Source: Bacteroidia bacterium (lineage in GTDB: Bacteria > Bacteroidota > Bacteroidia > AKYH767-A > OLB10). Taken from it: a stretch of DNA of 64,000 nucleotides. The first letter of the stretch is position 1; the number at the start of each line of letters is the position of its first letter. Shown piece by piece: positions 1-64,000 of the stretch. Under the pieces are notes generated by a model. That model did no database searches. It was not told where the DNA came from and saw nothing but the letters and a program-made list of their open reading frames with translations. The DNA lies in contig JBBRAW010000002.1 in NCBI GenBank assembly GCA_038206385.1, positions 6,261 through 70,260 of the forward strand, read 5' to 3'. Made by a program: the position numbers and the translations under genes.

Positions 1-165
1 AGTATAATTCGATAAATTTTCGACATCTCGTAAGTTCGCTAAATTTCCAGCGTACGTTAATTTATCAAGATTAAAAATATGATAATCAGGATAACATTTT
101 AAGAATCTCCTAACAACATGAGAACCGATAAATCCTGCTCCACCTGTGATTAATATATTTTTCAT
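1..165 (-). CDS. rfbB: dTDP-glucose 4,6-dehydratase, 5' part only (runs off window)
   Basis: Manual translation from ATG at 165: MKNILITGGAGFIGSHVVRRFLKCYPDYHIFNLDKLTYAGNL. GGAGFIG and DKLTYAGNL are RmlB/RfbB signatures. Confidence 0.9.
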   Translation of the reverse strand, partial: MKNILITGGAGFIGSHVVRRFLKCYPDYHIFNLDKLTYAGNLANLRDVENLSNYT

Positions 166-217
166 GTGATACTGTTTTTGATTCTTATGATAGCACGAAT
201 AAAATTGAATTTACGCG

Positions 218-1252
218 TTATACTGTTGCAATTTTTTTCGCTAATACTTGTTCCCAAGCCCAAGCAGAAGTAATCATATCTTCTAACGTTCGAATTGTTT
301 TCCAACCTAATTCTTTATTGGCATAAGAAGTGTCAGCATAAACTTTTTCAACATCACCAGCACGCCGATCTTGCAATTCATAGTTTACTTTTACTCCAGT
401 AATTTTTTCGAAAGCATGGATAATTTCAAGTACAGACAACCCTGTTCCTGTTCCTAAATTAAAGAGCTCATATTTATTTTTACTCTTTCCATTTAGCATT
501 CGCTCAATAGAAATAACATGCGCTACGGCAATATCAACAACATGAATATAATCACGAATACAACTACCATCAGGAGTATCGTAATCTGTTCCGTAAACAA
601 TCATCTTTTCGCGTTTACCAATTGCAGTTTGTGTAACTACAGGAAACAAATTTAACGGAGCACCAATAGCATATTCACCAATCATTGCAGATGGATGAGC
701 ACCTACAGGATTAAAATATCGAAGTGAAATAATATTGATGTCAATTACTTTACTGGTGTCGCGTAAAATATCTTCTCCAATCTTTTTAGTATTTGCATAC
801 GGACTTTGTGCAGGCTTCACCAATGCAAATTCATCAATTGGTAAATAATCAGGCTGACCGTAAACAGAACAGGAAGACGAAAAAACAAAGTTTTTAATTT
901 TATGATCTCGACATAATTCCAATAAATTAAGTAATGAAACTAAATTATTACGATAATATTCCAATGGTTTTTCTACACTTTCTCCAACAGCTTTATGAGC
1001 TGCAAAATGGATGATTGCATCAATAGCATGTACGCGAAGAAATTCGTTTACTGCTGATTTATTATTTAAATCAATGTTTGCATAAATGGGACGAACACCA
1101 GTAATTTTTTCTATTGAATCAATTACTTCAATATGTGAATTTGAAAGATTATCGATGATAAATACATCATAACCTTTTCCAATTAATTCAACAGCAGTGT
1201 GCGAACCAATGTACCCGGTACCACCAGTAACAAGAATTTTTTGCTTTGTCAT
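218..1252 (-). CDS. galE: UDP-glucose 4-epimerase
   Basis: GGTGYIGSH, HFAAHKAVGES, YxxxK (YANTK), LRYFNPVGAH and RDYIHVVD motifs. Confidence 0.95.
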   Translation of the reverse strand: MTKQKILVTGGTGYIGSHTAVELIGKGYDVFIIDNLSNSHIEVIDSIEKITGVRPIYANIDLNNKSAVNEFLRVHAIDAIIHFAAHKAVGESVEKPLEYYRNNLVSLLNLLELCRDHKIKNFVFSSSCSVYGQPDYLPIDEFALVKPAQSPYANTKKIGEDILRDTSKVIDINIISLRYFNPVGAHPSAMIGEYAIGAPLNLFPVVTQTAIGKREKMIVYGTDYDTPDGSCIRDYIHVVDIAVAHVISIERMLNGKSKNKYELFNLGTGTGLSVLEIIHAFEKITGVKVNYELQDRRAGDVEKVYADTSYANKELGWKTIRTLEDMITSAWAWEQVLAKKIATV

Positions 1253-1335
1253 TTTTTTTAATCTGATAAATAAATAAAATTAAATAGGGCCGGGTGGGGT
1301 AGGTTTATTTAATTCAAATTCTCAATTTTTTTTTC

Positions 1336-1434
1336 ATTAGCACAACTTGTTCCGTTGTTTAACGGAATTAGCACAACTTGTTCCGTTGTTTAACGGAATT
1401 GGCACAACTTGTTCCGTTGTTTAACGGAATTGGC
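1336..1434. repeat. 31-bp tandem repeat, 3 copies plus a partial, each with a perfect 7-bp hairpin
   Basis: ATT(A/G)GCACAACTTGTTCCGTTGTTTAACGGA at 1336, 1367 and 1398, partial at 1429. Internal inverted repeat TTCCGTT-GTTT-AACGGAA, using the first A of the next unit. Confidence 0.95.
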
Positions 1435-1440
1435 GTATTA

Positions 1441-2730
1441 TTACAGGCTCCAATAGGATAATTCTTTTATTTTACCTCTATAAATACCTTTAAGATCCAC
1501 AATAAGTGCAGGAAGTTTTACCATTTTTTTGAAGGCTGCTTCATCGATGGATTTATATTCCTTATGATTTACTGCAACAACGATAGCGTCATAATCTGTA
1601 GCCGCCGTCTTTGTTAATTCGAAACCATATTCTTCTTTTAAATCTTCACTTGAAGCTCTTGGATCTATCACTTCCACCGATACGCCATACGATTTGAATT
1701 CATTCACAACATCCGAAACTTTTGAATTACGAATATCTTCAACGTCTTCTTTAAAAGTAGCGCCCATCACTAACACTTTGCATTTACTTAAATCTTTTCC
1801 GAGTGCAATTAATTTTTTTACAGATTGTTTTGCAACATAAAATCCCATCGAATCATTTACATATCTGCCAGAGTTAATTACTTGCGAATGATAGCCTAAT
1901 TCTTGTGCTTTGTAAGTAAGATAATAGGGATCAACGCCTATACAATGACCCCCAACTAAACCGGGAAAGAATTTTAAAAAATTCCATTTTGTTCCTGCTG
2001 CTTCTAAAACTTCAAAAGTATTTATTCCCATTTTATTGAAGATGATCGATAGCTCGTTCATCAATGCAATATTTACATCACGCTGTGTGTTCTCAATAAT
2101 TTTTGCAGCTTCCGCTACTTTAATTCCTGATGCACGAAATACTCCAGCCTCAACAACTATCTCATACGTTTTAGCAATTACTTCAGATGATTCTTCATCA
2201 CAACCAGAAACAACTTTTGTGATTTTTGTTAACGTATGTTCTTTATCACCGGGATTAATTCTTTCAGGAGAATATCCAACTTTGAAATCTGTTTTAAATG
2301 TTAATCCTGATATTTCTTCGAGTACAGGAATACAATCTTCCTCCGTACATCCTGGATATACTGTTGATTCATACACTACATAATCTCCTTTCTTAAGTGC
2401 TTTCCCGATTGATTTGGTAGCACCAAGTAATGGTTTAAGATCAGGAAGTTTGTGCTCATCAATAGGAGTAGGCACTGCTACAATAAAAAAGTTTGCGTTA
2501 CGTAAAACATCGATAGAGTCGGTGAATTCAATGTCACATCCTTCAAATGCAGTAGTGTCAAGTTCTCCACTAGGATCTATGTTATTACGCATCATCTCAA
2601 CTCTTGCTGAGTTAATATCAAATCCTATTACTGATACTTTTTTAGCGAATTCTAATGCAATTGGAAGACCAACGTATCCGAGGCCTATTACTGCAAGTTT
2701 CTTTTTTTTGTTAACGAGATCGTTATACAT
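1441..2730 (-). CDS. UDP-N-acetylhexosamine 6-dehydrogenase (WbpA/WbpO/TviB family)
   Basis: GLGYVGLP, ESTVYPG, SPERINPG and GGHCIGVDP motifs. Confidence 0.9.
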   Translation of the reverse strand: MYNDLVNKKKKLAVIGLGYVGLPIALEFAKKVSVIGFDINSARVEMMRNNIDPSGELDTTAFEGCDIEFTDSIDVLRNANFFIVAVPTPIDEHKLPDLKPLLGATKSIGKALKKGDYVVYESTVYPGCTEEDCIPVLEEISGLTFKTDFKVGYSPERINPGDKEHTLTKITKVVSGCDEESSEVIAKTYEIVVEAGVFRASGIKVAEAAKIIENTQRDVNIALMNELSIIFNKMGINTFEVLEAAGTKWNFLKFFPGLVGGHCIGVDPYYLTYKAQELGYHSQVINSGRYVNDSMGFYVAKQSVKKLIALGKDLSKCKVLVMGATFKEDVEDIRNSKVSDVVNEFKSYGVSVEVIDPRASSEDLKEEYGFELTKTAATDYDAIVVAVNHKEYKSIDEAAFKKMVKLPALIVDLKGIYRGKIKELSYWSL

Positions 2731-3784
2731 TGCGAAAGCGTATTTCCGGTTTATTTAATTTGCGAAGCGAGTAAATGCGTTCTATTATATCAACTACTTT
2801 CAATCCTTCGAGGGCGTTAGTAGTCATTGTTGTTCTTTCTTTTAGTGAATCAATTACATTTTCGATAATGAAATGATGATTCGCTGCTGATCCTTTATAA
2901 TGACCGTAATCATTTGCAGGATTTACAGGGGCTAATACAGGCATTTGGTAATCTTTAATATTACAATAATCTACTTCATTCATGTATTGACCACCAATTT
3001 TCAGGCTGCCATTTTTTCCTATAACTGTGATACTGCTTTCTAAATTACTTCCCCATACCGATGTAGAATAATTTAATGATCCCATTCCTCCATTAACAAA
3101 TTTAAAATTTACAAATCCTGAATCTTCAAAAGCAGTTAACTGTTGATGATTAAAATCTGCAAACATTCCTTGTATGTCGGAAATATCACCAAATACCCAA
3201 TACATGATATCTATAAAGTGAGAAAACTGTGTAAATAAAGTTCCACCATCAAGATCAGAACTTCCTTTCCACAATCCTTTTTGATAATAGCGTTCATCGC
3301 GATTCCAATAACAATTTAGTTGAACCATAAAAATATCGCCAATAATATTTTTATCTACTACTTCTTTCAACCACTCTGAAGGTGGTGAATATCGATTTTG
3401 CATCACGCCAAAAACTTGTCGTGAAACTTGTAATGCTTTATAAATAATTTTTTCGCAATCTGCTTTTGTAATAGCCATTGGCTTTTCACAAACTACATGA
3501 AGTTGCTTTGATAATGCTTTTAAAGAATGTTCAGCATGCAGTCCATTTGGAGTACAAACACAAACAACATCAATACCCGCAACGCTATCAAGCATCTCAT
3601 CAATTGAATTGAAAAATGGAATAGAACTATAACCGTTTAAATTTATTTCTTCTCTATCTCGAATATCACACAGTGCTATTAATTCGGCTTCAGGATGACG
3701 GTGTATCATCTCCGTATGACGAAGTCCGATATGCCCGCATCCAACAATGGCGAAACGAATTTTACGATTATCGTACTTTGTCAT
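2723..3784 (-). CDS. wbpB: Gfo/Idh/MocA oxidoreductase, WbpB/WlbA-like
   Basis: GCGHIG, CTPNGLH, CEKPMA and GGTLFTQFSHFID. Sits next to wbpD-like and wbpA/O-like genes; 8-bp overlap with the downstream gene. Confidence 0.8.
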   Translation of the reverse strand: MTKYDNRKIRFAIVGCGHIGLRHTEMIHRHPEAELIALCDIRDREEINLNGYSSIPFFNSIDEMLDSVAGIDVVCVCTPNGLHAEHSLKALSKQLHVVCEKPMAITKADCEKIIYKALQVSRQVFGVMQNRYSPPSEWLKEVVDKNIIGDIFMVQLNCYWNRDERYYQKGLWKGSSDLDGGTLFTQFSHFIDIMYWVFGDISDIQGMFADFNHQQLTAFEDSGFVNFKFVNGGMGSLNYSTSVWGSNLESSITVIGKNGSLKIGGQYMNEVDYCNIKDYQMPVLAPVNPANDYGHYKGSAANHHFIIENVIDSLKERTTMTTNALEGLKVVDIIERIYSLRKLNKPEIRFRNV

Positions 3785-3787
3785 AAA

Positions 3788-4360
3788 TTAAGCAATCTTT
3801 CTTACTATATTATTTTTCAACTGATACTTTTCTTTACTCTCATCGCATACAGCAAAACCTTCATTATCGAAGTTAAGCTTGTACCCATATTCACTCATCC
3901 ATCCTCTTTGACGAGCAGGGTTGCCAATCACTAATGCGTAATCAGGTACTTCTTTTGTAACAACAGCACCAGCACCTATAAACGCAAATTTTCCAATAGG
4001 GTTTCCACAAACTATCGTTGCATTAGCGCCAATAGTTGCACCTCTTTTTACAATTGTTTTTAAATAAGCATCCTTACGACTAATAGCGCTTCTCGGATTG
4101 AAAACATTCGTGAATACAATGCTAGGGCCAAGAAAAACATCGTCTTCACACGTTACTCCTGTATAAATAGAAACATTATTTTGAACCTTAACATTATTAC
4201 CTAAAATAACATCTGGTGACACTACAACATTTTGTCCGATATTGCAGTTTTCACCAATAATACAATGTGACATGATATGCGAAAAATGCCATATTTTAGT
4301 TCCTTTGCCAATAACACAACCTTCGTCGATGATAGCGCTTGGATGTGCGTTATATTCCAT
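3788..4360 (-). CDS. wbpD: Hexapeptide-repeat N-acetyltransferase, WbpD-like
   Basis: [21 protein letters not shown] and FTNVFNPRS are typical of WbpD/WlbB. Confidence 0.85.
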
Positions 4361-4456
4361 TTAAATTATAATTCAATTTTGTTTTTACAATTTTTTTAAC
4401 ACTTCATTCACTAAGAATTAAATTTAGGAAGAGGTATAATTGTTAAACAATTTATA

Positions 4457-5431
4457 TTAATCAAATCTGTGTGCTGTGCGATACAAATCTTCTTGAGGAA
4501 GACTTTTGAAATATGCGTAAGTCAATTTCAATCCCTCTTCACGATTTATTTTTGGTTCCCAATTGAGAATTTCTTGTGCACGTGAAATATCAGGTTTGCG
4601 TTGCTTTGGATCATCTTGAGGCAATGACTTATAAATCAATTTTTGCTTTGTTCCTGTAAGCTTAATAATTTCTTCGCCAAATTGAGCGATAGTGATTTCA
4701 GCAGGATTGCCAACATTTACAGGATAAACATAATCGCTTTTTAACAAACGATAAATGCCTTCCACTAAATCATCAACATAGCAAAAAGATCTCGTTTGAC
4801 TACCATCACCAAAAACAGTTAAGTCTTCACCACGTAATGCTTGTCCAATGAATGCAGGTAATACACGTCCATCATTTAGTCGCATACGAGGACCATACGT
4901 ATTAAAGATACGAATGATTCTTGTTTCTAAACCATGATACGTATGATACGCCATTGTGATAGCTTCTTGGAATCGCTTTGCTTCATCATACACACCTCGT
5001 GGACCGATAGGATTTACATTTCCCCAATACTCTTCCGTTTGCGGATGAACAGTTGGGTCACCATAAACTTCGCTCGTTGATGCTACAAGAATTCGTGCTT
5101 TTTTTACACGTGCAAATCCTAATAAGTTATGTGTTCCTAATGAACCTACTTTTAATGTTTGAATAGGTATTTTTAAATAATCTATCGGACTTGCCGGAGA
5201 TGCGAAATGTAAAATATAGTCAATCGGACCTGGTACATGAACGAACTTACTTACATCATGATTATAAAATTCAAACTCTTTAAGTTTAAATAAGTGTTCG
5301 ATATTTCGAAGATCTCCTGTAATCAGGTTATCCATACCAACAACATCATAACCTTCTTTAATAAATCGATCACATAGATGTGAGCCAAGAAATCCGGCTG
5401 CACCGGTGATAAGTACGCGCTTATTCGCCAT
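4457..5431 (-). CDS. UDP-glucuronate decarboxylase (UDP-xylose synthase)
   Basis: [31 protein letters not shown] and [10 protein letters not shown]. Confidence 0.92.
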
Positions 5432-5443
5432 AAGTATTTTTAA

Positions 5444-6775
5444 TTAAGAGAACGCTGGAATTTGTGGAGAAACCACTTCACGACCCATGCTATTATAATA
5501 GAAGCCCATCTCTGACATTCTTTGCAGATCATATAAATTACGACCATCAAATATCACTTTTCCTTTCATTAAATTTTTCATACGCTCAAAATCAGGAGTA
5601 CGGAATAATGCCCATTCAGTAGCTATCAATAACGCATCCGCATCTTGTAAAGTATCGTAAGGATCATTAGCATAATGGATCACTTCACCCATTGTTTTTT
5701 TCACATTCTCCATAGCCTCTGGATCAAATGCACTAATAGAAGCTCCCGCAGCAATTAATTCTTTAATAATATGTAAAGCTGGCGACTCACGAATATCATC
5801 AGTATCTGGTTTAAATGCTAATCCCCATACTGCGAATTTTTTTCCTTCTAAATTCCCATCAAAATAGGAACGTAATTTATCAACGATAACAGTTTTCTGA
5901 CGATCATTAACTTGCATCACTGAATTTAATAATTTGAAATCATAGTTGTATTCAGTAGATGTTCTGTAAAGTGCTTGTACATCTTTAGGAAAACAACTTC
6001 CGCCATATCCAATTCCAGCAAAAAGAAAACGCTTACCAATGCGAGAATCAGATCCAATACCGATACGAATTGCATCAACGTTGGCACCAACTTTTTCACA
6101 AAGATTTGATATCTCATTCATGAAAGTAATCTTTGTTGCAAGAAACGCATTTGCTGCATATTTTGTTAACTCTGACGAACGTTCATCCATAAAATAAATA
6201 GGATTTCCCTGACGAACAAACGGAGCATAAAGATCACTCAAAATCTTCTTTGCTTTTTCTGAACGTGTACCAATAACAACACGATCTGGCTTCATGAAAT
6301 CATCAACAGCAAAACCTTCACGTAAAAATTCTGGATTAGAAACTACATCATAATGAACGCTACAACTTTTTGAAATTGCTTCACGAACTTTTTCGGCAGT
6401 ACCCACAGGAACTGTACTTTTATTGATAACGATTTTGTATTCTTTAATAAGCTTTCCTAACTGATTTGATACACCTAAAATGTAGGATAAATCAGCGGAA
6501 CCATCTTCGCCTGGAGGTGTTGGAAGAGCAAGAAAAATTATTTGCGCATCTGCAATTGCTTCTTCTAAATTAGTAGTAAATTGAAGACGACCTTGCTTGA
6601 TATTACGTTCGAATAAAACATCAAGATGTGGTTCGTAAATTGGAATTTTTCCATCACGCATTCTTTCAACTTTATTAGCATCAATATCAACGCAAGTAAC
6701 ATGATTTCCCATTTCTGCGAAACATGTTCCAGTTACTAAGCCTACATATCCGGTACCTACAACTGCAATATTCAT
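5444..6775 (-). CDS. ugd: UDP-glucose 6-dehydrogenase
   Basis: GTGYVGL, KSTVPVGT, SNPEFLREG and GYGGSCFPKD. Confidence 0.93.
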   Translation of the reverse strand: MNIAVVGTGYVGLVTGTCFAEMGNHVTCVDIDANKVERMRDGKIPIYEPHLDVLFERNIKQGRLQFTTNLEEAIADAQIIFLALPTPPGEDGSADLSYILGVSNQLGKLIKEYKIVINKSTVPVGTAEKVREAISKSCSVHYDVVSNPEFLREGFAVDDFMKPDRVVIGTRSEKAKKILSDLYAPFVRQGNPIYFMDERSSELTKYAANAFLATKITFMNEISNLCEKVGANVDAIRIGIGSDSRIGKRFLFAGIGYGGSCFPKDVQALYRTSTEYNYDFKLLNSVMQVNDRQKTVIVDKLRSYFDGNLEGKKFAVWGLAFKPDTDDIRESPALHIIKELIAAGASISAFDPEAMENVKKTMGEVIHYANDPYDTLQDADALLIATEWALFRTPDFERMKNLMKGKVIFDGRNLYDLQRMSEMGFYYNSMGREVVSPQIPAFS

Positions 6776-6846
6776 AGTGATTGAATTTTATTAGTTCTTT
6801 ATGGATGATTTATACTAATTCCACAAAGTAATGTTTCATAGATTAC

Positions 6847-7986
6847 TTATTTGTTAACGAACTCAAGTACCGAAGAAGTGATGTGTTGTAAATCGTCTGT
6901 TGTCAACTCTGTATGCATTGGTAAAGAAAGTACATGATTACACAATTGCTCTGTAACAGGGAAGTCGCCATGTTTGTAACGCGGATCTGAATATGCTTTC
7001 TGCATGTGTAATGGAATTGGATAATAAATCATGGATGGAATTCCTTTCGTCTCAAGAAATTCACGCATTGCAGTACGACTTACACCATTTAATACTAAAG
7101 TATATTGATGATAAACGTGCGTTGTATTTTCCCACTTCGCTGGAGTTTTTAATCTTGGATTGTTATCAAAAGCTTTATTATAAAATGCCGCAGCGAACTG
7201 ACGAGCCTCACAATAATTATCCAGCTTACGTAACTTAACACGTAATATCGCAGCTTGAATACTATCCAAACGAGAGTTTACACCAATTTCACCATGATGA
7301 TACAATTCTGTTTGACCATGATTTGCTATCACACGAATTTTAGCTGCGATCACGTCATCATTAGTAAAGATAGCACCGCCATCACCCATACAGCCCAAAT
7401 TTTTTGAAGGAAAGAACGACGTAGTCCCAATAGTCCCGATAGTTCCAGCTTTATGAGTAAGACCATTTGCCATAGTGTATTCTGCACCAATTGCCTGAGC
7501 AGTATCTTCAATCACATATAAATTATGAGCGTTTGCAATTTCCATTATTCGTTGCATGTTCGCACACTGTCCGAATAGATGAACAGGAACAATAGCAACT
7601 GTACGAGGTGTTATGGCACGCTCTAATGCATCACAATCAATAGTAAATGTTTCAGGATCAACATCTACAAGCACCGGTTTTAATTTTAATAAAGCTATCA
7701 CTTCCGCAGTAGCTACATAAGTGAAACTTGCAGTAATAATTTCATCCCCAGGCTTAAAATTGAGTGCCATCATCGCAATTTGAAGCGCATCAGTACCATT
7801 TGCACAAGGAATTACATGCTTCACATCGAGGTATTCTTCGAGCTCTTTGGCGAAAGCTTTTACTTCAGGGCCATTAATATAAGCCGAAGAATGAACCACA
7901 CTCATAATTGCAGAATCTACTTCTTCTTGAATTTTTTTGTATTGGCCGATAAGGTCGACCATAGCCATTTTTTTTAGCGTTTCCAT
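6847..7986 (-). CDS. DegT/DnrJ/EryC1/StrS PLP aminotransferase, WbpE-like
   Basis: ANGTDAL, PVHLFGQ, IEDTAQ, SFFPSKNLGCMGDGG and NSRLDSIQAA. Confidence 0.9.
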   Translation of the reverse strand: METLKKMAMVDLIGQYKKIQEEVDSAIMSVVHSSAYINGPEVKAFAKELEEYLDVKHVIPCANGTDALQIAMMALNFKPGDEIITASFTYVATAEVIALLKLKPVLVDVDPETFTIDCDALERAITPRTVAIVPVHLFGQCANMQRIMEIANAHNLYVIEDTAQAIGAEYTMANGLTHKAGTIGTIGTTSFFPSKNLGCMGDGGAIFTNDDVIAAKIRVIANHGQTELYHHGEIGVNSRLDSIQAAILRVKLRKLDNYCEARQFAAAFYNKAFDNNPRLKTPAKWENTTHVYHQYTLVLNGVSRTAMREFLETKGIPSMIYYPIPLHMQKAYSDPRYKHGDFPVTEQLCNHVLSLPMHTELTTDDLQHITSSVLEFVNK

Positions 7987-8127
7987 AGGATATACAAGGT
8001 TTCAAAATTACATTTCAGAGGGAGAATTGCAATTTTGATCGTTTTTTTTAATTGTTAGGGCGAAGATACATTTTTTTCTACGTTTGCTATTAGTTGTTAT
8101 ACTCTGTAAATTACCTATTTTAGCAAC

Positions 8128-8895
8128 GTGCAGAAACACTTAAAATTATACCTGCTGCTGGTAATCGGCATGCTTTCAGGATCTCAAATAGCGAATGCTC
8201 AATACAGTATTCGTGACTCCTCACTAAACATGGTTTTGTTCGCTCCATCCTATGGATATCAAATTCCTGCTGGTGATATGGCCAAACGTTTTGGTGCAAA
8301 TTCATCTGTCGGATTAACAGTAACTGTTAAGAGAAGGTCGAATTGGATGATTGTTGGCGATGGTTATTTCTTTTTTGGAAATAGATTTAATGAGCCAGAT
8401 TTATTTAATGGAATCGCCACCACTCAAGGATTCGTGATTGGTTCATCAGGATATTATGGCAATATATTAATCGCGGAACGCGGTTATTATTTAACGCTTT
8501 CTGTTGGAAAATTATTCCCAATGAAAAAGCCTAATCCTAATTGTGGATTTTATGTTCAAGCTGGGGCAGGATTTATTCAACATAAAATTAGTATTAAAGA
8601 TAAACTCGGAACAGTTCCATCTCTTCAAGGTGATTACGTTAAAGGATACGATCATTTAACAAATGGATTAGCTATTAGAGAATTCGCAGGTTATCTCTAT
8701 ACAGGAACAAGTCGATTGGTGAATTTCTTCGGAGGTATTGAAGCAGTACAGGGGTTTACACAAAGTCGGCGTGACTATAACTTTAATACAAAAGGGCCAG
8801 ATACAAAGAAACGATTAGATTTACTCTTTGGATTACGTTTTGGTTGGATCTTGCCAATTTACAAACAAGCACCCGATAAATTTTACACGTATTAG
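8128..8895 (+). CDS. Hypothetical outer-membrane beta-barrel protein
   Basis: GTG start, signal peptide ending ANA-Q, alternating Gly/aromatic beta-strand pattern; 3 bp from waaA. Confidence 0.65.
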   Translation: MQKHLKLYLLLVIGMLSGSQIANAQYSIRDSSLNMVLFAPSYGYQIPAGDMAKRFGANSSVGLTVTVKRRSNWMIVGDGYFFFGNRFNEPDLFNGIATTQGFVIGSSGYYGNILIAERGYYLTLSVGKLFPMKKPNPNCGFYVQAGAGFIQHKISIKDKLGTVPSLQGDYVKGYDHLTNGLAIREFAGYLYTGTSRLVNFFGGIEAVQGFTQSRRDYNFNTKGPDTKKRLDLLFGLRFGWILPIYKQAPDKFYTY

Positions 8896-8898
8896 CAG

Positions 8899-10149
8899 AT
8901 GTGGATACTCTACCTTTTAGGCGTAAGAGCTTATGGTTTTGCAATTCGAGTAGCTACATTATTTAATCCTAAAGCAAAGGAGTGGATAGTAGGTCGCCGG
9001 GATTGGCAAAGCAATTTATCTGAAAAATTTACAGACAAACAAGAAAAGCGAATTTGGTTTCATTGCTCTTCCCTTGGTGAGTTTGAACAAGGTCGCCCTG
9101 TATTAGAAGCAATAAAAAAAGAATATCCAAACCATAAAATCGTTCTTACTTTTTTTTCTCCTAGTGGATACAATGTAAAAAAGAATGATCCTATCGCTGA
9201 TTACGTTTCTTATTTGCCGTTGGATGGGCCTATTCGAAGTAAAAAATTCCTCGACTTAGTAAATCCTGAATTAGCATTTTTTGTAAAGTATGAATTTTGG
9301 TATTTCTATGGAAAAAAATTACAAGAACGAAAAATTCCTTACTTCTGTGTCTCTGCAATCTTTCGCCCCGGACAAATATTTTTTCATTCAATGGGAAATT
9401 TCTTTCGCAAAATATTATTGCGATTTACACATCTCTTTGTTCAAGATCAAGAATCATTACAGCTATTATACAAAGAAAGAATAACAAATGTAACAGTAAG
9501 CGGTGATACACGATTTGACAGAGTGTTTGCAAATAGTTTACAACAATGTTCATTGCCAGAAGTAGAAAAATTTTGTGCGAATAAGCAGATAATGGTTTGT
9601 GGAAGTACATGGCCACTCGATGAGGATTTATTGATCTCATTCATCAATCAAAAACCAATAGGACTAAAATTTATTATTGCACCTCATGAAATAAATACTT
9701 CGCAATTACTGAAGTTGAAAAATGCCATCACTCAAAATGTTTGTTTTTATTCAGAGCTAAAAAATGGCGAAAGTGAAAATTGTGATGTGTTAGTAATCGA
9801 TAATGTTGGATTGCTTTCAAAACTTTATCAATTTGCAGATTATGCATATATAGGAGGAGGATTTAGTAAAGGTATTCATAATATTTTAGAAGCCGTTGTG
9901 TACGGCATTCCAGTTTTCTTCGGACCAAATTACGAGAAGTTTCGCGAAGCACGCGACCTTGTAAAACTAAAAGGAGCTTTTGAAGTTAACAACATTATAG
10001 AATTGCAAAGAATTTTTGATAGTTTGTCAAACGACACAAACAAACTGAAACAAATAGCAATTATCAATAAAAATTTTATCTCCGAACGTAAGGGCGGAAC
10101 AGAAGTTATCATGAGTTATTTACGATTAAATTATCCTCAAAAAAATTAA
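8899..10149 (+). CDS. waaA: 3-deoxy-D-manno-octulosonic acid (Kdo) transferase
   Basis: IWFHCSSLGE, TFFSPSG, YLPLD, GDTRFD and YIGGGF..GIHNILEA. Confidence 0.93.
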   Translation: MWILYLLGVRAYGFAIRVATLFNPKAKEWIVGRRDWQSNLSEKFTDKQEKRIWFHCSSLGEFEQGRPVLEAIKKEYPNHKIVLTFFSPSGYNVKKNDPIADYVSYLPLDGPIRSKKFLDLVNPELAFFVKYEFWYFYGKKLQERKIPYFCVSAIFRPGQIFFHSMGNFFRKILLRFTHLFVQDQESLQLLYKERITNVTVSGDTRFDRVFANSLQQCSLPEVEKFCANKQIMVCGSTWPLDEDLLISFINQKPIGLKFIIAPHEINTSQLLKLKNAITQNVCFYSELKNGESENCDVLVIDNVGLLSKLYQFADYAYIGGGFSKGIHNILEAVVYGIPVFFGPNYEKFREARDLVKLKGAFEVNNIIELQRIFDSLSNDTNKLKQIAIINKNFISERKGGTEVIMSYLRLNYPQKN

Positions 10150-10222
10150 TGAGCTTTATCAAGATATTTTTAATCCTGCAAATCATTTAATCCTGTAGTT
10201 CCTGTTTAATAAAAAGGACTAT

Positions 10223-10268
10223 AATTAATTCAGGCCTCCCTAAATCCCTCCGAAGGAGGGACTTTAAT
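10223..10268. repeat. REP-like GC-rich hairpin with conserved 5' flank
   Basis: TCCCTCC-GAA-GGAGGGA at 10245-10261. Flank AATTCAGGCCTCCCTAAAT (10227-10245) recurs exactly at 38257-38275 and nearly at 38292-38309. Confidence 0.75.
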
Positions 10269-10355
10269 GGAATGAATTTCCAGAATGTTATATTATCCGA
10301 TTCAAAAGACAACAAAAAAAATATTAAAATTTAAGCATAAACAATGAAAGAAGCG

Positions 10356-10540
10356 GTGCGGCTGTGGTCAAGCGTAAGAGCGAACTATCAATTGATGGAC
10401 CGATGAAGAAAATAGAAAGTAATGCCTTTTGTTTTTCACTTAATGTCTTTTTAGAAAGTACAATGTTCAATTGATAGTTGGTTACGCTTGTGGGCTTTTC
10501 TTTGGTTCGTTTCTTTTGCCCACCAAAAGAAATGAACAAA
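10356..10540 (+). ncRNA. Structured non-coding element, copy A (long stem plus 3' pseudoknot/hairpin); RNA versus ssDNA function unknown
   Basis: Pairings 10369-10377/10482-10490, 10383-10395/10467-10479 and 10505-10518/10524-10537. Homologous and covarying with 38520-38708. G-T pairs favour the + strand. Confidence 0.6.
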
Positions 10541-10866
10541 ATATTAATTGAAAAACAATTATTTATTTACCAAAAATTTAAATCGAAGCACGTTATTAAA
10601 AAATAATCGGAGAAACTATGTTTCATTTCCCCACCAAAATAAATGAACAAACATAAATTGAAAAACAATTATTTATTTACCAAATATCAAAATCGAAGTA
10701 CGTAAAAAAAAAGAATCGAAGAAACAATGTTTCATTTCCCCGCCAAAAGAAATGAACAAAACAAAATTGGATAACGATTATTTATTTACCGCTAGACAAA
10801 ATCGAAGCAGGCAACTAAAAAATCGAAGAATTTATGTTCCTCTCAAACATTAAAAGAAATAAAAAC
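10520..10866. repeat. Degenerate ~110-bp tandem repeat, 3 copies plus a partial
   Basis: Units start CC(A/G)CCAAAA(G/T)AAATGAACAAA at 10520, 10631 and 10740 and share ATTATTTATTTACC and AAATCGAAG. Partial fourth unit near 10846-10866. Confidence 0.9.
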
Positions 10867-10886
10867 TACAATTCAACATTACAAAA

Positions 10887-12149
10887 CTAACGAAGTATAT
10901 ACATCCTATAACTATCCAATTTAATTAGGATAAAAAGCAAAATTGTAAAGCTCCAAAGGGACGAACCTCCATAGCTAAAAAATGGTAATGGAATTCCGAT
11001 AACAGGTGCTAATCCGATTGCCATCCCAACGTTAATCATGATGTGAAAAAATAAAATAGAGGCAACACCGTAACCATAAATTCTCGTATAAGAAGAACGT
11101 TGTCGTTCGGCGATAAAGATGATGCGGTAGAGTAGTGCTAGAAATAATAGGAGAACAACAGTTGTTCCTGCGAATCCCCATTCTTCACCAACAGTACAAA
11201 AAATAAAATCGGTACTTTGTTCAGGAACGAAATCATATTTTGTTTGTGTTCCTTGTAAATATCCTTTTCCATTTAACCCTCCAGATCCTATTGCAATCAA
11301 ACTCTGATTAACATTATAACCGGCGCCTTTTGGATCGGATTTCTTGCCAAGTAAAATATCGATGCGTTCACGTTGATGAGCTTGAAGAATTTTATTGTAA
11401 GCGTAATCAACAGAGAATACTACACCAGCCGACATCACAGCAATTAATAGGATGGCAAATAAATTCTTTCTCGTTTTGCGCATTAAGAGATAGGTAAGCA
11501 ATGATGCTCCACCAATTACTCCAAGTAAAATTAGTTTGGAAACCATTAATGCTAGTACAAATAATACTCCAGCTAAGAATCCAAAAATTAAAACATTTTG
11601 TGATAAGCCTTCACGATACAACACAAAAATAAATGCGCCGAAAACTAATGCTGATCCTGTATCATTTTGTAATAAAATTAATGCAACAGGTAATGCTACA
11701 ATGATTCCAGCAGTAATTTTTGTTCGCATATCTTCCATACGAATATTTAATGTGCTCAAATATTTTGCAACAGCCATGTTTGTAGCAAACTTTGCAAATT
11801 CTGAAGGTTGTAATTTAAAACTTCCAATTTCTATCCATGCGCGTGCACCCTGAACATCTTTTGCAACAAATAAAACGAAAAGCACAAGCACCATTATTAC
11901 TGCATATATTGGATAGGAGAATGCCGCAAAAAATTTTCCATCGATAACTAATATTGCTAATGCTAATACTAATGAAGTACCAATCCATAATAACTGGCGT
12001 CCGTAATTTTGTGATAAATCAAAGATGCTACTGTGTTCTTCATTAAAAACAGCAGCATAGATATTCATCCATCCCATTAATACCAATACCAAGTACATCG
12101 TCACCAGTACCCAATCAATATTTTCAAATATGTTTTTTTGCTGACGCAT
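10887..12149 (-). CDS. rodA: Rod shape-determining protein RodA (SEDS)
   Basis: QPSEFAK, QNDTGSA, AIGSGG, PEQSTDFIF and PLPFFSYGGSS. Confidence 0.95.
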   Translation of the reverse strand: MRQQKNIFENIDWVLVTMYLVLVLMGWMNIYAAVFNEEHSSIFDLSQNYGRQLLWIGTSLVLALAILVIDGKFFAAFSYPIYAVIMVLVLFVLFVAKDVQGARAWIEIGSFKLQPSEFAKFATNMAVAKYLSTLNIRMEDMRTKITAGIIVALPVALILLQNDTGSALVFGAFIFVLYREGLSQNVLIFGFLAGVLFVLALMVSKLILLGVIGGASLLTYLLMRKTRKNLFAILLIAVMSAGVVFSVDYAYNKILQAHQRERIDILLGKKSDPKGAGYNVNQSLIAIGSGGLNGKGYLQGTQTKYDFVPEQSTDFIFCTVGEEWGFAGTTVVLLLFLALLYRIIFIAERQRSSYTRIYGYGVASILFFHIMINVGMAIGLAPVIGIPLPFFSYGGSSLWSFTILLFILIKLDSYRMYILR

Positions 12150-12217
12150 TTTTTTTAAGGTACTGTATTATTTTTTACTCTGAAATTTTTTACTATGAGA
12201 TAACTTTTAAATAAGAA

Positions 12218-14221
12218 TTACAATTTATTTTTCGTAGCGTTCTTATGATGCTCTTCACTATTCGTTAGCATTGCAGTTGGCTTGGTAGATTTTTCTTTCT
12301 CCTTTTTTATCGGAGCTTTCGTTTTTGCTTTTTGCTCTATTTTTATTTTAGGCGTCACATCATTGTTTAGTAACGGCTCATTGTCTGTTTCATCTTCATC
12401 TTTTTTCGTAACGAATGAAGGTAATATAACTCCGCTTTCCATTTTCTCTTCTAAAGTTGGTCGCGTGATAGAATCAGTGAGGTATTTTTCCATCATTAAG
12501 CTTGCAATAGGAGCAGCCCAAGTAGCACCAAATCCTGCATTTTCTACCATCACTGCAATAGCAATTTTAGGATTATCGCGAGGTGCAAAGGCAACAAATA
12601 AAGAGTGATCTTTTCCATGAGGATTTTGTGCGGTTCCTGTTTTTCCACAGATAACCATATTGCCAAATTGTGCAATCCTTGCTGTGCCTGCTTCCACAAC
12701 TTTTTGCATTCCATCATGCACTATATTGAACCAAGACGAATCAACTTTGCAATAATGTTTCTCTGCAAGATTACGCGTGTTGTTAGGCTTGTTTGCAATT
12801 GATTTAATAATGTGCGGTGTATAATAATATCCTTTGTTTGCGATGATACAAATAATATTCGCCATCTGTAATGGTGTAACACCTAATTCACCCTGACCAA
12901 TTCCTAATGAAAAAATTGTTAATGCATGCCAATGATTTTTACCATAAATTTTATCGTAAAATGCAAGTGATGGAATCAATCCTTTTAACTCATGTGGCAT
13001 ATCAACACCAATCTTTAAACCGATTCCAAAACTCATCATGTAATCACGCCAAATTTCATAACCATGTTCACTGGTTCCATATTTTCTGTTATCCACGAAG
13101 GTGCGAAAGGTGTTACAAAAAAATGGATTACACGAAAACTGTATCGACTGCACTAACGGTCCGGGAACGTGGGGATGACAATGTACCGATTTACTTCCAA
13201 CAATAAATGAATGAGGAAAAGTTGTTGACGGTGTAATCACTCCTTCTTGCAACGATGATAACGCACTCGTTAATTTAAATGTTGATCCAGGAGGATAATA
13301 AGCCTGCATCGCTCGATTAAATAATGGCTTTAAAGGATCACGTAATAAGTTACCATAATTTTTTGAGCGCACACGACCAACTAATAAATTTGGATCATAA
13401 GATGGACTTGATATGAGTGCTAAAATCTCACCCGTTTTTGGTTCGATGGCTACCAAAGCTCCAACTTTATTCTGCATTAATTTTTCACCGTAAGCTTGTA
13501 AGTCCGCATCTAATGATGAAACTAAATTTGATCCAGCAACAGCAGCGGAATCATACGATCCATTTTTAAAACTTCCTTTCTCACGATTGTAAACATCCAC
13601 CATGATAATACGAACGCCTCGTTTCCCACGTAACTCTCCTTCATAACTCTGCTCAACACCACTAATACCAATATAATCACCTTGCTTGTAATACGGATTC
13701 TTCAAAATCAAATCATCATTCACCTCACCAATGTAACCTAATACATGCGCTGCTGTGTTGTTAGGATATTTACGAAGTGTTCGAGGCTGAACATAAAATC
13801 CCGGAAACTTATATAACTTCTCTTGAAAGGTTGCATAACTCTCAGCGGAAATTTGTTTTTCAAAAATGGATGACTTGATTTTCGAAAAAACTTTCGCCTT
13901 CGTCATTTTATCAATGAAGTTAACTTTATCGATCTCAAGTAATGCACAAAATTCTGTGGTATCAATATCTTTTACCTGACGAGGGATAACCATCAAATCA
14001 TATACTGCTTGATTAAATGCTAAAATTTTTCCTTTACGATCATAAATCATTCCTCGTGCAGGATAATCAATCATGTATCGCAATACATTGTTATTTGCAG
14101 AAACAGTGTAACTGTCATCAACAACTTGGATATAAAATAGTCGCGTTAAAAAGATGATCACAACGGCAGTAAATATACCGATGACCACGAGGCGCTGTCC
14201 GCTGTTTGCGGTATTATCCAT
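12218..14221 (-). CDS. mrdA: Penicillin-binding protein 2
   Basis: PARGMIYDR, SxxK (PGSTFK), SxN (SCN) and KTG (GKTGTAQ); lies in the mre operon. Confidence 0.95.
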   Translation of the reverse strand: MDNTANSGQRLVVIGIFTAVVIIFLTRLFYIQVVDDSYTVSANNNVLRYMIDYPARGMIYDRKGKILAFNQAVYDLMVIPRQVKDIDTTEFCALLEIDKVNFIDKMTKAKVFSKIKSSIFEKQISAESYATFQEKLYKFPGFYVQPRTLRKYPNNTAAHVLGYIGEVNDDLILKNPYYKQGDYIGISGVEQSYEGELRGKRGVRIIMVDVYNREKGSFKNGSYDSAAVAGSNLVSSLDADLQAYGEKLMQNKVGALVAIEPKTGEILALISSPSYDPNLLVGRVRSKNYGNLLRDPLKPLFNRAMQAYYPPGSTFKLTSALSSLQEGVITPSTTFPHSFIVGSKSVHCHPHVPGPLVQSIQFSCNPFFCNTFRTFVDNRKYGTSEHGYEIWRDYMMSFGIGLKIGVDMPHELKGLIPSLAFYDKIYGKNHWHALTIFSLGIGQGELGVTPLQMANIICIIANKGYYYTPHIIKSIANKPNNTRNLAEKHYCKVDSSWFNIVHDGMQKVVEAGTARIAQFGNMVICGKTGTAQNPHGKDHSLFVAFAPRDNPKIAIAVMVENAGFGATWAAPIASLMMEKYLTDSITRPTLEEKMESGVILPSFVTKKDEDETDNEPLLNNDVTPKIKIEQKAKTKAPIKKEKEKSTKPTAMLTNSEEHHKNATKNKL

Positions 14222-14259
14222 TTTGATAAATTATTTTAATGCTGTAATTGAAATGGTAA

Positions 14260-14793
14260 TTATACTCCTGCACGTTGTAATCGTTCACTAGGTTTTGTAC
14301 TGATGTATTGTGCAATAATTACAAGTAGCAAAGTTACAATACTGCTTAAGATTACTCTGAAGAAGGTACTGAAAAATTCACTGAAGCGGAATACTTCAAT
14401 ATAAAATAATGCTAAGTGATGAATTAATATTAACACAAAAGAGTAAGCAGCAAACCAACGAAAACCAAATTTTTTTATGGAAGGTATTGCATCCGCTTCG
14501 TATCCATCACGAGGTGCAATCATTTTCAACCAACCCGGGCGAGCAAAGGCAAGAAACAAACATGCAGAGGCATGCATTCCAACAGTGTTCTGAAACATGT
14601 CAATAGTAAGACCAGTAACCAATGCAACAAATAACAACAATAATTTTGGAGTACTTATCGGAAGTGTTATTAAAAATAAAACATATAAATAAGGATTGAT
14701 AAATCCACCAAGCTGAACATTGTTCAATACCAATACTTGAAAGGTAACAAGCACAATGAAACGTAAGATGATGCGAAGGATATCGATTATCAT
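14260..14793 (-). CDS. mreD: Rod shape-determining protein MreD
   Basis: Hydrophobic 177-aa protein between mreC and mrdA; ATGA overlap with mreC. Confidence 0.9.
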   Translation of the reverse strand: MIIDILRIILRFIVLVTFQVLVLNNVQLGGFINPYLYVLFLITLPISTPKLLLLFVALVTGLTIDMFQNTVGMHASACLFLAFARPGWLKMIAPRDGYEADAIPSIKKFGFRWFAAYSFVLILIHHLALFYIEVFRFSEFFSTFFRVILSSIVTLLLVIIAQYISTKPSERLQRAGV

Positions 14794-15626
14794 TTATCGT
14801 CTTGTTTATTATTGGATTCTAATTCTCTTTGTTCGTTCTTCATTAAGTTGTCAACGATATTTACATAACTTAAATTATCAAATCGTGTGGATAATCGTAC
14901 TCGAATCTGATGAAAATTTGATCCTGGATTTAATTTTGCTTCAACAACAGTTCCTAACATAATTCCTGCTGGGAATATGGAAGAGTAAGCAGTAGTAATA
15001 ATCGTATCCCCTTTCTGAACAGGAACTGTTTTGTCAATTTCATTTAATGTTGCAATAGATGGATCAACACCATCCCACACTAAAGAACCAAAAAATTTAT
15101 TGCGTTTTATCATTCCACTAATGCGCGTATCTTTATGTAGGAACGACATTACCGTACAATAATGTTCCGAAACTTGTTTTACAATCCCTACAATTCCTTT
15201 CGAAGTAATAACGCCCATTTCAGGTTTCACACCTTGTAAACTTCCTCTGTTTAATGTGAGATAATTATTACGATGGTTAATCGAATTGTTGATCACCTTT
15301 GCAGTGATGTATTTATATTGTTGGAAATTGATACTATCATTCACAACGATGCGTGAACTATCAACATCGTATTTTGCATCATTCAACATCTCTCGCAATG
15401 AAGCATTTTCTTTAGCGAGATTTTCATTGTTCTCACGAAGATGAATGTATTCTTTAACATAACTATAACCTTCCATCACTTCTGTCACTACTGAATTTGT
15501 AGCATTTAGAATTGTTGCATGTTGGTAATAATTATTGTTGATGATAAGATAAATGCAAAAGGACTGCAACAAGATAAAAAACAGCGTAAAGTTGTTTCGC
15601 CAGAGTAGCAGAAATAATAATCTCAT
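14790..15626 (-). CDS. mreC: Rod shape-determining protein MreC
   Basis: N-terminal TM, coiled coil (ENENLAKENASLR), GIVGIV and FPAGI; follows mreB. Confidence 0.93.
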   Translation of the reverse strand: MRLLFLLLWRNNFTLFFILLQSFCIYLIINNNYYQHATILNATNSVVTEVMEGYSYVKEYIHLRENNENLAKENASLREMLNDAKYDVDSSRIVVNDSINFQQYKYITAKVINNSINHRNNYLTLNRGSLQGVKPEMGVITSKGIVGIVKQVSEHYCTVMSFLHKDTRISGMIKRNKFFGSLVWDGVDPSIATLNEIDKTVPVQKGDTIITTAYSSIFPAGIMLGTVVEAKLNPGSNFHQIRVRLSTRFDNLSYVNIVDNLMKNEQRELESNNKQDDK

Positions 15627-15713
15627 TCAATTGTTATTTGCATCTCGATTCGAAATTTTAATGTTGCGAATCGATGATTGATGAATGCCTTTAAGCTATC
15701 CTACTAATTTTTA

Positions 15714-16736
15714 TTAATGCTGAAGAAACTTGTAACGATGAATATTTTTTAATGCGATTCCTGTTCCACGCACTACTGCTCTCAACGGATCTTCAGCAAC
15801 GTGTACTGGAAGTTTTGTTTTCATCGAGATGCGTTTATCTAAACCACGTAACAATGCCCCGCCACCTGTTAAATAAATTCCAGTGCGATAAATATCTGCT
15901 GATAATTCAGGAGGAGTAATTTCTAAAGCTTTCAAAATCGCTTCTTCAATTTTAGAAATCGATTTATCCAAGGCATGTGCAATTTCTGGATAGCTAACAG
16001 TAATTTCTTTTGGAATTCCTGTCATCAAATCACGACCATGAACAGCAAAATCTGGTGGAGGATTATCTAATTCTGGTAATGCAGAACCAACTTCAATCTT
16101 GATTCGCTCCGCTGTTCTTTCTCCGATAAGGATATTGTGTTGACGACGCATGTAATCCCAAATATCCGTTGTGAAACCGTCGCCAGCAACACGAATACTT
16201 TGATCACAAACGATACCACCTAAAGCGATAACAGCAATTTCACTTGTGCCACCACCAATATCAATAATCATATTTCCCATTGGCTCTTCAACATCAATCC
16301 CAATTCCGATTGCTGCTGCCATTGGTTCATGAATCAGATAAACTTCTTTCGCTCCCGCATGTTCAGCTGAGTCACGAACTGCTCGTTTCTCTACTTCAGT
16401 AATTCCAGAAGGAATACAAATCACCATCCGTAAAGAAGGCGTGAAAAGCTTATTGCCAGGGTTGATCATTCGAATCATTCCCTTGATCATCTGCTCGGCT
16501 GCTTCGAAATCGGCGATAACACCATCTTTCAGCGGACGAACAGTTTTTATGTTTTCATGCGTCTTACCATGCATCATCATGGCTTGTTTTCCTACGGCAA
16601 TAACTTTTCCGTTGGTGCGATCAATAGCTACTATCGAGGGTTCGTCAACAACAACTTTATCGTTATTGATGATAAGTGTATTAGCTGTACCAAGATCAAT
16701 GGCAATCTCCTGTGTGAGGAAATCAAATAGTCCCAT
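15714..16736 (-). CDS. mreB: Actin-like protein MreB
   Basis: IDLGTANT, EPMAAAIG, DIGGGTSE and LTGGGALL. Confidence 0.97.
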   Translation of the reverse strand: MGLFDFLTQEIAIDLGTANTLIINNDKVVVDEPSIVAIDRTNGKVIAVGKQAMMMHGKTHENIKTVRPLKDGVIADFEAAEQMIKGMIRMINPGNKLFTPSLRMVICIPSGITEVEKRAVRDSAEHAGAKEVYLIHEPMAAAIGIGIDVEEPMGNMIIDIGGGTSEIAVIALGGIVCDQSIRVAGDGFTTDIWDYMRRQHNILIGERTAERIKIEVGSALPELDNPPPDFAVHGRDLMTGIPKEITVSYPEIAHALDKSISKIEEAILKALEITPPELSADIYRTGIYLTGGGALLRGLDKRISMKTKLPVHVAEDPLRAVVRGTGIALKNIHRYKFLQH

Positions 16737-16877
16737 TCTGCGTTGTGGATTATTTATGGGTTATTTTGGATAATTTAATTCAATGATAACATGCAACTTT
16801 GAATTATTTCCAATTTGTTGCAAGGTATATTTTCAACTGTTGCAAAGTTGATTGTTTTTATTGTAATTATTAACGTT

Positions 16878-18404
16878 CTAATGTTTAAAATGACGAATAT
16901 TTGTAATTACCATCGCCATCCCCGATTTATTGGCTTCGTCAGTCGAATCTTGATCGCGTAATGAGCCTCCTGGTTGTATCACAGCAGTCACTCCTGCCTC
17001 ATGTGCAATCTGTATACAATCTGGAAATGGGAAGAAAGCATCCGATGCCATCACCGATCCTTCAATAGAAAATCCAAAATGATTTGCTTTTTCAATAGCC
17101 TGTTTCAATGCATCAATGCGCGATGTTTGTCCAACTCCACTCGCTAGCAATTGCCCATCTTTAGTCAAAACGATTGCATTACTTTTACTATGCTTCACAA
17201 CTTTATTCGCAAAAACTAAATCTTTGTATTCAGATGCCGTTGGAACTTTCGTTGTAACAACTTTCATGTCTGCGATTTTTTCGATGCTATTATCGGGTTC
17301 CTGAACAAGAACTCCATTAAGTACGGTTCGCAAATTTTGTACGGATTTATTATATGACGTTGTCTCTAATAGAATTCTATTTTTCTTGCCTTGTAAAATC
17401 ACTAATGCTTCTTCCTCAAATGCTGGCGCCATTAAAACTTCGAAGAATAACAGATTCATCGATAAAGCTATCTCTTTCGTGATCACTTTGTTACTTACAA
17501 TCACACCGCCAAAAGCAGAAACTGGATCACCAGCCAATGCTTTTTCCCACGCCTTTAATAAGGAAGGATCACTCGCTATTCCACAAGCATTATTATGTTT
17601 GATAACAGCAATCGTTGGCTCCTCAAAATCATTGATGAGGTTTAACGCTGCATCAACATCTAATAAATTATTATAAGAAAGTTCTTTGCCATGTAGCTGT
17701 CGAAAAACTTCCGTTAGGTTGCCTTTAAAACTTGCTTTTTGATGTGGATTTTCTCCATATCGCAACGATTTACTTTCCCATGATGATGGAATTTCTATAG
17801 AAGGCTTTTGCTGATCCTTTTTTGCAAACCAGTTAAAGATGGCAGTATCATAAGTGCTACTTACGTTGAATGCCGATAATGCTTGCGCCTTTCTCTCTTC
17901 AACTGATGTTTTACCATCCTGATTTTCAAGAATATCAATTAATTTAGGATAATCATTAACGGTAGGAATAATCACTACATCATTAAAATTTTTGGCAGCA
18001 GCTCTTATTAGTGAAATACCACCAATGTCAATTTTTTCGATAATCGCTTCTTCGGTCTCGCCTGATGCAACGGTTTCTTGAAAAGGATATAAATCAACAA
18101 CGATCAAATCGAGAAATGGCAATTTGAATTCTTCCATTTGAGATTGATGTTCTTCGTCGTTGCGGATGGCAAGTATTCCTCCAAAGACAGCAGGATGTAA
18201 TGTTTTCACTCTTCCGCCAAGAATCGATGGGTAGCCAGTGATGTCTTCAACAGCAATAACTGGAATTCCCATTTGCTGAATGAAATCGAAAGTTCCACCT
18301 GTTGCATAAATCTTAACCCCTAAACGGTGCAAATGTTTAACAATTGTATCAAGACCATTTTTATGGTAAACCGATAGCAGAGCCGACTGAATAGTATTTT
18401 GCAT
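16878..18404 (-). CDS. purH: Bifunctional AICAR transformylase/IMP cyclohydrolase
   Basis: GGRVKTLHP, IDIGG, LRYGENPHQ, SDAFFPF and RHFKH C-terminus. Confidence 0.97.
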   Translation of the reverse strand: MQNTIQSALLSVYHKNGLDTIVKHLHRLGVKIYATGGTFDFIQQMGIPVIAVEDITGYPSILGGRVKTLHPAVFGGILAIRNDEEHQSQMEEFKLPFLDLIVVDLYPFQETVASGETEEAIIEKIDIGGISLIRAAAKNFNDVVIIPTVNDYPKLIDILENQDGKTSVEERKAQALSAFNVSSTYDTAIFNWFAKKDQQKPSIEIPSSWESKSLRYGENPHQKASFKGNLTEVFRQLHGKELSYNNLLDVDAALNLINDFEEPTIAVIKHNNACGIASDPSLLKAWEKALAGDPVSAFGGVIVSNKVITKEIALSMNLLFFEVLMAPAFEEEALVILQGKKNRILLETTSYNKSVQNLRTVLNGVLVQEPDNSIEKIADMKVVTTKVPTASEYKDLVFANKVVKHSKSNAIVLTKDGQLLASGVGQTSRIDALKQAIEKANHFGFSIEGSVMASDAFFPFPDCIQIAHEAGVTAVIQPGGSLRDQDSTDEANKSGMAMVITNIRHFKH

Positions 18405-18427
18405 TTAAGAAAGGAAATTGAAGGGTG

Positions 18428-18435
18428 CAAAAGTA
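18428..18435 (-). promoter_or_regulatory. Bacteroidota -7 promoter element for purH
   Basis: TACTTTTG on the - strand, 23 bp upstream of the purH ATG. Confidence 0.7.
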
Positions 18436-18588
18436 CATGGATACGCTAAATAATCGTTGAGAATTGAGAATAAAAAATTGAATAGTGAATTCCAATAATT
18501 GTCGAGATCAACTGAATTAAATATGAAGAGAATGAATCAAATGTTTTTTTGGCGTTCGCTCATCTTACATTCGCTGATTCGAAAATTA

Positions 18589-19272
18589 ATGCAAATGCAA
18601 ATTCTTCTCATTGAGGACGAAGTGAATGTTGTTTCTTTTATCCGTAAAGGTTTAGAAGAACAGTCATATAATGTTGAGGTTGCTTATGATGGTAAAATGG
18701 GACTTAAGATGGCGCTCGAAAAGGAATACGATCTTATCTTATTGGATGTAATCTTACCAGGCATGAACGGACTAGAGGTTTGTAAGGAGATTCGTTCGCG
18801 AAAGAATATTCCTATTTTGATGCTTACTGCACTTGGTTCAACCGATGATGTTGTAAATGGATTAGATAATGGTGCCGATGATTATTTGCGCAAACCATTT
18901 AAGTTCCAAGAATTACTAGCTAGGATTCGCGCTTTACTACGACGAAAATTTGATCCTGAAATAAATTCAATCAGCGAAATCGGTGGTCTTGAGGTTAACC
19001 ACCGAAATAAATCAGTAAAACGAAATGGCATTCCAATTAAGTTAACGGCAAGAGAGTTTTATCTTTTGCACTATTTTCTCAAAAACAAAGGTGTTCTAGT
19101 ATCAAGAGCCGATATAGCAGAAACTATTTGGGATAGCTCTTTCGGAAATGGTTCTAACGTTGTTGATGTATACGTGAATTATTTGCGAAATAAAATCGAT
19201 AAGAATTTTAATCCTAAATTAATTCATACGGTTTATGGAATGGGATATATATTTCGTGAGGAAACTGATTGA
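18589..19272 (+). CDS. OmpR-family response regulator (CusR/CzcR-like); start at 18589 or 18595 rather than 18499
   Basis: ILLIEDE, LLDVILP, GADDYLRKPF and wHTH VVDVYVNYLRNKID..TVYGMGY. A -7-like TACATTCG at 18566-18573 lies inside the longer ORF call. Confidence 0.9.
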   Translation: MQMQILLIEDEVNVVSFIRKGLEEQSYNVEVAYDGKMGLKMALEKEYDLILLDVILPGMNGLEVCKEIRSRKNIPILMLTALGSTDDVVNGLDNGADDYLRKPFKFQELLARIRALLRRKFDPEINSISEIGGLEVNHRNKSVKRNGIPIKLTAREFYLLHYFLKNKGVLVSRADIAETIWDSSFGNGSNVVDVYVNYLRNKIDKNFNPKLIHTVYGMGYIFREETD

Positions 19273-19278
19273 CGTATC

Positions 19279-20652
19279 ATGAAAATTAAAAACAAGTTAA
19301 CGATTATTTTCACTGGAATTATTGCATTGATTCTTTTAGCATTGAATTTTTATATTTATGCATTATCAAGCTCCATTGCTCGTGCCGATTTTTATGAGCA
19401 ATTACATTCAAGAGCATTCGTTGCTGCCAATATTTATTTGGAAAATGATGAAAATACAGATGAGAATATTATAAAATTTAGAAATAAATATTTGCGAACC
19501 TTACCTCAAGAAATTATTCGTATTTACAATAAAGATAATCAACCAGTATTTGTCGATAGCAGTGATCGTTTAACTTTTCAGCCATGGATCATTAATAAGA
19601 TTAGGAGAGAAAAGGAGTTTCGATTCGAAATAAATAGCAGGCAAATTGTAGGTATTAATTATGATGACAACCAAGGTGATTTTATTATTATTGCATCTGC
19701 TGTTGATGAAATTGGCCAAATAAAATTAATGCAATTGCGAAAAGTACTTATTGCTGGTTTTTTATTTTGTATCGTTGTTGTGTTTTTTATTGGAAGGTAT
19801 TTTACTAAGCTCATGCTAAAACCTGTTTCCGATATTTCAGATCAAGCAAATAATATTACTGAAACAAATTTGCATCTTCGATTAAATACGGGAAATAGTA
19901 AAGATGAAATTGCTGAATTAGCAATCACATTTAATAAGATGCTCGAACGACTCGAACATTCTTTCGATTTACAAAAAGAATTTGTGAGTAATGCTTCACA
20001 TGAATTGCGAACGCCACTTACTTCAATCATCGGTAATATAGAAGTGACCTTATCAATGACTAGATCGGAAAAGGAACATCGTGAGGTTTTATATTCTATT
20101 TTGCAAGAGTCGGAACGTTTGCAGAATTTAAGTAATGGATTATTAAGTCTTGCACAAAGTGATCTTGATTTTCAAAAGGTAAGTAATGATGAAATACGAA
20201 TTGATGAATTGTTATTAGAGATAAAAGATGAAATAACGGCTAAATATCCTGATAGAATTTTAGAACTTCAATTTGATCAAATGCCAGACAAGGAAGAAGA
20301 ATTAGAAATTTTAGGCGAACATAATTTGTTGGAGACAGCACTATTAAACCTTGTTGACAATGCTTGTAAATTTTCTAAGGATAAACCAGTAATGATCTCA
20401 CTAGTTGTTAGTCACCATCAAATTGAAATTAAGATTTCTGATCGTGGTGTTGGAATTCCACCTGAAGAAATTATTAAAATTAGAGAAACTTTTTTTCGAG
20501 CTACCAATGCAAGATCGTTTCCAGGAACAGGTATTGGCCTAGCGTTAGCCGATAGAATTATTCGATTACATGGAGGTGCTTTGTCGATTAAGTCAGAGTT
20601 AAATTTTGGAACTGACGTAACAGTTACTTTCCCTATAATGAAGAGTACGTGA
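19279..20652 (+). CDS. Sensor histidine kinase with HAMP domain
   Basis: Two TM segments, SHELRTPL H-box, NLVDNACKFS, DRGVGI and GTGIGL. Confidence 0.93.
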   Translation: MKIKNKLTIIFTGIIALILLALNFYIYALSSSIARADFYEQLHSRAFVAANIYLENDENTDENIIKFRNKYLRTLPQEIIRIYNKDNQPVFVDSSDRLTFQPWIINKIRREKEFRFEINSRQIVGINYDDNQGDFIIIASAVDEIGQIKLMQLRKVLIAGFLFCIVVVFFIGRYFTKLMLKPVSDISDQANNITETNLHLRLNTGNSKDEIAELAITFNKMLERLEHSFDLQKEFVSNASHELRTPLTSIIGNIEVTLSMTRSEKEHREVLYSILQESERLQNLSNGLLSLAQSDLDFQKVSNDEIRIDELLLEIKDEITAKYPDRILELQFDQMPDKEEELEILGEHNLLETALLNLVDNACKFSKDKPVMISLVVSHHQIEIKISDRGVGIPPEEIIKIRETFFRATNARSFPGTGIGLALADRIIRLHGGALSIKSELNFGTDVTVTFPIMKST

Positions 20653-20653
20653 T

Positions 20654-20710
20654 TCTAATAATTTTCTAATAATTCTCTAATTACCCTCTAATAACTGGTT
20701 CATAGGTTTG
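20654..20710 (+). promoter_or_regulatory. Four TCTAAT direct repeats (11-bp period) followed by a -7 element
   Basis: TCTAAT at 20654, 20665, 20676 and 20687; TAGGTTTG at 20703-20710. Confidence 0.75.
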
Positions 20711-20729
20711 CTTCGTTAATGAATACGGA

Positions 20730-22025
20730 GTGCTTCTTATGAAACGATTGTTGGTTTATGTTTGCTTCCTTTCTTTTTTGCAATTATGTATTATTGATGC
20801 TACTAAAGCCTCTAATACTAATGACACATTGAAGGTTAGTTTGAATGATGTCGAACAAAATTTTCTAAATAAAAATTTCCTTCTTCTTGCATCACAATAT
20901 GAGATTAATGCGAACCAGGCACTTACTATGCAGGCAAGATTATGGAATAACCCAACTCTAACAATTGATCAGGGTGCATATAATAAGCAAACAAATAAAT
21001 GGTTCGATGTTTCAAAGAATGGTGAAACGGCAGCATCACTTCAACAACTGATAGAGCTAGCAGGAAAAAGAAATAAGCGAATTGCTGCATTGAAATTAAA
21101 TGCAACAATGAGTCAATACCAATTTTATGATTTAATGAGAACGCTCAAGTATGAGTTGCGCACTTCTTTTTACGACCTGTATTTTACTTCTCAATCAATT
21201 GCAGTTTATGATAAGGAGTTAAATCTACTTTCGAAATTATTGGAGGCATATCAATCACAATATAAAGAGGGAAACATTCCATTTAGGGAAATTACTCGAT
21301 TAGAGTCGCTACAATTTAATCTTGAGAATGAGAAAGCTGAACTTGGGCTGAAAGAAATGGATAACAGAAATCATTTACTACTACTTTCTGGTGATACATT
21401 GGCTCATATTGTAGTTCCACAAATTGATATCTTGAAAATAAATAATTCGATTCCGTTAAATAGTTCTTACGCTGCACTATTGGATACGGCATATACTAAC
21501 CGATTCGATTTGCAATCAGCAATAACAAATATTGAATTGAATAATGCACAACTTGCAATAGAAAAATCAAAACAAATTCCAGACTTAACACTAGGTATAA
21601 ACTATGACCGTTCCGGCTCTTATATTCAAAATTACAATTCTGTTACTCTTGCTTTTGATCTCCCTGTTTGGAATCATAATAAAGGAAATATTCATGCTGC
21701 TCAATTTAGAGTTGAAGAAGCAAAAGAAGTATCAGAGGATTCACGACTCCGAGTAAAAACAGATGTTGATAGGGCATGGTTGAGGCTGCATGATGCAGAG
21801 AATATTCTCCTGAAATCGTCGAATACTGTCAAGCAAGATAATGATAAGTTGATTGACGGAATCACAAGTGGATATAAAGATCACATGATTAGCTTACTAG
21901 AGTTTTTAGATTATTTTGAAAATTTTAAAGAAACAAGTTTGGCTTTTTATCAACTGCAAAATAATCGATTTAATGCGGCCGAAGAATTAAATTTTGCATG
22001 TGGAAAAATTATGATTAACAATTAA
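20730..22025 (+). CDS. TolC-family outer-membrane efflux protein (CzcC-like); start may be ATG 20739
   Basis: Signal peptide, WNNPTL, ELAGKRNKR and LPVWNHNKGNI; first gene of an RND operon. Confidence 0.88.
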   Translation: MLLMKRLLVYVCFLSFLQLCIIDATKASNTNDTLKVSLNDVEQNFLNKNFLLLASQYEINANQALTMQARLWNNPTLTIDQGAYNKQTNKWFDVSKNGETAASLQQLIELAGKRNKRIAALKLNATMSQYQFYDLMRTLKYELRTSFYDLYFTSQSIAVYDKELNLLSKLLEAYQSQYKEGNIPFREITRLESLQFNLENEKAELGLKEMDNRNHLLLLSGDTLAHIVVPQIDILKINNSIPLNSSYAALLDTAYTNRFDLQSAITNIELNNAQLAIEKSKQIPDLTLGINYDRSGSYIQNYNSVTLAFDLPVWNHNKGNIHAAQFRVEEAKEVSEDSRLRVKTDVDRAWLRLHDAENILLKSSNTVKQDNDKLIDGITSGYKDHMISLLEFLDYFENFKETSLAFYQLQNNRFNAAEELNFACGKIMINN

Positions 22026-22029
22026 AAAA

Positions 22030-23124
22030 ATGAGAAATAAATTTATATCTATTTTGTCCTTGCCAATTTTATTATTACTTGGAGCAACTTCATGTAGTAA
22101 GTTGAAAGAAGAAACTGAATCTCCTGTTAAATTCGTTTTAAGTGATACAATGATGCAAATGATTAGCATCGATACTGTTCATAAGACGCAAGTAGAAGAT
22201 GTTTTAAAATTGTCAGGAAAGATAACCTATGACGAGGATAAAATGATAAAAATTTATCCATTGGTAGGAGGTGAAGTAAGTGAAGTGAAAGTAGAGCTAG
22301 GTGATTTTGTGAACAAAGGTCAAGTGCTTGCTGTGATACATAGTACTGAAGTAGCACAATTCCGGCAGGATAAAATTGCGGCCGAAGGAAACGCAGCCAT
22401 CGCTCAACGTAATCTCGAAATAAATCAAGCATTAAATAAATCAGGAGTGAATTCTGATAAGGAATTGTTAGAAGCACAACGTGAAGTGTTAAAATCTAAT
22501 GCTGATTTACAACGATTAAAAGATGTTTTCAAAATAAATTCAATTGATGAAAGTGGTAATGTAGTTTTAAGAGCACCTGTTGCAGGATTTATTGTTGAGA
22601 AAAAAGTTAATCCAGGCTTTCATTTGAGAACAGATAATAGCGAAAATTTATTTACACTTTCTGGCCTAGATCAAGTTTGGGTAAGTGCTAATGTTTACGA
22701 AGCAGATATTTCAAAAATTAAAGAAGGTTATGATGCCGATGTAACTACCTTAAGTTATGATGATAAAATTTTTAAAGGAAAAGTGGATAAAGTTTATAAT
22801 GTGCTTGATCCTGAATCGAAGGTAATGAAAGTACGTATTAAGCTTGAAAACAAAGATTACCGACTGAAGCCAGAAATGTTTGCAAATGTATTAGTACAAT
22901 ACAAGGAAAAGGATTCTATGCTTTCAATTCCTACCTCAGCAATAATTTTTGATAATAGTAAAAATTATGTTTTGATATACCATTCGAAAACTGAAATTGA
23001 AATTCGTGAGATACAGTTGTATAAATCAGTTGGTGAGATATCGTATATAATTTCTGGATTGAAAGTGGATGAACGATTAATTAATCGTTACCATTTGTTC
23101 GTTTATGATGCACTTAATGACTAA
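22030..23124 (+). CDS. RND efflux periplasmic adaptor lipoprotein (CzcB/CusB-like)
   Basis: Lipobox ATSC, lipoyl half-motifs (GDFVNKGQVLA, LRAPVAG) and LKPEMFA. Confidence 0.9.
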   Translation: MRNKFISILSLPILLLLGATSCSKLKEETESPVKFVLSDTMMQMISIDTVHKTQVEDVLKLSGKITYDEDKMIKIYPLVGGEVSEVKVELGDFVNKGQVLAVIHSTEVAQFRQDKIAAEGNAAIAQRNLEINQALNKSGVNSDKELLEAQREVLKSNADLQRLKDVFKINSIDESGNVVLRAPVAGFIVEKKVNPGFHLRTDNSENLFTLSGLDQVWVSANVYEADISKIKEGYDADVTTLSYDDKIFKGKVDKVYNVLDPESKVMKVRIKLENKDYRLKPEMFANVLVQYKEKDSMLSIPTSAIIFDNSKNYVLIYHSKTEIEIREIQLYKSVGEISYIISGLKVDERLINRYHLFVYDALND

Positions 23125-23131
23125 TTGAGAA

Positions 23132-26100
23132 ATGAATAAATTCATAAAAAATATAATTGGATTTTCATTGAAGAATAAATTTTTCATATTCTTTCTAACA
23201 TTCATATTAATTGTTGCAGGAATTGTAAGTTACCTAAATACACCAATTGAAGCATTTCCTGATGTTACAAATACGCAAATAATAATTGTAACACAATGGA
23301 ATGGCAGAAGTGCGGAAGAGATTGAACGTTTCGTTACTGTTCCGATTGAAGTTGCGATGAATTCTGTACAACGTAAAACAAATGTCCGTTCTATTACGAT
23401 GTTTGGTTTATCAGTTATCAAAATTATTTTTGATGATGATGTGGATGATGCCTTTGCACGACAACAAGTAAACAATCAATTGCACAGTGTAAGTTTACCA
23501 GAATCTGTTGAACCTGATGTGCAACCTCCATATGGGCCAACAGGAGAAATTTATAGATATACGCTCGAAAGTAAATCTAGAAATGTACGTGATCTTCTTA
23601 CTCTCCAAACATGGGTTGTTGATCGACAACTTAGAAGCGTACCTGGCATTGCAGATATTGTTGCCTTTGGTGGTCAACAAAAAACGTATGAAATAAGTGT
23701 CAACCCGCAACTACTGGCGAAGTATGATATTACGCCGCTAGAAGTATATAGTGCCGTTGCGAAAAGTAATATCAATGTTGGTGGAGATGTAATTGAGAAA
23801 AATGGACAAGCTTATGTTGTTCGTGGAATTGGATTACTCGACAACATAAGTGATATCGAAAATATTATTATCGATAATATTAATGGCACACCTATTCTTG
23901 TAAAAAATGTTGCCGAAGTAAAGGAGTCGTATGCTCCTCGTGTAGGACAAGCTGGGAAAGATCATAGTGATGATGTAATGGAGGGCATTATCGTTATGCG
24001 AAAAGGTGAAAATCCAAGCGAAGTTTTAGCAAGAGTAAAGGAAAAAATTAATGATCTTAATACAAATATTTTACCTGCAGATGTGAAAATTGTTACGTTT
24101 TATGATCGTGATAATCTTATGCAGTTTTGTACAGAAACGGTATTGCATAATTTGCTGGAAGGTATTATACTCGTTACCGTTATTGTCTTAGTTTTTATGG
24201 CGGATTGGCGAACAACAGTTATTGTTTCTATTATTATTCCACTCGCATTATTATTTGCTTTTATTTGTTTACGGTTAAGAGGGATGTCGGCGAATTTACT
24301 ATCACTTGGTGCAGTTGATTTCGGGATTATCATTGATGGTGCAGTAGTGATGGTGGAAGGAATGTTTGTTATGCTCGATCATAAAGCGAATGAATTAGGA
24401 ATGGAAACATTCAATAAACGAATAAAGTTAGGTTGGATTAAAAATACTGGTGGTGAATTGGGAAAAGCTGTCTTTTTTTCAAAGTTAATTATCATCACTG
24501 CACTGATACCTATCTTTTCTTTTCAAAAGGTAGAAGGGAAAATGTTTTCGCCTCTTGCTTATACATTGGGTTTCGCCTTGATTGGTGCGTTACTTTTTAC
24601 TTTAACGCTTGTACCAGTTCTTGTATCTATCTTATTAAAAAAGAATGTTCGTGAAAAGAAAAATAGATTCGTTGAATTTTTAAATTCGATTACACTGAAA
24701 GCATTCGAAAAATGTTTCGCGAATAAAAAGAAAAGTGCAATCATTGCTTTTTCAATTTTAGGAATTACTTTATTTTCTACATCGTTTTTAGGTACAGAGT
24801 TTTTGCCTCAGTTAAATGAAGGCGCATTGTGGGTTGAAGCTAAGATGCCGATGAGTAGCTCGCTCACTGAAACGGTAAGTATGGTGAGTAAGATTAGAGA
24901 AAAATTATTAAAGTTTCCAGAGGTCAACGGTGTATTGTCGCAAACGGGCAGATCCAATGATGGTACTGACCCATCAGGGTTCTATTACATGCAATGCCAA
25001 GTAAATTTATCTCCTCAAAAGGAATGGAAGCGAAATATTACGGAAGAACAATTGATTGATGAAATGGATTCTTCATTAAAACAATATGCTGGGATTGAAT
25101 ATAATTATTCGCAGCCTATCATCGATAATGTTCAAGAAGCTGTTGCTGGTATGAATGCAAATAATGCTGTGAAAATTTTCGGCGATAATTTAGAACAGCT
25201 CGATACGTTGGCGAACAATGTTGTTAAACGAATAAAAGAAGTTCCAGGAGTTCATGATGTAGGAGTTCTAAGAAATATTGGGCAGCCTGAGATGAGTATA
25301 CATTTCGATGAAGGTAAAATGTCGGCCTATGGTGTGACAACAGCAGATGCTCAAGCAGTAATCGAAATGGCAATAGGAGGAAAGACTGCAACGCAATTTT
25401 ATGAAGGAGAACGTAAGTTTGATGTAAGGATTCGTTATCAGAAGGAATACCGAAAGTCGGAGGATGATTTGAAAATGTTAATGGTGCCAACAATTCGAGG
25501 AAATAAAATTCCAATAAAAGAAATTGCAGAAGTTAAAACTGTTACAGGTCCAGCATTTATTTATCGCGATAATAATAATCGTTTTATTGGAGTGAAATTT
25601 ACAGTTCGAGGAAGGGATTTGGGAAGTACGATCAAAACTGCCCAAGATCAAGTTAAGACGCTTGCATTGCCTAAAGGATTTCATATAGAATGGGCAGGTG
25701 AATTTGAGAATCAGGTGCGGGCAACAAGTCGTTTATTGCAAGTAGTGCCCGTTTGCCTGATTCTCATATTCATAATTTTATTTATCACATTCGGACATGC
25801 TCGCGATGCTGGTTTGGTATTGCTTAATGTTCCGTTTGCATTGATAGGTGGAATATTAGCATTACATATCACAGGAACTATTTTCGGGATCTCAGCCGGT
25901 GTTGGCTTTATTGCATTATTCGGAATATGTATTCAGAATGGTGTAATTCTAATATCGGTATTTAAAAAAAATCTGGAACAAAAGATGCCACTCTCAAAAG
26001 CTATTCGGGAAGGTGTAGCTTCGAGAGTGCGTCCTGTGATTATGACGGCTATGATGGCAGCAATTGGATTAATGCCTGCTGCATTATCACACGGAATTGG

Positions 26101-26233
26101 ATCAGAAACACAACGACCTTTAGCCATCGTTGTAATAGGTGGTTTAATATCCGCAACGATATTAACTTTACTAATCTTCCCAATAATATTTGAATGGGGT
26201 TATCGTAAAAAACATTCAGAAAACTTCTCTTAA
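23132..26233 (+). CDS. CzcA/CusA-family heavy-metal RND transporter
   Basis: 1033 aa with PIEAFPDVTN, SLGAVDFGIIIDGAVVMVE, RVRPVIMTA and QRPLAIVVIGG. Confidence 0.93.
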   Translation: MNKFIKNIIGFSLKNKFFIFFLTFILIVAGIVSYLNTPIEAFPDVTNTQIIIVTQWNGRSAEEIERFVTVPIEVAMNSVQRKTNVRSITMFGLSVIKIIFDDDVDDAFARQQVNNQLHSVSLPESVEPDVQPPYGPTGEIYRYTLESKSRNVRDLLTLQTWVVDRQLRSVPGIADIVAFGGQQKTYEISVNPQLLAKYDITPLEVYSAVAKSNINVGGDVIEKNGQAYVVRGIGLLDNISDIENIIIDNINGTPILVKNVAEVKESYAPRVGQAGKDHSDDVMEGIIVMRKGENPSEVLARVKEKINDLNTNILPADVKIVTFYDRDNLMQFCTETVLHNLLEGIILVTVIVLVFMADWRTTVIVSIIIPLALLFAFICLRLRGMSANLLSLGAVDFGIIIDGAVVMVEGMFVMLDHKANELGMETFNKRIKLGWIKNTGGELGKAVFFSKLIIITALIPIFSFQKVEGKMFSPLAYTLGFALIGALLFTLTLVPVLVSILLKKNVREKKNRFVEFLNSITLKAFEKCFANKKKSAIIAFSILGITLFSTSFLGTEFLPQLNEGALWVEAKMPMSSSLTETVSMVSKIREKLLKFPEVNGVLSQTGRSNDGTDPSGFYYMQCQVNLSPQKEWKRNITEEQLIDEMDSSLKQYAGIEYNYSQPIIDNVQEAVAGMNANNAVKIFGDNLEQLDTLANNVVKRIKEVPGVHDVGVLRNIGQPEMSIHFDEGKMSAYGVTTADAQAVIEMAIGGKTATQFYEGERKFDVRIRYQKEYRKSEDDLKMLMVPTIRGNKIPIKEIAEVKTVTGPAFIYRDNNNRFIGVKFTVRGRDLGSTIKTAQDQVKTLALPKGFHIEWAGEFENQVRATSRLLQVVPVCLILIFIILFITFGHARDAGLVLLNVPFALIGGILALHITGTIFGISAGVGFIALFGICIQNGVILISVFKKNLEQKMPLSKAIREGVASRVRPVIMTAMMAAIGLMPAALSHGIGSETQRPLAIVVIGGLISATILTLLIFPIIFEWGYRKKHSENFS

Positions 26234-26235
26234 TT

Positions 26236-27411
26236 TTAAAACAATATTTTTCCATCCTTAATGTAAAAAACTGCTGCCTTCTTTCTTAAATTATAATTCG
26301 ACGACATTACTTCTCCATACGCACCAACACTTCGAATTACTAACATATCTCCACGTTGTGTAAATGGAAGTTTAATATTATTTCCAAATATATCACTGCT
26401 TTCACAGATGGGCCCTACAACCGTATAATGATGTGAATGAAAATTCTTATCATTATTTTCAAGTGGTTCAATGTGATGAAATGCTTGATATAATGCAGGT
26501 CGTATCAACTCAGTCATACCAGCATCCAGAATGAGAAATTCTATTTTGGTTGTCTTTTTTTTGTACAATATTTTCGAAACCAAATTGCCACATTGCCCAA
26601 CGATTGAGCGTCCTAGTTCTACATGAATTTGTTGTGTTTCGCCAATCTGTAATCCATTTCTTAGCCTTGAAAAATGCGCATTAAAATTTGCAATGGGATT
26701 TTTATCAGGATCTAAATAATCAATAGACAGACCACCACCCATATTTATTATTGGCAATTCTATTCCTTGATCTATAAACCATTTATTTATTTTATTCACT
26801 TGTTCACATAACGCATCAAAAACGGTATTGTCACTAATTTGTGACCCAATATGAAAATGTAAACCAATGAGATTTAATGAACGTTGTTCTTGAATATATT
26901 TTAATACTACTTGTAAATCATTAATTGCAATTCCGAATTTATCATCTTCTGTTCCTGTGGTAATGTATTGATGTGTGAAAGATGCTACATCAGGATTTAT
27001 CCGTAATGCAATTGGAGCAATCAAGTTTTTTGATGAAGCGATAGTAGCTATTACTTGTAATTCTTCTAATGATTCGCAATTAAGACAAGCTATATTGCTA
27101 TCCAATGCATAAGCAATTTCATGATCTGTTTTCCCAACACCAGCCATTAATATTTTATCATTATTAAATCCTGATTCGAGTGCCTTTTGGATCTCTGGTC
27201 CACTTACGCAATCAGCACCAAATCCTATTTCAATAATTTTTTTTAAAAGAGGGAGATTGTTATTTGCTTTTAGCGCATAATGAACATGTATGTTGTATTT
27301 ATCTGATGCAGCTTTAGCAGCCAAAAGTGTTTGATCTAACAGATCTAAATCATATAAAAAATATGGTGTAGGTAAAACATTTAATTGTTTTGATGTTAGT
27401 TGATCAAACAT
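26236..27411 (-). CDS. lysA: Diaminopimelate decarboxylase; likely start ATG 27411 overlapping the lysC stop
   Basis: YALKAN (PLP Lys), HFHIGSQ, NMGGG, GPICESSD and GAYGEVMSSNYN. Confidence 0.93.
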   Translation of the reverse strand: MFDQLTSKQLNVLPTPYFLYDLDLLDQTLLAAKAASDKYNIHVHYALKANNNLPLLKKIIEIGFGADCVSGPEIQKALESGFNNDKILMAGVGKTDHEIAYALDSNIACLNCESLEELQVIATIASSKNLIAPIALRINPDVASFTHQYITTGTEDDKFGIAINDLQVVLKYIQEQRSLNLIGLHFHIGSQISDNTVFDALCEQVNKINKWFIDQGIELPIINMGGGLSIDYLDPDKNPIANFNAHFSRLRNGLQIGETQQIHVELGRSIVGQCGNLVSKILYKKKTTKIEFLILDAGMTELIRPALYQAFHHIEPLENNDKNFHSHHYTVVGPICESSDIFGNNIKLPFTQRGDMLVIRSVGAYGEVMSSNYNLRKKAAVFYIKDGKILF

Positions 27412-28735
27412 TTGCAGTAGTGAATAATTTTTGATGTAGCGATTGCAACGCAATTAATTTAAAATCTTTTTCTACGAGTATAGAGATATTATGTTCGCTG
27501 CCTCCATAAGATACCATTTGCAAAGGAACGTTTTTCAACGCAGATAAAATATTGGCTGCATAGCCATGTGAAGTGCGAGGAAAGAATCCAGCGATGCAAA
27601 TAATTACTTGTTCTTTTTGTATTTCTACTACACCAAATTTTTTGAGTTCTTCAACAATAGAGGGAAGATGACTAGGATCATCAATTGTTAATGAAACTGC
27701 CACCTCTGATGTTGTTATCATATCGATCGGAGTTTTATAGTTCTCGAAAATTTCAAAAATTGATTTTAGAAAACCATAGGCCATTAACATCCTACTAGAA
27801 TCGATACGGATCATGGTAATATTATCTTTTGCCGCAATAGCTTTTGCTCCTGTATCCGAAGTTCCAGAATTTATAAGTGTTCCTCTGGCATTTGGATCCA
27901 TCGTATTTTTTATTCGAATCGGGATACCTGCTTGTCGTGCAGGATGAACTGTTCCGGGATGTAGGATCTTAGCACCAAAGTAAGCTAACTCTGCGGCCTC
28001 TTGATACGAAAGTATGGGTACAGGTTGTGTATCTGAAATTATTCTTGGATCATTATTATGCATCCCATCAATATCAGTCCAAATCTGGATTTCATCGGCT
28101 TGTAAAACTGCGCCTATTATTGCTGCAGAATAATCACTACCACCTCTTTTGAGATTGCTTATTTGTCCATAAAAAGTACTGCAAATAAATCCTTGTGTAA
28201 TAAAAATGGTATCCCTTAACGTAGGCGTTAAATAAGTATTCAGTGTTTTATTTATACGAACCAAGTCAGGTTCACCATTGATATCAAGATACATAAACTC
28301 TAATGCTGGAAGAAGTTGATTTTTCAGTCCGATATCATCAAGGTAATAACTAAAAAGTTGCGTAGAAACTAATTCTCCTTTTGAAAGGAGTATGTTTTCA
28401 TTTTCAGTTATGAATATTTTATCACCTTTAGTAATTGCTATTAATTCACTTTTTACTTCTAGCAAAAACAAATTCATTTTTACAATGGAAGGTTCACTAC
28501 TGAGCACTTTTTTACTAAATGTTAGCGCGTCTTCATAAAGCAAATTTATTTCTGATGTAGCACATTCTACATTCTTTTCTTTAAGAAGTTTAGCAATTTG
28601 TACAAGCCGATTTGTTGTACCACTTATTGCGGAAAGTATTATTAGTACTCGTCCTTGATTTATAATTAATGATGCAATATTCTGCATACGTTCAGGAGTG
28701 CCTAATGAGGTGCCTCCAAATTTTATAACTTTCAT
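27404..28735 (-). CDS. lysC: Aspartate kinase
   Basis: KFGGTS, RGGSDYSA, WTDIDG, ELAYFGAKILHP and C-terminal ACT domains. Confidence 0.95.
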   Translation of the reverse strand: MKVIKFGGTSLGTPERMQNIASLIINQGRVLIILSAISGTTNRLVQIAKLLKEKNVECATSEINLLYEDALTFSKKVLSSEPSIVKMNLFLLEVKSELIAITKGDKIFITENENILLSKGELVSTQLFSYYLDDIGLKNQLLPALEFMYLDINGEPDLVRINKTLNTYLTPTLRDTIFITQGFICSTFYGQISNLKRGGSDYSAAIIGAVLQADEIQIWTDIDGMHNNDPRIISDTQPVPILSYQEAAELAYFGAKILHPGTVHPARQAGIPIRIKNTMDPNARGTLINSGTSDTGAKAIAAKDNITMIRIDSSRMLMAYGFLKSIFEIFENYKTPIDMITTSEVAVSLTIDDPSHLPSIVEELKKFGVVEIQKEQVIICIAGFFPRTSHGYAANILSALKNVPLQMVSYGGSEHNISILVEKDFKLIALQSLHQKLFTTANV

Positions 28736-28787
28736 AGATTAAATTAACGTATCTATTGTGAAATGAAAACGTAGTTGTAATAGCGTG

Positions 28788-28795
28788 CAAAAGTA
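28788..28795 (-). promoter_or_regulatory. -7 promoter element for lysC-lysA
   Basis: TACTTTTG on the - strand. Confidence 0.65.
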
Positions 28796-28869
28796 AATCA
28801 CTCAATTTAAAACATACATGAATGAAATAATTTGAACATATTTGTAACAAATTGTTAAAAATATAACAG

Positions 28870-29544
28870 ATGTCGAATATATCAGAAATGGTCTCCTTGT
28901 GGATACGGCGTTCTCCATTTATTGAAGAAGCATTAGACGAAGGATTGATAAATGTATCCTCGCTTGCGAGAAAGATGCAGAAAGAAATTTCAATTCAACT
29001 AAAAATGGAAGTGCAAATTGGAGCAATTGTGATGGCAATACAACGACGTAATCCTGGTCCTTATAAAAAAGTGAACAATAAGCTTTTTAAATTCTTTAGT
29101 TCACTTGGAGATTTGTCTGTTCGATCAGAAATATCTGAATTTACTTATATGAATTCTAAGACTTTGTTTTTTAAACAAGGCAAGATGCTAGAAGAGTTAG
29201 TGAAAACTAGTGGCGTGAGTTTTTGTGCATTCTCTCAAGGCGTTGCTGAAACTACGATCATATTAAGTGATGATTTGGTTGATTACCAAAGAAAAATAAT
29301 GAAGAGTGAGAAATTGTTAAATACTGTTTCTGGATTAGCTTCTGTTACCATTCGTATGAAGGAAGAAAATATGCATATTTCTGGAATCTATTATTTTATC
29401 TTGCAAAGACTTGCTTGGGCAGGAATAAATATCGTTGAAGTAATTTCAACAACGTGTGAATTCACACTTGTGATTAAAGAAAAAGATACAGACTTATGTT
29501 TTTCACAATTGCTAAAATTGAAAAGAGATTTTTCTAATAAATAA
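28870..29544 (+). CDS. ACT-domain protein with N-terminal HTH-like region, putative regulator
   Basis: N-terminal GLINVSSLARK..AIVMAIQR; C-terminal ACT-like SGIYYFILQRLAWAGINIVEVISTTCEFTLVI; divergent from lysC-lysA. Confidence 0.7.
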   Translation: MSNISEMVSLWIRRSPFIEEALDEGLINVSSLARKMQKEISIQLKMEVQIGAIVMAIQRRNPGPYKKVNNKLFKFFSSLGDLSVRSEISEFTYMNSKTLFFKQGKMLEELVKTSGVSFCAFSQGVAETTIILSDDLVDYQRKIMKSEKLLNTVSGLASVTIRMKEENMHISGIYYFILQRLAWAGINIVEVISTTCEFTLVIKEKDTDLCFSQLLKLKRDFSNK

Positions 29545-29583
29545 AAAAAGCCCTGAAGTACGAAGACTTCAGGGCTTTTTTTT
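29543..29583. terminator. Bidirectional intrinsic terminator
   Basis: A7-GCCCTGAAGT-ACGAAG-ACTTCAGGGC-T8 between convergent genes. Confidence 0.9.
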
Positions 29584-29595
29584 AATTGAAATTTT

Positions 29596-30957
29596 TTATC
29601 TCACACGAACATTATCAACACGGAATGTTGTTGTGTTTGTAGTACCATCACCAACATATTTAAAGCCTACGTTTAGTGTTCCAGTAAGTCCTAAACCATT
29701 TAACGATATATCACCAGAATTTACCCAAATGTAATTTCCTGTACTTGATCCTGGTAAAGTGCAAGTAAGTTGTTGCCAAGTAGCTGTTGCAGGGTTACCA
29801 GTGTAGTTATTCGAAACCCATACTGTTAATCCATTATGCTTATAAAATGAAAGTTCTGATTTGAAACTTAAAGTATCACCTGCAGTAATATTGAATCCAG
29901 GTGTTACTAACCAACTTTCCATGTTCGCGAGACCAGATTGGTATGCGGTTACTTCTGCATATTTTTCAGTAGAAAAACTCTTTCCCAACCATTGTTTGGT
30001 TCCTATTACTGCCACATCAGTCCAACCAGGAATAGTTATTGGACTGGAAGCTGTAATTGAACTAAAATCTTCGCTAATAACTCCAGGTAACACACCACTT
30101 CCATCACCACAATATTTATTAGTCATCATAGAAAGATCTTCCAATCCTCGAATGATGAATTGTCCAGTTGTGTAAACAGAAAATATACCCACAATTGGGC
30201 CATTTTTTGATGGTGTAAGTTGTGAAGCGAAACTAGAATATCCACTTGTATAAGCGGCTAAATTCGGAGCGGTAGTATTACATGCTAATAAGTATCTACT
30301 TTTTGATAAAAGATTTACGGCGTCTGCATATTGTTGCATTGTATCTGCAGGAGCAAATTGTACATCATTAATTTGTACTAAACGATTTTGCCATTTAAAA
30401 AGATCATTTAAATCAGAGATAGTAACAATTGATGGAACTGGTTTAAGACCCCAAACACCAGGGAAAATATGTTTAGGAATTTGTATAGATGGAATTGTTG
30501 CAGCAGAAAAAGGAACAGCTGTCATGTCAACGTAACCTCCAATCTGAATTAATCCTTTATATCCACCAATAACTAAGCCTTTCAGTTTTATAAATACTCG
30601 GCGTCCAACAGGATAGTTTCTCCAAAATTCTGATTGATCAATACGAATAGCAATACCTGCTGTAGCATCTTCAATGATCATTGTTTTGTAAAGGTTTCCA
30701 GATTGATCATCACCAACAACTGTGGCAGCAATAATCCAATCGTTAGAAATGGTAATGTTCCCTGAATGGTTAATAATGGAATCTTGATACATTTTTTTCA
30801 ATGAATCAATGGTCATGTTAACAGTTAGGTTTGGGTCAGTACCTGTTATCGGTGGCTCATCAAAGGACTCCTTTCGACAAGATGATAATCCAATAGCAAG
30901 AACCACTACCGTAAGTATGCTCCATGCTGTTAAATGAAATTTTTTGCTTTGTATCAT
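29596..30957 (-). CDS. Surface lipoprotein, DUF5689-like N-terminal region plus beta-sandwich (choice-of-anchor J/MAM-like) C-terminus
   Basis: Lipobox LSSC, VVGDDQSGNLYKTMIIEDATAGI, YPVGRRVFIKLKGL; C-terminal ESWLVTP..VGFKY..FRVDNV. Confidence 0.7.
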   Translation of the reverse strand: MIQSKKFHLTAWSILTVVVLAIGLSSCRKESFDEPPITGTDPNLTVNMTIDSLKKMYQDSIINHSGNITISNDWIIAATVVGDDQSGNLYKTMIIEDATAGIAIRIDQSEFWRNYPVGRRVFIKLKGLVIGGYKGLIQIGGYVDMTAVPFSAATIPSIQIPKHIFPGVWGLKPVPSIVTISDLNDLFKWQNRLVQINDVQFAPADTMQQYADAVNLLSKSRYLLACNTTAPNLAAYTSGYSSFASQLTPSKNGPIVGIFSVYTTGQFIIRGLEDLSMMTNKYCGDGSGVLPGVISEDFSSITASSPITIPGWTDVAVIGTKQWLGKSFSTEKYAEVTAYQSGLANMESWLVTPGFNITAGDTLSFKSELSFYKHNGLTVWVSNNYTGNPATATWQQLTCTLPGSSTGNYIWVNSGDISLNGLGLTGTLNVGFKYVGDGTTNTTTFRVDNVRVR

Positions 30958-30978
30958 GGTTATATGTTATTTCTAATT

Positions 30979-33765
30979 TTAATTAAATCTTAGTGTAAGT
31001 CCTACAAAATAGGTTGTGCCAAAAGCATAGAAATACTTAGGCGCATATTTATTAATGTTTTTATCAGTATAGTCGAAACGTTGTTGCTCATATCCACCAG
31101 TTCTAAAATCAGTATTATTTAAAAGATTGTTAATGCTAGCATTCAAAACAAGGAACGTTGGACGTTTCCAATTTTTAAGATAGTTGTTTAGTTTCCACGA
31201 TTTTCCTGCATTAATATCCAAAGTAAATTGGCTACTTAACTTTTCTTGCTCGATAATTCCTTTACGAATTGGATCATCTTCTGCAAGTAAAGCTACGGCT
31301 CCAACTGTTCTGCGTGAACGACTAAAGTCAGTATAAATTTTATCAAAATAATTAGCATTAATACCAGCATGCCAAAACTTTTTTGAACGATAATTTAAAC
31401 CAACAGTACCACTAGTTTGAGGAGTACTTGAAATATAAAAATTCTTAGAATAAACAGTATTATCACCAAGTAAAGCTGTAGAGTTGTCGGCAATAATAAT
31501 TTCATGCTGACGTGAATTGAAATAATAATCTCCTAATGCAATTCCAGTAGTAGCTGTAAATCCTTTTCCTAAAACTATTTCAGCACCTAACTCAAGGCCT
31601 ACATAGCGTTTGTCAATATTTGACACTGCATAATTTACAAACGTGCGATAGAATTCATCATAAAAACTTTGTACATCGGTACCATTATTCATCTGCGTAA
31701 AGAATCCCGTTAAACGAAACTTTACTCTAGGAGTACGAACATAATATCCCGCTTCAAGCGCTGTAACATTTTCATTATCTATGTTAGCAATTGTTGTATT
31801 TTGTGTACGTGGAGATAAAAAGGTATTCTCAAATAATGGTGCTCTAGTTTCGTAAACGCCATTCGCATAGAGATAATTTCTAGTATTTATCTTAAAAGTT
31901 AATCCTCCTTTTATAGAGTAATTATTAAATGCTTGTTTTGGGGAATCTCCGAAAGAGTTGTCTTTAAAAATACCGTTTCTGTACAATCCAGTACGATAGA
32001 AACTAGTATTACTTAAGTTGCCACCTAGATAAAAATCGATACGATTAAATTTAAACTGCGCTTGAATCCAAAACATCGATTTCTGTAAAGTTGCCATATA
32101 ATCGTAACCAAATTTATCACCAGTATGAATAATTTCATTTGGATGATTTAAATCGTTTTGCAAGGCATCTAAATCTCCAGGATAAGCTTGCTCCGCATAT
32201 TGATTGATGTTGGAATAAAAATCACCACCTAACAAATCTTTCACTCGTTTGTAATACTCCGATTGCTGATGCTGATAAGAGAATCCCGTTGTATAAACAA
32301 TGTGCTCACCAACTGTAGTGTTTTTAACTGTATTGAAAGTAATTCTTTTATTATTTGCAATGCGCTCTTCCAAAACATAAGCACTTTGCTTACCAGTTTG
32401 TATGTTTCCCGCACCATCATTAACTGTCATATCCTGACCATTTCGATTAGTAATAATCATTTTATCCCAATTGATTTGGCGTACTGACTCATCATTTCTC
32501 CAAGAATTTTCAATAGCAGCAGCGCTTGCAGAATCATCTTGGTAGCTAGGTAAATAGCGGTAATAAACTGGACTAGGGTTTGGCGCATTCAACCAATCCA
32601 AACCAGTTGTACTATTTATTCCGTATTGATATCCTAATGAGGTTTCTAAATTTGAATGCTCGTCAATTTTCCACTCATGACTTAAAATAGTAAGTGGCTG
32701 CTGTTGATGTCCAACAGATCCATTACGGATCTTGCCATTCTGATATCCCCAATTTGGATTATAATAATGTGTGCCAGCTAAATCATAAGCCTCTTCAACA
32801 ACAGCAGACGAACGACCATTTTCAGTATTGGCACCTATTTGAGATAAACTAAGCGTACTATTCGGACCGAATTTTTTCTCTACCGACAAAAACCAAGACC
32901 ACCCATCATAATAAGTACCTTTTACATAGCCTTCTTTAGCCCAGCGACGACTGATAGAACCAGCAAATGCCCACCCACCTTTCATAGTTCCAGTTCCATA
33001 TGTTGCCATTAATCGGTTATCATAAGAACGATTGGAAGCCGCATAAGATATTTGAAATTGCTTACGCTGACGTGACGCTTTACTATCAATACTTGTAGAA
33101 CCATTAAGACTACCGTATGTGTAATTTGATGAAGCTAGTCCGTATGTATTCTCACGACTATGAATTACATCGTTTAATCCACCCCAAGTGCTAAATAATG
33201 TTCTACCCGATACAAGATCTTCTACTGGAAGTCCGTTCATATATGAAACTTCTTCATTCTCATATCCGCGACGGCGAAAACGTGCTCCGCTGAAATTATA
33301 ATTTGCAGCAATAGTAAACGGATCCCTTCCTGCTGATAAGACCCCAGAAACACTTTGTGTTCCTTCATCTTTTAATTCAGAGTCGGAAAGTGAAACAGTA
33401 GGAATTGACTCATCCGCATCTGTACTTGCATTAAGCGCACGCGTAAGCGACAAATAACCAGCATCAACATTTGCTGAATTGACATTCACATTAAAAACAG
33501 CACCATTTATTGCTTCAAATCCATAAGCAACAACTTCAATAGTATAATTCCCAAATGGAACTGAATAAATTGAAAACAGTCCACTTTCGTCGGTTACTGC
33601 CGCTAAAGCTGTTCCTTTCAATACAATGGAAGCCCCTGCAATTGGCGATTTAGTTTCATTATCAAGTAAGGACCCTTTTAAGGTGCTTGATTGGGCTGCC
33701 GCTATAAACGGAATTAGAAGTATAAGAAGGAAGCCGGTTAGTGTTACACGAAAATTCATAAGCAA
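30979..33765 (-). CDS. TonB-dependent receptor with N-terminal carboxypeptidase-regulatory-like domain
   Basis: Signal peptide, PIAGASIVLKGT..TDESGLFSI, plug FRRRGY..YMNGLP, NNLLN and terminal beta-strand GTTYFVGLTLRFN. Confidence 0.85.
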   Translation of the reverse strand: MLMNFRVTLTGFLLILLIPFIAAAQSSTLKGSLLDNETKSPIAGASIVLKGTALAAVTDESGLFSIYSVPFGNYTIEVVAYGFEAINGAVFNVNVNSANVDAGYLSLTRALNASTDADESIPTVSLSDSELKDEGTQSVSGVLSAGRDPFTIAANYNFSGARFRRRGYENEEVSYMNGLPVEDLVSGRTLFSTWGGLNDVIHSRENTYGLASSNYTYGSLNGSTSIDSKASRQRKQFQISYAASNRSYDNRLMATYGTGTMKGGWAFAGSISRRWAKEGYVKGTYYDGWSWFLSVEKKFGPNSTLSLSQIGANTENGRSSAVVEEAYDLAGTHYYNPNWGYQNGKIRNGSVGHQQQPLTILSHEWKIDEHSNLETSLGYQYGINSTTGLDWLNAPNPSPVYYRYLPSYQDDSASAAAIENSWRNDESVRQINWDKMIITNRNGQDMTVNDGAGNIQTGKQSAYVLEERIANNKRITFNTVKNTTVGEHIVYTTGFSYQHQQSEYYKRVKDLLGGDFYSNINQYAEQAYPGDLDALQNDLNHPNEIIHTGDKFGYDYMATLQKSMFWIQAQFKFNRIDFYLGGNLSNTSFYRTGLYRNGIFKDNSFGDSPKQAFNNYSIKGGLTFKINTRNYLYANGVYETRAPLFENTFLSPRTQNTTIANIDNENVTALEAGYYVRTPRVKFRLTGFFTQMNNGTDVQSFYDEFYRTFVNYAVSNIDKRYVGLELGAEIVLGKGFTATTGIALGDYYFNSRQHEIIIADNSTALLGDNTVYSKNFYISSTPQTSGTVGLNYRSKKFWHAGINANYFDKIYTDFSRSRRTVGAVALLAEDDPIRKGIIEQEKLSSQFTLDINAGKSWKLNNYLKNWKRPTFLVLNASINNLLNNTDFRTGGYEQQRFDYTDKNINKYAPKYFYAFGTTYFVGLTLRFN

Positions 33766-34063
33766 TGTTTCTGTGTTTTAATTTAAGGATGACAAAGTTA
33801 CATAATTACTTAAAGCGCAATTGTAATAAAACACAAATTCTCATTATACTTAGGCTTATTCCTCCTAAATTTATTGAAAAAGCGTCTGATTTATAAGATT
33901 AGAAACCAATTATGAAGAAATTATAAGAAAAAATTATTTTTTATTGGATTTCCCAAGTTTTCATGGGAGATACTTGAAGGGATATTTTAATGAATTAGGA
34001 TATTAACTTTGCTTTTGCTTTTAATGTTGTGAACCAATCATAAATCAGTAAATTATTATAAAA

Positions 34064-34552
34064 ATGCTAACACTTCTACTTGTCCGTCATGCAAAATCAT
34101 TACATGAGTCTTATATTAATAAAGATAGTGAACGTCATTTAGCACCACGAGGATACGAAGATGCTAGTACCTCTGCAGTTTGGTGCAAACAGGAAGGAAT
34201 CTTACCTAGCTTGATGGTTAGTAGTCATGCAATAAGAGCCTACTCAACTGCCTTAATATTTGCAAATAATTTAGGGTATCACGTTAACGAAATAGTTTTA
34301 AAAGCATCAATATATAATGCAGATGTAGAAAAGTTAATGAGCGTAATAAATGAGTTCGACGATAGGTATAAATCAATCATGATGTTTGGGCACAACCCTG
34401 GGTTTACCGATCTTTTAAATACACTCTGCGGATCAACAATCTCCGATCTTCCTACTTCATCAGTAGCAATGTTGAAAATTCCAGTAGTATCATGGTCGAA
34501 AATTAATCCTAGAAGCGCAAAACTCGAAATATTACACACGAACGAAAAATGA
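34064..34552 (+). CDS. sixA: SixA-family histidine phosphatase
   Basis: LLLVRHAKS, SSHAIRAYST and FGHNPG; -7 element TAACTTTG at 34004-34011. Confidence 0.85.
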   Translation: MLTLLLVRHAKSLHESYINKDSERHLAPRGYEDASTSAVWCKQEGILPSLMVSSHAIRAYSTALIFANNLGYHVNEIVLKASIYNADVEKLMSVINEFDDRYKSIMMFGHNPGFTDLLNTLCGSTISDLPTSSVAMLKIPVVSWSKINPRSAKLEILHTNEK

Positions 34553-34653
34553 TGTCTTTATACTAAAATCAATAAAATTTAATAAACAACTTAGCATTTT
34601 ATCCAAAAAGCGATCTCTTATTGATTCCATTCGTATGATTAGAACGTTTCCAA

Positions 34654-34760
34654 TGTTAAGTTTTTGTTAGGCATACTTTTGTAACGGTCTTTTCGCAAAA
34701 TTTGCAAAAAAATAAAATTCGATTTAATATCCACTTAACATTAGCTTTATTCAATTAACA
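34654..34760 (+). promoter_or_regulatory. Promoter region with Pho-box-like 11-bp-spaced hexamers
   Basis: TGTTAA 34654 and TGTTAG 34665; TACTTTTG 34674-34681; TTAATA 34724 and TTAACA 34735; TAGCTTTA 34742-34749. Confidence 0.45.
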
Positions 34761-34765
34761 CAATT

Positions 34766-35119
34766 ATGGACAAGCACTACAGAAAACAACTAGAACAACA
34801 ATTAGCTTTGGCAATTGATTATTTCTTGCGTAAAACTGATGAACAGTCGGCGGAAAAAATAACGAAACATATAAAATCTTCCTCTAAGGATCTTGCAAAG
34901 AAATTTGTAAAAGCCAAAGAAGCGATTAATAAAAAAAATGCTGTTGCTAAGGAGACTAGTATAAATGCTTCAAAGTCGAATGTTAAAACTGCAACAAAAA
35001 AATCGGTATCGCCAAAAACAAAAAGGACTACCACGCGTAAAACAAAAAAAGTTAGTGTTAAAGCGGAAAAAGCTAGTAGTGCAAAAAAAACATCGGCGAA
35101 AAAGGTTTCACGGAAATAG
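34766..35119 (+). CDS. Small lysine-rich protein with histone-H1-like C-terminal tail
   Basis: 117 aa, about 30 Lys; helical N-terminus and K/S/T/A-rich tail; 20 bp upstream of ppk1. Confidence 0.75.
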   Translation: MDKHYRKQLEQQLALAIDYFLRKTDEQSAEKITKHIKSSSKDLAKKFVKAKEAINKKNAVAKETSINASKSNVKTATKKSVSPKTKRTTTRKTKKVSVKAEKASSAKKTSAKKVSRK

Positions 35120-35139
35120 TATTCTAAGAATTTTTAATT

Positions 35140-37194
35140 ATGAAGAAGGAAAATGTGTTGCTGATAAACCGTGATATTAGCTGGCTTGCATTTAATGATA
35201 GGGTATTGCAAGAAGCGAATGACCCTTCTGTTCCATTATTAGATAGGCTAAAGTTTCTCGGAATTGTTTCAAGTAATCGAGATGAATTTTTTCGTGTACG
35301 TGTTGCTTCTCTTAAACGATTAATTCGATTAGGAAAACGCGGCGAAGAAATTTTAGGAGAAAATCCAATTCGATTATTAGAACAAATACAAAAAATAATT
35401 TTCAAGCAACAAGATTGTTTTGATGAAAGTTATTTGCAATTATTATCCGAACTAGAACAACAAGGAATATTTATTCTTAATGAAAAACAGTTAACTACCG
35501 ATCAAGGTGTTTTTGTTCGACACTATTTTCAAGAGAAAGTACAACCAGCATTGGTTCCAATTTTATTAGATAATGTTCGGCAATTTCCTTACTTACGTGA
35601 TAAAAGTATTTATTTTTTGGTAGTATTGAAACGAAAGAATAATAAATCACGCCATGCGCTAGTGGAAATTCCAACCGATGTAGTTTCTCGATTTCTTGTT
35701 TTGCCAACCGATAATAAATATGTTATTCTTCTTGATGATATTATTCGCTATTGCCTAGATGATCTATTCTTTAATTTCGAATACGATCAAATAAATGCTT
35801 ACACGATTAAGATGACAAGAGATGCTGAGCTGGACATTGAACAAGATGTTACAAAAAGCTTAGTGAAGAAGGTTGCCGAAAGTGTTAAGCGTCGTAAAAA
35901 AGGTCAGCCTACAAGATTAATTTACGACGAAGCAATTCCTGAAAGTGAATTAAAATTTATTTTAAATAAAATTAATCTTGGTAAAGAAGGGCAACCTATT
36001 GCTGGTGGTCGTTATCACAATTTCGTTGACTTTATTAAATTTCCATCACTTACAAAAGCAGATTTACGTTACAAGCCTTTAGTACAGCTTTCACATCCCG
36101 ATTTAAAACCTCGAACAAGTGTACTAAAAGTAATTCGTAAGAAAGATATTCTTTTGTCGTTTCCTTATCAAAGTTATCATCACATTATCGATTTACTTCG
36201 CGAAGCATCTATCGATCCAAAAGTTAAGAGTATTCAAATAACATTATATCGATTAGGAAATAACTCGAATGTTGTAAATACACTTATCAATGCTATTAAA
36301 AATGGAAAGCAAGTAACAGCTGTTGTTGAATTGCAAGCTCGATTTGATGAAGAAGCAAATATTCGGTGGGCAAATAAATTGCACGAGGAAGGTGCTAAAA
36401 TAATTTATGGTGTACCTGGATTAAAACTGCATTCAAAATTATTTTTAATTACGCGTACTGAACAAGGAAAAGATGTACTTTATGCACATATCGGTACAGG
36501 CAATTTCAATGAAGATACTGCTAGACTTTATTGTGATCATAGCTTATTAACTTCCGATAAGCGAATTACTGATGAACTTTTACGGTTATTCCAATTTTAT
36601 AACGATAACTATAAAACGGGAGCTTATAAAAATTTACTTGTTGCACCATTTTTTATGCGCAAGCGTTTTGTGCATCTGATAAATAAAGAAATTGAGAATG
36701 CGAAGGCTGGTAAAACAGCTTGGATGTTTTTAAAGCTGAATAGTCTCACGGATCCAGAGTTGATAAAAAAGTTATACGAAGCAGGTCAAGCAGGAGTCAA
36801 AATTAGAATCGTAGTGCGAAGTATTTGTTCTCTCGTGCCAGGTGTTAGTGGACTAAGTGAAAATATTGAAGCTATTAGTATTGTAGATAAATTTTTAGAA
36901 CATGCTCGTATATTTGTTTTTGCTGGTGATGGTGATCCAAAATATTTTTTATCATCTGGTGATTGGATGGTGCGTAATCTTGATTACCGTTCGGAAGTTG
37001 GAGTTCCAATATTAAATGCTGAATTGCAAAAGCAATTGATGGATATTCTCGAAATACAATGGTCGGATAATACTAAGGGTCGTATCATAAACATGAAACA
37101 GGATAATAGCTATTCAATTAGAAATACAAAAACCAAATTACGTTCTCAGGATGCTATTTATCAATATCTAAAGAAGTTGAGCGCTACAGATTAA
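35140..37194 (+). CDS. ppk1: Polyphosphate kinase 1
   Basis: NRDISWLAFNDRVLQEA, DEFFRVRVA, VELQARFDEEANI, KLHSK and GTGNFN. Confidence 0.96.
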   Translation: MKKENVLLINRDISWLAFNDRVLQEANDPSVPLLDRLKFLGIVSSNRDEFFRVRVASLKRLIRLGKRGEEILGENPIRLLEQIQKIIFKQQDCFDESYLQLLSELEQQGIFILNEKQLTTDQGVFVRHYFQEKVQPALVPILLDNVRQFPYLRDKSIYFLVVLKRKNNKSRHALVEIPTDVVSRFLVLPTDNKYVILLDDIIRYCLDDLFFNFEYDQINAYTIKMTRDAELDIEQDVTKSLVKKVAESVKRRKKGQPTRLIYDEAIPESELKFILNKINLGKEGQPIAGGRYHNFVDFIKFPSLTKADLRYKPLVQLSHPDLKPRTSVLKVIRKKDILLSFPYQSYHHIIDLLREASIDPKVKSIQITLYRLGNNSNVVNTLINAIKNGKQVTAVVELQARFDEEANIRWANKLHEEGAKIIYGVPGLKLHSKLFLITRTEQGKDVLYAHIGTGNFNEDTARLYCDHSLLTSDKRITDELLRLFQFYNDNYKTGAYKNLLVAPFFMRKRFVHLINKEIENAKAGKTAWMFLKLNSLTDPELIKKLYEAGQAGVKIRIVVRSICSLVPGVSGLSENIEAISIVDKFLEHARIFVFAGDGDPKYFLSSGDWMVRNLDYRSEVGVPILNAELQKQLMDILEIQWSDNTKGRIINMKQDNSYSIRNTKTKLRSQDAIYQYLKKLSATD

Positions 37195-37289
37195 AAATAA
37201 TTTATTTTGATTCGTTGTTAGTTAAAATTGTTTTACAAAATTCACCATAGAAAAAAACTAAATTTGTCATACGTTTTTTGTAATTTCGT

Positions 37290-38216
37290 ATGCTATCCAA
37301 ATTACAAAACGTGAGATTCGCAGCTATTGATATTGGTTCTAATGCAGTTCGTTTGTTATTGTGCAATGTGCATGAAACAGAGAATGAAGCATTTTTTAAA
37401 AAAGCGGAACTCGTTCGTATGCCAATTCGATTAGGCGAAGATGCATTTCGTTATAAAAAAATATCCGACGAAAAAATTGAACAGCTTGCTAAATCGATGA
37501 AAGCATACAAATTGTTGATCGATGTATTTGGTGCTGTCGATTATCATGCGTGTGCAACATCAGCGATGAGGGAAGCAACAAATTCTTCGGAGATTATTCA
37601 ATACGTTAAAGAGTATAGTGGAATTGAAATTGAATTGATTGATGGAAAAACGGAAGCACAAATAATTTATTCGAATCATATTGCCGAGCACCTTGAGCTT
37701 GATAAAGCATATCTCTATATTGATGTTGGTGGAGGAAGTACCGAGCTAACAGTTTTTGCAGATAATCACATTGTAACTTCGCAATCATTCAATATTGGAA
37801 CAATCCGAATGTTGCATGATCAATTAAGTAAGGAAGTATGGAATGGCTTTAAAGATTGGATTCGAGAAAACACCAAAAATTATACTGACTTAACAGCAAT
37901 CGGTTCTGGTGGAAATGTAAATAAACTTTTTAAGATGGCTGATCGTAAAGAGAACAAACCAATTTCTCAATTACGTTTACGTGAAATTTACGAGTTCTTA
38001 AAACAATATTCTATTGAAGAAAGAATCACTCAGCTCGGATTAAATCCCGATCGTGCCGATGTAATCATGCCCGCAGCAAAAATTTTTCTCTCGATAATGA
38101 AAATTGCAACGATCGATAAAATGATCGTTCCTCAAATAGGACTCTCCGATGGAATAATTCATCTTCTCTACGAAAAACATCGCGCCATGCCCGAAATTAA
38201 TTTCGAAAAAATCTAG
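37290..38216 (+). CDS. ppx: Exopolyphosphatase, short Ppx/GppA form
   Basis: AIDIGSNAVRL, ATSAMREA, DVGGGSTE and RADVI; own -7 element TAAATTTG at 37259-37266. Confidence 0.92.
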   Translation: MLSKLQNVRFAAIDIGSNAVRLLLCNVHETENEAFFKKAELVRMPIRLGEDAFRYKKISDEKIEQLAKSMKAYKLLIDVFGAVDYHACATSAMREATNSSEIIQYVKEYSGIEIELIDGKTEAQIIYSNHIAEHLELDKAYLYIDVGGGSTELTVFADNHIVTSQSFNIGTIRMLHDQLSKEVWNGFKDWIRENTKNYTDLTAIGSGGNVNKLFKMADRKENKPISQLRLREIYEFLKQYSIEERITQLGLNPDRADVIMPAAKIFLSIMKIATIDKMIVPQIGLSDGIIHLLYEKHRAMPEINFEKI

Positions 38217-38406
38217 ATTTTTTTTCACAGATTTCCAATTGAATGGCAAACATAAAAATTCAGGCCTCCCTAAATATGTTCGGGTTTCCAAAATTAATTC
38301 TGGCCTCCCCTTCGCCTTCGGACTTTTAATTTACGATATCTAAATGGATTTTATTTCCAAGTGAAAAATTATACATAACCACGTGCGGCTGCGGTCAAGC
38401 TAAAAT

Positions 38407-38486
38407 AAATTACCCCGAAGGGGCCACGAGGTGGAAAATTAAGAATTAAAAATTATCCCGAAGGGACCACTATTTGGCGAATTAAG
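38407..38486. repeat. Two 37-bp direct repeats, each with a C-GAA-G mini-hairpin
   Basis: AAATTA-CCCCGAAGGGG-CCACGAGGTGG-AAAATTAAG (38407-38443) and AAATTA-TCCCGAAGGGA-CCACTATTTGG-CGAATTAAG (38450-38486). Confidence 0.8.
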
Positions 38487-38519
38487 TTGGACAAGAGATA
38501 TTTGAGTATAACCCAGTAA

Positions 38520-38752
38520 GTGCAGGGGCGATCCAACGAAAAGTGCGAAGTGATCATTCGTGTACCGATGAAGTGAGATAATAGCAATGCAGATTTGGGC
38601 TTTTCTTAATGATGAAAAATAGTTGCACTATGATGAATGATCGCTTGGTTTTCGTTGGTGTGCTTTTCTTTGGTTACTTTCTTTTGCACACCAAAAGAAA
38701 GTGACAGAACAAAATAGGATAACGATTATTTATTTTCCACTTATCAAAATCG
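38520..38752 (+). ncRNA. Structured non-coding element, copy B, with one 3' tail unit
   Basis: Pairings 38533-38542/38649-38658, 38548-38561/38633-38646 and 38673-38686/38692-38705. Tail GGATAACGATTATTTATTT..CAAAATCGAA matches unit 3 of the 10.5-10.9 kb repeat. Confidence 0.6.
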
Positions 38753-38808
38753 AAAAACGAAATTAAAAAAACATCTTAAAAACGAAATTCAAAAATATAA
38801 TCAAGAAA

Positions 38809-39426
38809 TTAAATTGCTTTCACCTCCATCAACGGATGAATAAAATATTTATGCTTCCCAGGAACTTCATAACAGGTAAAATTTTTTCGAAGTCGTTCTC
38901 CCTTCACAAAATGTTTACCATTCCGAATTGCAAATGTTGAGTTAAAAGGAATTTCTTCTAAGTGTGTCCAGCCATCTTCTTGCGGATCATATTTCTTTAA
39001 CGCTTTCATCAAAGAAATATTGGTGCAACTAGAAGCAGATGGATCTTGTAAGTAATGTGCAACAGCATTTGAAACATCATCAGGAAAAATTTTTTGATCA
39101 AGAAATGGTTTTAGTAAATACCTGAATTCACTTTTCCATTCATCACCATGTGGGTTCACACGATCGCGATGTTTTAAAAAACAAGTTAGATGTGCTACTT
39201 CATGTGTAAAGGTGATGAGAAATGCATATTGATTCAAATCATGATTTATAGTGATGGTATGACTTCTTCCTTCTATCGGCGGACGATAATCACCATATTT
39301 TGAAAGACGACTTGGCTTAACACGAACGCTGATACGATACGTACGAATCCAATCGTAGCAGGTGTCAACAGCTCCTTCTGGAATATATTTTAATAAAGCT
39401 GTACGAAGTTTTTCTCCCGTTACCAT
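38809..39426 (-). CDS. SprT-like zinc metalloprotein
   Basis: HEVAH zinc motif, PHGDEWK and RLSKYGDYR. Confidence 0.85.
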   Translation of the reverse strand: MVTGEKLRTALLKYIPEGAVDTCYDWIRTYRISVRVKPSRLSKYGDYRPPIEGRSHTITINHDLNQYAFLITFTHEVAHLTCFLKHRDRVNPHGDEWKSEFRYLLKPFLDQKIFPDDVSNAVAHYLQDPSASSCTNISLMKALKKYDPQEDGWTHLEEIPFNSTFAIRNGKHFVKGERLRKNFTCYEVPGKHKYFIHPLMEVKAI

Positions 39427-39508
39427 GTTTTACACACTACATTTTTTATCAAACGAATTTATCGCTTGAATTTATATCTAAAAGAAAATAATTTATTTAT
39501 TCTAAAAT

Positions 39509-41671
39509 TTATTTCAACAATTGAAAAGCTATCAAGCTAGAAACGTACGCCAATACAGCCATATAACTGAATTGGATTATTGGCCATTTCCATCCACCTG
39601 TTTCTCGTCGAACAACAGCCATCGTACTCATACATTGCATCGCAAAAGCATAAAATAACATCAACGACCAACCAACCGCAGGTGTATATCTAGGACCACC
39701 AGTTTCTGGATTTATTTCTGCCTGCATCTTATCACGAATCGTCATACTTTCACCTTTCTGACCAACACTATAAATTGTACTCATCGTACCAACAAAAACT
39801 TCACGAGCAGCGAATGATGTTACAAGTGCAATTCCAATTTTCCAATCAAAGCCCAATGGTTTTATTACAGGCTCTAGCAGATGACCCATCTTACCTGCAT
39901 ACGACGATTCGAGTCGTTGGGCTTGTAAATGATAACTAACATCAGTAGCTAATGATCCTGCAACATCCATCGAGTCTATTTGCGCATTAAGCATATTGTA
40001 TTTTTCACCTGGTCCACGTGATGATAAGAACCATAAAATAATACTGATCGCGATAATTACTTTTCCTGCATCAAATAAAAATATACGAATCTTTTCTACG
40101 ATTGCATAAACAATATTCGACCACCGTGGCATTCGATAAACTGGAATCTCCATAATGAAATATGCTTTCTCTTTGGCTTTCACAAACCAATGCATAAATG
40201 CTGCTGATCCTATCGCTGCTAAGAAACCAATCAAGTACAATGACATCATCACTAATCCTTGTAAATTAAAAATTCCAAACAACATTTTTTGTGGAATAAT
40301 TAAAGCAATCAATAAAGTATAAACGGGTAATCGAGCCGAACAACTCATCAATGGAGTTACCATAATGGTGATAATTCTTTCTTTCCAACTTCCAATTGTT
40401 CGCGTAGAAAGTATTGCAGGAACCGCACACGCAACACCACTAATTAATGGAATAACTGATCGACCATTTAATCCAAATTTACGCATCAATTTATCCATTA
40501 AAAAACTTACTCGTGCCATGTAACCAGTATCTTCCAAGATAGCAATGAACGTAAATAGTAATGCGATTTGTGGAATGAAAATAATGATTCCGCCAATACC
40601 AGCAAGTACACCATTAACAATTAAATCATTGAGCACTCCCTTGGGTAAAAGAGTATGTACTTGTCCACTAAAACCTGCAAAGGTTTGATCAATAAAGTTC
40701 ATTGGAAAACTTGCCAAACTAAAGATAGCTTGAAACATCAAAAATAAAATTCCTAGAAAACAAACATAACCCCAGAAGCGGTGCATTAAAACACGATCGA
40801 TACGTTTAGTGGAAGAAGGCTTTTGAATTTCTTGGCTCTGAACAGTGCAATCTTTAATAATTTCATGAATAACTTTATAGCGCTCTAATGTTTCAAAGGA
40901 TTGAATTTTTATTCCTTCAAAGACATAAAGTTTTGTCAAGTCAAGTATTGATTCTTTTTGTTTTGTTGAAATATGAAAATCTTCAAGCGAATCAGCGTGG
41001 TGAGCAATTTGTAATGCTGCATAATCACTACGTAAATTCAGTTGTTCACGAATGCCTTTAAATACTTTTGGTGCTAAATCTTTTGTTTCAAAAATATCAT
41101 GATCAGGAACAGTGAGATTTAACAATAATATTTGACGAAGTTCTTCTAACCCTTCTTCTTTACGTGCATTGATAGGAATTACACGAACACCTAATCGTAA
41201 TTCGAGATCTTTAATATTGATATCAAGTCCTTGTTCTTTTACAAGGTCCATCATGTTTAATGCAAGTACTGCAGGAATTTTTAAATCAATAACTTGAGAT
41301 GCTAAAAATAAACTGCGTTTTAAATTTGTTCCATCAGCTATTAAGATGACCATGTCTGGATGATTTTCATCACCCGGATCACATAACACATGAAATGGAA
41401 TTCTTTCATCAGGTGATTTAGGATACAAACTATAAGTCCCTGGTAAATCAGTAATCTCAAAATTTGTTGGGTCGCCTGTCGCAGAATTATAAATTTTACA
41501 ACGACCTGTTTTCTTCTCAACAGTTACTCCAGGAAAATTTGCAATCTTTTGGTTGAGACCAGTAAGAATATTGAATAACGTACTTTTTCCGCTGTTAGGA
41601 TTTCCTACTAGAGAAATTTTTACTTGTTTTTTATTAACGGACCTTGCCGGATTTTCAACTTCTTGTAACAA
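39509..41671 (-). CDS. feoB: Ferrous iron transporter FeoB (exact start uncertain)
   Basis: GNPNSGKS, NFPGVTVE, DLPG, NMMD, LEDTGYMAR and PLMSCSARLP. Confidence 0.95.
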   Translation of the reverse strand: MLQEVENPARSVNKKQVKISLVGNPNSGKSTLFNILTGLNQKIANFPGVTVEKKTGRCKIYNSATGDPTNFEITDLPGTYSLYPKSPDERIPFHVLCDPGDENHPDMVILIADGTNLKRSLFLASQVIDLKIPAVLALNMMDLVKEQGLDINIKDLELRLGVRVIPINARKEEGLEELRQILLLNLTVPDHDIFETKDLAPKVFKGIREQLNLRSDYAALQIAHHADSLEDFHISTKQKESILDLTKLYVFEGIKIQSFETLERYKVIHEIIKDCTVQSQEIQKPSSTKRIDRVLMHRFWGYVCFLGILFLMFQAIFSLASFPMNFIDQTFAGFSGQVHTLLPKGVLNDLIVNGVLAGIGGIIIFIPQIALLFTFIAILEDTGYMARVSFLMDKLMRKFGLNGRSVIPLISGVACAVPAILSTRTIGSWKERIITIMVTPLMSCSARLPVYTLLIALIIPQKMLFGIFNLQGLVMMSLYLIGFLAAIGSAAFMHWFVKAKEKAYFIMEIPVYRMPRWSNIVYAIVEKIRIFLFDAGKVIIAISIILWFLSSRGPGEKYNMLNAQIDSMDVAGSLATDVSYHLQAQRLESSYAGKMGHLLEPVIKPLGFDWKIGIALVTSFAAREVFVGTMSTIYSVGQKGESMTIRDKMQAEINPETGGPRYTPAVGWSLMLFYAFAMQCMSTMAVVRRETGGWKWPIIQFSYMAVLAYVSSLIAFQLLK

Positions 41672-41680
41672 AACGTCTAA

Positions 41681-41920
41681 TTAGCTAAGAATTCTAACAA
41701 TTACAGTATCCGCTTCATCAGTTCGAATGCTAAGTACCGAACCAGAAACACTTATCGCCATCGGGCAACCGAGGGGTGCAAAACGATCAACAGTGATCAC
41801 TTCCCCTGGCAAACAACCCATTTCTAAAAGCTTTTGTTTCATCTGCTCATCAGTAAACGACTCAATAACGCAACTATCCCCTTTGCGGAGATCTGAAAGT
41901 CGAATTATTTTGTTTTTCAT
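41681..41920 (-). CDS. feoA: FeoA
   Basis: 79 aa with KLLEMGCLPG and APLGCP; directly upstream of feoB. Confidence 0.92.
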   Translation of the reverse strand: MKNKIIRLSDLRKGDSCVIESFTDEQMKQKLLEMGCLPGEVITVDRFAPLGCPMAISVSGSVLSIRTDEADTVIVRILS

Positions 41921-41929
41921 GATGCCTTA

Positions 41930-41946
41930 TTTAGAATGATTCTAAA
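41930..41946. promoter_or_regulatory. Palindromic operator, probable Fur-type iron box
   Basis: Perfect 8-1-8 inverted repeat TTTAGAAT-G-ATTCTAAA 9 bp upstream of the feoA ATG, just downstream of a -7-like TATCTTAG (41955-41962, - strand). Confidence 0.75.
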
Positions 41947-42069
41947 AGCGATGCTAAGATATGCAATAGCTTTTGCTACTTGGCACTAATAATTCGATTT
42001 TTCGAGATGTATCTAAACATCAATTACTTAATTGTAGATGATATTTCTCAGTAATACAATGGATGCCTC

Positions 42070-42201
42070 TTAACGTCTTCCGTGTTTAACATTGGTGTGA
42101 TTAAAATGTGGGCAATTGCATTTTTTCTTGAAAAGTCCGCAGCCCGAACTCAGCATAATTAGTATACCAAAAAGAGCAAGGATTTTTACCATTTTTAACA
42201 T
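42070..42201 (-). CDS. Uncalled small lipoprotein, 43 aa (40 aa if ATG 42192)
   Basis: MLKMVKILALFGILIMLSSG-CGLFKKKCNCPHFNHTNVKHGRR: basic n-region, hydrophobic h-region, lipobox and CxCPH motif. Consensus -7 TAACTTTG at 42206-42213. Confidence 0.75.
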   Translation of the reverse strand: MLKMVKILALFGILIMLSSGCGLFKKKCNCPHFNHTNVKHGRR

Positions 42202-42244
42202 GCTTCAAAGTTAAGGATAATGGTTGATGAGAAATGGGATATGT

Positions 42245-43891
42245 TTAATCAATCTTACTGGAAACAAACAATCCAGTAAACTTGAAAGTTTCACCATCAA
42301 ATAATCCTTTATCACTTAGTTTTAATTGAGGAATCACCAATAACGCCATAAACGATAATGTCATGTACGGAGCACGAAGTTTTGAACCCATCAACTTCGT
42401 TTGTTTGTCGATTTTTTCATAGGCATGTCCAATGGTTTCACAATCTTGATCACTCATTAATCCAGCAATGGGTAATGCAATTGACATCTCCAAATCTGCA
42501 TCTACTAAACTTAATCCTCCAGTATGTTTGATCAATAAATTAACTGCTCGCATTATTGATTCATCATCTGCACCAACTGCAATTATGTTATGCGAATCAT
42601 GTGCAACACTAGATGCAATAGCACCACGTTTTAATTCAAAATTTTTAATGAATGCAAAGGAGGGCGCCGAATTATTATATCGATTTACAACAACCATCTT
42701 TAATAAATCTCTTTCAGCATCAGCAACAGCAAAGTCATTTTCTATTTTCACTTTTTCATGTAATTCACGAGTGATTAACTGTCCATCTAATGCTTCGATT
42801 ACACGAATGTTTTCTCCATCAGCGCGAAGTTGAAACTCATTAATTATTTTCGACGATGTTTTAAAATTATTTATGATCGCATGCTTTTTAGGCGCTAAAA
42901 AACATACACCGTTTTCTGCAACAACTTCACCGTTTATTACAGTCATATTCACATGAAAATCTTTTAAATTATTCACAACGATAAAATCTGCTGGATCATT
43001 TGGTTGAAGCAATCCAACATTTAGTTTGTAATGTTTTACGGCATTTACACAAGCAACATTTAATACATCAAATAATTCGTAACCCAAATCAATTGCACGC
43101 TTCACATGCGCATTGATATGATTCAATAATAATTCATCTGGATGTTTGTCGTCGCAACAAAACATACACATCGAAGGATGACTTTTTAGTAAAGGATGCA
43201 AAGCTTCAAAGTTTCTTGCTGCAGAGCCTTCGCGAATTAAAATTTTCATTCCATGATTCACTTTTTCTAAAGCTTCTTCAAGCGTGAAACATTCATGATC
43301 GGTACTTATTCCTGCAGCAATATAATTCGCTGCATCATCTCCTCTTAAACCGGGAGCATGTCCATCAACAGGTTTTCCTAAACGATGTGCTATCGCAATT
43401 TTTTTCATCACTTCTGGATCCTTAAAAAGCACACCAGGATAATTCATCATCTCACTCAAATAAACGATGTCATCGCGCATCAACAATTCTTCAACAGCTT
43501 TCGAATCTAAAATAGCTCCAGAAGTTTCGAAACTTGTTGCTGGTACACATGAAGGAGCTCCGAAATTAAATTTCAACTTCGCTTCTTTGGCATTTTCTAA
43601 CATGTAATAAACTCCTTCCATTCCATTCACATTCGCAATTTCATGAGGATCACTTACTGTTGAAACGGTTCCATGTTTTAAAGCAACACGGGCAAACTCA
43701 TACGGAGTAAGCATCGAACTCTCAATGTGAATATGTGCATCCACAAATCCAGGCATGATAAAAATGTTTGATGGTGCTTCTCCCTCTTCAAAACGCAAAA
43801 TCCTGCCATCTTTTATAAATAGTGTTCCGGACATAATTTTTCGGTTAAGTACATCTATCACCTGACCACTAATTTGCTGGATGTTGCGCAT
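42245..43891 (-). CDS. ade: Adenine deaminase
   Basis: PGFVDAHIHIESS, DPHEIAN, DGHAPG, TDHEC and SSVAHDSHN; -7 TACCTTTG at 43908-43915. Confidence 0.95.
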   Translation of the reverse strand: MRNIQQISGQVIDVLNRKIMSGTLFIKDGRILRFEEGEAPSNIFIMPGFVDAHIHIESSMLTPYEFARVALKHGTVSTVSDPHEIANVNGMEGVYYMLENAKEAKLKFNFGAPSCVPATSFETSGAILDSKAVEELLMRDDIVYLSEMMNYPGVLFKDPEVMKKIAIAHRLGKPVDGHAPGLRGDDAANYIAAGISTDHECFTLEEALEKVNHGMKILIREGSAARNFEALHPLLKSHPSMCMFCCDDKHPDELLLNHINAHVKRAIDLGYELFDVLNVACVNAVKHYKLNVGLLQPNDPADFIVVNNLKDFHVNMTVINGEVVAENGVCFLAPKKHAIINNFKTSSKIINEFQLRADGENIRVIEALDGQLITRELHEKVKIENDFAVADAERDLLKMVVVNRYNNSAPSFAFIKNFELKRGAIASSVAHDSHNIIAVGADDESIMRAVNLLIKHTGGLSLVDADLEMSIALPIAGLMSDQDCETIGHAYEKIDKQTKLMGSKLRAPYMTLSFMALLVIPQLKLSDKGLFDGETFKFTGLFVSSKID

Positions 43892-44039
43892 ATTCTAAAA
43901 TTTTATGCAAAGGTAAAAGGATCGAGGTGAACAAGAAGAAAAAATATAAATGGATTTGTAATCAATATTATTTTTTGCTTACATATATTCTTGAATAATC
44001 CTTAAATTTGGCTGATTCAATACAATTAATTCCAATTCA

Positions 44040-44234
44040 ATGAAAACAGGTAAAGTAAAATTCTTCAACGAGGCCAAGGGATATGGTTTTATTCTTGAAG
44101 ACGAAACAAACAACGAAGTCTTTATTCACCACAGTGGACTAGTCGACAAAGTTCGTGAAAACGATCATGTAAGCTATGATGTTATTGAAGGTAGAAAAGG
44201 GATGAACGCTGTAAACGTAACGAAGATTCAATAG
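44040..44234 (+). CDS. Cold-shock domain protein
   Basis: GKVKFFNEAKGYGFI (RNP1) and VFIH (RNP2); -7 TAAATTTG at 44003-44010. Confidence 0.95.
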   Translation: MKTGKVKFFNEAKGYGFILEDETNNEVFIHHSGLVDKVRENDHVSYDVIEGRKGMNAVNVTKIQ

Positions 44235-44258
44235 TTAATTGCTTCTTCCTAAGGTACG

Positions 44259-44290
44259 AATCCCGCTTCACATTTTTGGAGCGGGATTTT
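44259..44290 (+). terminator. Intrinsic terminator after the csp gene
   Basis: AATCCCGCTTCA-CATTTT-TGGAGCGGGATT followed by T residues. Confidence 0.7.
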
Positions 44291-44383
44291 CGCTTTTAAA
44301 TGTTATGATTTAAACATCATCACTAATTTTCATAAGCAACTATTTTTTCGGAAAATGCTATCTCTTTCCTTAATACTTTTGCA

Positions 44384-46498
44384 ATGCTAATGCGCTCACA
44401 AAATTTCTTCGAATCTTCTATCGAATACCTGAAAGGTGTTGGTCCGCAAAGGGCTGAGGTTTTGCGTTCCGAACTAGGAATTAAAACTTTTGGAGATCTC
44501 CTTCGCCATTATCCTTTTCGTTATGTCGATCGTTCAAAATTTTATTCGATAAGCGATATCCGTGAGGATCTTCCCTTCATTCAAATTAAAGGGAAAATTA
44601 TTCGTATTACTCCTCATGGTGATAAACGTACCACCCGACTTTCTGCCATCTTTACGGATGGAGTTGGGCAACTCGAACTCGTTTGGTTTCAAGGAGTGAA
44701 ATGGATGAAAGAGAATCTAAAATTAGGCACTGAATATGTCGTTTTTGGAAAGCCTAATCTTTATAATGGTAAGTTTAATATTGTTCATCCGGAAGTAGAA
44801 GAAAGTGCGAAACTGGAAGGGCAAAATGGTCCATCATTAGCTGGCGTTTATGCAACTACTGAAAAATGTAAAGCTCGTGGTTTGGATAGTAAAGCAATTT
44901 TGAAATTGCAACGAACAATTCTTTCATCGATGCCGATTTCAATTCCTGAAACGCTTTCTTCAACTATTATTCAACAGAAAAAATTGTTGCCAATACGTGA
45001 AGCGTTAATCAATATTCATATTCCTTCTGATGACGTTTTACTTTCAGCAGCGACTTATCGTTTGAAGTTTGAAGAATTATTTTATATCCAATTGCGATTG
45101 TTAAAAGCAAAAGCTATTCGAACAGATCAATACAAGGGAATGTTGATTAATAAAATTGGTGAACGCTTTAATGAGTTCTATCATCAACATCTTCCATTCG
45201 AATTAACGAATGCACAGAAAAGAGTTTTGAAAGAAATTCGTGCGGATATGGGTACTGGCAAACAAATGAATCGTTTACTTCAAGGTGATGTTGGAAGTGG
45301 TAAAACGATGGTAGCATTGTTAAGTATGTTGATGGTACTTGATAATGGATACCAAGCATGTTTGATGGCTCCAACAGAAATTTTAGCGAGTCAACATTTT
45401 CAATCGATAGCAGAACAACTGCAAAATATGGATTTGAAAATTGGATTGCTTACTGGCAGTACAAAAAAATCTCATCGTGATTTTTTATTGGAAGAATTAA
45501 AAAATGGAAATCTTCAAATTTTAATCGGTACACATGCTTTGATTGAAGATCGGGTGCAGTTTAAAAATTTAGGTTTAGTGGTGATAGATGAACAACATCG
45601 TTTTGGTGTTGAGCAACGCGCAAAGCTGTGGATGAAAGATGCAGAGGTTCCGCACGTATTGGTAATGACTGCTACACCAATTCCACGAACATTAGCAATG
45701 ACGTTGTATGGAGATTTGGATACATCAATTATTGATGAATTACCTCCTGGAAGAAAACCAATAAAAACAATTCATCGCAACGAATCGAATCGTTTAGGTG
45801 TATTTGGTTTTATGAAAGAAGAGATTGCAAAAGGCCGACAGATTTATGTTGTGTACCCATTGATTGAAGAATCAGAAAAGTTGGATTATACAAATCTGAT
45901 GTATGGATTTGAATCTATTTGCAGAGAGTTTCCGATGCCGCAGTATTATGTGAGTATCGTTCATGGTAGGATGAAACCTTCAGAGAAAAATGCAGAGATG
46001 AATCGATTCAAAGAACATCAAACACATATCATGGTTGCAACAACAGTAATTGAAGTTGGTGTAAATATTCCGAATGCATCTGTGATGGTAATTGAAAGTG
46101 CTGAACGTTTTGGATTATCGCAATTGCATCAGCTTCGTGGTAGGGTAGGTCGTGGTGCTGAACAAAGTTTTTGTGTGTTGATGACCGGAAGTAAGTTAAG
46201 TAATGATGCTCGCTTACGAATGAAAACAATGTGTGATACCAATGATGGTTTTGTGATTGCGGAAACGGATTTAAAACTCAGAGGACCTGGCGACATTGCA
46301 GGAACACAACAATCAGGAGTAGTGAATTTACATATCGCTGATCTTGTAAAAGATGTAGCAATCATGGAAGAGGTAAGAATCATCGCCTCAGAAATTCTTC
46401 AAAAAGATCATCAACTTATTTTACCAGAACATCAAGTTTTCAATGAACAACTTTCGATTTTACAGAATGATAAAAGTTATTATAGTAGAGTGAGCTGA
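44384..46498 (+). CDS. recG: ATP-dependent DNA helicase RecG (start possibly ATG 44390)
   Basis: LKGVGP, QGDVGSGKT, DEQHRFGV, MTATPIPRTL and QLHQLRGRVGRG. Confidence 0.97.
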   Translation: MLMRSQNFFESSIEYLKGVGPQRAEVLRSELGIKTFGDLLRHYPFRYVDRSKFYSISDIREDLPFIQIKGKIIRITPHGDKRTTRLSAIFTDGVGQLELVWFQGVKWMKENLKLGTEYVVFGKPNLYNGKFNIVHPEVEESAKLEGQNGPSLAGVYATTEKCKARGLDSKAILKLQRTILSSMPISIPETLSSTIIQQKKLLPIREALINIHIPSDDVLLSAATYRLKFEELFYIQLRLLKAKAIRTDQYKGMLINKIGERFNEFYHQHLPFELTNAQKRVLKEIRADMGTGKQMNRLLQGDVGSGKTMVALLSMLMVLDNGYQACLMAPTEILASQHFQSIAEQLQNMDLKIGLLTGSTKKSHRDFLLEELKNGNLQILIGTHALIEDRVQFKNLGLVVIDEQHRFGVEQRAKLWMKDAEVPHVLVMTATPIPRTLAMTLYGDLDTSIIDELPPGRKPIKTIHRNESNRLGVFGFMKEEIAKGRQIYVVYPLIEESEKLDYTNLMYGFESICREFPMPQYYVSIVHGRMKPSEKNAEMNRFKEHQTHIMVATTVIEVGVNIPNASVMVIESAERFGLSQLHQLRGRVGRGAEQSFCVLMTGSKLSNDARLRMKTMCDTNDGFVIAETDLKLRGPGDIAGTQQSGVVNLHIADLVKDVAIMEEVRIIASEILQKDHQLILPEHQVFNEQLSILQNDKSYYSRVS

Positions 46499-46708
46499 AA
46501 AATAATTCTGAATTCAGATCCGAAGAGATTAAATAAATCAAAAATTAATGAAAAGCTCGAATTACTAAGAAATGGAAAAGTGAATAATATTAAATGGCTC
46601 AAAATGAAATCTATTTTTTATATAATATTTTCGATTTTATCATTCGTTATTTTGCTATTTCTGGTAAAGTTTTTAATTCGCAATACACATTAAGTGCTAG
46701 TCTATTTT

Positions 46709-46756
46709 ATTCCTTTTCATTGCCCATGGTTTAAACCATGGGCGATAAAAAGGAAT
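46709..46756. repeat. Long palindrome, REP-like or bidirectional terminator
   Basis: Perfect 22-bp palindrome GCCCATGGTTTAAACCATGGGC (46722-46743). Arms extend to 24 bp each with one mismatch and one G-T. Lies between convergent recG and purL. Confidence 0.8.
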
Positions 46757-46821
46757 TATTATATTCACTCAAACCATCAATGCGAAAGATTATTTTTTAA
46801 CAAGCTCGTAATTCGTAATTT

Positions 46822-49056
46822 TTAATTCATTAAAATCCCAATAGCATTGTCATACGCATCTTTAAATTCACCAACAGTTCCGTAATTTGTTTCATCAATT
46901 ATGATTTGATCACTAGCTACTTCACCAAGATTTATAAAATCAATTTCGCTATCAGCAACAAGTTCAACGAATGCATCTAATTTGTCAGCATTAACACTTA
47001 CTAAAATTCTGCTTTGAGATTCTCCAAAAAGAAATGCATCCTTACGAAGATCCTCATCCGTTTCAATTTTAAATCCTAATCCATTTGGAAGAGCAGATTC
47101 TAAAAGTGTAATGAATAATCCCCCATCTGAAACATCATGAGCACTTTCAATTAGCCCTTTTGCAATTAAATTCTTCACTAATTGTTGAACATGTAGTTCT
47201 TCTTTTAAATCAAGAAAAGGCGCTGGAGAATTTTTTATCTTGCAATAAGAATATAAATATTCAGAAGAGTTGATATCGTTTCTCGCTGTTCCCAATAAAA
47301 ATAAAGTATCGCATTCTTGTTTGAAATCAAGCGTCATTATTTTTTTCTTATCAGCAACAATTCCTAGCATTCCTATTGTGGGAGTAGGAAATACTGGAAC
47401 TTCACCTTGTTCATTTTTTGATTGATTGTAAAAACTAACGTTACCACCTGTAACTGGTGTTTCAAAAGCTAAACATGCGCTACTCATTCCTTTTATTGAA
47501 TGAACAAATTGCCAATACACTTCAGGATTATAAGGATTTCCAAAATTCAAACAATTTGTAACTGCCGAAGGAGTTCCACCCGCACAAATAATATTTCTTG
47601 CCGCTTCAGCAACAGCAATTGCGCAACCTGTTTCAGGATCTGCATAAACATATCTTGGATTGCAATCTGTAGTTAATGCTAAAGCTTTTTTTGTTCCACG
47701 AACTTCAACTACCGCAGCATCCGAAGGACGATTTGTTGTTAAATTAATTGTTCCTACCATCGAATCATATTGGTTTGTCACCCAACGTTTAGAAGCAATA
47801 TTCGGATGACTCGCCAAATGCATCATCACCGCTTTTAAGTCTTGTGGTTCTTGGACAGTATCAATTTTAAAGGCTTTATTTTTTGCGATGTAAGTAGGCT
47901 CTTTATATTCACGTTGATAAATTGGAGCACCACCACCAAGAACTAAATCATCAGAAGGGATATCAGCTAATAATTCTTCATGCATATAAAAATGCAATCG
48001 ATCACCTTTTGTTACTTCACCAATTTCTGTACAATTTAAATCCCATTTTTCGAATACTTTTCTCACCAAATCTTCTTCACCTTTCTTTACCACAACAAGC
48101 ATTCGTTCTTGTGATTCACTCAACAAAATTTCCCAACCTTTCATATTCGACTGACGCGTTGGAACCTTATCTAAGTAAATACGCATTCCATGTTTACCTT
48201 TCGCCGACATTTCACTTGTTGAACAAATAATTCCTGCCGCACCCATGTCTTGCATCCCGATAACGGCTCCAGTTTTTATAACTTCAAGAGTTGCTTCTAG
48301 TAATAATTTTTCCATAAAAGGATCACCAACTTGAACTGATGGTAAATCTTCGTGTGAGTCTTCGTGCAAATCACCAGAGGCAAATGTAGCTCCATGAATT
48401 CCATCTTTACCAGTTGATGAACCAACAATAAAAACAGTATTTCCTTCACCATATGATGTTGCAGAAACTGTTTCTCCAACTTTTACAATGCCAACCGACA
48501 TTGCATTCACCAAAATATTTACGTTATAACAATCATCAAAAAATACTTCACCACCAACTGTTGGAATTCCAAATGCATTACCATAATCACCAATTCCTTT
48601 TACAACTCCACGCATCAACCATTTTGTTTTTTCTAAAGAGGGATTACCAAAGCGTAAAGAATTTAATTGTGCAATCGGTCGTGCACCCATTGTAAAAATA
48701 TCACGGTTAATTCCACCAACACCAGTAGCTGCACCTTGGTACGGCTCAATAGCAGAAGGATGATTATGCGACTCAATTTTAAATGCACAAGCTAATCCAT
48801 CGCCAATAGCCACTAAGCCCGCATTTTCTTCGCCAGCTTTCGCTAACATGTGAGGGCCGTCTTTCGGAAGTGTCTTCAACCACGTAATCGAATTTTTATA
48901 CGAACAATGCTCCGACCACATCACCGAAAAAATACTTAATTCAGTAAAGTTTGGAGTCCGGCCAAGTATGGTTTTAATTTTTTCAAATTCTTCTGGCAAT
49001 AATCCGAGTTTACTTGCTGTTTCAATCGTGATTTGCTCTTCCGTAGCAGTTGACAT
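46822..49056 (-). CDS. purL: Phosphoribosylformylglycinamidine synthase subunit PurL (small form)
   Basis: [33 protein letters not shown] and GGNVSFYN. Confidence 0.97.
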
Positions 49057-49135
49057 GGAAATGTTTTTTTGAGTAGTTAAAGATTGCAGCGAAGTTAAAG
49101 ATTCTTAACTCACGTCTTTTTATACCTTTGGCAAA

Positions 49136-50455
49136 ATGTTGGAAATTTTATTGTCATTTATTTATATCCTTATTTTCCTGATAATCATAGGGAAAATGTC
49201 TTTTTTTAAGATGGAAAAGGTGAGTGCTAAAACTTTTCAGCTACTTTTTTTGATAAAGATAGGAGCGGCTGTGCTCCTTTATATGATTTATACGCGCTTT
49301 TATCCAGATCGCGAACATGCAGATATCTTCAAATATTATGATGATTCTGCAATTATTTACAATGCAGCTTTTAGCCATCCATTAGATTTTATTAGGATGT
49401 TTACTGGACTTACTGCGAATTCAAGTGACTTATGGCATTACTATGATGCGATGCACAATTGGTTTAATAGCGAAATGATTTTTAATGATAGTCGTACGAT
49501 GATTCGATTGAATACGCTGTTACGCTTTTTCTCTTTCGGAACGTATTTTCCCCATGCAATAATTATGAGTTTTCTAGCAATGATGGGTCTGACGGGAATA
49601 TTTAAAGTCTTTATTGCTGTTTTACCTAGGAGAGAATTCTTTATGTCAATATTAGTTTATCTCTTACCTTCAACTTTATTATGGAGCTCAGGAATGATTA
49701 AAGAAGCATTCTTAATTTTTTCTATTGGAATGCTAATTTATTGTATTCACATTTATTTGGCAGATAGAAAATTGAATGCAATAAGAATTGCAGGAACATT
49801 CTTTTTTGGATTTTCTTTGTTGTGCATAAAATCCTATGTTTTATTTGCAATAATACCAGGAATTGTAACTTGGATTATTTGCGAAAAATGGCGTGTAAAA
49901 AAGGTAGCTACAGCTTTAATAGTTCATGGAAGTTATTTATTGATATTATTTAATGTGGCATTTATTTTTACACATCATTCTGTGCCAGTATTGTTAAGTA
50001 CAAAGCAAAATGAATTTTATCTTGTTGCAATAAAAGAGCAAGCAAAGAGTATGATTCATTTAAATCAAATGGATGGAACAATTAGCTCTTTAATAAAGAA
50101 TATTCCTGGTGCATTTGCTATTACTTTATTTCGACCATATATAGGGGAGTCAAAAAATCCATTGATACTTATTGCTGCATTTGAGAATGCATTCATTTTA
50201 TTATTTCTAATTATTTGTATTTTGGGATTGCGAAAAAATTGGAATTATAAGATGCCTTCTGTATTTTATTTATGTCTATATTTCAGTATTATTATCTTTG
50301 TTTTGATTGGATTGGTAACACCGATTTTAGGCGCAATTGTTAGGTATAAAGTTCCCGCATTAACCTTTCTGTTATTTGCATTTTTCTGTCTAACGAAAAG
50401 TAAATGGGTGAATTATTGTCCTGAAAAACTTAACGGAATTTTATTTTTTCAATAG
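49136..50455 (+). CDS. Polytopic membrane protein, Wzy/GT-C-like (paralog 1)
   Basis: About 11 hydrophobic segments; ADIFKYYD, LPSTLLWSSGMIKE, LFRP and GAIVRYKVP; -7 TACCTTTG at 49123-49130. Confidence 0.55.
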   Translation: MLEILLSFIYILIFLIIIGKMSFFKMEKVSAKTFQLLFLIKIGAAVLLYMIYTRFYPDREHADIFKYYDDSAIIYNAAFSHPLDFIRMFTGLTANSSDLWHYYDAMHNWFNSEMIFNDSRTMIRLNTLLRFFSFGTYFPHAIIMSFLAMMGLTGIFKVFIAVLPRREFFMSILVYLLPSTLLWSSGMIKEAFLIFSIGMLIYCIHIYLADRKLNAIRIAGTFFFGFSLLCIKSYVLFAIIPGIVTWIICEKWRVKKVATALIVHGSYLLILFNVAFIFTHHSVPVLLSTKQNEFYLVAIKEQAKSMIHLNQMDGTISSLIKNIPGAFAITLFRPYIGESKNPLILIAAFENAFILLFLIICILGLRKNWNYKMPSVFYLCLYFSIIIFVLIGLVTPILGAIVRYKVPALTFLLFAFFCLTKSKWVNYCPEKLNGILFFQ

Positions 50456-50457
50456 AT

Positions 50458-51738
50458 ATGATTGCATCAATTTACATAATTGTTATTTGCTTGATGATTT
50501 ATAGATTCAGAAAATTACATCTAAATGCAATTTCAGAATTCATTCCAATATCTTATTTCATTATAAAATGCGTTTGCGGAATAGGTGTATGGATTTTGTA
50601 TCGTGATTATTTTAAAAATGGCGATATGCTTGGATACATGAAAGAGACAGAAATCATGTATCAGCTATTTAAACAATCTCCCACTGATTTTTTACAATCG
50701 ACATTAGGCCTAGGGCAATTAGATTTACTAAAAAATATTGAGCATTGGAATGCAGAAACTTATAACCCAATCTTTAACGATAATAAGAGTTTTTTAATCT
50801 TCAATTTGGTGATTCGATTCCTGTCATTTGGCAATGTTTATGCTCAAATCGTTTGGATAAACTTTGCATCCTATATCGGTTTGTTAAGCTTATATAAATG
50901 TTTTAATGAAAATTCATTTACGACTGAAACGAAGCAAAAAAAACCCACTGATTTTGATTATTTAAGGTTTATTCCATTCGTTTTACCTAGCGTTTTAATT
51001 TTTGGTTCAGCTTTACTTAAAGAATCACTCTTGCTTTTTGCGTTTGGACTATTTGTTCGAAGAACGCAACTTGCTTTTAGTTTTTCGAACAACAAAAATT
51101 ATTTGTACTTCCTCATTTCCTTAATTTTTTTATTATTTATAAAACCTTATTTGTTACTCATTCTTCTTTCTGGAATTTTTGCTTTGTTTTTTCACAAGAA
51201 AATGCCATCAGTAAATGTTAAGTTAATTTTCATTTCGATTTACTGTGGAGGATTGCTCGAATTACTTTTAGCAGGAAAATTCTTTCCGCAATTTGACCTT
51301 CCAACATATCTTTTCGGACAACGATTAAATTTAATGAGGAACGCAATTATGAGTGCTTCCAATAATTTAATTAATCCTATCTCCTTCGCACCTGAAACAT
51401 TTTCATTTCTGCGTCATGTACCGCAAGCAATAATTTCAGCATTTACACGCCCGTTTCCCAATGAAATTGAACAATGGTGGATGACCCCAATAAGTTTTGA
51501 TTCAATAATTGTAGCAACTCTTATAATATACTTAATTTTCAAAAGAAAAACACTCCGAATTCTTCATTCACCATTTGCGTTACTAATGTTTTTTTCGTCT
51601 TTGGTATTATTGATGTTGATCGGTTTTACAATTCCTGTTATTGGAAATCTTGTACGATTTAAAATGCCAGCCATGTTGATGTTAGCCTTATCTATGACTA
51701 GTTTCAAATTGAATAAATCTAACTTGTTCCAAACGTAA
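50458..51738 (+). CDS. Polytopic membrane protein, Wzy/GT-C-like (paralog 2)
   Basis: GDMLGY, LPSVLIFGSALLKE, FTRP and GNLVRFKMP mirror the upstream protein; 2-bp gap. Confidence 0.55.
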   Translation: MIASIYIIVICLMIYRFRKLHLNAISEFIPISYFIIKCVCGIGVWILYRDYFKNGDMLGYMKETEIMYQLFKQSPTDFLQSTLGLGQLDLLKNIEHWNAETYNPIFNDNKSFLIFNLVIRFLSFGNVYAQIVWINFASYIGLLSLYKCFNENSFTTETKQKKPTDFDYLRFIPFVLPSVLIFGSALLKESLLLFAFGLFVRRTQLAFSFSNNKNYLYFLISLIFLLFIKPYLLLILLSGIFALFFHKKMPSVNVKLIFISIYCGGLLELLLAGKFFPQFDLPTYLFGQRLNLMRNAIMSASNNLINPISFAPETFSFLRHVPQAIISAFTRPFPNEIEQWWMTPISFDSIIVATLIIYLIFKRKTLRILHSPFALLMFFSSLVLLMLIGFTIPVIGNLVRFKMPAMLMLALSMTSFKLNKSNLFQT

Positions 51739-51824
51739 TTTAATTACTTTTTAAATGGAAGCCACTTTAAATAAAAATTGAGAGATTTGCCACGTATTAT
51801 TTCTTTCACTACATTAGCCTTCCT

Positions 51825-53534
51825 ATGAATCTATTCCGTAAGAAAAGCGTTCACCAGATCTTAAAGCAAATTGCAGATGGAAATAACGGTGAACATGGTG
51901 CTTTAAAAAAACATTTGGGTGTTCGTGATTTAACAGCATTTGGTATTGCTGCAATTATTGGCGCTGGTATTTTTAGTACTATCGGTCAGGCGAGTGCTGA
52001 TGGTGGACCAGGAGTGGTTTTCCTTTTTCTGTTCACAGCTATTGCCTGCGGATTTGCAGCTTTTTGTTATGCCGAATTTTCAAGCTTAGTACCCGTTTCG
52101 GGTTCTGCATATACCTACTCTTATGTGGCCTTCGGTGAACTCTTCGCATGGATTATCGGTTGGGCTTTAATAATGGAATACGCAATCGGAAATATCGTTG
52201 TTGCGATTTCATGGTCTGGTTATTTCTCAACGCTTCTCACTCATATTCGAATACCAGCATTAGGATTTCCAAATGGAATCGATCTTCCTGCATGGTCAGG
52301 TATAGATTATTTTTCTGCTAAGAGAGCTTTCTTCGCTTCTCAACAAATTGGTGCTGATCCGAAAATTCTAATTAGTGAAGCTTATCAAGCATGGATAACA
52401 GCCCCAATGATCGCAGGAATAAAAATGATAATGGACATTCCTGCATTAGTTATCAATGTACTGATCACTTGGCTTGTTTATCGCGGAATTAAAGAAACAC
52501 GAAATGCAAGTAATATCATGGTTGCAATAAAAATGGTGGTGGTAGTTTTGGTAATTATCCTTGGTTTCTTTTATGTGAATCCTGTTAACTGGGCTCCATT
52601 TATGCCCGAAGGAATTGGAGGGGTACTCGCTGGTGTTTCCGCAGTGTTCTTTGCTTATATTGGTTTTGATGCCATCTCAACTACTGCCGAAGAATGCCAC
52701 AATCCTCAACGCGATTTGCCTCGAGGAATGATGTATTCCATTATCATCTGCACAGTATTATATATTTTAATTGCACTTGTTCTAACAGGGATGGTGAACT
52801 ATAAAGAATTACGAGTTGATGATCCTCTTGCGTTTGTATTTTCTCGAATTGGCTTAACATGGATTAGCGGCGTAATTTCCGTAAGCGCAGTTGTTGCAAT
52901 GGCAAGTGTTTTACTAGTATTCCAACTAGGTCAACCACGAATTTGGATGAGCATGAGTCGTGATGGATTATTGCCTAAAGCATTTTCTCGCGTACATCCA
53001 AAATTCGGAACACCAAGTTTTGCAACAATTGTTACTGGATTATTAGTAGGAATTCCTATTTTCTTTATTGATATGGATACGGTTGTCGATCTTTGCTCTA
53101 TCGGAACTTTATTTGCATTTATTTTAGTTTGTGGTGGTGTACTAATGTTGCAAAATCAAACAGACCTTCCTCGTAAATTTAAAGTTCCTTACCTCAATGG
53201 TAAGTTCATTGTGCCAATAAGTTTTCTTTTCATTCTTGCGTATGTTGGATTTTATCAACAAACATGGGCCTATGAAAATGTAAATCCATTTACAAAACTG
53301 GATGCTATTCCAATGTTTATTTTCTTTATCGTTTATGGAGTTTTATCATGGTTTAGTATGAAACGAAATCTTTCTGTAATTCCAGTATTCGGAATATTAA
53401 CTTGCTTATATCTCATGGCACAAATACGTGTTCATAATTGGATTGGATTTACAATCTGGCTCTTAGTAGGTTTAGTTATTTATTTTTCTTTTGGATACAA
53501 AAACAGTAAATTAAATCACTCATCAATAAAATAA
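51825..53534 (+). CDS. APC-family amino acid permease (CAT/YfnA-like)
   Basis: GIAAIIGAGIF, GSAYTYSY, FFAYIGFDAIST and MSRDGLLP. Confidence 0.92.
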   Translation: MNLFRKKSVHQILKQIADGNNGEHGALKKHLGVRDLTAFGIAAIIGAGIFSTIGQASADGGPGVVFLFLFTAIACGFAAFCYAEFSSLVPVSGSAYTYSYVAFGELFAWIIGWALIMEYAIGNIVVAISWSGYFSTLLTHIRIPALGFPNGIDLPAWSGIDYFSAKRAFFASQQIGADPKILISEAYQAWITAPMIAGIKMIMDIPALVINVLITWLVYRGIKETRNASNIMVAIKMVVVVLVIILGFFYVNPVNWAPFMPEGIGGVLAGVSAVFFAYIGFDAISTTAEECHNPQRDLPRGMMYSIIICTVLYILIALVLTGMVNYKELRVDDPLAFVFSRIGLTWISGVISVSAVVAMASVLLVFQLGQPRIWMSMSRDGLLPKAFSRVHPKFGTPSFATIVTGLLVGIPIFFIDMDTVVDLCSIGTLFAFILVCGGVLMLQNQTDLPRKFKVPYLNGKFIVPISFLFILAYVGFYQQTWAYENVNPFTKLDAIPMFIFFIVYGVLSWFSMKRNLSVIPVFGILTCLYLMAQIRVHNWIGFTIWLLVGLVIYFSFGYKNSKLNHSSIK

Positions 53535-53545
53535 TATTTGTAAAA

Positions 53546-54307
53546 ATGCCAATTGCTTTAATTACAGGTGCCAGTTCAGGATTCGGAAGAGCTATCGCAC
53601 TTAAATTCGCTGAACATGGTTATGATCTAATCATTACTGGAAGACGAAAAGAACGTCTTAATGAATTAGAAGAAATTATTCGTAGCACCTATGAAACGCG
53701 TGTATATTCTATCGTATTTGACGTAAGGGATTCCGATGCAGTCGCAACAGAATTAAATGCTATTCCTCATGATTGGAAATTAATTGATGTATTAGTAAAT
53801 AATGCAGGATTAGCCCAAGGATTTTCTACTATTCAAGAAGGAAATATAGAAGATTGGGATGTAATGATTGATACCAATATAAAAGGTTTATTATACGTTA
53901 GTAGAATTGTATTACCATGGCTGATACAACAAGGAAAAGGTCATGTGATTAATATGAGTTCTATTGCTGGTAAGGAAGCATACTCAAAAGGAAATGTTTA
54001 TTGCGCAACGAAACATGCTGTTGATGCAATTTCGAAATCAATGCGGATTGATATGTTGCCACACGGTATTCGCGTTACAGCAATTAATCCAGGCGCTGCA
54101 GAAACAGAATTTTCTTTAGTAAGATACAAAGGCGACGCAGAACGCGCAGCACAAACCTATAAAGGATTCAAACCATTAGTCGCCGAAGATATTGCAGAAG
54201 TAGTTTATTTTGCTGCAAGCCGACCACCACACGTTGTGTTAAATGACATTACTATCACACCGATCGCACAAGCTTCTCCAGCATATTTTCACAAAGAAAT
54301 TATTTAA
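53546..54307 (+). CDS. SDR oxidoreductase, YdfG-like
   Basis: TGASSGFG, NNAG, YCATK and ETEFSLVR. Confidence 0.9.
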   Translation: MPIALITGASSGFGRAIALKFAEHGYDLIITGRRKERLNELEEIIRSTYETRVYSIVFDVRDSDAVATELNAIPHDWKLIDVLVNNAGLAQGFSTIQEGNIEDWDVMIDTNIKGLLYVSRIVLPWLIQQGKGHVINMSSIAGKEAYSKGNVYCATKHAVDAISKSMRIDMLPHGIRVTAINPGAAETEFSLVRYKGDAERAAQTYKGFKPLVAEDIAEVVYFAASRPPHVVLNDITITPIAQASPAYFHKEII

Positions 54308-54325
54308 GTTTTTCAAATTAATTTT

Positions 54326-55981
54326 ATGAAAAATTATTTACATTTTATAAGAGAAGTGAGATTCATCCTTGGTTCTCTATGTATCTTTTGTTTTGGATTC
54401 TATTCATGCAAATCAACAGTTGATGCTGATACAGTTTATTTCAATGGAAAAGTGTATACTGTTGATAGTGTTTTCTCTGTTACACAAGCATTCGCTGTAA
54501 AAGATGGAAAAATAATCGCAACTGGAACCAATGAAGAAATTCTAAAATTATATTACAAGTCTAAAATTGATCTAAAGCAAAAATTTGTTTACCCAGGATT
54601 TATAGATGCACATTGTCATTTTTATGGATATGCAATTGATCTACAAAAAACATGGCTTATTGGAACAAAATCTTTCAATGAAATTATTGATACACTTTCA
54701 AAATATAAAGAGCGTCGTTTTATGGGATGGATCTTTGCAAGAGGATGGGATCAAAATGATTGGACTATAAAACAATATCCAACTAAAGATAAATTAGATA
54801 GTCTCTTTCCAAACGTCCCTGTCTTTTTGATGCGTATTGATGGTCATGCAGCGATATGTAATCAAAAAGCACTCGACATTGCAGGAGTAACAATCACCAC
54901 TAAAATTTCTGGCGGTGAAATTATTAAAGTACAAAACAAATTAACAGGACTACTTATTGATAATGCTGTGGATCTTGTTAAGAATAAAATTCCTGAACCT
55001 ACATTAGCAAATGAAACTGCTTCTTTGATGAATGCACAAAAAAATTGTTTTGCTGTAGGATTAACTACCGTTGATGATGCAGGCCTAGATTACAAGGTGA
55101 TTCATAGAATTGATTCTCTGCAAAAAATAGGTCAGCTGAAGATGAGAATTTATGCAATGGTTTTGTATGATTCAATAAATTTTGAACATTATAAGAGTGT
55201 CGGAAAACTCAAAACAGATTTTTTAAATGTACGTTCATTTAAATTATATGCTGATGGTGCTTTAGGCTCTCGTGGCGCATGCTTGTTACAAACCTACACA
55301 GATATGCCTTCGCATTATGGTTTTTTATTGAAAGCAATTGATTCAATTAAAATTGTCGCTTCCGATGCATATCAAATAGGGTTTCAATTAAACACACATT
55401 GTATTGGTGATTCTGCAAATCGATTGATGTTAAATATTTATGCCGACCAATTAAAAGTCAAAAATAATTTGCGATGGCGAATTGAACATGCTCAAGTTGT
55501 TGATGCTTCTGATATGCATTTGTTTGGTGATTATTCTATCATTCCTTCGGTACAACCTACTCATGCTACTAGCGATATGTATTGGGCAGAAGATCGACTC
55601 GGATCATCTCGTATAAAAAATGCGTATCAATACCAGTCATTGTTAAAACAAAATGGAATGCTCGCTGATGGTAGTGATTATCCCGTTGAAGATATAAATC
55701 CTCTTTATGGATTTTATGCCGCTGTTTCTCGTAAAGATCAAAAACAATTTCCAACAAATGGTTTTCAAAAAGAGAATGCACTTAGTCGTGAACAAGCGCT
55801 AAGAGCTATGACAATATGGGCAGCATATAGTAATTTTGAAGAGTATGAAAAAGGAAGTATCGAGAAAGGAAAGTTCGCCGATTTTGTTGTTCTTGAAAAA
55901 GATTTAATGCAAGCTAACGAAAATAATTTGTATTCCATCAAAGTACTTCAAACGTATGTTGCAGGGGAAAGAGTGCATTGA
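54326..55981 (+). CDS. Amidohydrolase 3 family (YtcJ-like) lipoprotein
   Basis: PGFIDAHCH, DGALGSRGA, HCIGD, RIEHAQ and GSDYPVE; possible lipobox FYSC. Confidence 0.88.
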   Translation: MKNYLHFIREVRFILGSLCIFCFGFYSCKSTVDADTVYFNGKVYTVDSVFSVTQAFAVKDGKIIATGTNEEILKLYYKSKIDLKQKFVYPGFIDAHCHFYGYAIDLQKTWLIGTKSFNEIIDTLSKYKERRFMGWIFARGWDQNDWTIKQYPTKDKLDSLFPNVPVFLMRIDGHAAICNQKALDIAGVTITTKISGGEIIKVQNKLTGLLIDNAVDLVKNKIPEPTLANETASLMNAQKNCFAVGLTTVDDAGLDYKVIHRIDSLQKIGQLKMRIYAMVLYDSINFEHYKSVGKLKTDFLNVRSFKLYADGALGSRGACLLQTYTDMPSHYGFLLKAIDSIKIVASDAYQIGFQLNTHCIGDSANRLMLNIYADQLKVKNNLRWRIEHAQVVDASDMHLFGDYSIIPSVQPTHATSDMYWAEDRLGSSRIKNAYQYQSLLKQNGMLADGSDYPVEDINPLYGFYAAVSRKDQKQFPTNGFQKENALSREQALRAMTIWAAYSNFEEYEKGSIEKGKFADFVVLEKDLMQANENNLYSIKVLQTYVAGERVH

Positions 55982-55985
55982 AAAG

Positions 55986-57179
55986 TTATTTACTAGGCAT
56001 CTCCTGAATCTTTTCTCGAAGCAATGAAGCTTGTTTTAAATCTGCACCTACTTTAGTTCCTAACTCCAAAGCATGATTGATAGTTTTTAATGCCTCATCT
56101 TTCTTACCCAATTTATATAGGATGCTTGCATAAGTGCTATTGTATTTGAAATTATCAACCATCGCAACACATTTTTTCGACCATCCTTCACATTGTTCAA
56201 GAATTGCGGTTCCTTGTCCTCTTTCATAAAGTGTAAACACTACTTCATTCATCCTTCGATGATCAGTTTTACAATATGTCTCTACAAAAGATGGGGCTAA
56301 TTTCTGATACTCTTCCCACTCTGATTTTAATTTGTACTTGCTTATTGTTGCGTATGCAATTATTTTCGGCGCTAAATCAAATTTAGAAACTTCAAGTTTT
56401 TGCAACATCGAATTATAAGTTAATGTATCAAGCTTTTGAACTAGCGTCATTAAGGATCCATTGAAGTTCAAAAGAATTCTATTGTCAACACTATCAGCAG
56501 TATATTTAAGAGCAAAATCATTTCTCCTTTGCATGAATCTAGTCATGGCAGGCATATCAACTTCGCGTAAAAATTCATTAATGATTCTCCATGTGTTTAC
56601 ACTCGTAAAAGAAGAATCAGGAATGCGCATTAAATAATTATTTATCGTTGGCTGATATTCTATCGCTCCACCCGATAATAATCGAAAATAAATCGGTGCT
56701 TCATCATCACTCAATTTGCCCGTTTTATATTTTACTTCATACGTTTGAAATCTTTTTAATGGGTCTAAAGCATCTTTCCCTACTTGTAAAAAAGAATACT
56801 TCTGCTTTTGACCAGCTACTCGATGTAATACTTCACCAGTAGAATCATAAAATACTAATTGTGGAAAGCTTGAAGCACGCAACCTTTTGTTTAAATCTTT
56901 TCCTTCTTTTTCTAAATCTAACTTTATAGAGATAAAATTTTTGTTGTAAAATTCTCCCACTTCTTTATCAGTATAAATGCTGTCTTTCATAAATTCACAA
57001 AAGTGACACCACGAAGCAAAACCATGAACAAATACCGGTAAATGTTCCACTTTTGATTGTGCTATTGCTTGATCAAATGTAAGCTCACGAAAATTAATCC
57101 CCTGATTTTTTTCAGATTGTGCTTGCGAAAATAAAAAACTAAATACGAATAATAACGATAGAAGAATTATTTTTTTCAT
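55986..57179 (-). CDS. Secreted thioredoxin-like protein with helical/TPR-like C-terminus
   Basis: Signal peptide, WCHFC redox motif, C-terminal YASILYKLGKKDEA. Confidence 0.8.
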   Translation of the reverse strand: MKKIILLSLLFVFSFLFSQAQSEKNQGINFRELTFDQAIAQSKVEHLPVFVHGFASWCHFCEFMKDSIYTDKEVGEFYNKNFISIKLDLEKEGKDLNKRLRASSFPQLVFYDSTGEVLHRVAGQKQKYSFLQVGKDALDPLKRFQTYEVKYKTGKLSDDEAPIYFRLLSGGAIEYQPTINNYLMRIPDSSFTSVNTWRIINEFLREVDMPAMTRFMQRRNDFALKYTADSVDNRILLNFNGSLMTLVQKLDTLTYNSMLQKLEVSKFDLAPKIIAYATISKYKLKSEWEEYQKLAPSFVETYCKTDHRRMNEVVFTLYERGQGTAILEQCEGWSKKCVAMVDNFKYNSTYASILYKLGKKDEALKTINHALELGTKVGADLKQASLLREKIQEMPSK

Positions 57180-57243
57180 TGATTATATTGATTAATGGTA
57201 AAATTAAAAAATTGGTTTACAATTTCCATGAATTGGTAATGAA

Positions 57244-57864
57244 TCAAGGAGCATAATTAGATCTTACTAGGCAATAAGGTAATGACCATTCGATTTTATA
57301 AATTACTATTTCGTTATTGCAAGTAATTAATTGTCCTACTTTATTTCGTTTCAAAATTACTGCTTCACCTCGATTTATAGCATTGATTACTTCTCTTTGA
57401 ATAAATTGATTTTCTTTTTCAAGTAAAGATTTTCCAATTCGTATTCCAACTTCATTATTATTTAAATCCATGATTCCTGATATGGAGTCAGGTATTACAC
57501 CTTCTTCAACTTTTACTCGTAAAAATGAATAGTAATTTCCTTTTTCATGAGCCTTTCCTAAACTCCTAGCTTTCTTTTCGCCAATCCCTTCAGTAAGTTT
57601 AGCCATCCAATATAAATGACGAAAAGCATCTACTTTTCCACCTGAGGGATATTGATCTAAGAGATTGTCGAGAAGTATTTTGTTAGTATATTCTTTTACT
57701 TCTTTCGTAATTCTAAATGCCTTTTTAGCAACAAATAAATGACATACCACCCATTTCTTTTCAGAACAACTTAACGAATTAAATCCTTTAATAATATTCT
57801 GACAACTTGCTTTCGAAAACCCCAAAAGCACTAGAAAAAAAACCATGGTCCTTATAAATTTCAT
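57244..57864 (-). CDS. Hypothetical exported protein with DAFRH motif (DUF6973-like)
   Basis: Signal peptide; DAFRH..W, AHE and MDLNNNEVG motifs; ATGA overlap with the upstream gene. Confidence 0.6.
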   Translation of the reverse strand: MKFIRTMVFFLVLLGFSKASCQNIIKGFNSLSCSEKKWVVCHLFVAKKAFRITKEVKEYTNKILLDNLLDQYPSGGKVDAFRHLYWMAKLTEGIGEKKARSLGKAHEKGNYYSFLRVKVEEGVIPDSISGIMDLNNNEVGIRIGKSLLEKENQFIQREVINAINRGEAVILKRNKVGQLITCNNEIVIYKIEWSLPYCLVRSNYAP

Positions 57865-58292
57865 TTGCCAGTATAAAGTGATAATGCTTTCGCAAGCGAG
57901 AAACAGAAAAATTGTAATTGTTCCTGTTGGTTATCCGTTTCACCTGCTAAACTTGTTCTGAATCGATCCCAAAAGAATTCAGGAGCATCAAGCGTTGGAA
58001 TGCAGTAATATTCTGGAGCACCGCGAAGTTTAGTATAAATCATGATGATGGCACATGGTTTCTGTTCGCCAGGACGAAATAATCCCTTGAAGGAAGCCTT
58101 TCGCTCAGCATATTCGTACTCAGCTAATGGATTAACTTTATAACCTTGTTTAATCTCAACGCCCATCTGTAAAAACATTTTATATCCTACTAATCCCATC
58201 GTATATTCTTCGTCGGTTGTTGGTGCGATCGTTTGAGCATGAGTTATCGAAATAAAACAACACATCAATGCAAGTAATAGTATTTTCTTCAT
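57861..58292 (-). CDS. Hypothetical secreted protein
   Basis: MKKILLLAL..THA-Q signal peptide, 143 aa. Confidence 0.7.
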   Translation of the reverse strand: MKKILLLALMCCFISITHAQTIAPTTDEEYTMGLVGYKMFLQMGVEIKQGYKVNPLAEYEYAERKASFKGLFRPGEQKPCAIIMIYTKLRGAPEYYCIPTLDAPEFFWDRFRTSLAGETDNQQEQLQFFCFSLAKALSLYTGK

Positions 58293-58418
58293 AAGTTAAG
58301 TAGTTTAGTGAGTTCGCAATTTGTATCAGTTATTAATCGAGGTCAAAAATAATCAAGTCTTCATTTAAAATTGTACTATTTCTGTATTTTCGAAAAGTTA
58401 AAATTATATGTTTTAATC

Positions 58419-59315
58419 ATGTCAACAAAATCTGTAGAGTTAGCCCGTTCGGGTAAGCTAGTCGTCGAAAAAAAATATGGACTCTCTTACGATGAGTTTG
58501 CAAAAGATCATTTGTTTGCGAATTACCCTGTTGTGATTGGCGATGCATGTGAAAATTGGCCTGCAAAAGATAAATTTACTCCTGAATTTTTTAGAGAAAA
58601 TTATGGCCATCGTGATGTAAAGGTGCAAGGGAAATGGTATAAGCTCAGTGAATACATCGACTTAATGTTAACAGGTACTGAAGAAAATCCAGCACCATAT
58701 CCTTGCAAATTGCAAATTGATCGCGATTATCCCGAATTAGTTAAAGATGTTAGTCCTCGCTTGAAATATGCAACTCCAGATCGAGCATACAGTAAATTAC
58801 TTCCTTCACAATTTTTAGGAGGTGCTGATATGCTTGAAATTTTCTTTGGAAGTCCAGGTGGGCAGTTCCCATACTTACATTATGATTACATGTGTTTACA
58901 TGCATACATCACGCAGGTTTATGGACAAAAGGAATTTACTGTAATTCCTCCAAATCAAACTGAATTTGTTTATCCTAATCCTGAAAATCCATGGGTTTCA
59001 ATGATCGATGATCAGATAAATCCTGATTTAAAAAAGTTTCCTCTCTGGGCAAAAGCAACTCTATTAAAATTTGTTGTAGGTCCAGGTGAAACATTATTTA
59101 TTCCTTGCGGATGGTGGCATACTGCACATTCTGTTACACCAACAATTTCTGTAGCACTTGATTGTTTAAATGATTCTAACTGGAAGAATTTTATTGGTGA
59201 AGTAGATATTATGATGAGCCGTCAGAAACCATTAAAAGCTAAAGTTGCAAAAGCATATTTACAAGTTGTTGGTGCAATATTGAAAACTACCGAAGCAATG
59301 AATATTAATTTGTAG
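58419..59315 (+). CDS. JmjC/cupin-like Fe(II)/2-oxoglutarate oxygenase; start at ATG 58419
   Basis: PVVI..WPA, HxD (LHYD), K in GQKEF, and GETLFIPCGWWH. Confidence 0.85.
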   Translation: MSTKSVELARSGKLVVEKKYGLSYDEFAKDHLFANYPVVIGDACENWPAKDKFTPEFFRENYGHRDVKVQGKWYKLSEYIDLMLTGTEENPAPYPCKLQIDRDYPELVKDVSPRLKYATPDRAYSKLLPSQFLGGADMLEIFFGSPGGQFPYLHYDYMCLHAYITQVYGQKEFTVIPPNQTEFVYPNPENPWVSMIDDQINPDLKKFPLWAKATLLKFVVGPGETLFIPCGWWHTAHSVTPTISVALDCLNDSNWKNFIGEVDIMMSRQKPLKAKVAKAYLQVVGAILKTTEAMNINL

Positions 59316-59808
59316 TCTTAGCTTTACTCCAAGGTTTTATTTGCCAATGAATATTTCCTGTGCAGATATGATTCTGTACTTCATCGTAAACTTCAACTAT
59401 ATAACGACGAAATGTAGCATCGTTACTTTTTAACTCTTCTCGAATTAGTAAAGCTTCATTTTTAGGTAAACTGAAAGTTGTAAATGCATTCATTTTTGCT
59501 TGGTAATGATAGGTCATTTGAATTTCTTTTAAAATAATTCGATATACCTTCGATGATAATTCTCGAGCTAAACTTAACCCACTAATATATTCGCAAACTG
59601 TTGCTAATGCACAAGCATGAATCCCATTAACATGATTTTTATTTTTTCGAATGTATGGAACTTTTATTTTTAAAGATGTATTTGTAATTTCACTAATCTT
59701 AAATTTATGAGGACTATTAAAAGGTATTAATTTCCACAAACCGATATTCATTAATCTACGATAAATTCCTGAAGATTGTGATTTATTTAAAATATTTCCA
59801 AGTTCCAT
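59305..59808 (-). CDS. Hot-dog fold protein (DUF4442/PaaI-like)
   Basis: IPFNSPH, NKNHVNGIHACALAT; 11-bp convergent overlap with the JmjC gene. Confidence 0.75.
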   Translation of the reverse strand: MELGNILNKSQSSGIYRRLMNIGLWKLIPFNSPHKFKISEITNTSLKIKVPYIRKNKNHVNGIHACALATVCEYISGLSLARELSSKVYRIILKEIQMTYHYQAKMNAFTTFSLPKNEALLIREELKSNDATFRRYIVEVYDEVQNHICTGNIHWQIKPWSKAKTTN

Positions 59809-59816
59809 AATGCTTA

Positions 59817-60818
59817 TTAGTTGAAGTTATTTGATAATGCTTTCCAAGCTTGATTTAATTCTTCTTCAAGATGTGATATAATTGTTTCGCATGGAAGTAT
59901 ATCATGAATGAGTTCTACCGTTTGACCTGCGCACCAGAGGTTATTATAATTTCCCGGCTTCACCGCTTCTTCCAATTTTTTCATTCCTTGTACTTGAATA
60001 AGCATTTTAAAATATTTTTTAGTAGTGCTATTAGTACTCATCCATTTCTCAAACCAATTTTGTTTGGTGCCAATTTTTTTTGCATATGGTGTATTGATAA
60101 TCGTACATGGAGTTCCTGACAGCCGATCAGTAAGTACGATGTCTTCCATTCCAGAATCTAACACAGCTTGTTTATACTCTTGTGAAACTTGTGCTTCGGC
60201 AGAAGCAATAAATCGTGTTCCAATACTTACCCCTGCTGCATTAAGTGCAAGCATTGATAGTATGCCTTCGCCAGTTGCAACTCCTCCAGCTGCAATTACT
60301 GGAATGCCAGGAAATTTTTTTCGTAATGCTGGAACTAAAATCATATTTGGATATGGACCAGCATGCCCACCCGCACCTAAGCCAACTGCAATAAAACCAT
60401 CACATCCTAATGATGCACATTTTTCCGCGTGTTCAAGATTCGTAACGTCACAAAAAACTTTCCCTCCATACGCATGTGCTTGAGCAATCACCTCTTTGGG
60501 ATTTCCTAAGCTAGTAATAATCAATGGAACCTTTGCTTTTACACAAGCTTCTAAATGTTTTTTATAAAGTGGATTTGTTTGTTGTACAATTAGATTTACG
60601 CCAAAATCACCAGTGCATTTATGATGGTCACGATAGTCATTTAGTTTTTGCAAAATACTTTGCATCTCACCTTCTTTACGATAATTTAACGAGGGAAAAG
60701 TTCCCATTATTCCGTTTTGCATCGCAGCTTGAATCATCGCTTCATTCGATACTAAAAACATTGGAGCCATGATAATTGGCAACCTTAACTTGAACATTTC
60801 GGTTAATGCTGTTTGCAT
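59817..60818 (-). CDS. Nitronate monooxygenase/FabK-like flavin oxidoreductase
   Basis: PIIMAPM, GAGGHAG, IAAGGV, GTRFIAS and WCAGQ. Confidence 0.88.
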   Translation of the reverse strand: MQTALTEMFKLRLPIIMAPMFLVSNEAMIQAAMQNGIMGTFPSLNYRKEGEMQSILQKLNDYRDHHKCTGDFGVNLIVQQTNPLYKKHLEACVKAKVPLIITSLGNPKEVIAQAHAYGGKVFCDVTNLEHAEKCASLGCDGFIAVGLGAGGHAGPYPNMILVPALRKKFPGIPVIAAGGVATGEGILSMLALNAAGVSIGTRFIASAEAQVSQEYKQAVLDSGMEDIVLTDRLSGTPCTIINTPYAKKIGTKQNWFEKWMSTNSTTKKYFKMLIQVQGMKKLEEAVKPGNYNNLWCAGQTVELIHDILPCETIISHLEEELNQAWKALSNNFN

Positions 60819-60946
60819 ATTTCTTACTTATTTTCTGCTAATTAAATGATAAACTTCCTATCCAAACTAAAGGAGAATTTTGCTGAATATTAGTCAATCT
60901 AAATACAAGTATTATATTTGACATAAAGCTAAGCAATTCATTTACG

Positions 60947-62722
60947 ATGAACGTTACCCGATTGTTCGATCTTCTCGATCATTACCGCGAAAATTATCCT
61001 GATAAGACAGATGCCTTTGCCAATAAGATCAATGGTGAATGGAAATCCTATTCTGCTAAATATTTTATTGAGCAAACAGAACTAGTAAGTTATGGACTAA
61101 TTGCTATAGGTCTTGAAAAAGGACAAACTATTGCAACGCTAAGTAATAATCGCCCTGAATGGAATTTTCTTGATCTCGGTATGATGCAAGTAGGAGGTAT
61201 TCACGTGCCAATATATCCAACCATCGCGGAAGCTGATTTGAAATTTATTCTTGAAGATGCTGAAGTGAAATATATTTTTGTTTCAGATGAAATTTTATGG
61301 AATAAAGTGAATACTGTTGCAAAAGATTTGCCTAATGTTAAAGGTGTTTTTTCTTTTGATGTTTTACCAGAGAAAGCAAATTGGTCGGAAATTTTAGAGA
61401 AGGGAAAACAAGCACCTGCTCCTGATAAAGTTGCAAGCATAAGAGCTGGAATCGGTGCAAACGATATGGCTACTATTTTGTATACAAGTGGAACTACTGG
61501 TGTTCCGAAAGGAGTAATGTTATCACATAATAATATTATTAGCCAAATAATTGCTGCAACACATTTGGCACCTGTGAATGAGAATAGTCGTGCGTTAAGT
61601 TTTCTCCCATTGAATCATGTTTATGAGCGAACCCTTTCTTATTTGTATATGTCGAAAGGGGTGTCAATTTATTATGCAGAAAGTATTGAAAAAGTTGCTG
61701 ATAATTTAAAAGAAGTTAAGCCTGAAATTTTTGGATGCGTTCCGCGTTTATTCGAAAAAGTATATGATCGAATCGTTGCGAAAGGAGGTGAGCTAAGTGG
61801 AATTAAAAAGAAATTATTTTTCTGGGCATTGGAGCTCGGATTAAAGTATGAAATAGATGGAGCAAATGGTTCATGGTATGAATTCAAATTAAAAATAGCA
61901 CGAAAATTAATTTTCAGCAAATGGCAAGAAGCATTAGGTGGAAATGTGAAGGCCGCCATTTCAGGAGGTGCTGCATTACAACAACGATTAGCACGTGTTT
62001 TTTGGGCTGCAGAAATTCCTATTCTTGAAGGGTATGGATTAACAGAAACTAGCCCCGTGGTTGCAGTAAATACATTAGACCCCGGCGGATTAAAATTTGG
62101 AACTGTTGGTAAATTATTAAATAACGTTACAGTAAAGATTGCAGAGGATGGGGAGATACTTTGCAAAGGTCCGAATTTGATGTTGGGATATTATAAACGA
62201 CCTGATCTAACGGCTGAAGTAATTGATGTTGATGGTTGGTTTCACACTGGTGATATTGGAATGTTTGAAGATGGTGTTTATCTTAAAATCACAGATCGCA
62301 AAAAAGAAATTTTTAAAACATCAGGAGGAAAATATATTGTTCCGCAATACATCGAAAATAAATTAAAGGAATCAAGATTTATTGAACAGGTGATGGTGGT
62401 TGGAGAGAACCAAAAGTTTCCTGCGGCTCTCATTGTTCCCGCATTTCCATTTTTAAAAGAATGGTGTAATCGGAAGGGAATTGAAATGCCGGATTCTAAT
62501 ATTAAATTAATTGCAAACGATCAGGTGAAAACACGCATGATGGAAGAAGTGGACGAAGTAAATAAATCTCTATCACATTATGAAGCGATCAAAAAAATTG
62601 AGCTTTTACCTCGTGAATGGACGATTGAAAATGGCGAACTAACTCCCAAATTAAGTTTAAAGAGAAGAGTAATTTTAGAGGCTAATAAAAATTTATTGGA
62701 TAGGATTTATAGAGAATTATAA
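60947..62722 (+). CDS. Long-chain fatty acid-CoA ligase
   Basis: YTSGTTGVPKG, EGYGLTE, WFHTGDIG and ITDRKK; -7 TATATTTG at 60913-60920. Confidence 0.93.
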   Translation: MNVTRLFDLLDHYRENYPDKTDAFANKINGEWKSYSAKYFIEQTELVSYGLIAIGLEKGQTIATLSNNRPEWNFLDLGMMQVGGIHVPIYPTIAEADLKFILEDAEVKYIFVSDEILWNKVNTVAKDLPNVKGVFSFDVLPEKANWSEILEKGKQAPAPDKVASIRAGIGANDMATILYTSGTTGVPKGVMLSHNNIISQIIAATHLAPVNENSRALSFLPLNHVYERTLSYLYMSKGVSIYYAESIEKVADNLKEVKPEIFGCVPRLFEKVYDRIVAKGGELSGIKKKLFFWALELGLKYEIDGANGSWYEFKLKIARKLIFSKWQEALGGNVKAAISGGAALQQRLARVFWAAEIPILEGYGLTETSPVVAVNTLDPGGLKFGTVGKLLNNVTVKIAEDGEILCKGPNLMLGYYKRPDLTAEVIDVDGWFHTGDIGMFEDGVYLKITDRKKEIFKTSGGKYIVPQYIENKLKESRFIEQVMVVGENQKFPAALIVPAFPFLKEWCNRKGIEMPDSNIKLIANDQVKTRMMEEVDEVNKSLSHYEAIKKIELLPREWTIENGELTPKLSLKRRVILEANKNLLDRIYREL

Positions 62723-62790
62723 GTTTATGTTTACTTCTATAAATTCTTAAATCTTCAAAGTAAAGTTGGATATCGTCAATTCGATTTCCT

Positions 62791-63372
62791 TTAATTACGA
62801 ATCGTGTATTTCAAATTATTTAACTCACCATTAAAAAGCAAAGAATCCTGATTTGAATTTATGTCGAGTAAATTAGAATTAAACAGACAATTTATAGTTT
62901 TGTTTATTGTGTCATTAGAAACAATCTCCACATACCCATTTTTTGTTCCAATGCTAGAGTATCCGTAGGGTAAAGTATACCAATCAAAAATTCCTCCATC
63001 ACAAATTCGATTCGGAATCACCCCAATACAAACATTACAGCCACTATCCTCAGTGCATGTCATGAAGCTTTTAGTAGTAATGCCGTTTTTAGGTGGATTT
63101 TGAAATGACCAATTATTTACAATAAGTCTTAATTTATTATTTCCACTAAAAAGATTAATTAATAGTCTTCGCTCTGTATACCCATTAACAAAATTTATAG
63201 AAGTATCTAAAACAGCTATCACGGAATCAATAGGCACATTAATTTGATTAATAGTTAACCGCCCATTAATTTGAACTAAGGAATTATTTTCGTCTTTTTT
63301 ACAAGAACTAAAAACTAAAACAACAAGAAAAACCACAACACAAATAAAATTTAAGTTGCATGATCTGCGCAT
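62791..63372 (-). CDS. Hypothetical lipoprotein
   Basis: Lipobox FSSC followed by KKDE, like Bacteroidota lipoprotein export signals. Confidence 0.7.
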   Translation of the reverse strand: MRRSCNLNFICVVVFLVVLVFSSCKKDENNSLVQINGRLTINQINVPIDSVIAVLDTSINFVNGYTERRLLINLFSGNNKLRLIVNNWSFQNPPKNGITTKSFMTCTEDSGCNVCIGVIPNRICDGGIFDWYTLPYGYSSIGTKNGYVEIVSNDTINKTINCLFNSNLLDINSNQDSLLFNGELNNLKYTIRN

Positions 63373-63378
63373 ATTTTT

Positions 63379-64000
63379 TTAGATATTTCCTTGTCCTAAT
63401 AATACAATTGGATTTTCTAAAAGTGCTTTAAATGTATTCAAGAATTTTGCTCCAACAACTCCATCAACAACACGATGATCACAACTAAGCGTTACTTTCA
63501 TTACGTTACCTGGTTGTACCATTCCATTTTTTACAACTGGAATTTGTTTGATTGCTCCAATAGCTAAAATACAAGCATCTGGAGTATTGATGATCGCAGT
63601 AAATTCTTCAATGTTAAACATTCCCAAGTTAGAGATGGTAAATGTGTTGCCTTCCCAATCTTGTGGTTGAAGTTTTTTATCTTTTGCTTTTTGTGCGAAT
63701 GATTTAACTTCTGTTGCAATTTGCGATAATGTTTTAGTGTCAGCATAACGAACAACAGGAACTAATAATCCATCTTCAACAGCAACTGCAATACCTATAT
63801 TAATATGATGGTTGATTCGAATCCTGTCGCCAAGCCATGATGAATTAACCGCAGGATGCTGACGTAAGGAGGATGCAACTGCTTTTACAACAAAATCATT
63901 AAACGATATTTTTACAGAAGTAATTTGATTAATACTTTCACGTGCATGCATCACTTCATCCATGTCGATATCCATGGTGAGATAAAAATGTGGCGCGGTA
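63379..64000 (-). CDS. pdhC: Pyruvate dehydrogenase E2 (dihydrolipoamide acetyltransferase), 3' part; gene starts beyond the window
   Basis: Frame open to the window edge (TAPHFYLTMDIDM); FTISNLGM and SCDHRVVDG catalytic motif. Confidence 0.92.
   Translation of the reverse strand, partial: TAPHFYLTMDIDMDEVMHARESINQITSVKISFNDFVVKAVASSLRQHPAVNSSWLGDRIRINHHINIGIAVAVEDGLLVPVVRYADTKTLSQIATEVKSFAQKAKDKKLQPQDWEGNTFTISNLGMFNIEEFTAIINTPDACILAIGAIKQIPVVKNGMVQPGNVMKVTLSCDHRVVDGVVGAKFLNTFKALLENPIVLLGQGNI

Follow-up and report, generated by a model that had tools for sequence, protein, structure and literature searches.

A dispersed family of bacterial intergenic elements with a 46-nt core predicted to fold as a pseudoknotted triple helix

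Two intergenic stretches of the window (the whole 64,000-nt stretch of DNA that was analysed), copy A at 10356-10540 and copy B at 38520-38708, belong to a dispersed family of non-coding intergenic elements that has spread horizontally. In the genus to which this DNA belongs, a full copy joins a genus-specific 5' domain to a 46-nt 3' core that is common across phyla. Comparison among copies shows selection on a single strand, of + polarity, for two long helices (in this genus), for a pseudoknot stem and for the register of a predicted triplex. Both stretches lie where the initial annotation had placed them, as confirmed by re-reading their positions in the window.

The element had been described as two-copy, and this proved to be a considerable underestimate. 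A profile search of its own draft genome (G000, 207 contigs), with alignment A2 of 14 copies from that genome as the profile, returned 31 places. These comprise 14 full-length copies, one weaker full-length copy, two truncated copies (one of them truncated by a contig end), ten occurrences of the 3' module alone, two short 5' fragments and two weak antisense echoes. The two echoes are the palindromic hairpin seen from the opposite strand. Stems of the B type recur elsewhere in the genome in one further full copy and one partial copy. The 3' module and its A/T-rich tail form tandem arrays on four contigs, with a period of 128 nt, and many copies are located at contig ends, as expected of a repeat that breaks assemblies. 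The ends first given for the two copies were also too narrow, since the conserved block extends to about 10620 in copy A and to about 38785 in copy B.

Coordinates were taken from the position rulers of the sequence, and those of the tandem units were converted from contig places by an offset of 6260. Copy A lies on the + strand and begins with an unpaired 5' motif (10356-10368). Two helices, assigned from the predicted fold and from covariation, follow: the 5' strand of P1 (10369-10377) has its partner at 10482-10490, and the 5' strand of P2 (10383-10395) has its partner at 10467-10479. The internal loop between them has its 5' side at 10378-10382 and its 3' side at 10480-10481, and the 3' strand of P2, the two-base loop side and the 3' strand of P1 together span 10467-10490. 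P2 encloses an apical domain (10396-10466) whose loops are conserved at genus level. The 3' core then comprises the 5' strand of the predicted pseudoknot stem S1 (10492-10495, with its partner at 10518-10521 in the hairpin loop), the putative third-strand pyrimidine tract L1 (10496-10503, the mirror of the purine tract 10525-10532), the 5' pyrimidine strand of hairpin S2 (10505-10517), the hairpin loop (10518-10524, consisting of the 3' strand of S1 and a short A/C linker) and the 3' purine strand of S2 (10525-10537). An A/T-rich tail that is common to copies of the genus (10538-10620) is followed by two more degenerate 3' units in tandem (10620-10823, + strand; about 10620-10729 and 10729-10823, corresponding to contig places C2:16880-16989 and 16989-17083).

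Copy B, also on the + strand, begins with its unpaired 5' motif at 38520-38532. The segment 38533-38561 holds the 5' strand of P1 (38533-38542), the internal loop (38543-38547) and the 5' strand of P2 (38548-38561), and after the apical domain (38562-38632) the segment 38633-38658 holds the 3' strand of P2 (38633-38646), the two-base loop side and the 3' strand of P1 (38649-38658). The predicted pseudoknot and triple-helix module occupies 38660-38705, with S1 formed by 38660-38663 and 38686-38689, the third strand at 38664-38671, and S2 formed by 38673-38685 and 38693-38705. The A/T-rich tail spans 38706-38785.

As had been proposed for them, the two copies are predicted to fold alike, into P1, an asymmetric internal loop, P2, an apical part of about 70 nt and a separate 3' hairpin. 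Minimum free energies are -57.6 kcal/mol for A and -60.8 kcal/mol for B, with z-scores of -3.79 and -3.90, respectively, and for either copy none of 200 shuffles was as stable. The claim that P1 and P2 are kept by compensating changes was also upheld. Both sides have changed in 14 of the 55 predicted pairs in the alignment of 14 copies. In a larger alignment (A3, 46 distinct copies from four species of the genus), P1 is 94.7% paired with both sides changed in 5 of 7 pairs, and P2 is 94.8% paired with both sides changed in 8 of 13 pairs. The whole structure of these 46 copies exceeded 500 of 500 shuffles on all five measures, as well as every slid control. Two optional inserts occur in copies of the genus: a 19-nt palindrome within P1, on either strand, and about 62 nt within the loop of the 3' hairpin. 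A gene following the 5' domain was considered for some copies of G001 and G003 and rejected, as the extra sequence there is the hairpin-loop insert of about 62 nt and holds no ORF.

The observation that stems diverge while loops stay fixed holds within the genus but not beyond it. In two other genera of the same family, the layout is repeated with different stems and a shorter apical part (compared by eye). G079, a closed genome from the same class, has the same 3' core behind a 60-nt 5' part that is quite different, and the 5' domain is therefore lineage-specific. A crude cross-phylum test for the first 5' motif was uninformative, giving 32 of 64 on the sense strand and the same count on the other.

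Read along the + strand, the core consists of a short variable word, an 8-base pyrimidine tract with one C, a single G, a 13-base pyrimidine arm, a loop and a 13-base purine arm. The 8-base tract mirrors a tract in the pyrimidine arm of the hairpin, and thus each of its bases matches the purine tract when the two run in parallel. Watson-Crick pairing of the 8-base tract with the purine tract is not possible because the C would fall out of register; the predicted layers are instead U.A-U triples and one C+.G-C triple. The short variable word ahead of the tract (4-6 bases) is complementary to the first bases of the hairpin loop. The core can fold as an H-type pseudoknot in which the first loop would lie in the deep groove of the second stem, with the + strand giving all three strands. 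The 3' hairpin of the initial annotation is real and belongs to this core, but what was seen there as a hairpin is part of a predicted pseudoknotted triple-helix motif.

The matches listed for an exact 20-base pattern taken from the core amount to at least 120 stretches, with 128 pattern hits, of which 83 have a complete purine arm. Among these 83 complete cores, the pseudoknot stem has a mean helix length of 3.93 bp, compared with a mean of 2.18 bp when partners are shuffled (maximum over 200 shuffles, 2.58). The stem occurs in 64 distinct combinations among the 83, counts that overstate independence as copies of one genome are kin, and the pseudoknot word is common to copies within one genome.

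The triplex register was assessed on any polypurine/polypyrimidine hairpin in the listed loci, with no third tract demanded. A parallel-mirror word of 7 or more bases lies just upstream in 88 of the 97 hairpins, although 66 of the 88 carry consensus words that the search pattern itself required, so that only roughly 22 others are free of ascertainment; these are additional copies within the same loci. When hairpins were read on the other strand, none of the 32 readable cases had a mirror word, and in 81 asymmetric cases the direct-repeat word was never as long as the mirror word. The script gave 16 distinct mirror words, a few of them truncated consensus forms, and by our own reading about 11 represent genuinely distinct patterns; these vary in the position of the C or hold two or three C, and reach lengths of 12-13. 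The three tracts change together in about 11 patterns across phyla, comparative evidence that the triplex register itself is under selection. The commonest tract words are near-invariant across phyla, beyond what the geometry of a triplex would need, which hints at a binding partner or at recent transfer. The strand could be read from the wobble pairs: in 1092 hairpin cells from the listed loci, G-U was found 39 times and A-C twice, indicating that the + strand is the structured strand, as the G-T pairs of the two window copies had been taken to mean.

All three sister species of the genus carry many copies. BLAST detected the element in 9 of 41 genomes, G000 included, and outside the genus only its 3' part. 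Among the matches listed (at least 120), the core pattern spans Beta- and Gammaproteobacteria, Bacteroidota, Clostridia, Spirochaetota, Rhodothermales, Fusobacteria, Cloacimonadota, Peregrinibacteria and others, and a variant core is located on the megaplasmid of Ralstonia GMI1000. The exact core is present in 5 of 401 sampled Bacteroidota genomes (14, 11, 10, 1 and 1 copies), and a reversed control pattern in none of the 401. Viral contigs contributed only six stretches with the core, and E. coli genomes searched with a gammaproteobacterial copy gave no match.

Comparison of orthologous gaps, which the initial annotation had put forward as a check, was informative for one of the two copies. 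The gap between ppx and sprT measures about 590 nt here and about 48 nt in the sister species G003, where it holds none of the repeats. No clean empty site was found for the waaA gap in sister species, because synteny is broken and the neighbouring gene differs there. The patchy multi-copy occurrence, the near-identical cores across phyla and the empty gap together indicate horizontal spread with local amplification. The copy number, the patchy spread and the empty orthologous gap also fit the non-autonomous dispersed element that had been suggested at the outset.

Both window copies lie in convergent gaps behind the genes originally named, copy A between a Kdo transferase (waaA) and an FtsW/RodA protein, and copy B between a Ppx/GppA phosphatase (ppx) and an SprT-like protein. 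Using counts that rest on crude ORF calling, we found that the upstream gene is co-oriented with the element in 10 of 16 clusters of its own genome, with the downstream gene opposite in 12 of 14. For G079 the corresponding upstream count is 8 of 9 copies, for G297 it is 6 of 9 and for the pan-bacterial set 27 of 44; in that set 2 of 38 gaps are divergent. Thus, there is a moderate, not strict, preference for a position in sense just after a gene, and as the upstream gene does not share the element's orientation at about one third of the copies, read-through alone cannot be the rule. Clustering of 1007 ORFs within 2.5 kb of the cores yielded generic families only and no linked protein family, and the 24 co-oriented downstream ORFs are heterogeneous. 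The IS110 recombinase (PF01548) was detected in three of five genomes (G000-G003 and G006), being absent from G000 and G003. These two genomes without the recombinase both carry many element copies.

The closest known kind of core is that of the intrastrand-triplex repeats BoxC, PIT and TMECO (PMC4666352). Holder et al. 2015 (PMC4666352) catalogued intrastrand triplex motifs in 5246 prokaryotic genomes and plasmids, covering BoxC/PIT/TMECO and the ITxF classes (PMC4666352; Hoyne et al. 2000 as cited there), as DNA motifs of unknown function. TMECO/BoxC is reported there as G/C-rich and always intergenic, with 23 copies in E. coli K-12, no strand bias, inverted pairs, no link to a gene class or transposon, a tie to genomic instability, and a copy number that is very uneven between close relatives. 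According to the same source, RNA forms intrastrand triplexes of the pyrimidine motif but not of the purine motif. Our core resembles these repeats as described in PMC4666352. It has three consecutive blocks on one strand that match by triplex rules and would be able to form a triplex, it is intergenic, many-copy and uneven between relatives, it has neither a gene-class link nor a transposase in cis, and inverted pairs occur at loci L097, L141, L146 and L112 among the matches listed. Under the scheme of PMC4666352, its + strand falls in class IV (Hoogsteen pyrimidine, pyrimidine and purine blocks) and its other strand in class II.

The family itself was nevertheless not matched. TMECO is characterized in PMC4666352 as a proteobacterial, G/C-rich purine motif with a fixed consensus, its stems being 9 bases long and its loops 3-6 and 3 bases, whereas the element is A/T-rich, shows the pyrimidine motif on the strand that the G-U pairs identify, carries a covarying pseudoknot stem in its second loop and is found in many phyla. 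This second loop, the loop of the core hairpin, is usually 7-10 bases long, beyond the 1-6 bases allowed in the ITxF search (PMC4666352). Membership in the TMECO/BoxC family was rejected, as the tracts here are A/T-rich with 1-3 C/G positions and there is no E. coli match. The tract words of the element have no occurrence in the main text of PMC4666352; the supplements or the database may list them. The initial annotation had held that a described family would remove novelty. Since a described kind exists for the core in PMC4666352, this applies in part, to the kind and not to the family.

Reviews of RNA triple helices (PMC7583470, PMC13541005), in passages that concern bacteria, name only riboswitches and group II introns. 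The predicted core shares with the ENE and MALAT1 helices described in them a run of U.A-U triples interrupted by C+.G-C and a buried A-rich 3' strand (PMC7583470, PMC13541005), and the likeness may extend to the role proposed below, a block to 3' decay. ENEs, which are described as viral or eukaryotic, use the U-rich internal loop of a stem to clamp a poly(A) tail or a 3' A-tract (PMC7583470, PMC13541005). In contrast, the third strand of the element would be loop 1 of a predicted pseudoknot. The predicted topology of the core matches the pseudoknots of telomerase RNA, SAM-II and preQ1-II. These are H-type pseudoknots with major-groove triples, in which the 5' loop occupies the deep groove of the second stem and makes U.A-U triples there. 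Each is single-copy, contains 3-6 triples and has a partner or ligand that is known (PMC7583470). The element, in contrast, is present in many copies with 7-13 matched layers, and we could find no gene linked to it.

We tentatively favour the reading that the fold forms in RNA and blocks 3'-to-5' exonucleases, so that the element would act as a stabilizer of RNA 3' ends. RNA of the + strand would come from read-through of the upstream gene or from a promoter of the element's own. In this RNA, the 8-base pyrimidine tract would run parallel to the purine arm of the 13-bp hairpin and form a triple helix with it, and the 4-6 bases ahead of the tract would pair with the hairpin loop to give the H-type pseudoknot; on geometric reasoning, one base would link the 8-base third strand to the 13-bp stem. 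Such a compact core might be an exonuclease block that fixes and protects the 3' end of the RNA, by analogy with ENE/MALAT1-type helices and REP hairpins. Three considerations lead us to favour RNA. The wobble pairs are compatible with the pyrimidine-motif strand alone, which is also the only strand able to function as RNA. The pseudoknot and 5' domain go beyond what a DNA triplex calls for, and copies show a bias towards lying in sense behind genes. Counting against this reading, the core has no intrinsic terminator and no clear promoter. Moreover, the three-way matching would serve a triplex of single-stranded DNA too, and covariation cannot tell RNA from DNA.

It is possible, if somewhat unlikely in our judgement, that the core is instead a DNA-level intrastrand triplex repeat of the BoxC/PIT/TMECO kind, selfish or neutral and without a role in RNA. 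It would fold in transiently single-stranded or supercoiled DNA, where it would stall polymerases and promote rearrangement. The element behaves as TMECO is reported to do in PMC4666352: copies form inverted pairs and local tandem arrays and often sit at contig ends, intergenic content differs between sister species, and no strict strand rule applies overall. Against this explanation, the G-U excess favours the pyrimidine-motif strand, which in DNA needs protonated C at neutral pH, whereas A-C mismatches would be present in the purine-motif strand. Nor would a DNA triplex need as much as a pseudoknot stem that covaries and, in this genus, a covarying 5' domain of 130 nt, and the moderate sense bias relative to the upstream gene likewise argues against it.

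The RNA 3'-end reading can be extended to a more specific proposal, which we consider unlikely in its entirety: a pseudoknot-locked RNA triple helix of 8 to about 13 layers of U.A-U and C+.G-C triples that spreads horizontally and caps 3' ends against exonucleases, and that in this genus has been fused to a structured RNA of 130 nt and multiplied to dozens of copies. If true, this would be a bacterial counterpart of the ENE/MALAT1 triple helix that is common to many phyla. The comparative evidence for selection on the triplex register is accompanied by an additional pseudoknot stem that covaries and by a clear strand signal. It makes directly testable whether cells contain such triplexes, whether as RNA or DNA, and what purpose they serve. 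Harmless cultivable carriers of the core exist, among them Mucilaginibacter conchicola, Aquimarina litoralis, Chitiniphilus shinanonensis, Methylobacter marinus and Silvimonas terrae.

Mobility offers a third explanation, which appears quite improbable: the element may be non-autonomous, its folded single-stranded DNA being cut and pasted by an HUH transposase of the Y1 type (IS200/IS605-like or RAYT-like) whose gene lies elsewhere in the genome. The strand specificity of the structure would suit such an enzyme. Co-occurrence with HUH genes had been raised in the initial annotation, and Y1_Tnp (PF01797) is indeed detected in 9 of 10 motif-bearing genomes tested, namely in four of a first five (G000-G003) and in five of five further carriers (G020, G079, G153, G297 and G415). 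However, the domain is also present in 64 of 101 Bacteroidota genomes, so the co-occurrence says little, and it was not found in G006, which carries the element and is 89% complete. The nine copies listed on the closed G079 chromosome have no target duplication and begin after a loosely conserved four-base word (both judged by eye), consistent with a Y1 mechanism, but they lack a replichore-like two-block orientation. To our knowledge, no Y1 ends with a long triplex have been described.

REPs are palindromes of 20-40 bp. The element is comparable to REP/BIME sequences in forming part of mosaic intergenic clusters of hairpin modules, in a genome with Y1 genes that are flanked by hairpin arrays. 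The five Y1 transposase-like genes of G000 are flanked by short mini-hairpin arrays similar to those adjoining the element; these repeats belong to other families, and not to the element, and a REP with an associated RAYT was rejected on this basis. A further likeness is to the BrickBuilt MITE of Porphyromonas gingivalis (PMC4596501), likewise an intergenic element of Bacteroidota with internal tandem units, although BrickBuilt is described as having 23-nt units, terminal inverted repeats and a single-species range (PMC4596501). As described, neither REP nor BrickBuilt has a triplex-matched third tract or a core that crosses phyla.

Least probable, and in our view very improbable, is that the copies are independently transcribed small RNAs, acting in trans as regulators or as a self-cleaving ribozyme, with the 5' domain as the working part and the core as a 3' cap. 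The 5' domain does have conserved unpaired loops and covarying stems in the genus, a conserved A/T-rich box stands at a fixed short distance upstream, and no Rfam family matches. Against this, other lineages have unrelated sequence in place of the 5' part, the 3' module also occurs alone and in tandem arrays that lack the 5' domain, and no block resembling a catalytic core is common across phyla, the 5' motif test having given 32 of 64 on either strand. Nothing speaks for the ribozyme-like reading that had been offered initially.

The absence of a named family was borne out by Rfam 15, which gave no match in the window at the gathering threshold (only chance-level hits at E up to 10), none in 8 loci of the genus and, in 18 loci of other phyla, only an unrelated fluoride riboswitch. 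Literature searches by sequence words of the element returned nothing relevant, and searches by topic found no bacterial long-triplex RNA family. Several other identities were rejected. A group II intron fragment, suggested by the first letters of the element, has no Rfam intron hit and no reverse transcriptase to go with it, and a retroelement-linked RNA more broadly (retron, group II intron or defence reverse transcriptase) is not indicated either, with PF00078 in none of five genomes (G000-G003 and G006) and no Rfam intron or msr match. A guide RNA derived from IS200/IS605 was dismissed as TnpB (PF07282) is found in none of the same five genomes, control genomes being positive, and an IS110 bridge-RNA element was dismissed given the absence of PF01548 from G000 and G003. 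A riboswitch or cis-regulatory leader does not agree with the heterogeneous downstream ORFs and with the convergent gaps of both window copies. Finally, a MITE defined by terminal inverted repeats is not what we observe, since the long inverted repeat (P1/P2) is internal and conserved sequence goes on outside it on both sides.

The element matters for annotation, as it breaks assemblies and fills intergenic gaps, and it does not stand in these gaps by itself. By-eye comparison of the upstream flanks of 18 copies and fragments revealed recurrent modules at most copies, namely paired mini-hairpins, a G+C hairpin followed by a T run, and an A/T-rich box whose distance from the element is short and fixed. 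The presence of several recurrent modules around the element indicates that the gaps are mosaics of several repeat families. Upstream of copy A, on the + strand, the G+C hairpin and T run, which is REP-like or terminator-like, lies at 10233-10268 (hand-counted coordinates), and the conserved A/T-rich box at 10326-10342 (from the flank comparison by eye). This box is about 15-30 nt 5' of the first conserved bases of the element. Upstream of copy B, also on the + strand, are an isolated 5' fragment of an A-type copy (38383-38400) and two REP-like mini-hairpin units (38412-38477), similar to units that flank the Y1 transposase-like genes.

Several copies of the element, a dispersed intergenic repeat, carry inserts of their own. 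Within P1, the outer stem of the genus-specific 5' domain, a 19-nt palindromic mini-insert is present in copies of two sister species, G002 (L048, L053 and L057) and G003 (L066 and L072). The strand of P1 that holds it varies among copies: either the 5' strand or, in reverse-complemented form, the 3' strand. G000, the genome of the window, contains this palindrome at other sites too, and the insert resembles a very small, nested mobile hairpin. A longer insert of ~62 nt occupies the loop of the 3' hairpin in copies of G001, another sister species, and G003 (L042, L047, L051, L055, L056, L068, L072 and L073), and the hairpin arms are retained despite it. Similar loop inserts of 55-76 nt are found in proteobacterial copies (L111, L128, L129, L173 and L180).

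Upstream of copy B in the window, a 5' fragment that belongs to the A type of copy stands by itself (38383-38400), and two mini-hairpin units lie between this fragment and copy B (38412-38477). The compound of fragment and both units is also present on four other contigs.

Directly 3' of the core, the 46-nt 3' part of the element found across phyla, a second small hairpin was recognized by eye in L084, L085, L088, L091, L096, L141 and other proteobacterial loci. Its loop appears by eye complementary to bases 3' of the hairpin, which may form a second pseudoknot. At L097, L141, L146 and L112, paired cores are arranged head-to-head (inverted) with ~400-1100 nt between them, and they resemble the inverted pairs reported for TMECO, an intrastrand-triplex repeat, in PMC4666352.

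Five Y1 (IS200/RAYT-like) transposase genes are encoded in G000 outside the window, on contigs C120 (8990-9334), C50 (665-1006), C3 (68446-68784), C1 (57506-57850) and C5 (62463-62825). Arrays of short G+C hairpin repeats flank four of the five, each with its own, distinct repeat family, a RAYT/REP-like arrangement.

Downstream of two G003 copies, a putative ORF of 65-70 aa is conserved between L051 (1897-2109, + strand) and L047 (1070-1267, - strand), inside another common repeat block of ~550 nt; it may be spurious. The Mucilaginibacter locus L150 contains an ordinary fluoride riboswitch (2627-2691) that is unrelated to the element.

What the first reader, a model, noticed from the sequence alone, without database searches (positions are those of the whole stretch)
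10491..10537. 3' module fits a telomerase-like triple-helix pseudoknot
Seen: the terminal hairpin loop is complementary to the segment just upstream, with a compensatory change: TGGGC (10491-10495)/GCCCA (10518-10522) in A and TGTGC (38659-38663)/GCACA (38686-38690) in B. The linker TTTTCTTT (10496-10503; 38664-38671) matches the stem purine strand AAAAGAAA (10525-10532; 38693-38700) base for base in parallel. That gives seven U.A-U and one C.G-C potential triples, invariant in both copies. Established: U-rich loop 1 major-groove triples occur in the telomerase RNA pseudoknot and in MALAT1/ENE 3'-protecting helices. Inference: a bacterial triple helix acting as a 3' exonuclease block, polymerase stop or protein dock. 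The same mirror repeat could form H-DNA. Caveat: loop 3 is only about 2 nt, so stem 1 may be shorter than 5 bp. I recall similar TTTCTTT hairpins in other bacteria but cannot verify this.
Basis: partly seen in the sequence, partly recalled or inferred. Interest (0 to 1): 0.75.

Follow-up and report, generated by a model that had tools for sequence, protein, structure and literature searches.

The report
Triple-helix pseudoknot module of a widespread repeat
The flagged 47 bases are the end module of a many-copy non-coding element found in many bacterial phyla, and comparison of its relatives shows that it folds into a knot-locked hairpin with a third strand lying in its groove, a fold so far known mainly from telomerase and a few viral and human RNAs.

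Summary

**What it is.** The 47-mer is the 3' module of a ~200-nt structured element. The own genome holds at least 14 full copies plus solo modules. The module alone recurs, many copies per genome, in at least nine phyla by record title. No Rfam family matched.

**The fold, from relatives.**
- The loop/upstream pairing covaries: all 4 tested pairs change on both sides, and 0/500 shuffles reach the score.
- The lower stem covaries, with 50 G.U against 1 A.C, so one strand folds.
- The U-rich linker tracks the purine strand in parallel. Whenever the tract changes (A3GA4, A2GAGA3, AGA4GA3, AGA2GA4, all-A), the linker changes to its mirror image, never to the direct repeat. Among distinct asymmetric modules, 97 of 144 have a perfect mirror and 0 are direct-only.

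**Still open.**
- Whether it folds as RNA or as single-stranded DNA.
- Its function. A 3' exonuclease cap is my best guess, and it is inferred only.

Orientation relative to genes is strongly biased in some genomes but differs between lineages.

The parts
10355..10490 (+). Copy A, 5' domain. Leader GGTGCGG (from 10355). P1 is 10369-10377 with 10482-10490. P2 is 10383-10395 with 10467-10479, with a variable apical part.
   Evidence: MFE fold z -4.87. RNAalifold on 16 genus copies gave 37 pairs, 14 of them with changes on both sides. Same architecture in sister genera.
10490..10495 (+). Copy A, pseudoknot stem S1, 5' arm (G)TGGGC. It follows P1 directly.
   Evidence: Pairs with 10518-10523. Covariation in relatives.
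10496..10503 (+). Copy A, loop 1 / third strand Y1, TTTTCTTT. It parallels AAAAGAAA 10525-10532. G10504 is the single connector.
   Evidence: Mirror correspondence kept across tract classes.
10505..10517 (+). Copy A, stem S2, 5' strand: lower stem GTTCG plus Y2 TTTCTTTT.
   Evidence: lower-stem pairs covary: CG 32 / AU 30, etc..
10518..10524 (+). Copy A, hairpin loop GCCCACC. 10518-10522/23 is the S1 3' arm and 10523-10524 is loop 3.
10525..10537 (+). Copy A, stem S2, 3' strand: purine tract AAAAGAAA plus TGAAC.
38519..38658 (+). Copy B, 5' domain. Same P1/P2 architecture with compensatory changes. The start coordinate is approximate.
38657..38705 (+). Copy B, 3' module: arm GGTGTGC 38657-63, Y1 38664-71, G38672, S2 5' strand 38673-85, loop GCACACC 38686-92, S2 3' strand 38693-705.
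   Evidence: Model R1 hit at 38652-38709.
10598..10815 (+). Two further tandem ~109-nt units of locus A (10598-10706 and 10707-10815). They carry decayed hairpins (GTTTCATTTCCCCACCAAAATAAATGAAC type) and have no linker tract.
   Evidence: Repeat family D1 and the alignment. On the minus strand they score as terminator-like sites.

Best explanation
Window 10355-10541 and ~38519-38709 are two copies of a multicopy structured non-coding element. Its conserved 3' module occurs in many bacterial phyla.

**The fold, on the + strand.**
- A 13-14 bp hairpin forms stem S2: 4-5 mixed base pairs below an 8-bp U/A tract that holds one C-G pair.
- The hairpin loop pairs with the 4-6 nt just upstream to form S1, giving an H-type pseudoknot stacked directly on the 5' domain's closing helix.
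- The intervening UUUUCUUU (loop 1) runs down the major groove of S2, parallel to AAAAGAAA. It makes up to seven U.A-U triples and one C+.G-C triple.

The fold is shown by comparative evidence. What follows is inferred.

**Inferred.**
- The folding molecule is most likely the transcript.
- The rigid P1-S1-S2 triple-helical rod most likely acts as a cap that stops 3'-to-5' exonucleases. This would fix and protect the 3' end of the element's own RNA, or of the mRNA it sits behind, and would help the repeat family persist.

**My odds.** Fold 0.85. Folds as RNA 0.6. Exonuclease cap 0.3.
For: **S1.**
- In 68 diverse modules, the four tested pairs are 79% paired and all four change on both sides (25, 22, 10 and 3 cells).
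- The whole-structure covariation score is 0.297 against 0.094 for shuffles (0/500). Slid registers give at most 0.053.
- 72% of 152 distinct modules have at least 4 bp adjacent to the U tract.

**S2.** The lower-stem pairs covary: CG 32 / AU 30, and CG 36 / GU 28 / AU 3.

**Strand.** In the lower stem there are 50 G.U against 1 A.C.

**Triple helix.**
- Model R1 is biased towards the standard linker, yet it found tract variants whose linker is the mirror of their own stem. The classes are T3CT4/T4CT3/A3GA4, T4CT4 (all three tracts), T3CT3 (all three), TTCTCTTT/TTTCTCTT/AAGAGAAA, TCTTTTCTTT/AGAAAAGAAA, TCTTCTTTT/AGAAGAAAA, and all-U/all-A.
- Over 190 distinct hairpins, 97 of 144 asymmetric ones have a perfect mirror upstream and 0 have a direct-only match.
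- In the classes where the G moved: AAGAGAAA 8/9, AAAGAAAA 5/5, AGAAAAGAAA 2/2.
- In the non-standard pool of 97, 54 are perfect against a permuted mean of 20 and maximum of 30 in 2000 permutations.
- The opposite-strand reading of the same hairpins lacks the tract.

**Breadth.** 24 of 150 other genomes of the own phylum. 27 of 150 of the Lysobacter phylum sample. The reversed-pattern control gave 0 in 5 genomes that hold 1-36 real matches.

**RNA leads.**
- Relatives in sister genera are followed by GC hairpin plus T-run in about 4-5 of 7 copies, read by eye.
- In G084, 11 of 11 elements lying between same-direction genes are in sense orientation.
- In G000, 12 of 13 face the 3' end of the next gene.
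Against: - No expression data: no RNA run was listed. RNA against DNA therefore rests on indirect signs.
- G.T pairs and T.A-T / C+.G-C triples also form in single-stranded DNA.
- Orientation bias is not uniform. In G000, 4 of 4 tandem-context copies are antisense to both neighbouring genes. G128 shows 3 sense against 5 antisense.
- A sense bias can also arise from DNA-level targeting of terminators.
- In this genus loop 3 is only 1-2 nt, so all of S1 cannot coexist with a full S2.
- 2 of 13 local copies carry an S1 mismatch.
- Some copies keep the hairpin but have a decayed or truncated linker: C177 and C28 units, L234, L200/L222.
- The seed set was gathered with a pattern that fixed the tracts. 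The invariance of the standard tract in alignment A3 is therefore no evidence.
- Tract classes recur across phyla, so they may be a few old subfamilies rather than many independent events.
- The module is not at a proven 3' end. In this genome conserved sequence continues about 50 nt beyond it.
Confidence: 0.55

Rival explanations
1. DNA-level element. The same Y-Y-R strand folds as single-stranded DNA (intrastrand triplex or H-DNA-like) during replication, transcription or transposition. It would serve the mobility or recombination of a selfish repeat, for example as a structure-specific site for a single-strand transposase, or it would simply cause genomic instability, as proposed for E. coli BoxC/PIT/TMECO.
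For: - The distribution is patchy and many-copy: 24/150 and 27/150 genomes, with 1 to 36 copies each.
- Copies break contigs in this assembly.
- In Chitiniphilus and others, modules come as inverted pairs 300-500 bp apart with the 3' ends outward.
- Two inverted copies flank a PAAR-Tae4 cassette in G270.
- G084 has sharp ~105-nt element boundaries without a promoter of its own.
- Mirror repeats are the classic H-DNA signature.
- All 11 genomes of the phylum sample with strong module hits also hold a Y1 transposase domain.
- Holder et al. 2015 (PMC4666352: abstract, found passages and sections 15-16 read) link intrastrand triplex repeats to genome rearrangement.
Against: - The Y1 transposase domain is in 105 of 150 genomes anyway, and in G000 it is not next to any module.
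- No terminal inverted repeats or target duplications were seen in G084.
- Element strand in G084 follows the local gene direction (11/11) and switches at least 6 times along the chromosome. It does not follow two replichores.
- An H-type pseudoknot stacked on a covarying 5' hairpin, with abundant G.U, is typical of RNA.
- Holder et al. found no in vivo triplex footprint for TMECO (passage in the Discussion).
Confidence: 0.3
2. RNA module with the fold as described, but its role is to dock a protein or ligand, or to act as a mechanical roadblock for polymerase or ribosome, rather than to stop exonucleases.
For: - The tracts and the GG connector are conserved across phyla far beyond what pairing needs.
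- The L3 residues are often AGC/AAGC.
- Known bacterial triple-helix pseudoknots are ligand sensors: SAM-II, SAM-V and preQ1-II, as listed in the review PMC13541005 (passages read).
Against: - No conserved neighbouring gene. The flanks are housekeeping genes of unrelated function.
- Many copies per genome is not what a riboswitch looks like.
- Rfam riboswitch models do not match.
- The tract itself can be swapped for other mirror-consistent sequences. That fits a structural constraint better than a sequence-specific one.
Confidence: 0.12
3. Plain hairpin or terminator-like repeat. The loop/upstream complementarity and the mirror linker would be hitch-hiking features of two subfamilies with no tertiary fold.
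For: - Within this genome there are just two linked subtypes, and recombinant copies break the pairing.
- Tandem solo units keep the hairpin without the linker.
Against: - Across phyla there are many different arm/loop pairs: 107 distinct combinations, with 0/1000 permutations reaching the observed helix length.
- Five or more asymmetric tract classes are all mirrored and none is a direct repeat.
- No U-run follows the hairpin.
Confidence: 0.03
4. Two-state switch. The linker and the 5' strand of the stem compete by Watson-Crick pairing for the purine tract.
For: Both are U-rich, and either could pair partly with AAAAGAAA. A G-C pair closing the loop competes with the first pair of S1 in many members.
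Against: A competitor should be a direct repeat of the stem strand. In 144 asymmetric modules, direct-only matches number 0 and mirror matches 97.
Confidence: 0.03
5. Scaffold of a transposon-encoded guide RNA (TnpB or IscB omega RNA) left as orphan copies.
For: Multicopy, pseudoknotted, and followed by variable sequence.
Against: - The TnpB nuclease-bridge domain PF07282 was found in 0 of 5 module-rich genomes, while the control rang in 8 of 14 named genomes.
- No IS605-orfB or HEARO match in Rfam.
- No adjacent ORF of that kind.
Confidence: 0.02

Closest known systems
Telomerase RNA pseudoknot, especially the pyrimidine-motif triple helix of Kluyveromyces lactis TER (PDB 2M8K) and human P2b-P3 (as listed in review PMC13541005, Table 1, passages read)
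   Same: H-type pseudoknot in which a U-rich loop 1 lies in the major groove of stem 2, parallel to its purine strand, making U.A-U triples. The C+.G-C triples of K. lactis are recalled, not read.
   Different: No template and no reverse transcriptase partner. It is bacterial, occurs in tens of copies per genome, and has a longer uninterrupted tract (7-10 triples possible). There is no sequence relation. The only Rfam telomerase signal in the region is a chance-level hit elsewhere on the other strand (E 0.73).
BoxC / PIT / TMECO intrastrand triplex repeats of E. coli and other Proteobacteria (Holder et al. 2015, PMC4666352; Hoyne et al. 2000 known to me only through that paper)
   Same: Dispersed intergenic multicopy repeats with three consecutive homopurine/homopyrimidine blocks able to form an intrastrand triplex. 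They are patchy between close relatives, and no function is known.
   Different: - TMECO is G/C-rich (CCCTCNCCC N3-6 GGGNGAGGG N3 GGGNGAGGG), with blocks joined by 3-6 nt loops.
- TMECO has no lower stem and no loop/upstream pseudoknot pairing described.
- It was studied as a purine-motif DNA triplex.
- That paper treated A/T-rich motifs as largely chance (section 16).
- I did not examine E. coli copies myself.
ENE / MALAT1-type 3' triple helices (KSHV PAN, MALAT1, transposon ENEs; reviews PMC7583470 from the search listing and PMC13541005 from passages read)
   Same: A long run of U.A-U major-groove triples with an occasional C+.G-C. It is carried by mobile elements in plants and fungi and protects RNA 3' ends, which is the function I infer here.
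   Different: An ENE is a U-rich internal loop that clamps a separate downstream A-rich tail. Here the purine strand is the hairpin's own 3' strand, and the third strand comes from a pseudoknot loop.
SAM-II / SAM-V / preQ1-II riboswitch pseudoknots
   Same: Bacterial H-type pseudoknots with major-groove triples.
   Different: They are single-copy 5' leaders of specific genes, ligand-dependent, with short triplexes. No Rfam match here.
REP / BIME / REPIN elements
   Same: Short structured intergenic repeats, many per genome, in tandem or inverted clusters, often behind genes. REPs are known to stabilise upstream mRNA against 3' exonucleases (recalled).
   Different: REPs are simple GC-rich palindromes tied to a RAYT transposase gene. 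Here the fold is a pseudoknot with a triple helix, and no linked transposase was found.

Membership tests
H-type pseudoknot with major-groove triple helix (fold class, telomerase-like) | Hairpin loop pairs with the segment 5' of the hairpin (S1), supported by covariation | tested here: met
   4 of 4 pairs change on both sides, 79% paired, 0/500 shuffles; 4.13 bp against 2.53.
H-type pseudoknot with major-groove triple helix (fold class, telomerase-like) | Loop 1 is a pyrimidine tract matching the purine strand of S2 base for base in parallel (a mirror of the Watson-Crick strand) | tested here: met
   97 of 144 asymmetric modules have a perfect mirror and 0 are direct-only. Six or more tract classes change in all three strands together.
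H-type pseudoknot with major-groove triple helix (fold class, telomerase-like) | Loop 3 long enough to cross the minor groove of S1 | tested here: inconclusive
   Most relatives have 2-4 nt (AGC, AAGC). The two window copies have only 1-2 nt, so S1 must be shortened or the top of S2 opened.
H-type pseudoknot with major-groove triple helix (fold class, telomerase-like) | Physical formation of Hoogsteen triples | not testable with these tools
   Needs melting, NMR or chemical probing.
Telomerase RNA (family membership) | Template region, TERT partner, Rfam telomerase models | tested here: not met
   No Rfam match at the module. It is bacterial, multicopy and intergenic.
BoxC / PIT / TMECO | Consensus CCCTCNCCC N3-6 GGGNGAGGG N3 GGGNGAGGG: three 9-nt G/C-rich blocks joined by short loops | tested here: not met
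   The tracts here are A/T-rich, the connector holds a 4-5 bp lower stem, and a pseudoknot arm is present. The consensus is taken from PMC4666352.
BoxC / PIT / TMECO | Multicopy, strictly intergenic, patchy among relatives | tested here: met
ENE / MALAT1-type stability element | U-rich internal loop flanked by stems that clamps a separate 3' A-rich tract | tested here: not met
   The topology is Y1 - lower stem - Y2 - loop - R in one hairpin plus pseudoknot.
REP / REPIN | Linked RAYT (Y1 transposase) gene flanked by the repeats | tested here: inconclusive
   G000 has 5 PF01797 matches; none of the 4 whose positions were listed lies beside a module. The domain is in 105 of 150 other genomes of the sample, so it is not discriminating.
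TnpB / IscB omega RNA | Cognate nuclease gene in the genome; Rfam IS605-orfB or HEARO models | tested here: not met
   PF07282 in 0 of 5 module-rich genomes. No Rfam match. IscB itself was not searched.
Type III toxin-antitoxin RNA (ToxI-like) | Tandem 34-45 nt pseudoknot repeats directly upstream of a toxin ORF | tested here: not met
   The units are ~109 nt and the next gene is a convergent FtsW/RodA family gene.
Any Rfam 15 family | Score at or above the gathering threshold | tested here: not met
   0 matches in the window and 0 in 10 loci from other phyla. Only sub-threshold noise around copy A.

The most novel reading that the evidence does not exclude
A horizontally spread, pan-bacterial RNA cassette carries 7-10 consecutive U.A-U / C+.G-C major-groove triples inside a pseudoknot. 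This would be the bacterial counterpart of the ENE/MALAT1 triple helices. Mobile repeats and small RNAs would use it to cap 3' ends against PNPase and RNase R, which would make long natural triple helices a common, ancient bacterial device rather than a eukaryotic and viral speciality.
Probability: 0.3. Interest if true: 0.9.

Novelty: new variant of a known kind. Interest (0 to 1): 0.8.

Why it matters
[quoted passage not shown] The reviews I consulted list no multicopy bacterial example (PMC13541005, passages read).

**What is new here.** A triple-helical pseudoknot is present in tens of copies per genome across many phyla. Natural 'mutants' change all three strands together. That is rare comparative proof of Hoogsteen pairing, and it gives a ready-made series for biophysics.

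**What it could explain.**
- If the fold forms in RNA, it may show how bacterial repeats and small RNAs fix and protect 3' ends.
- If it forms in DNA, it extends the BoxC/PIT story to an A/T-rich pseudoknotted class and to genome instability.

**Practical gap.** The family is missing from Rfam, so these loci go unannotated in thousands of genomes.

Tried and rejected
**Rfam.**
- Window at gathering threshold: 0 matches.
- 10100-10900 at E up to 10: 13 sub-threshold matches, all well under their gathering scores. They include a ciliate telomerase hit on the minus strand at 10139-10288 (E 0.73), outside the module.
- 10 loci from other phyla: 0 matches.

**Expression.** No RNA holder was listed for window 9800-11000.

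**TnpB guide RNA.** Rejected.

**Y1 transposase link.** The domain is too common to be informative, and none of the four listed G000 matches lies beside a module.

**Phage carriage.** Only 14 stretches in the viral collection, so this is not a phage feature.

**Steric objection, withdrawn.** I first thought the 14-bp stem sterically excludes the triplex. One connector nucleotide crossing 4-5 bp of deep groove is the normal loop-1 geometry of H-type pseudoknots. This rests on established geometry, not on a computation.

**Promoter and terminator scan.** The sigma-70 scan found nothing above shuffles on the + strand near the module. That scan does not cover Bacteroidota promoters. An A/T-rich TTTG motif about 25-30 nt before the 5' domain is conserved by eye in most local copies, but I did not test it.

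**Gene calls.**
- Short-flank ORF calls in G084 were uninformative and were replaced by 2.5-kb flanks.
- A first regex for G128 caught 1 of 21 modules and was replaced by model coordinates.
- Of those 21 G128 hits, 5 lay inside a called open frame and were left out of the tally.
- All gene calls are crude open-frame proxies.

**Literature.** Four searches found no description of this A/U-rich module: using terms on triple helix, pseudoknot, intrastrand triplex, bacteria, repeat and ENE. Two 2026 preprints on prokaryotic non-coding elements have no relevant passage on a triple helix ('triple' 3 and 0 occurrences, 'triplex' 0 in both). Their supplements were not seen.
Full report
**1.

The A/B difference is compensatory: G10493/C10520 in A against T38661/A38688 in B.

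Two corrections enlarge the picture.
- The complementarity is 6 nt in A (GTGGGC 10490-95 with GCCCAC 10518-23) and 7 nt in B.
- The terminal hairpin is 14 bp, not 9. GTTCG 10505-09 pairs with TGAAC 10533-37, and in B GTTAC pairs with GTGAC, again compensatory. The minimum-free-energy folds draw this stem in both copies (z -4.87 and -4.31 for the ~200-nt elements).

So only G10504 separates the U-rich linker from the stem.

**2. What the surroundings show**

The two sites lie in intergenic spacers between convergent housekeeping genes.
- Copy A: a Kdo-transferase-like gene (8899-10149, +) and an FtsW/RodA family gene (10887-12149, -).
- Copy B: a Ppx/GppA gene (37290-38216, +) and a SprT-like gene (38809-39426, -).

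The similarity between the two spacers extends ~150 nt upstream of the module. Upstream lies a long bipartite hairpin: P1 10369-77 with 10482-90, and P2 10383-95 with 10467-79. Its 3' arm runs straight into the pseudoknot arm. RNAalifold on 16 copies from the genus predicts 37 pairs, 14 of them with changes on both sides.

Locus A also has two further ~109-nt tandem units with decayed hairpins (10598-10706 and 10707-10815).

**3. It is a repeat family**

The own genome is 207 contigs, 3.64 Mb and 94% complete.
- A 261-nt query finds 33 matches.
- I aligned 14 full-length copies.
- Several copies sit at contig ends.
- The copies fall into two linked subtypes: TGGGC...CCCAC with GTTCG/TGAAC, and TGTGC...CACAC with GTTAC/GTGAC.
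- 2 of 13 evaluable copies (contigs C81 and C3) mix arm and loop and so carry one S1 mismatch. This is real evidence against a strict requirement.
- The lower stem keeps pairing in all copies, with T.G, C-G and T-A at one position.

All 3 other genomes of the genus carry the whole element, with 10-21 matches each. Other genera of the family carry a shorter element with the same plan: GTGCGAAC, stem, GGTTGG, closing helix, arm, linker, hairpin.

**4. The module is pan-bacterial**

By record title the carriers include:
- Bacteroidota: Mucilaginibacter, Maribacter, Aquimarina, Chitinophagaceae, Bacteroidales.
- Beta- and Gammaproteobacteria: Rhodoferax, Polaromonas, Acidovorax, Thiobacillus, Gallionella, Chitiniphilus, Lysobacter, Luteimonas, Methylobacter.
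- Clostridia, including Gemmiger formicilis.
- Selenomonadaceae, Spirochaetota, Rhodothermales, Chloroflexota, Nitrospirota, Fusobacteriaceae and Cloacimonadota.

Some labels belong to metagenome bins and may be wrong.

Five of these genomes hold 3, 36, 9, 33 and 1 exact matches. The same pattern read backwards matches 0 times in each.

A covariance model of the module (R1) hits:
- 24 of 150 other genomes sampled from the own phylum at E <= 0.01.
- 27 of 150 sampled from the phylum of the Lysobacter genome at E <= 0.001.

Presence is patchy, and carriers usually have many copies (up to 36). Only 14 stretches occur in 2.9 million viral contigs. No Rfam 15 family matches, here or in ten loci from other phyla.

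**5. The pseudoknot stem is supported**

- In 152 distinct modules, the helix between the nucleotides just 5' of the U tract and the loop averages 4.13 bp. With permuted loops it averages 2.53 +/- 0.09, and 0 of 1000 permutations reach the observed value. 72% of modules have at least 4 bp, spread over 107 distinct arm/loop combinations.
- I aligned 68 modules, one per arm/loop/lower-stem combination, restricted to the commonest lengths (68 of 152). On this alignment the four S1 pairs are 79% paired.
- All four S1 pairs change on both sides, for example GC 25 / CG 24 at one pair.
- The whole-structure covariation score is 0.297 against 0.094 +/- 0.008 in 500 shuffles (0 reach it). Partner columns slid by 1-3 give at most 0.053.
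- The shuffle control ignores relatedness. The slid control and the number of distinct pair types answer that in part.
- Three lower-stem pairs covary strongly (CG 32 / AU 30 / UA 2 / GC 1, and others).

**6. One strand folds**

In the lower stem there are 50 G.U cells against 1 A.C. In S1 there are 23 against 9.

**7. The triple helix is supported by three-strand covariation**

The standard tracts in that alignment were fixed by my search pattern, so their invariance proves nothing. The model R1, although biased towards the standard linker, also found members with other tracts. In each class the linker is the mirror image of the stem's pyrimidine strand, that is, the parallel Hoogsteen match of the purine strand.

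| Linker (Y1) | Stem 5' strand (Y2) | Purine strand (R) | Seen in |
|---|---|---|---|
| T4CT3 | T3CT4 | A4GA3 | standard class |
| T3CT4 | T4CT3 | A3GA4 | Bacteroidota G169; Proteobacteria G222, G334, G270; Luteimonas |
| T4CT4 | T4CT4 | A4GA4 | several |
| T3CT3 | T3CT3 | A3GA3 | several |
| TTCTCTTT | TTTCTCTT | AAGAGAAA | G158, G054, G278, G342, Rhodoferax |
| TCTTTTCTTT | (complement of R) | AGAAAAGAAA | several |
| TCTTCTTTT | (complement of R) | AGAAGAAAA | a Clostridia bin |
| T6-7 | T6-8 | A6-8 | G136, G116, G149, ten copies in G169 |

I then parsed every A-rich hairpin with a lower stem in all held loci without using the linker.
- 190 distinct hairpins were found.
- Of 144 with an asymmetric tract, 97 have a perfect mirror just upstream on one strand. 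None has a perfect direct repeat without the mirror.
- In the classes where the G moved: AAGAGAAA 8 of 9, AAAGAAAA 5 of 5, AGAAAAGAAA 2 of 2, AGAAGAAAA 1 of 1, AAAGAA 1 of 2, AAGAAA 1 of 2.
- When the A run next to the junction is longer (A5GA3, A6GA3), the linker is often one U short: 6 of 13 and 0 of 9 perfect, but 13 of 13 and 9 of 9 within one base.
- For the 97 non-standard modules, 54 are perfect against a permuted mean of 20 and a maximum of 30 in 2000 permutations.

A Watson-Crick competitor would be a direct repeat, and proteins do not read mirror repeats. Selection for Hoogsteen pairing is the explanation that fits.

Caveats:
- The classes recur across phyla, so they may be a few old subfamilies.
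- Some copies have lost or truncated the linker while keeping the hairpin: units on C177 and C28, L234, and L200/L222.

**8. Geometry (inference)**

Loop 1 leaves S1 at the junction, follows the purine strand for 7-9 triples, and rejoins the 5' end of S2 through 0-1 nucleotides. It crosses the 4-5 bp lower stem on the way. This is the usual short deep-groove crossing of H-type pseudoknots. It would explain why the lower-stem length is conserved while its sequence is free.

Most relatives leave 2-4 nt (often AGC) as loop 3. The two window copies leave only 1-2 nt, so there S1 is probably 3-5 bp or the top of S2 opens.

**9. RNA or DNA?**

This is not settled.

For RNA:
- The G.U excess.
- The stacked, covarying 5' hairpin.
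- GC hairpins with T-runs after the module in about 4-5 of 7 copies in sister genera, read by eye.
- Orientation relative to genes.

Orientation differs between genomes.
- In the complete genome G084 the element is a sharp ~105-nt unit. 18 elements give 11 sense-between-tandem-genes, 0 antisense, 6 convergent and 1 divergent. Their strand switches at least 6 times along the chromosome, following genes and not replichores.
- In G000, 12 of 13 copies with a known downstream neighbour face that gene's 3' end. The 4 copies between tandem genes are all antisense. This would fit an element with its own promoter.
- In G128, 16 scored hits give 3 sense, 5 antisense, 6 divergent and 2 convergent.

So the bias is lineage-specific, and terminator-targeted DNA insertion could also produce it. 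All gene calls here are crude open-frame proxies.

For DNA:
- The patchy multicopy spread.
- Inverted pairs with the 3' ends outward in Chitiniphilus and others.
- Two inverted copies bracketing a PAAR-Tae4 cassette.
- The precedent of BoxC/PIT/TMECO (PMC4666352).

No RNA run was available.

**10. Known relatives**

- By fold, the closest are the telomerase pseudoknots.
- By inferred role, the closest are the ENE/MALAT1 helices.
- By genomic behaviour, the closest are BoxC/PIT/TMECO and REP elements.

It is a member of none of these (see the membership table). The TnpB guide-RNA idea fails: PF07282 is in 0 of 5 module-rich genomes. The Y1 transposase domain is too common to inform: 105 of 150.

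Earlier notes of this scan describe what seems to be the same kind of module in other genomes. I treated them as leads. They pointed me to the TMECO paper, and my covariation results are independent of them.

**11. Verdict**

Function and folding molecule remain open.

I commit to an RNA-level triple-helical pseudoknot that caps a 3' end. My odds are 0.85 for the fold, 0.6 for RNA and 0.3 for the cap. A single-stranded-DNA role in a mobile repeat is the main rival.

Noticed in passing
window 10232-10268; also 38405-38470: A second dispersed repeat sits just upstream of many element copies: a short GC hairpin on a GAAG loop (…GGCCTCCCTAAATCCCTCCGAAGGAGGGACTTT…, CCCCGAAGGGG, CCCGAAGGG). On the minus strand the copies in locus B score as terminator-like sites.
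   Followed up: no
L038, L039, L043, L046, L047 (sister genomes G001-G003): A ~57-nt palindromic mini-element (ATGGAT…CCGAACG…) is inserted inside the hairpin loop or stem top of the module, in either orientation. The arm-complementary loop bases stay next to the purine strand.
   Followed up: no
L044 (G002): One copy has the hairpin loop inverted (GGTGTGC instead of GCACACC), which destroys the pseudoknot pairing. This is the product expected from a DNA-level hairpin flip.
   Followed up: no
L273 (G270:C3:24200-27400): Two 277-nt element copies in inverted orientation (93% complementary) flank 1.9 kb that encodes a PAAR-domain protein and a Tae4-family type VI amidase effector. It resembles a repeat-bracketed effector cassette.
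   Followed up: partly
window 10608-10633 and 10717-10742, minus strand: The decayed tandem units read on the minus strand as hairpin plus T-run. They may terminate the convergent FtsW/RodA family gene.
   Followed up: no
window 1336-1434: Three 37-nt copies of ATTAGCACAACTTGTTCCGTTGTTTAACGGAATTAGC at a 31-nt period, each containing a small hairpin (family D2).
   Followed up: no
G044 (Chitiniphilus), G278, G334, G222: Modules occur mostly as inverted pairs 300-510 bp apart with the 3' ends outward. In these lineages the element looks like a small unit with a triple-helix module at each end.
   Followed up: partly
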